Of a DNA stretch of 7,364 bases, positions 1 through 7,364 are shown in pieces. The stretch spans positions 1 through 7,364 of the forward strand of contig JBAWVI010000048.1 in the NCBI GenBank assembly GCA_037147375.1, in the 5' to 3' direction. The number at the start of each line of letters is the position of its first letter. Within the stretch, counting starts at the first letter, position 1. Made by a program: the position numbers and the translations under genes. The stretch comes from an archaeon. GTDB taxonomy: Archaea; Iainarchaeota; Iainarchaeia; Iainarchaeales; CSSED10-239. The notes under the pieces are model-generated. The model did no database searches and had not been told where the DNA came from. It saw nothing but the letters and a program-made list of their open reading frames with translations.

Positions 1-711
1 AATACCTGAGGAAACAATTCGAATCCTTACATAGTCATTTTTGATTTTAGCAATCAATTGCGATGCAAAAGAGTTATACAAATAAGTTTTGGTTGAAATT
101 TTTGATTTGATAGTTTCAGTTTCATTTTCCAACTGCTGTATTTCTTCAGCTAATTTCTGCATAGCCAATTTCTTATCAGCAATTAATTTAATATTACTAT
201 CAATATTAGCATTTTTCTTATTAATATCAGCGTCAAATACCAATTTTCTATCATTTTCAATGATATTAATAGCATCTGTTAATGCAATTGAAAGTGCTTC
301 TTTAGTAACACCTTTCTTTTTCATAAAAGAAAACGCCATCTTAAATTTATTGGCTTCTGGAAGTGTTGGATCAGTTTCTATAACTGTGTGATCAAATCCA
401 CCAAGGTCTGCTTTACCCCAGTTACCTATAGCGTGAACTGTTAAGCTCTTTGGTTTAATTTCTCCAAGAGTTGAATGCTTAGATAAAAATATTATTTGAT
501 TAATATCAAGATCTGGTTCAATTACTTCTTCTTCCTTTGAAAATATATGCATGGAATCTATTACTTTAACATAAATTTTATTTATTGAACCACTTAAAAC
601 AAGTTCAAACACTTTATCTTTAATTTTTTCTAATTTATATTTAGTAAATAATACTTCCTTAAAGTTTAAAGAAGCAGGATCTTGATTTGAAACAATTATT
701 AAAAAATTCAT
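1..711 (-). CDS. Partial CDS: N-terminal 237 codons, with the 3' end beyond the window start. The N-terminal ~110 aa tentatively resemble archaeal-type D-aminoacyl-tRNA deacylase (DtdA/PF04414-like). A Lys/Glu/Asn-rich probable coiled coil follows.
   Basis: My own translation of the reverse complement from ATG at 711..709 is open for all 237 codons to position 1: MNFLIIVSNQDPASLNFKEVL...FLSKHSTLGEIKPKSLTVHAIGNWGKADLGGFDHTVIETDP...KLAMQKLAEEIQQLENETETIKSKIS...VRIRIVSSGI. The segment SKHS-x9-LTVHAIGNWGKADLGG matches my recollection of the DtdA core motif (H-x-T-G-N-W-G-x-A-x-x-G-G). The downstream HHGP-type motif expected in DtdA is not present. The + strand ORF 89..391 is its antisense shadow. 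The CDS itself is well supported; the family call is tentative and from memory. Confidence 0.6.
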   Translation of the reverse strand, partial: MNFLIIVSNQDPASLNFKEVLFTKYKLEKIKDKVFELVLSGSINKIYVKVIDSMHIFSKEEEVIEPDLDINQIIFLSKHSTLGEIKPKSLTVHAIGNWGKADLGGFDHTVIETDPTLPEANKFKMAFSFMKKKGVTKEALSIALTDAINIIENDRKLVFDADINKKNANIDSNIKLIADKKLAMQKLAEEIQQLENETETIKSKISTKTYLYNSFASQLIAKIKNDYVRIRIVSSGI

Positions 712-835
712 ATATTATCAGTATTTAGTAGCTTAAGTTAATAAAAGAATGAGAGAAACCATTTATAAATATTTTTAGTTACATTATTAATAGATAATTA
801 ACTTTATTTAATAATTTAGTTAGGGGGAGTTAAAA
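712..835. promoter_or_regulatory. Divergent intergenic region with TATA-like boxes. TTTATAAATA lies at 762..771 on the + strand. TTTTATTAA lies on the minus strand at 746..738, ending 27 nt upstream of the minus-strand ATG. An SD-like GGGGGAG sits at 823..829.
   Basis: This is the only sizeable non-coding stretch between two divergently oriented genes. GGGGGAG lies 6 nt upstream of ATG 836. The minus-strand gene has no SD, and its TATA-like box is at the distance expected for a near-leaderless archaeal transcript. In DNA this AT-rich, such motifs arise by chance, so this is weak evidence. Confidence 0.3.
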
Positions 836-1186
836 ATGATATATATATCTAATACAATGTTTCCATTAAGAATTGATAGAAAATCCAAGGAACATATTCA
901 ATTTGAGGTTTCTTTAAAAAGTCAAAACTCATTAAGTAAACTAATTTCATATGAAATTATTTTTCCTGAAGGGCTTGCAATGGAAAAAGGTCAAAAAAAT
1001 ACTCAAATATATAAGCTTGGAGAAATGAAAGCTGATGAAACTAGAATATTTAAGTATAAATTAATGCCAACAAGCTATTTAGGTGAAGGATCTATTCAAA
1101 TAATTGTAAGAGCTTATGAGCATTTAGGTTCATATGATCAATTAGAACAAACAACAGAAAAAATTATTACAATAAGAGTTGTTTAA
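836..1186 (+). CDS. Hypothetical small protein (116 aa), predicted beta-rich, with no recognisable family
   Basis: ORF with a strong SD (GGGGGAG, 6-nt spacer) and a TAA stop. Alternating polar/hydrophobic patterns (IQFEVSLKS, ISYEIIFPEG, TRIFKYKLMP, GSIQIIVRAY, KIITIRVV) suggest an Ig-like or beta-sandwich fold. No signal peptide or TM segment is seen. Confidence 0.65.
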   Translation: MIYISNTMFPLRIDRKSKEHIQFEVSLKSQNSLSKLISYEIIFPEGLAMEKGQKNTQIYKLGEMKADETRIFKYKLMPTSYLGEGSIQIIVRAYEHLGSYDQLEQTTEKIITIRVV

Positions 1187-1240
1187 GACTCTTATTTATT
1201 CTTTTATTTATTAAAAGTAACTAATGTTAAGGAGTAAAAC

Positions 1241-1798
1241 ATGCCTTATAGAAAACTTCCAACAGTTCTTCCAAAGAAACTTAGAGAAAAGGGAATTACT
1301 TTAGGAGAAATTAGAAGAAAAACTAATTCTATAATTGAATCAGATAGATATCAATTAAAGCTTGGAAAAGCACAAGGATTTCAAAGTGCTGAACCTTTTG
1401 CAGAGCTTATAGATAAATTAAAAAAGCTTAATGAAAGAATTAAGAATGAAAAAAACTTATTTAAGAAAAAAATGTTTAATTCAGAATTAACTAGAACTAA
1501 AATTGATGTTAATTTACTTAATTTTCAATCAACTATCTACTTTTATATTACATTTGGTGCTGAAAAAAAGCTAGTTTCAACTAAAATGTTTGCGGAGATT
1601 GAACATAATTCAGATCAAATAAGAAATAATCTTAATCATTGTATGGAATCAGGAGTAATGTCTGAAAGTAAGATATATAATCTTTCAAAGGATTTAGTTA
1701 ATAGAATTAGTAAAGCTAAATTTACAGACTTTAATGAAGTTAATGAATATCTTAAAAAGAAGGTTTGGGAAACTGAGCTTTTAAAAAAAATAAATTAG
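1241..1798 (+). CDS. Hypothetical protein (185 aa), Lys-rich, predicted helical, with no recognisable family
   Basis: ORF preceded by AAGGAG (1229..1234, 6-nt spacer) and ending in TAG. It lies 10 nt upstream of tmk. No motif I can assign. Confidence 0.65.
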   Translation: MPYRKLPTVLPKKLREKGITLGEIRRKTNSIIESDRYQLKLGKAQGFQSAEPFAELIDKLKKLNERIKNEKNLFKKKMFNSELTRTKIDVNLLNFQSTIYFYITFGAEKKLVSTKMFAEIEHNSDQIRNNLNHCMESGVMSESKIYNLSKDLVNRISKAKFTDFNEVNEYLKKKVWETELLKKIN

Positions 1799-1808
1799 TG
1801 ATTTTTAT

Positions 1809-2495
1809 ATGATAGAAGGAAAACTAATTGTTATTGATGGAACAGATGGTTCTGGTAAAGCAACACAGGTTAAGCTTCTTAAAGATAAATTATTAAGTGA
1901 AGGTTATTTAGTAGAAACAATTGATTTCCCACAATATGGACAAAAATCAGCTGGACCAACAGAAGATTATCTTTCTGGGAAATATGGATCTCCTGATGAA
2001 GTTGGAGCATATAGAGCATCTATTCTTTATGCAGTTGATAGATATGCTGCTTCTTTTAAGATGAAAGAATGGCTTCTTGAAGGAAAGATAGTTATTTGTG
2101 ATAGATATGTTTCTGCAAACATGGGACACCAAGCAGGAAAGATTTCTGATCTTAGGGAAAGAGATAAATATCTTGATTGGTTATTTGATTTAGAATTTAA
2201 TATATTCCAAATCCCTAAACCAAATATTAATATTTTCTTATATCTTGATCCAGTTATAGCTAGAAGACTTGCACAAGAAAACACAAGTAATAAGTTTACA
2301 AATGAAGTTAAGAAGAATGATATTCATGAAAAGGATCCAGAACATATGAAAAAAGCAAGTGAATCATTCAAGTATGTTGCTGATAAATATAAATGGATAA
2401 CTATAGATTGTTCAGATAAGCAAGAGAATGCAGGAATTAAAACAAGAGAAGAAATATCAGAAGATATCTATAATAAAGTTAAGGGGTTACTTTAA
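1809..2495 (+). CDS. tmk: Thymidylate kinase (dTMP kinase), M. tuberculosis-like subtype
   Basis: 228 aa. P-loop LIVIDGTDGSGKATQ. FPQYG-x-S...YL-GKYG segment. DRY motif (ICDRYVSANMGHQ). LID-like region ...NDIHEKD. The architecture parallels M. tuberculosis TMPK (GAGKRT P-loop, FPRYG, LDRYVASN). The TAA stop at 2493..2495 abuts the glyA ATG at 2496. Confidence 0.9.
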   Translation: MIEGKLIVIDGTDGSGKATQVKLLKDKLLSEGYLVETIDFPQYGQKSAGPTEDYLSGKYGSPDEVGAYRASILYAVDRYAASFKMKEWLLEGKIVICDRYVSANMGHQAGKISDLRERDKYLDWLFDLEFNIFQIPKPNINIFLYLDPVIARRLAQENTSNKFTNEVKKNDIHEKDPEHMKKASESFKYVADKYKWITIDCSDKQENAGIKTREEISEDIYNKVKGLL

Positions 2496-3721
2496 ATGAG
2501 TTCTTCAAAAGAAATATTTGATCTTATTAAAAGAGAAGAAGAAAGACAACAAAATACAATTGAAATGATTGCTTCTGAAAATATTACTTCAAAAGCTATT
2601 AGAAAAGCTTGTGGTTCTGTTCTTACAAACAAATATGCTGAAGGATATCCTACAAGAAGATATTATTCTGGGTGTGAAAACGTAGATAAGATTGAACAAA
2701 TTGGAATTGATTCTTGTAAGAAACTATTTAAATCAAGTTTTGCAAACATTCAACCTCATTCAGGATCAAATGCAAATGAAATTGCTTATTTTTCTTGTCT
2801 TGAACCAAAAGATAAGATATTAGGTATGTCACTTGATGCTGGTGGGCACTTAACTCATGGTTATAAGATTAATTTTTCAGGAAAAATCTATGAATCTAAT
2901 TTTTATGGAGTAGGAATTGATGGTTATCTTGATTATGATGTAATTAGAAAGCAAGCTCTTGAGATTAAACCAAAATTAATTATTGCAGGAGCATCAGCGT
3001 ACCCAAGAAAAATTGATTTTTCTGAGTTTAGAAAAATTGCTGATGAATCAGGAGCACTATTAATGGTTGATATGGCTCATATTGCTGGGCTTGTTGCAAC
3101 AAACCTTCATCAATCACCAGTAACCTATGCAGATATTGTTACATCAACTACACATAAGACACTTAGAGGCCCTAGGGTGGATTTATTATTACAAATAATG
3201 AAGAAAGAAGTAAAAAAATTGATAAAGCTTGCTTTCCTGGTTTCCAAGGTGGACCACTTGAGCATATAATTGCAGGAAAAGCAATTTGTTTTAGAGAAGC
3301 AAGCAAGCCAAGCTTTAAAAAATATCAAAAGCAAGTTCTTTTAAATTCTAAAACCTTAGCTAATGAACTTTTATCACATGGTTTTAATCTTGTGACTGGT
3401 GGAACAGATAATCATCTTCTTTTAGTTGATTTAAGACCTAAAGGAGTTACAGGTAAAGAAGGAGAAGCACTTCTTGAGAAGTGTGGAATTTCAGTTAATA
3501 AGAATGCAATTCCAAATGATCCACAACCACCAATGATTGCATCTGGAATAAGGATAGGAACTCCAGCAATAACTACAAGAGGAGCAAAAGAAGAGGATAT
3601 AAAGGTTATTGCAAAATATATTAATGATATACTTACAAATAAGGATAATGATGTGCTTCATCAAAAAATAAAGCAAGAAATTATAGAATTGTTAAAAAAG
3701 TTTCCAATAAATAAAATTTAA
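2496..3721 (+). pseudogene. glyA: Serine hydroxymethyltransferase. As sequenced, the reading frame is broken by a 1-nt (-1) frameshift at the GGG run 3175..3177. This is either a true pseudogene or a sequencing/assembly indel.
   Basis: Frame 3 (2496..3176) gives a canonical SHMT N-terminal part: [70 protein letters not shown], and the PLP-lysine motif [12 protein letters not shown]. It then drifts into non-homologous text ([10 protein letters not shown]...) until a stop at 3269. Restarting at G3176 in the -1 frame gives [42 protein letters not shown]...LVTGGTDNHLLLVDLRPKGVTGKEGE...IRIGTPAITTRG, open to TAA 3719..3721. Joined, this restores the invariant [10 protein letters not shown] motif and a ~408-aa protein. 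The track ORF 3392..3721 is only the tail of this second frame. Confidence 0.85.
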
Positions 3722-3738
3722 AAGAAAAGGTGATATGT

Positions 3739-4341
3739 ATGCCAGGTAAAATAAAGAGTCCAATCTTATTAATGACAAGAAAGAAATTAGAAAGAACAAA
3801 AACAAATGCAATAAAGGAACATCAAAAGAAACTCAAAGAAATTAAAGAATCTCAAACCTATCAAAACAAAAAAGCAAATGTAAGTGAATCTAAAGAAAGT
3901 ATAGCTTTTTCAACTTTAAAACATGATCTTAGTAGAATAAATGCATCCTTAAAAAAACAACCAAAAGGTTCAGCATTATATTCTCAATTATCAAATAGTA
4001 AAAACATTGTAGAAAGTGCAATAAATATAATGAATTTACGTATGAGAGTTAATCATTATAGAAAAGGATATATTGAAGAACATCATCCAGAAATAGAAAA
4101 TATATTTAGTGCAAAGTTTTCACTTCTTTTATGTAATATTACTACATATCAAGAACATAAATCTTACGCTGAAGTAAATACGTTTGTTAAAAAAACTATG
4201 ATTGAATTTAATAATTTCGAAAAATCACTTAAATCAAAATTAATTAGTAAAGATGTATCTGAAAATAAACTAAGAGCATTTGAATTACTTAGTGGTTTTG
4301 TGGATTCTAAGAATAAAGAAATTGTAAGGCTAATTAAATAA
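3739..4341 (+). CDS. Hypothetical protein (~200 aa), Lys/Ser/Asn-rich, predicted helical, with no recognisable family
   Basis: The track ORF starts at GTG 3730. ATG 3739 is better placed relative to the SD AAGGTGAT (3727..3734). TAA stop at 4339..4341. Sits between glyA and the DNPH1-like gene. No assignable motif. Confidence 0.65.
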   Translation: MPGKIKSPILLMTRKKLERTKTNAIKEHQKKLKEIKESQTYQNKKANVSESKESIAFSTLKHDLSRINASLKKQPKGSALYSQLSNSKNIVESAINIMNLRMRVNHYRKGYIEEHHPEIENIFSAKFSLLLCNITTYQEHKSYAEVNTFVKKTMIEFNNFEKSLKSKLISKDVSENKLRAFELLSGFVDSKNKEIVRLIK

Positions 4342-4361
4342 ATCTAAAGGATGATGATTAT

Positions 4362-4799
4362 ATGAAAAATATATATTTTGCTGGTTCAATTACTGGAGGA
4401 AGGGATGATGCTCCTGTTTATGCAATATTAATTGAATACCTTAAAACTAAAGGTAAAGTACTAACAGAACATATTGGTAGTAGTAGTATTTTAGAAAAAG
4501 GTGAAGAAAACTCTAATGAAGGCACAAAAATGTCATTTGAAGATATATACCTTAGAGATATAGATTGGATAAAAGAAGCAGATATATTAATTGCAGAAGT
4601 TACAAAACCATCTCTTGGAGTTGGTTATGAGCTTGGATTTGCAGAAAAACTAAATATTCCAATAATTTGTTTATACAGAGAAGATGAAACAAATAAAGAT
4701 AAGAGATTATCTGCAATGGTTGATGGAAATAAGTACAATATTGTAATAAAATATAAAAATATTAATGATGTTATCTTACAATTAGATAAATATTTATAA
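4362..4799 (+). CDS. 2'-deoxynucleoside 5'-phosphate N-hydrolase (DNPH1/Rcl-like; nucleoside 2-deoxyribosyltransferase superfamily)
   Basis: 145 aa, alignable end to end with mammalian DNPH1/Rcl as I recall it. IYFAGSITGGRDD matches YFCGSIRGGRED. GKVLTEHIG matches GTVLTEHVA. DIDWIKEADILIAEVTKPSLGVGYELG matches DLEWLQQADVVVAEVTQPSLGVGYELG. RLSAMV matches VLSAMI. The equivalents of the Rcl catalytic residues (Tyr in YF-GS, Asp in D-x-x-W, Glu in GYELG, Ser in LSAM) are all present. An SD-like AAAGGA lies upstream. Confidence 0.85.
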   Translation: MKNIYFAGSITGGRDDAPVYAILIEYLKTKGKVLTEHIGSSSILEKGEENSNEGTKMSFEDIYLRDIDWIKEADILIAEVTKPSLGVGYELGFAEKLNIPIICLYREDETNKDKRLSAMVDGNKYNIVIKYKNINDVILQLDKYL

Positions 4800-4813
4800 A
4801 GAGGAGAAAAATT

Positions 4814-5680
4814 ATGAAAGCATATCTTGATATAATACAGAAAATCTTGGACAAGGGAGAACTTAAACACAATAGAACAGGTGTTGATACGCTTGCTATT
4901 GCTGGAGCTATGTTCGAACATGATATGCAAGAAGGTTTTCCTGTTCTTACAACTAAGAAAGTTCCTTTTAGATTAGTTGCTTCAGAACTTGAGTTTTTCA
5001 TAAAAGGAATTACAGACAAAAAATGGTTACAAGAAAGAGATAATCATATTTGGGATGAATGGTGCTGTCCTGATAACGTTCCTTATGGACATGATGCAGA
5101 AACTAAAAAGAAAATGCTTGAAGAAAGAGAGCTTGGGCCTATTTATGGATGGCAATGGAGAAATTTTGGAGCAAAATATCAAGCTTTTGATAAAGCACCA
5201 TTAGGAGAAGGTGTTGATCAACTTAAAAATGTAGTTAATAAGCTTAAATCAGATCCAACTGATAGAAGAATGATTGTTTCAGCATGGAATCCACATGATA
5301 TTAAACATATGGCTCTTCCTGCTTGTCATTATGGATTTCAAGTAACAGTTATTAATGATAAACTTAATTTATTATGGAATCAAAGATCAGTTGATTCTGC
5401 TCTTGGTTTACCATTTAACATTGCAAGTTATGGATTATTACTTCATCTTCTTGCAAAGGAAGCTGGACTTAAGGAAGGTAAGTTAATTGGTTTTTTAGGA
5501 GACACACATGTTTATGTTAATCATATTGATGGACTTAAAGAACAACTTGCAAGAGAAACATATAAATTACCAACAATTGAAACTAGTGATTTTAAATCTA
5601 TATTTGATTGGAAATATACAGACACTAAATTAATAGATTATAAAGCTCAACCAACAATTAAGTTTGAGATTGCAGTTTAA
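4814..5680 (+). CDS. thyA: Thymidylate synthase, ThyA family. All canonical TS residues are present, but dUMP hydroxymethylase-type chemistry cannot be excluded from sequence alone.
   Basis: 288 aa. Motifs seen: NRTGVDT; FPVLTTKKVPF; SELEFFIKG; IWDEW; LGPIYGWQWRNFGA; DRRMIVSAWNP; catalytic Cys in MALPACH (Cys171, nt 5324..5326); QRSVD; GLPFNIASY with the uracil-specifying Asn (Asn202, nt 5417..5419); GDTHVYVNH; C-terminal PTIKFEIAV. SD GAGGAG at 4801..4806. Confidence 0.9.
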   Translation: MKAYLDIIQKILDKGELKHNRTGVDTLAIAGAMFEHDMQEGFPVLTTKKVPFRLVASELEFFIKGITDKKWLQERDNHIWDEWCCPDNVPYGHDAETKKKMLEERELGPIYGWQWRNFGAKYQAFDKAPLGEGVDQLKNVVNKLKSDPTDRRMIVSAWNPHDIKHMALPACHYGFQVTVINDKLNLLWNQRSVDSALGLPFNIASYGLLLHLLAKEAGLKEGKLIGFLGDTHVYVNHIDGLKEQLARETYKLPTIETSDFKSIFDWKYTDTKLIDYKAQPTIKFEIAV

Positions 5681-5694
5681 ACAAAGGTGTGATT

Positions 5695-6165
5695 TTGAGA
5701 GAGATAATAATTATTGTTGCAGTTGCAAAGAATAATGTAATTGGTAAGGATAATAAGATACCTTGGCATATTTCTGATGATTTTAAGCATTTTAAGGAAT
5801 AAACCTTGAATAATCCAATAATAATGGAAAAGAATACATATCTTTCTTTACCTAAAAGACCACTTCCCGAAAGGGAAAATATAATTCTAACATTTTTAGA
5901 TGATTCTTTTAATGATCCAGGAATTACAATCAAGCATTCACTTAAAGATGCTCTTGAGTACACAGGAAATAAAGATGTTTACATTATAGGTGGAGCAAGC
6001 GTATACAAGCAAGCAATAGAGCTTGCAACAAAACTTGAAATTACAAGTATAGATAAAAAATATGATGGAGATACTTTTTTTCCTGAAATTAATTTAGATA
6101 TTTGGAAATTAATTAAAGAAGATAAGAGAGAAGGTTATTCATTTCAAACATATATAAAAAAATAA
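5695..6165 (+). pseudogene. folA: Dihydrofolate reductase interrupted by one in-frame TAA (5800..5802) with no frame change. This is a pseudogene, a sequencing error or a read-through candidate.
   Basis: Same-frame translation from TTG 5695 (SD AAGGTG at 5684..5689; alternative GTG start at 5689) gives (M)REIIIIVAVAKNNVIGKDNKIPWHISDDFKHFKE*TLNNPIIMEKNTYLSLPKRPLPERENIILT...VYIIGGASVYKQAIE...DKKYDGDTFFPE... This aligns colinearly with E. coli and B. subtilis DHFR (VIGxxNxxPW, D-x-x-x-FK-x-x-T, IMGRxT, PLPxRxNIVL, IGGxxVY, GDxxFP). The TAA falls at a variable position (FKR-N-T in E. coli, FKK-I-T in B. subtilis). The track ORF 5806..6165 is only the distal part. Confidence 0.8.
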
Positions 6166-6178
6166 GTGGTGAAAATTT

Positions 6179-7273
6179 ATGATTATTGGATTAACTAGTT
6201 TTCTTTCTGCTGGAAAAGGCAGTGTTTGTGAATTTTTAAAAATTAAAGGATATCAAGTTTATTCTTGCTCAGATATTATTAGAGAGGAATGTAATAATAG
6301 AGGTATTGAACTTACAAGAAAAAATTTACAAGACGTTGGTAACGAGCTTAGAACTAAGTTTGGTCCAAATATACTTGCGATTAGATTATCTGAAAAAATA
6401 AATAAAGATATTACTAAAAATTATGTTGTAGACTCTATTAGAACACCAGCAGAAATTGAAGAATTAAGAAAGTTACCTAATTTTGCTCTTGTGTTTCTTG
6501 ATGCTGATTCTAAAACAAGATATGAAAGAGCTAAGATTAGACTTAGAGAAAAAGAAAATGTAAATAGTTTTGATGAGTTTATGCTTTCAGAGAAAAGAGA
6601 ACTTGAAAGTAAGGATCCAAACTCTCAACAATTATTGAAATGTAAAGAACTTTCAGAGTATACTTTAAGTAATAATGGAACAATAGATGAGCTTCAAGCT
6701 CAAGTTGATGAACTTTTAGTAAAACTACAAGTTAAATTTAAGAAAAAAATGAATTGGGATGAATATTTTATAAATATTGCAAAAGATATTTCAAAGAAGT
6801 CAACTTGCATGTCTATGTATGTTGGTGCTGTAATAACTAAGAATAATACAATTTTAAGTACAGGGTATTCAGGAGCACCAAGAGGAACAAAAGATTGTTT
6901 TGAATGGGGTTATTGTTTTAGAAGAAAAAATAATATTAAATCAGGAACTAAGTTTGAATTGTGTGCTTCGGTTCATGCAGAACAAAATGCAATAATTAAT
7001 GCTGCAAGACAAGGAACAAGTATAGTTGATGGAACTCTTTATCTATATGGAGAAATAGCATATCAAGCACAAAACAAGATAACAGATATATTTCCTTGTT
7101 TTATTTGTAAGAAAATGATAATAAACTCAGGTATTGTTAGGGTAGTTTGTTCAAAAGCAGATGGAACATTTGTTGCTTTTGAAGTTAAAGATTGGATTAA
7201 TGATTGGAAAGAACATAGTTTATTAGAAGACACGGTTGGATATGGAACAAACTATAATCAAAATATCAAATGA
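6179..7273 (+). CDS. Fusion protein: an N-terminal P-loop nucleotide/dNMP-kinase-like domain (~aa 1-185) joined to a C-terminal dCMP deaminase (ComEB/Dctd-type, ~aa 191-364)
   Basis: C-terminal half: NWDEYFINIAKDISKKSTC, VGAVITKNNTILSTGYSGAPRG, zinc motifs HAEQNAI (aa 266-272) and PCFICKKMI (aa 306-314), SGIVRVV. N-terminal half: MIIGLTSFLSAGKGSVCEFLK...SCSDIIREEC..RGIE.TR.NLQDVGNELR..FGPNILA resembles small archaeal/phage dNMP-kinase or UPF0200-like kinases (GxTGxxGSGKS/DT...). It carries an atypical Walker A (S-F-L-S-A-G-K-G-S). SD GGTGA at 6168..6172; TGA stop. Confidence 0.85.
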   Translation: MIIGLTSFLSAGKGSVCEFLKIKGYQVYSCSDIIREECNNRGIELTRKNLQDVGNELRTKFGPNILAIRLSEKINKDITKNYVVDSIRTPAEIEELRKLPNFALVFLDADSKTRYERAKIRLREKENVNSFDEFMLSEKRELESKDPNSQQLLKCKELSEYTLSNNGTIDELQAQVDELLVKLQVKFKKKMNWDEYFINIAKDISKKSTCMSMYVGAVITKNNTILSTGYSGAPRGTKDCFEWGYCFRRKNNIKSGTKFELCASVHAEQNAIINAARQGTSIVDGTLYLYGEIAYQAQNKITDIFPCFICKKMIINSGIVRVVCSKADGTFVAFEVKDWINDWKEHSLLEDTVGYGTNYNQNIK

Positions 7274-7289
7274 TTTAATAATTCAAGTT

Positions 7290-7326
7290 TAGGGTCTGTA
7301 GAAACCCTATATAACACCTTATTTTT
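7290..7326 (+). terminator. Candidate transcription end region: a 6-bp stem hairpin (TAGGGT 7290..7295 / ACCCTA 7304..7309, 8-nt loop) followed by the T-rich run TTATTTTT (7319..7326)
   Basis: Read directly from the sequence, 17 nt after the last stop codon of the nine-gene array. The T-run is 9 nt from the stem, so this is not a textbook intrinsic terminator. A T-run alone could serve in archaea. Confidence 0.35.
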
Positions 7327-7330
7327 AGGT

Positions 7331-7362
7331 AATAATATATAGGTTTGCACCTATATATTATT
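7331..7362. repeat. Perfect 14-bp inverted repeat AATAATATATAGGT / ACCTATATATTATT around a 4-nt loop (TTGC)
   Basis: Arms at 7331..7344 and 7349..7362 are exact reverse complements. G-U pairs could extend the RNA stem by 2 bp to the window end. The function is unknown (terminator hairpin, operator or element boundary), and the window ends 2 nt later. Confidence 0.5.
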
Positions 7363-7364
7363 GT

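Follow-up and report, generated by a model that had tools for sequence, protein, structure and literature searches.

A predicted DNPH1-type deoxynucleotide N-glycosidase encoded within a conserved archaeal thymidylate operon

What is a gene for a predicted deoxynucleoside monophosphate hydrolase doing directly upstream of a gene for thymidylate synthesis? The question is raised by contig JBAWVI010000048.1 of an archaeon of the Iainarchaeales (assembly GCA_037147375.1), of which positions 1 to 7,364 of the forward strand were analyzed; this whole stretch of 7,364 nucleotides is called the window. An earlier note on this DNA had described a 145-residue ORF with DNPH1/Rcl signatures ending 14 nucleotides before a ThyA homolog, and had offered three explanations: sanitation of the nucleotide pool beside dTMP synthesis, release of a free 5-substituted uracil by a pathway of the MilAB/BcmAB kind, and depletion of a canonical dNMP by a virus. 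The features of the operon are as follows.

836 to 1186, plus strand: orf116, a conserved protein of 116 to 117 residues at the operon head (ORF call)
1241 to 1798, plus strand: orf185, a Lys-rich orphan, probably helical (ORF call, Pfam search)
1809 to 2495, plus strand: dTMP kinase, Tmk (PF02223, E = 7e-19)
2496 to 3721, plus strand: serine hydroxymethyltransferase, SHMT, interrupted (PF00464 on both pieces)
3739 to 4341, plus strand: orf200, a Lys-rich orphan confined to this lineage, immediately 5' of the DNPH1-like gene (ORF call)
4362 to 4799, plus strand: predicted DNPH1/Rcl-type 2'-deoxynucleoside 5'-monophosphate N-glycosidase, 145 residues (homology, fold, residues)
4800 to 4813, plus strand: spacer of 14 nucleotides with the Shine-Dalgarno-like GAGGAG for thyA at 4801 to 4806 (sequence)
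4814 to 5680, plus strand: thymidylate synthase ThyA, 288 residues, start ATG at 4814 (PF00303, TIGR03284, PDB, alignment)
5695 to 6165, plus strand: dihydrofolate reductase, DHFR, with an in-frame TAA at 5800 to 5802 and G45E (PF00186, translation)
6179 to 7273, plus strand: fusion of a P-loop kinase-like domain (residues about 1 to 185) and a dCMP deaminase (about 190 to 330) (PF13207/PF13238 and PF00383)

The 145-residue protein belongs to the DNPH1/Rcl family and has a conserved active site. Its signatures lie at residues 5 to 16 (YFAGSITGGRDD), 33 to 37 (VLTEH), 78 to 92 (AEVTKPSLGVGYELG), and 116 to 119 (LSAM). The protein matches Pfam family PF05014 (E = 1.2e-14; 54.9 bits against a cutoff of 28.8), and sequence searches of the PDB return solved rat Rcl (E = 2.8e-27) and human DNPH1 (E = 3.2e-25), to which it is 41% identical when aligned. 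When its AlphaFold2 model (pLDDT 85) was used in a Foldseek search of the PDB, the best 50 matches were all DNPH1/Rcl chains, with TM-scores of 0.72 to 0.82. In human DNPH1 the catalytic triad is formed by Tyr24, Asp80, and Glu104, the 5'-phosphate is bound by Ser98 and by Ser128', which the partner subunit contributes from its helical extension, and His56 contacts the base (PMC10603095). The triad corresponds to Y5/D66/E90 of the archaeal protein, the phosphate pocket to S84 (in PSLG) and S117 (in LSAM), and Glu55 and His56 of the LTEHV motif to E36 and H37; the triad, the two serines, and L34-T35-E36-H37 are invariant in both of our alignments (A1 and A2), and two further functional residues, human I29 and I76, are kept as I10 and I62. 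The archaeal protein shares with the human and rat enzymes the fold, the catalytic residues, the serines that bind phosphate, the LTEH motif, and the hydrophobic clamps on the base, and, judged by sequence, it is a prokaryotic relative of DNPH1 at the level of an ortholog. It differs in having no N- or C-terminal extensions, in the place of its gene within a polycistronic operon for dTMP synthesis in a small archaeon, and in that its activity is a predicted one.

The stop codon of the DNPH1-like gene ends at 4799, and after the spacer, whose GAGGAG bears out the ribosome-binding site proposed earlier, thyA begins. Models, motifs, and alignment show its product to be a genuine thymidylate synthase. 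It matches PF00303 (E = 1e-95) and a thymidylate synthase in the PDB (E = 2.9e-73), scores 296.7 bits against a cutoff of 108.35 for the NCBIfam thymidylate synthase equivalog TIGR03284, and is 45% identical to Escherichia coli ThyA versus about 25% to the T4 gp42 and SPO1 gp29 hydroxymethylases. The motifs NRTG, IWDEW, GPIYGWQWR, DRRMIVSAWN, PACH, QRSVD, PFNIASY, GDTHVYVNH, and a C-terminal EIAV are all present, as are equivalents of the catalytic Cys146 and of Trp80/Trp83, Tyr94, Arg126/127, and His207/Tyr209, and alignment with E. coli ThyA puts the C-terminal carboxylate at its conserved position. The same alignment places the Asn of PFNIASY at position 177, where cytosine-type hydroxymethylases have Asp, in agreement with the dUMP-type substrate that had been predicted from this motif. 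DHFR lies 14 nucleotides 3' of thyA, here and in all relatives; dihydrofolate is a product of thymidylate synthases only, hydroxymethylases having no need for DHFR (PMC4528723). A hydroxymethylase identity was rejected on the alignment with T4 gp42 and SPO1 gp29, the two hydroxymethylases compared directly. Among phages, records of the T4 type match this ThyA through td only, and a match to phage SBSphiJ3 (42.6%) was rejected as an SPO1-type dUMP hydroxymethylase, the Bastille-like group of this phage having a true thymidylate synthase together with DHFR.

The thymidylate/folate array reported earlier is confirmed, with Tmk, SHMT, DHFR, and the kinase–deaminase fusion all encoded in the window; as a correction, SHMT is frameshifted and DHFR carries an in-frame TAA. 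Tmk matches TIGR00041 and NF005923 below their cutoffs. The fusion protein matches a dCMP deaminase (2hvv, E = 4.5e-16) and an AdkA-like protein (3lw7, E = 1.6e-8) in the PDB, and is replaced by DCD-type deaminases at the related loci L010, L095, and L096. The remaining ORFs, orf116, orf185, and orf200, gave no match in Pfam and NCBIfam searches for a function. orf116 shares 59 to 68% identity with its positional counterparts in loci L007 and L095, and an ORF of 117 residues, likewise without a Pfam match, occupies this position in L103; orf185 is 41% identical over about 100 residues to a 185-residue ORF of L007; and orf200 has two homologs only among 5.8 billion proteins.

The association of the DNPH1-like gene with thymidylate genes is conserved. 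The archaeal sample comprised eight species of a clade in which the position of human Arg30 (see below) is Thr or Ser, with DNPH1-like proteins 55 to 80% identical (the window and loci L007, L010, L094, L095, L096, L103, and L104). In all eight the gene lies inside a dTMP operon, whose gene order takes at least six forms. Because it is kept across species and across rearrangements, this neighborhood is far beyond chance. Whether the adjacency to thyA would be conserved was a point on which the earlier reading depended: it is, with linkage to a dTMP operon in 8/8 species, but the most constant partner is Tmk, not ThyA, and the DNPH1-like gene often adjoins tmk, sometimes with a 4-nucleotide overlap. 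A wider survey covered the neighbors within 3 kb of DNPH1 homologs at 80 genome-representative loci, the commonest being Tmk (7), dUTPase (7), SHMT (5), and NUDIX proteins (5 and 4). The loci with these recurrent neighbors are nearly all from CPR bacteria, with two records labeled Bdellovibrionales; most DNPH1 homologs of other phyla lack dTMP-gene linkage (70 of the 80 loci). The homologs from CPR bacteria (Saccharibacteria and Paceibacterota) are 45 to 55% identical to the window protein, have the same active site, and show the recurrent Tmk linkage of the archaea, often with SHMT, ThyA, and DHFR as well. They differ in that dUTPase and NUDIX house-cleaning genes accompany them more often than ThyA itself does, as in the order NUDIX-HD-Tmk-DNPH1-NUDIX-dUTPase of locus L097. 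Literature searches found no described link between DNPH1 and a thymidylate operon, consistent with the earlier impression that the arrangement is undescribed, and no characterization or description of the CPR homologs in Tmk-dUTPase-NUDIX clusters. The linkage establishes that the gene is functionally associated with thymidylate metabolism, but does not by itself establish sanitation.

Within that association, pool sanitation beside dTMP synthesis is the reading that the comparative evidence favors. Specifically, we give a probability of roughly 0.55 to a model in which the DNPH1-like enzyme would act as a gatekeeper at the level of the monophosphate, hydrolyzing non-canonical 5-substituted dUMP before it reaches Tmk. 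The DNPH1-like gene would be co-transcribed with the whole dC-to-dT branch, in which the kinase–deaminase fusion would convert dCMP to dUMP, ThyA would convert dUMP to dTMP with DHFR and SHMT serving the folate cycle, and Tmk would convert dTMP to dTDP. 5-Substituted dUMPs, with 5-hydroxymethyl-dUMP as the model substrate, could arise from the deaminase acting on modified dCMPs of salvaged DNA, or from oxidation, and their hydrolysis would keep Tmk from feeding them into the dNTP pool, with canonical dUMP spared for ThyA. By analogy with the mammalian enzymes, catalysis would involve a covalent intermediate in which deoxyribosyl-5-phosphate is bound to Glu90; Tyr5 and Asp66 would be the other members of the triad, and the substrate phosphate would be held by Ser84 and Ser117'. 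The logic of the operon would then be that of the human DCTD–DNPH1–DTYMK triangle: in human cells hmdUMP is produced by DCK/DCTD and activated by DTYMK, while DNPH1 eliminates it (PMC13184875; PMC10305735), and the dCMP deaminase and dTMP kinase of the operon are the counterparts of DCTD and DTYMK, the enzymes on either side of DNPH1 in this hmdU pathway. Human DNPH1 prefers 5hmdUMP over dUMP about 2000-fold (52,380 versus 27 M-1 s-1; PMC10483697), so that an enzyme of this type need not drain the substrate of ThyA. The state of the genes also favors the model: the DNPH1-like gene and tmk are intact at every locus, whereas ThyA, DHFR, and SHMT are lesioned at several. We infer the substrate preference of the archaeal protein, by extrapolation from mammals, along with its physiological role and the co-transcription of its gene.

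General dNMP catabolism would give the enzyme a broader task, and we regard it as unlikely. An enzyme of low specificity would degrade surplus or scavenged dNMPs, purine nucleotides included, as an overflow valve that yields base and deoxyribose-5-phosphate for carbon and energy or for pool balance, and its place in the operon would reflect no more than common control of genes for DNA precursors. The first description of rat Rcl gave it activity on purine dNMPs, and CPR and DPANN organisms probably depend largely on nucleotide salvage. The many homologs in free-living bacteria at the 70 of 80 loci where dTMP genes are not linked fit this reading, as does the slow acceptance of canonical dNMPs by DNPH1 (PMC10483697). 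However, neither DeoC, DeoB, nor any other deoxyribose-catabolic gene is among the recurrent neighbors (Tmk, dUTPase, NUDIX, and SHMT), the very high conservation of the active site from archaea to humans argues for a specific substrate, and to co-express an indiscriminate dNMP hydrolase with ThyA and Tmk would serve no purpose.

One departure from the mammalian active site bears on the chemistry. The base-recognition residue Arg30 of human DNPH1 contacts O4 of hmdUMP via a water molecule, and the R30A mutant is about 6-fold slower (PMC10603095). Arg occupies this position in 63 of 65 readable genome-representative homologs, but it is Thr11 in the window protein, Ser in sister species, and one of these two across the whole archaeal clade with the operon; human Asp73, the partner of Arg30, has no alignable counterpart in the window protein, and the Arg-Asp lid over the base site (R19-D62 in rat, R30-D73 in human) is absent from this clade. 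The base preference of the archaeal clade could therefore differ. The change was also considered as a correlate of the dTMP-operon context and rejected as such: the CPR homologs with dTMP-gene linkage keep Arg, and thus the Thr/Ser change marks the archaeal clade, not the operon.

The missing lid is one of the observations that would fit phosphodeoxyribosyl transfer, a reading we consider improbable, in which deoxyribose 5-phosphate from a salvaged purine dNMP or dCMP would be moved to uracil or thymine via the covalent intermediate, and the resulting dUMP or dTMP would supply ThyA and Tmk as a salvage shortcut where de novo deoxynucleotide synthesis is scant. The gene sits where dUMP and dTMP are consumed, and rat DNPH1 carries out methanolysis with retention of configuration (PMC10483697). 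A natural precedent is phage DmtZ, which has a DNPH1-like fold and acts on a dNMP, hydrolyzing dAMP and transferring deoxyribose 5-phosphate to the Z base; its gene adjoins or is fused to a Dut-like gene (PMC12884076), recalling the dUTPase linkage of the CPR relatives. DmtZ differs, however, in serving a viral base-replacement program, in its Trp lid, and in having an Asn (Asn77) for the triad Asp (PMC12884076) that is kept as Asp66 in the window protein. Moreover, the CPR homologs with the same linkage keep Arg, and the window protein has no significant sequence similarity among phages, one marginal match (E = 3e-3) being found in 50,697 phage records. Transferase activity is reported to be absent from mammalian Rcl.

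Exchange of bases between deoxynucleosides is very improbable for this protein, although NCBI and JGI records (P0001 and relatives) carry the name nucleoside 2-deoxyribosyltransferase (NDT) and the Pfam family is the same, PF05014. Class I and II NDTs share the superfamily and the covalent Glu mechanism, but they act on nucleosides and have no phosphate pocket, the serines of which are absent from NDTs (PMC10603095) and invariant here. Their sequence similarity to the window protein is marginal: the best NDT in the PDB (7m5h) gives E = 1e-3 versus 1e-27 for DNPH1. The DNPH1/Rcl assignment corrects the public annotation.

Pairs of a ThyA homolog and a PF05014-fold hydrolase are known from mildiomycin and bacimethrin biosynthesis, and the gene order of the window resembles these pairs (the CMP or hydroxymethyl-CMP N-glycosidases MilB, BlsM, or BcmB with the hydroxymethylases MilA or BcmA). 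In such a pathway the ThyA homolog would hydroxymethylate a pyrimidine nucleotide and the glycosidase would free a 5-hydroxymethyl-pyrimidine. This route, the second explanation in the earlier note, has little to recommend it here and we hold it to be highly improbable: ThyA lies above the synthase equivalog cutoff, has Asn177 and the other synthase motifs, and is nearer to E. coli thymidylate synthase than to the hydroxymethylases (45% versus 25%), DHFR and SHMT share its operon, where a hydroxymethylase would need no DHFR (PMC4528723), and the context is not one of antibiotic biosynthesis. The glycosidase has Tyr5 (deoxyribose), His37 (uracil O2), and Ser117 as in DNPH1, in contrast to MilB, with Phe (ribose), Glu (cytosine), and no helical-extension Ser (PMC10603095), and the PDB search with the DNPH1-like protein did not detect MilB at E <= 0.01. 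The third explanation, depletion of a canonical dNMP during infection or in defense, has phage DmtZ and related dAMP-destroying enzymes as a parallel (PMC12884076), along with a weak resemblance of the kinase–deaminase fusion to a model for anti-phage dCTP deaminases (105 bits, the cutoff being 400), but its chance is close to nil given that the context is cellular (EF-2 and archaeal DTD2 on the contig, a DXR-like gene, and PyrBI in close relatives), that different species keep the locus stably and in synteny, and that IMG/VR yielded two weak matches only and the 50,697 phage genomes the one marginal match.

The gatekeeper reading connects this locus to a family of medical interest. Drug development against cancer currently targets DNPH1; the physiological substrate of the enzyme was reportedly not recognized until 2021, and hardly any work is known on what it does outside mammals. 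Its linkage to thymidylate genes in operons of DPANN-type archaea, and to those for Tmk, dUTPase, and NUDIX proteins in CPR bacteria, provides independent comparative evidence that the original task of the family lay among the pyrimidine dNMPs, after deamination of dCMP and before phosphorylation of dTMP. A single operon with DCTD-, DTYMK-, and DNPH1-like genes would be a simple prokaryotic system in which to test the human hmdU logic, and the finding suggests how salvage-dependent ultra-small cells may exclude the modified bases of scavenged DNA from their genomes.

Finally, the folate-cycle genes of the operon carry lesions. SHMT has a 1-nucleotide deletion near 3175 to 3178, leaving frames at 2496 to 3269 and about 3176 to 3721; by comparison the gene is intact in L007 (408 residues), split in the same way in L001, L002, L003, and L006, and frameshifted elsewhere, at an A8 run, in L010. 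Programmed frameshifting in SHMT gained no positive support: the window site, CCT AGG GTG, is not known to match a slippery pattern, and L010 is shifted at a different place. DHFR is disrupted in the window only, where it has six private substitutions, all to A, and is intact in L001 to L005; different stops (TAA and TGA) lie at other sites in L094. Recoding of the DHFR TAA was ruled out because TAA ends neighboring genes and relatives have TTA at this position. The DHFR TAA and the L094 stops are apparent point lesions, and the SHMT and DHFR lesions of the window are predicted to be inactivating. It is a long shot that the Arg30-less clade is a natural phosphodeoxyribosyltransferase or a specialized proofreader physically and functionally coupled to Tmk: base swaps on salvaged dNMPs would then feed dUMP or dTMP, or the substrate pool of Tmk would be edited, and salvage-dependent cells could make thymidylate despite the decay of ThyA, DHFR, or SHMT seen in several lineages.

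The 145-aa PF05014 protein, encoded just upstream of ThyA, belongs to a plus-strand gene array with spacers of ~0-55 nt that makes up the whole of the 7364-base window except for a partial minus-strand gene. The G+C content is ~28%, and no tRNA genes were found in the window.

Genes of the window (coordinates, strand, product)
1-711 (-), running off the left end: D-aminoacyl-tRNA deacylase, archaeal-type, PF04414, partial, inferred from the gene call in the related contig L001
836-1186 (+): orf116, without family match
1241-1798 (+): orf185, without family match
1809-2495 (+): dTMP kinase (Tmk)
2496-3721 (+): serine hydroxymethyltransferase (SHMT), split near 3175-3178
3739-4341 (+): orf200, without family match
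4362-4799 (+): PF05014 protein, E 1.2e-14
4814-5680 (+): ThyA, TIGR03284
5695-6165 (+): DHFR, with an in-frame TAA at 5800-5802
6179-7273 (+): fusion of a P-loop kinase and a dCMP deaminase

The motifs on which an earlier note had assigned this protein to the DNPH1/Rcl type are all present (residues 5-16, 33-37, 78-92, and 116-119), as is the 14-nt spacer before the ThyA ATG, within which lies GAGGAG. The assignment itself is borne out by the PF05014 match, by the best solved structures, rat Rcl (E 2.8e-27) and human DNPH1 (E 3.2e-25), and by Foldseek: an AlphaFold2 model built from 43 homologues (pLDDT 85, pTM 0.82) retrieves only DNPH1/Rcl chains among its top 50 PDB matches (TM 0.72-0.82). 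The sole low-confidence stretch of the model, residues 40-53, is the counterpart of the mobile "shielding loop" of human DNPH1 (PMC10603095). Membership of the DNPH1 family, with its chemistry, is highly probable. The NDT name in public databases fits neither the phosphate pocket nor the E-values, the best nucleoside 2-deoxyribosyltransferase among the solved structures reaching only 1e-3; MilB gave no match at E <= 0.01 in that search. At the related locus L096, a second, degenerate PF05014 paralogue (6420-6824) lies directly 3' of the DNPH1-like gene, and the change of its catalytic motif from GVGYELG to GVGYLIN means loss of the nucleophile Glu.

Human DNPH1 acts on hmdUMP with the catalytic triad Y24/D80/E104, the phosphate ligands S98 and S128' (the latter from the partner's helical extension), the base clamps I29/I76, and an LTEHV motif containing E55 and the O2-contacting H56, while R30, held by D73, reaches O4 via water (Rzechorzek et al., PMC10603095). 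In an alignment that includes the human enzyme, the window protein presents Y5, D66, E90, S84, S117, I10, I62, E36, and H37, and most of these nine residues are invariant (26-43 homologues). MilB has Phe for Tyr24 (ribose) and Glu for His56 (cytosine) and lacks the extension Ser (PMC10603095), whereas the window protein is DNPH1-like at all three positions. Its single departure from these functional residues is Thr11 in place of Arg30. In a neighbor-joining tree of 118 homologues, Thr or Ser at this site is the mark of one clade, the window's own, and across many phyla Arg is retained by 63 of the 65 genome-representative homologues that could be read. The enzyme is a clear member of the DNPH1 family with one clade-specific active-site change.

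The earlier note had proposed a survey of synteny in relatives, and the linkage proves to be conserved and broader than supposed, extending also to bacteria. In all eight distinct Thr/Ser-clade archaeal species sampled, the homologue (Rcl, 55-80% identical) lies inside the dTMP operon, in at least six gene orders.

Gene orders in the window and at related loci (DCD, DCD-type deaminase)
Window, L007: Tmk-SHMT-orf200-Rcl-ThyA-DHFR-(kinase+dCMP deaminase)
L010: SHMT-Rcl-Tmk-ThyA-DHFR-DCD
L094: SHMT-Rcl-Tmk-ThyA-DHFR
L095: Rcl-Tmk-SHMT-ThyA-DHFR-DCD
L096: SHMT-Rcl-Rcl2-orf-Tmk-ThyA-DHFR-DCD
L103: SHMT-Rcl-PurA-Tmk-ThyA-DHFR
L104: Rcl-Tmk-SHMT-ThyA-DHFR

A 4-nt overlap joins Rcl to tmk in L010, L095, and L097, the last with the order NUDIX-HD-Tmk-Rcl-NUDIX-dUTPase. 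A wider scan, in which a single genome stood for each GTDB species, yielded 80 loci from many phyla. In 10 of them, at least one of tmk, thyA, dhfr, and shmt lies within 7 kb; eight of these come from Saccharibacteria or Paceibacterota and two from MAGs labelled Bdellovibrionales. None of the loci from Bacteroidota, Verrucomicrobiota, Desulfobulbia, or haloarchaea among the 80 has any of these genes that close. When all ORFs within 3 kb were clustered without supervision, the commonest neighbors were Tmk (7), dUTPase (7), SHMT (5), two NUDIX families (5 and 4), CYTH (4), and ArgRS (4), against a rough chance level, for a ~1 Mb genome and loci that are not phylogenetically independent, of ~0.5 of 80 loci with a given gene that close. 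The constant partner of Rcl is Tmk, and its position beside ThyA in the window is one of the orders in which this conserved module occurs. On CPR-type contigs (L097 1-3670; L017, L040, L054, L057, L069, and L080), the DNPH1 homologue is clustered with Tmk, dUTPase, one or two NUDIX hydrolases, a CYTH or HD protein, and ArgRS, a compact nucleotide house-cleaning neighborhood.

In human cells, DCTD deaminates hmdCMP to hmdUMP, DTYMK phosphorylates hmdUMP toward hmdUTP, and DNPH1, by hydrolyzing hmdUMP, keeps it out of DNA (PMC13184875); a CRISPR screen with 5hmdC identified Dck, Dctd, and Dtymk as sensitizers and Dnph1 as a resistance gene (PMC10305735). The archaeal operon, in which the DNPH1-like gene is probably co-transcribed, holds counterparts of these very enzymes: besides Tmk and the DNPH1 homologue, it encodes a dCMP deaminase joined to a kinase-like domain. 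By analogy, the enzyme may serve as a monophosphate-level gatekeeper against 5-substituted or otherwise aberrant dUMP analogues, a role to which we give a probability of about 0.5. Such analogues would arise when modified dCMPs from scavenged DNA are deaminated, or through oxidation, and would be removed before Tmk commits them. Human DNPH1 discriminates ~2000-fold between 5hmdUMP (52,380 M-1 s-1) and dUMP (27 M-1 s-1) (PMC10483697). An enzyme of this kind therefore need not compete with ThyA for dUMP. A generic catabolic role is less probable, as deoxyribose-catabolic genes do not recur among the neighbors within 3 kb. A transferase that would move dR5P to uracil or thymine, with a salvaged dNMP as donor, has a precedent in phage DmtZ, a natural DNPH1-like enzyme, linked to a Dut-like gene, that both hydrolyzes dAMP and transfers dR5P, and the window protein is missing the Arg-Asp pair that closes the Rcl active site (PMC12884076); however, it has no detectable similarity to phage proteins, and the Arg is kept by CPR homologues with the same linkage, so that we regard a transferase as improbable. 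DNPH1 and its fold relatives are already known, and the gatekeeper reading describes no new pathway. As our literature search found no paper on DNPH1 homologues in thymidylate operons or Tmk-dUTPase-NUDIX clusters, the association appears undescribed, though conceptually unsurprising; it lends useful comparative weight to a role of DNPH1 in the pyrimidine pool and provides a system in which that role could readily be tested.

A MilAB/BcmAB-like route releasing a free 5-substituted uracil, as the earlier note had entertained, would need a hydroxymethylating ThyA homologue, and by sequence this one is an ordinary thymidylate synthase (TS). Its score on the NCBIfam TS equivalog is 296.7 bits (cutoff 108.35), and it matches solved TSs at E 2.9e-73. 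Identity is 45% with E. coli ThyA and 43% with a Bastille-type phage TS but falls to ~25% with the hydroxymethylases T4 gp42 (dCMP) and SPO1 gp29 (dUMP), taken from genome records. The window ThyA retains IWDEW, GPIYGWQWR, DRRMIVSAWN, PACH, QRSVD, PFNIASY (Asn177), and GDTHVYVNH, with a C-terminal ..EIAV where E. coli ThyA has ..PVAI, whereas gp42 and gp29 deviate at most TS motifs and at the C-terminus; in T4-type phage records, td alone matched and gene 42 did not. The operon also encodes DHFR, which is required by TS and not by dUMP hydroxymethylase (PMC4528723), and SHMT. Score, identities, motifs, and linkage therefore refute that route by the standard that the earlier note itself had set.

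Viral depletion of a canonical dNMP is contradicted by the cellular context and by the near absence of homologues from IMG/VR (two weak matches) and phage genomes. The locus is cellular: an exact-protein look-up led to an archaeal MAG contig in GCA_964445425.1 that is 99.5% identical over 6.9 kb and on which genes for EF-2 and an archaeal-type D-aminoacyl-tRNA deacylase are found together with a DXR-like gene, and relatives are annotated as Woesearchaeota.

Several operon genes carry lesions. A single base is missing from SHMT near 3175-3178 (CCT AGG GTG GAT; CCA AGA GGT GGA in L007), just 3' of the PLP-lysine motif HKTLRGPR, a deletion that is probably real because four further assemblies of the species share the split. 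L007, a relative at 76% identity, has an unbroken SHMT of 408 aa, and L010/L011 have an independent +1 frameshift at an A8 run ~50 nt downstream of the window's break. The DHFR TAA is TTA in five related contigs (L001-L005), and the window DHFR further carries G45E (in the conserved MGKNT motif), H40N, E122K, and S133N; its private changes are all to A (6/6, five non-synonymous), and beyond position 365 the 15 substitutions private to the window all lie within 5801-6699. In a sister species (L094 7127-8485), DHFR is interrupted by an in-frame TGA in place of the GGA of other loci, and ThyA by an in-frame TAA where others have TTA, with a further frameshift toward its C-terminus. No locus, L094 included, shows a break in Rcl or Tmk. 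The lesions reflect either assembly error or, in symbionts that depend on salvage, repeated decay of the folate-dependent route to dTMP. The ThyA proteins of the window and L007, by contrast, share 98% identity, against 76-80% for Rcl.

The orf116 gene is conserved and also heads the operon in L007 and L095 (59-68% identity), and orf185 and orf200 encode Lys-rich helical proteins that are evolving fast, orf200 having only two homologues among 5.8 billion proteins. The 364-aa fusion joins an AdkA-like/UPF0200 P-loop kinase domain to the dCMP deaminase and matches an anti-phage dCTP deaminase model weakly (105 bits, cutoff 400); its slot holds a 355-aa or 174-179-aa DCD-type deaminase in relatives. 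L007 (12860-13573), L010 (11537-12244), L094 (8493-9200), and L096 (9969-10682) have a PF08713 gene (AlkD-like, "DNA alkylation repair") after the dTMP operon; it is apparently missing in the window's species, where L002 passes from the deaminase to an Ion_trans_2 gene. Just 5' of the operon in L001 (4396-5550), and also in L007, L095, and L103, is a DXP-reductoisomerase-like gene (PF02670), unusual in an archaeal setting, as archaea are known to use the mevalonate route.
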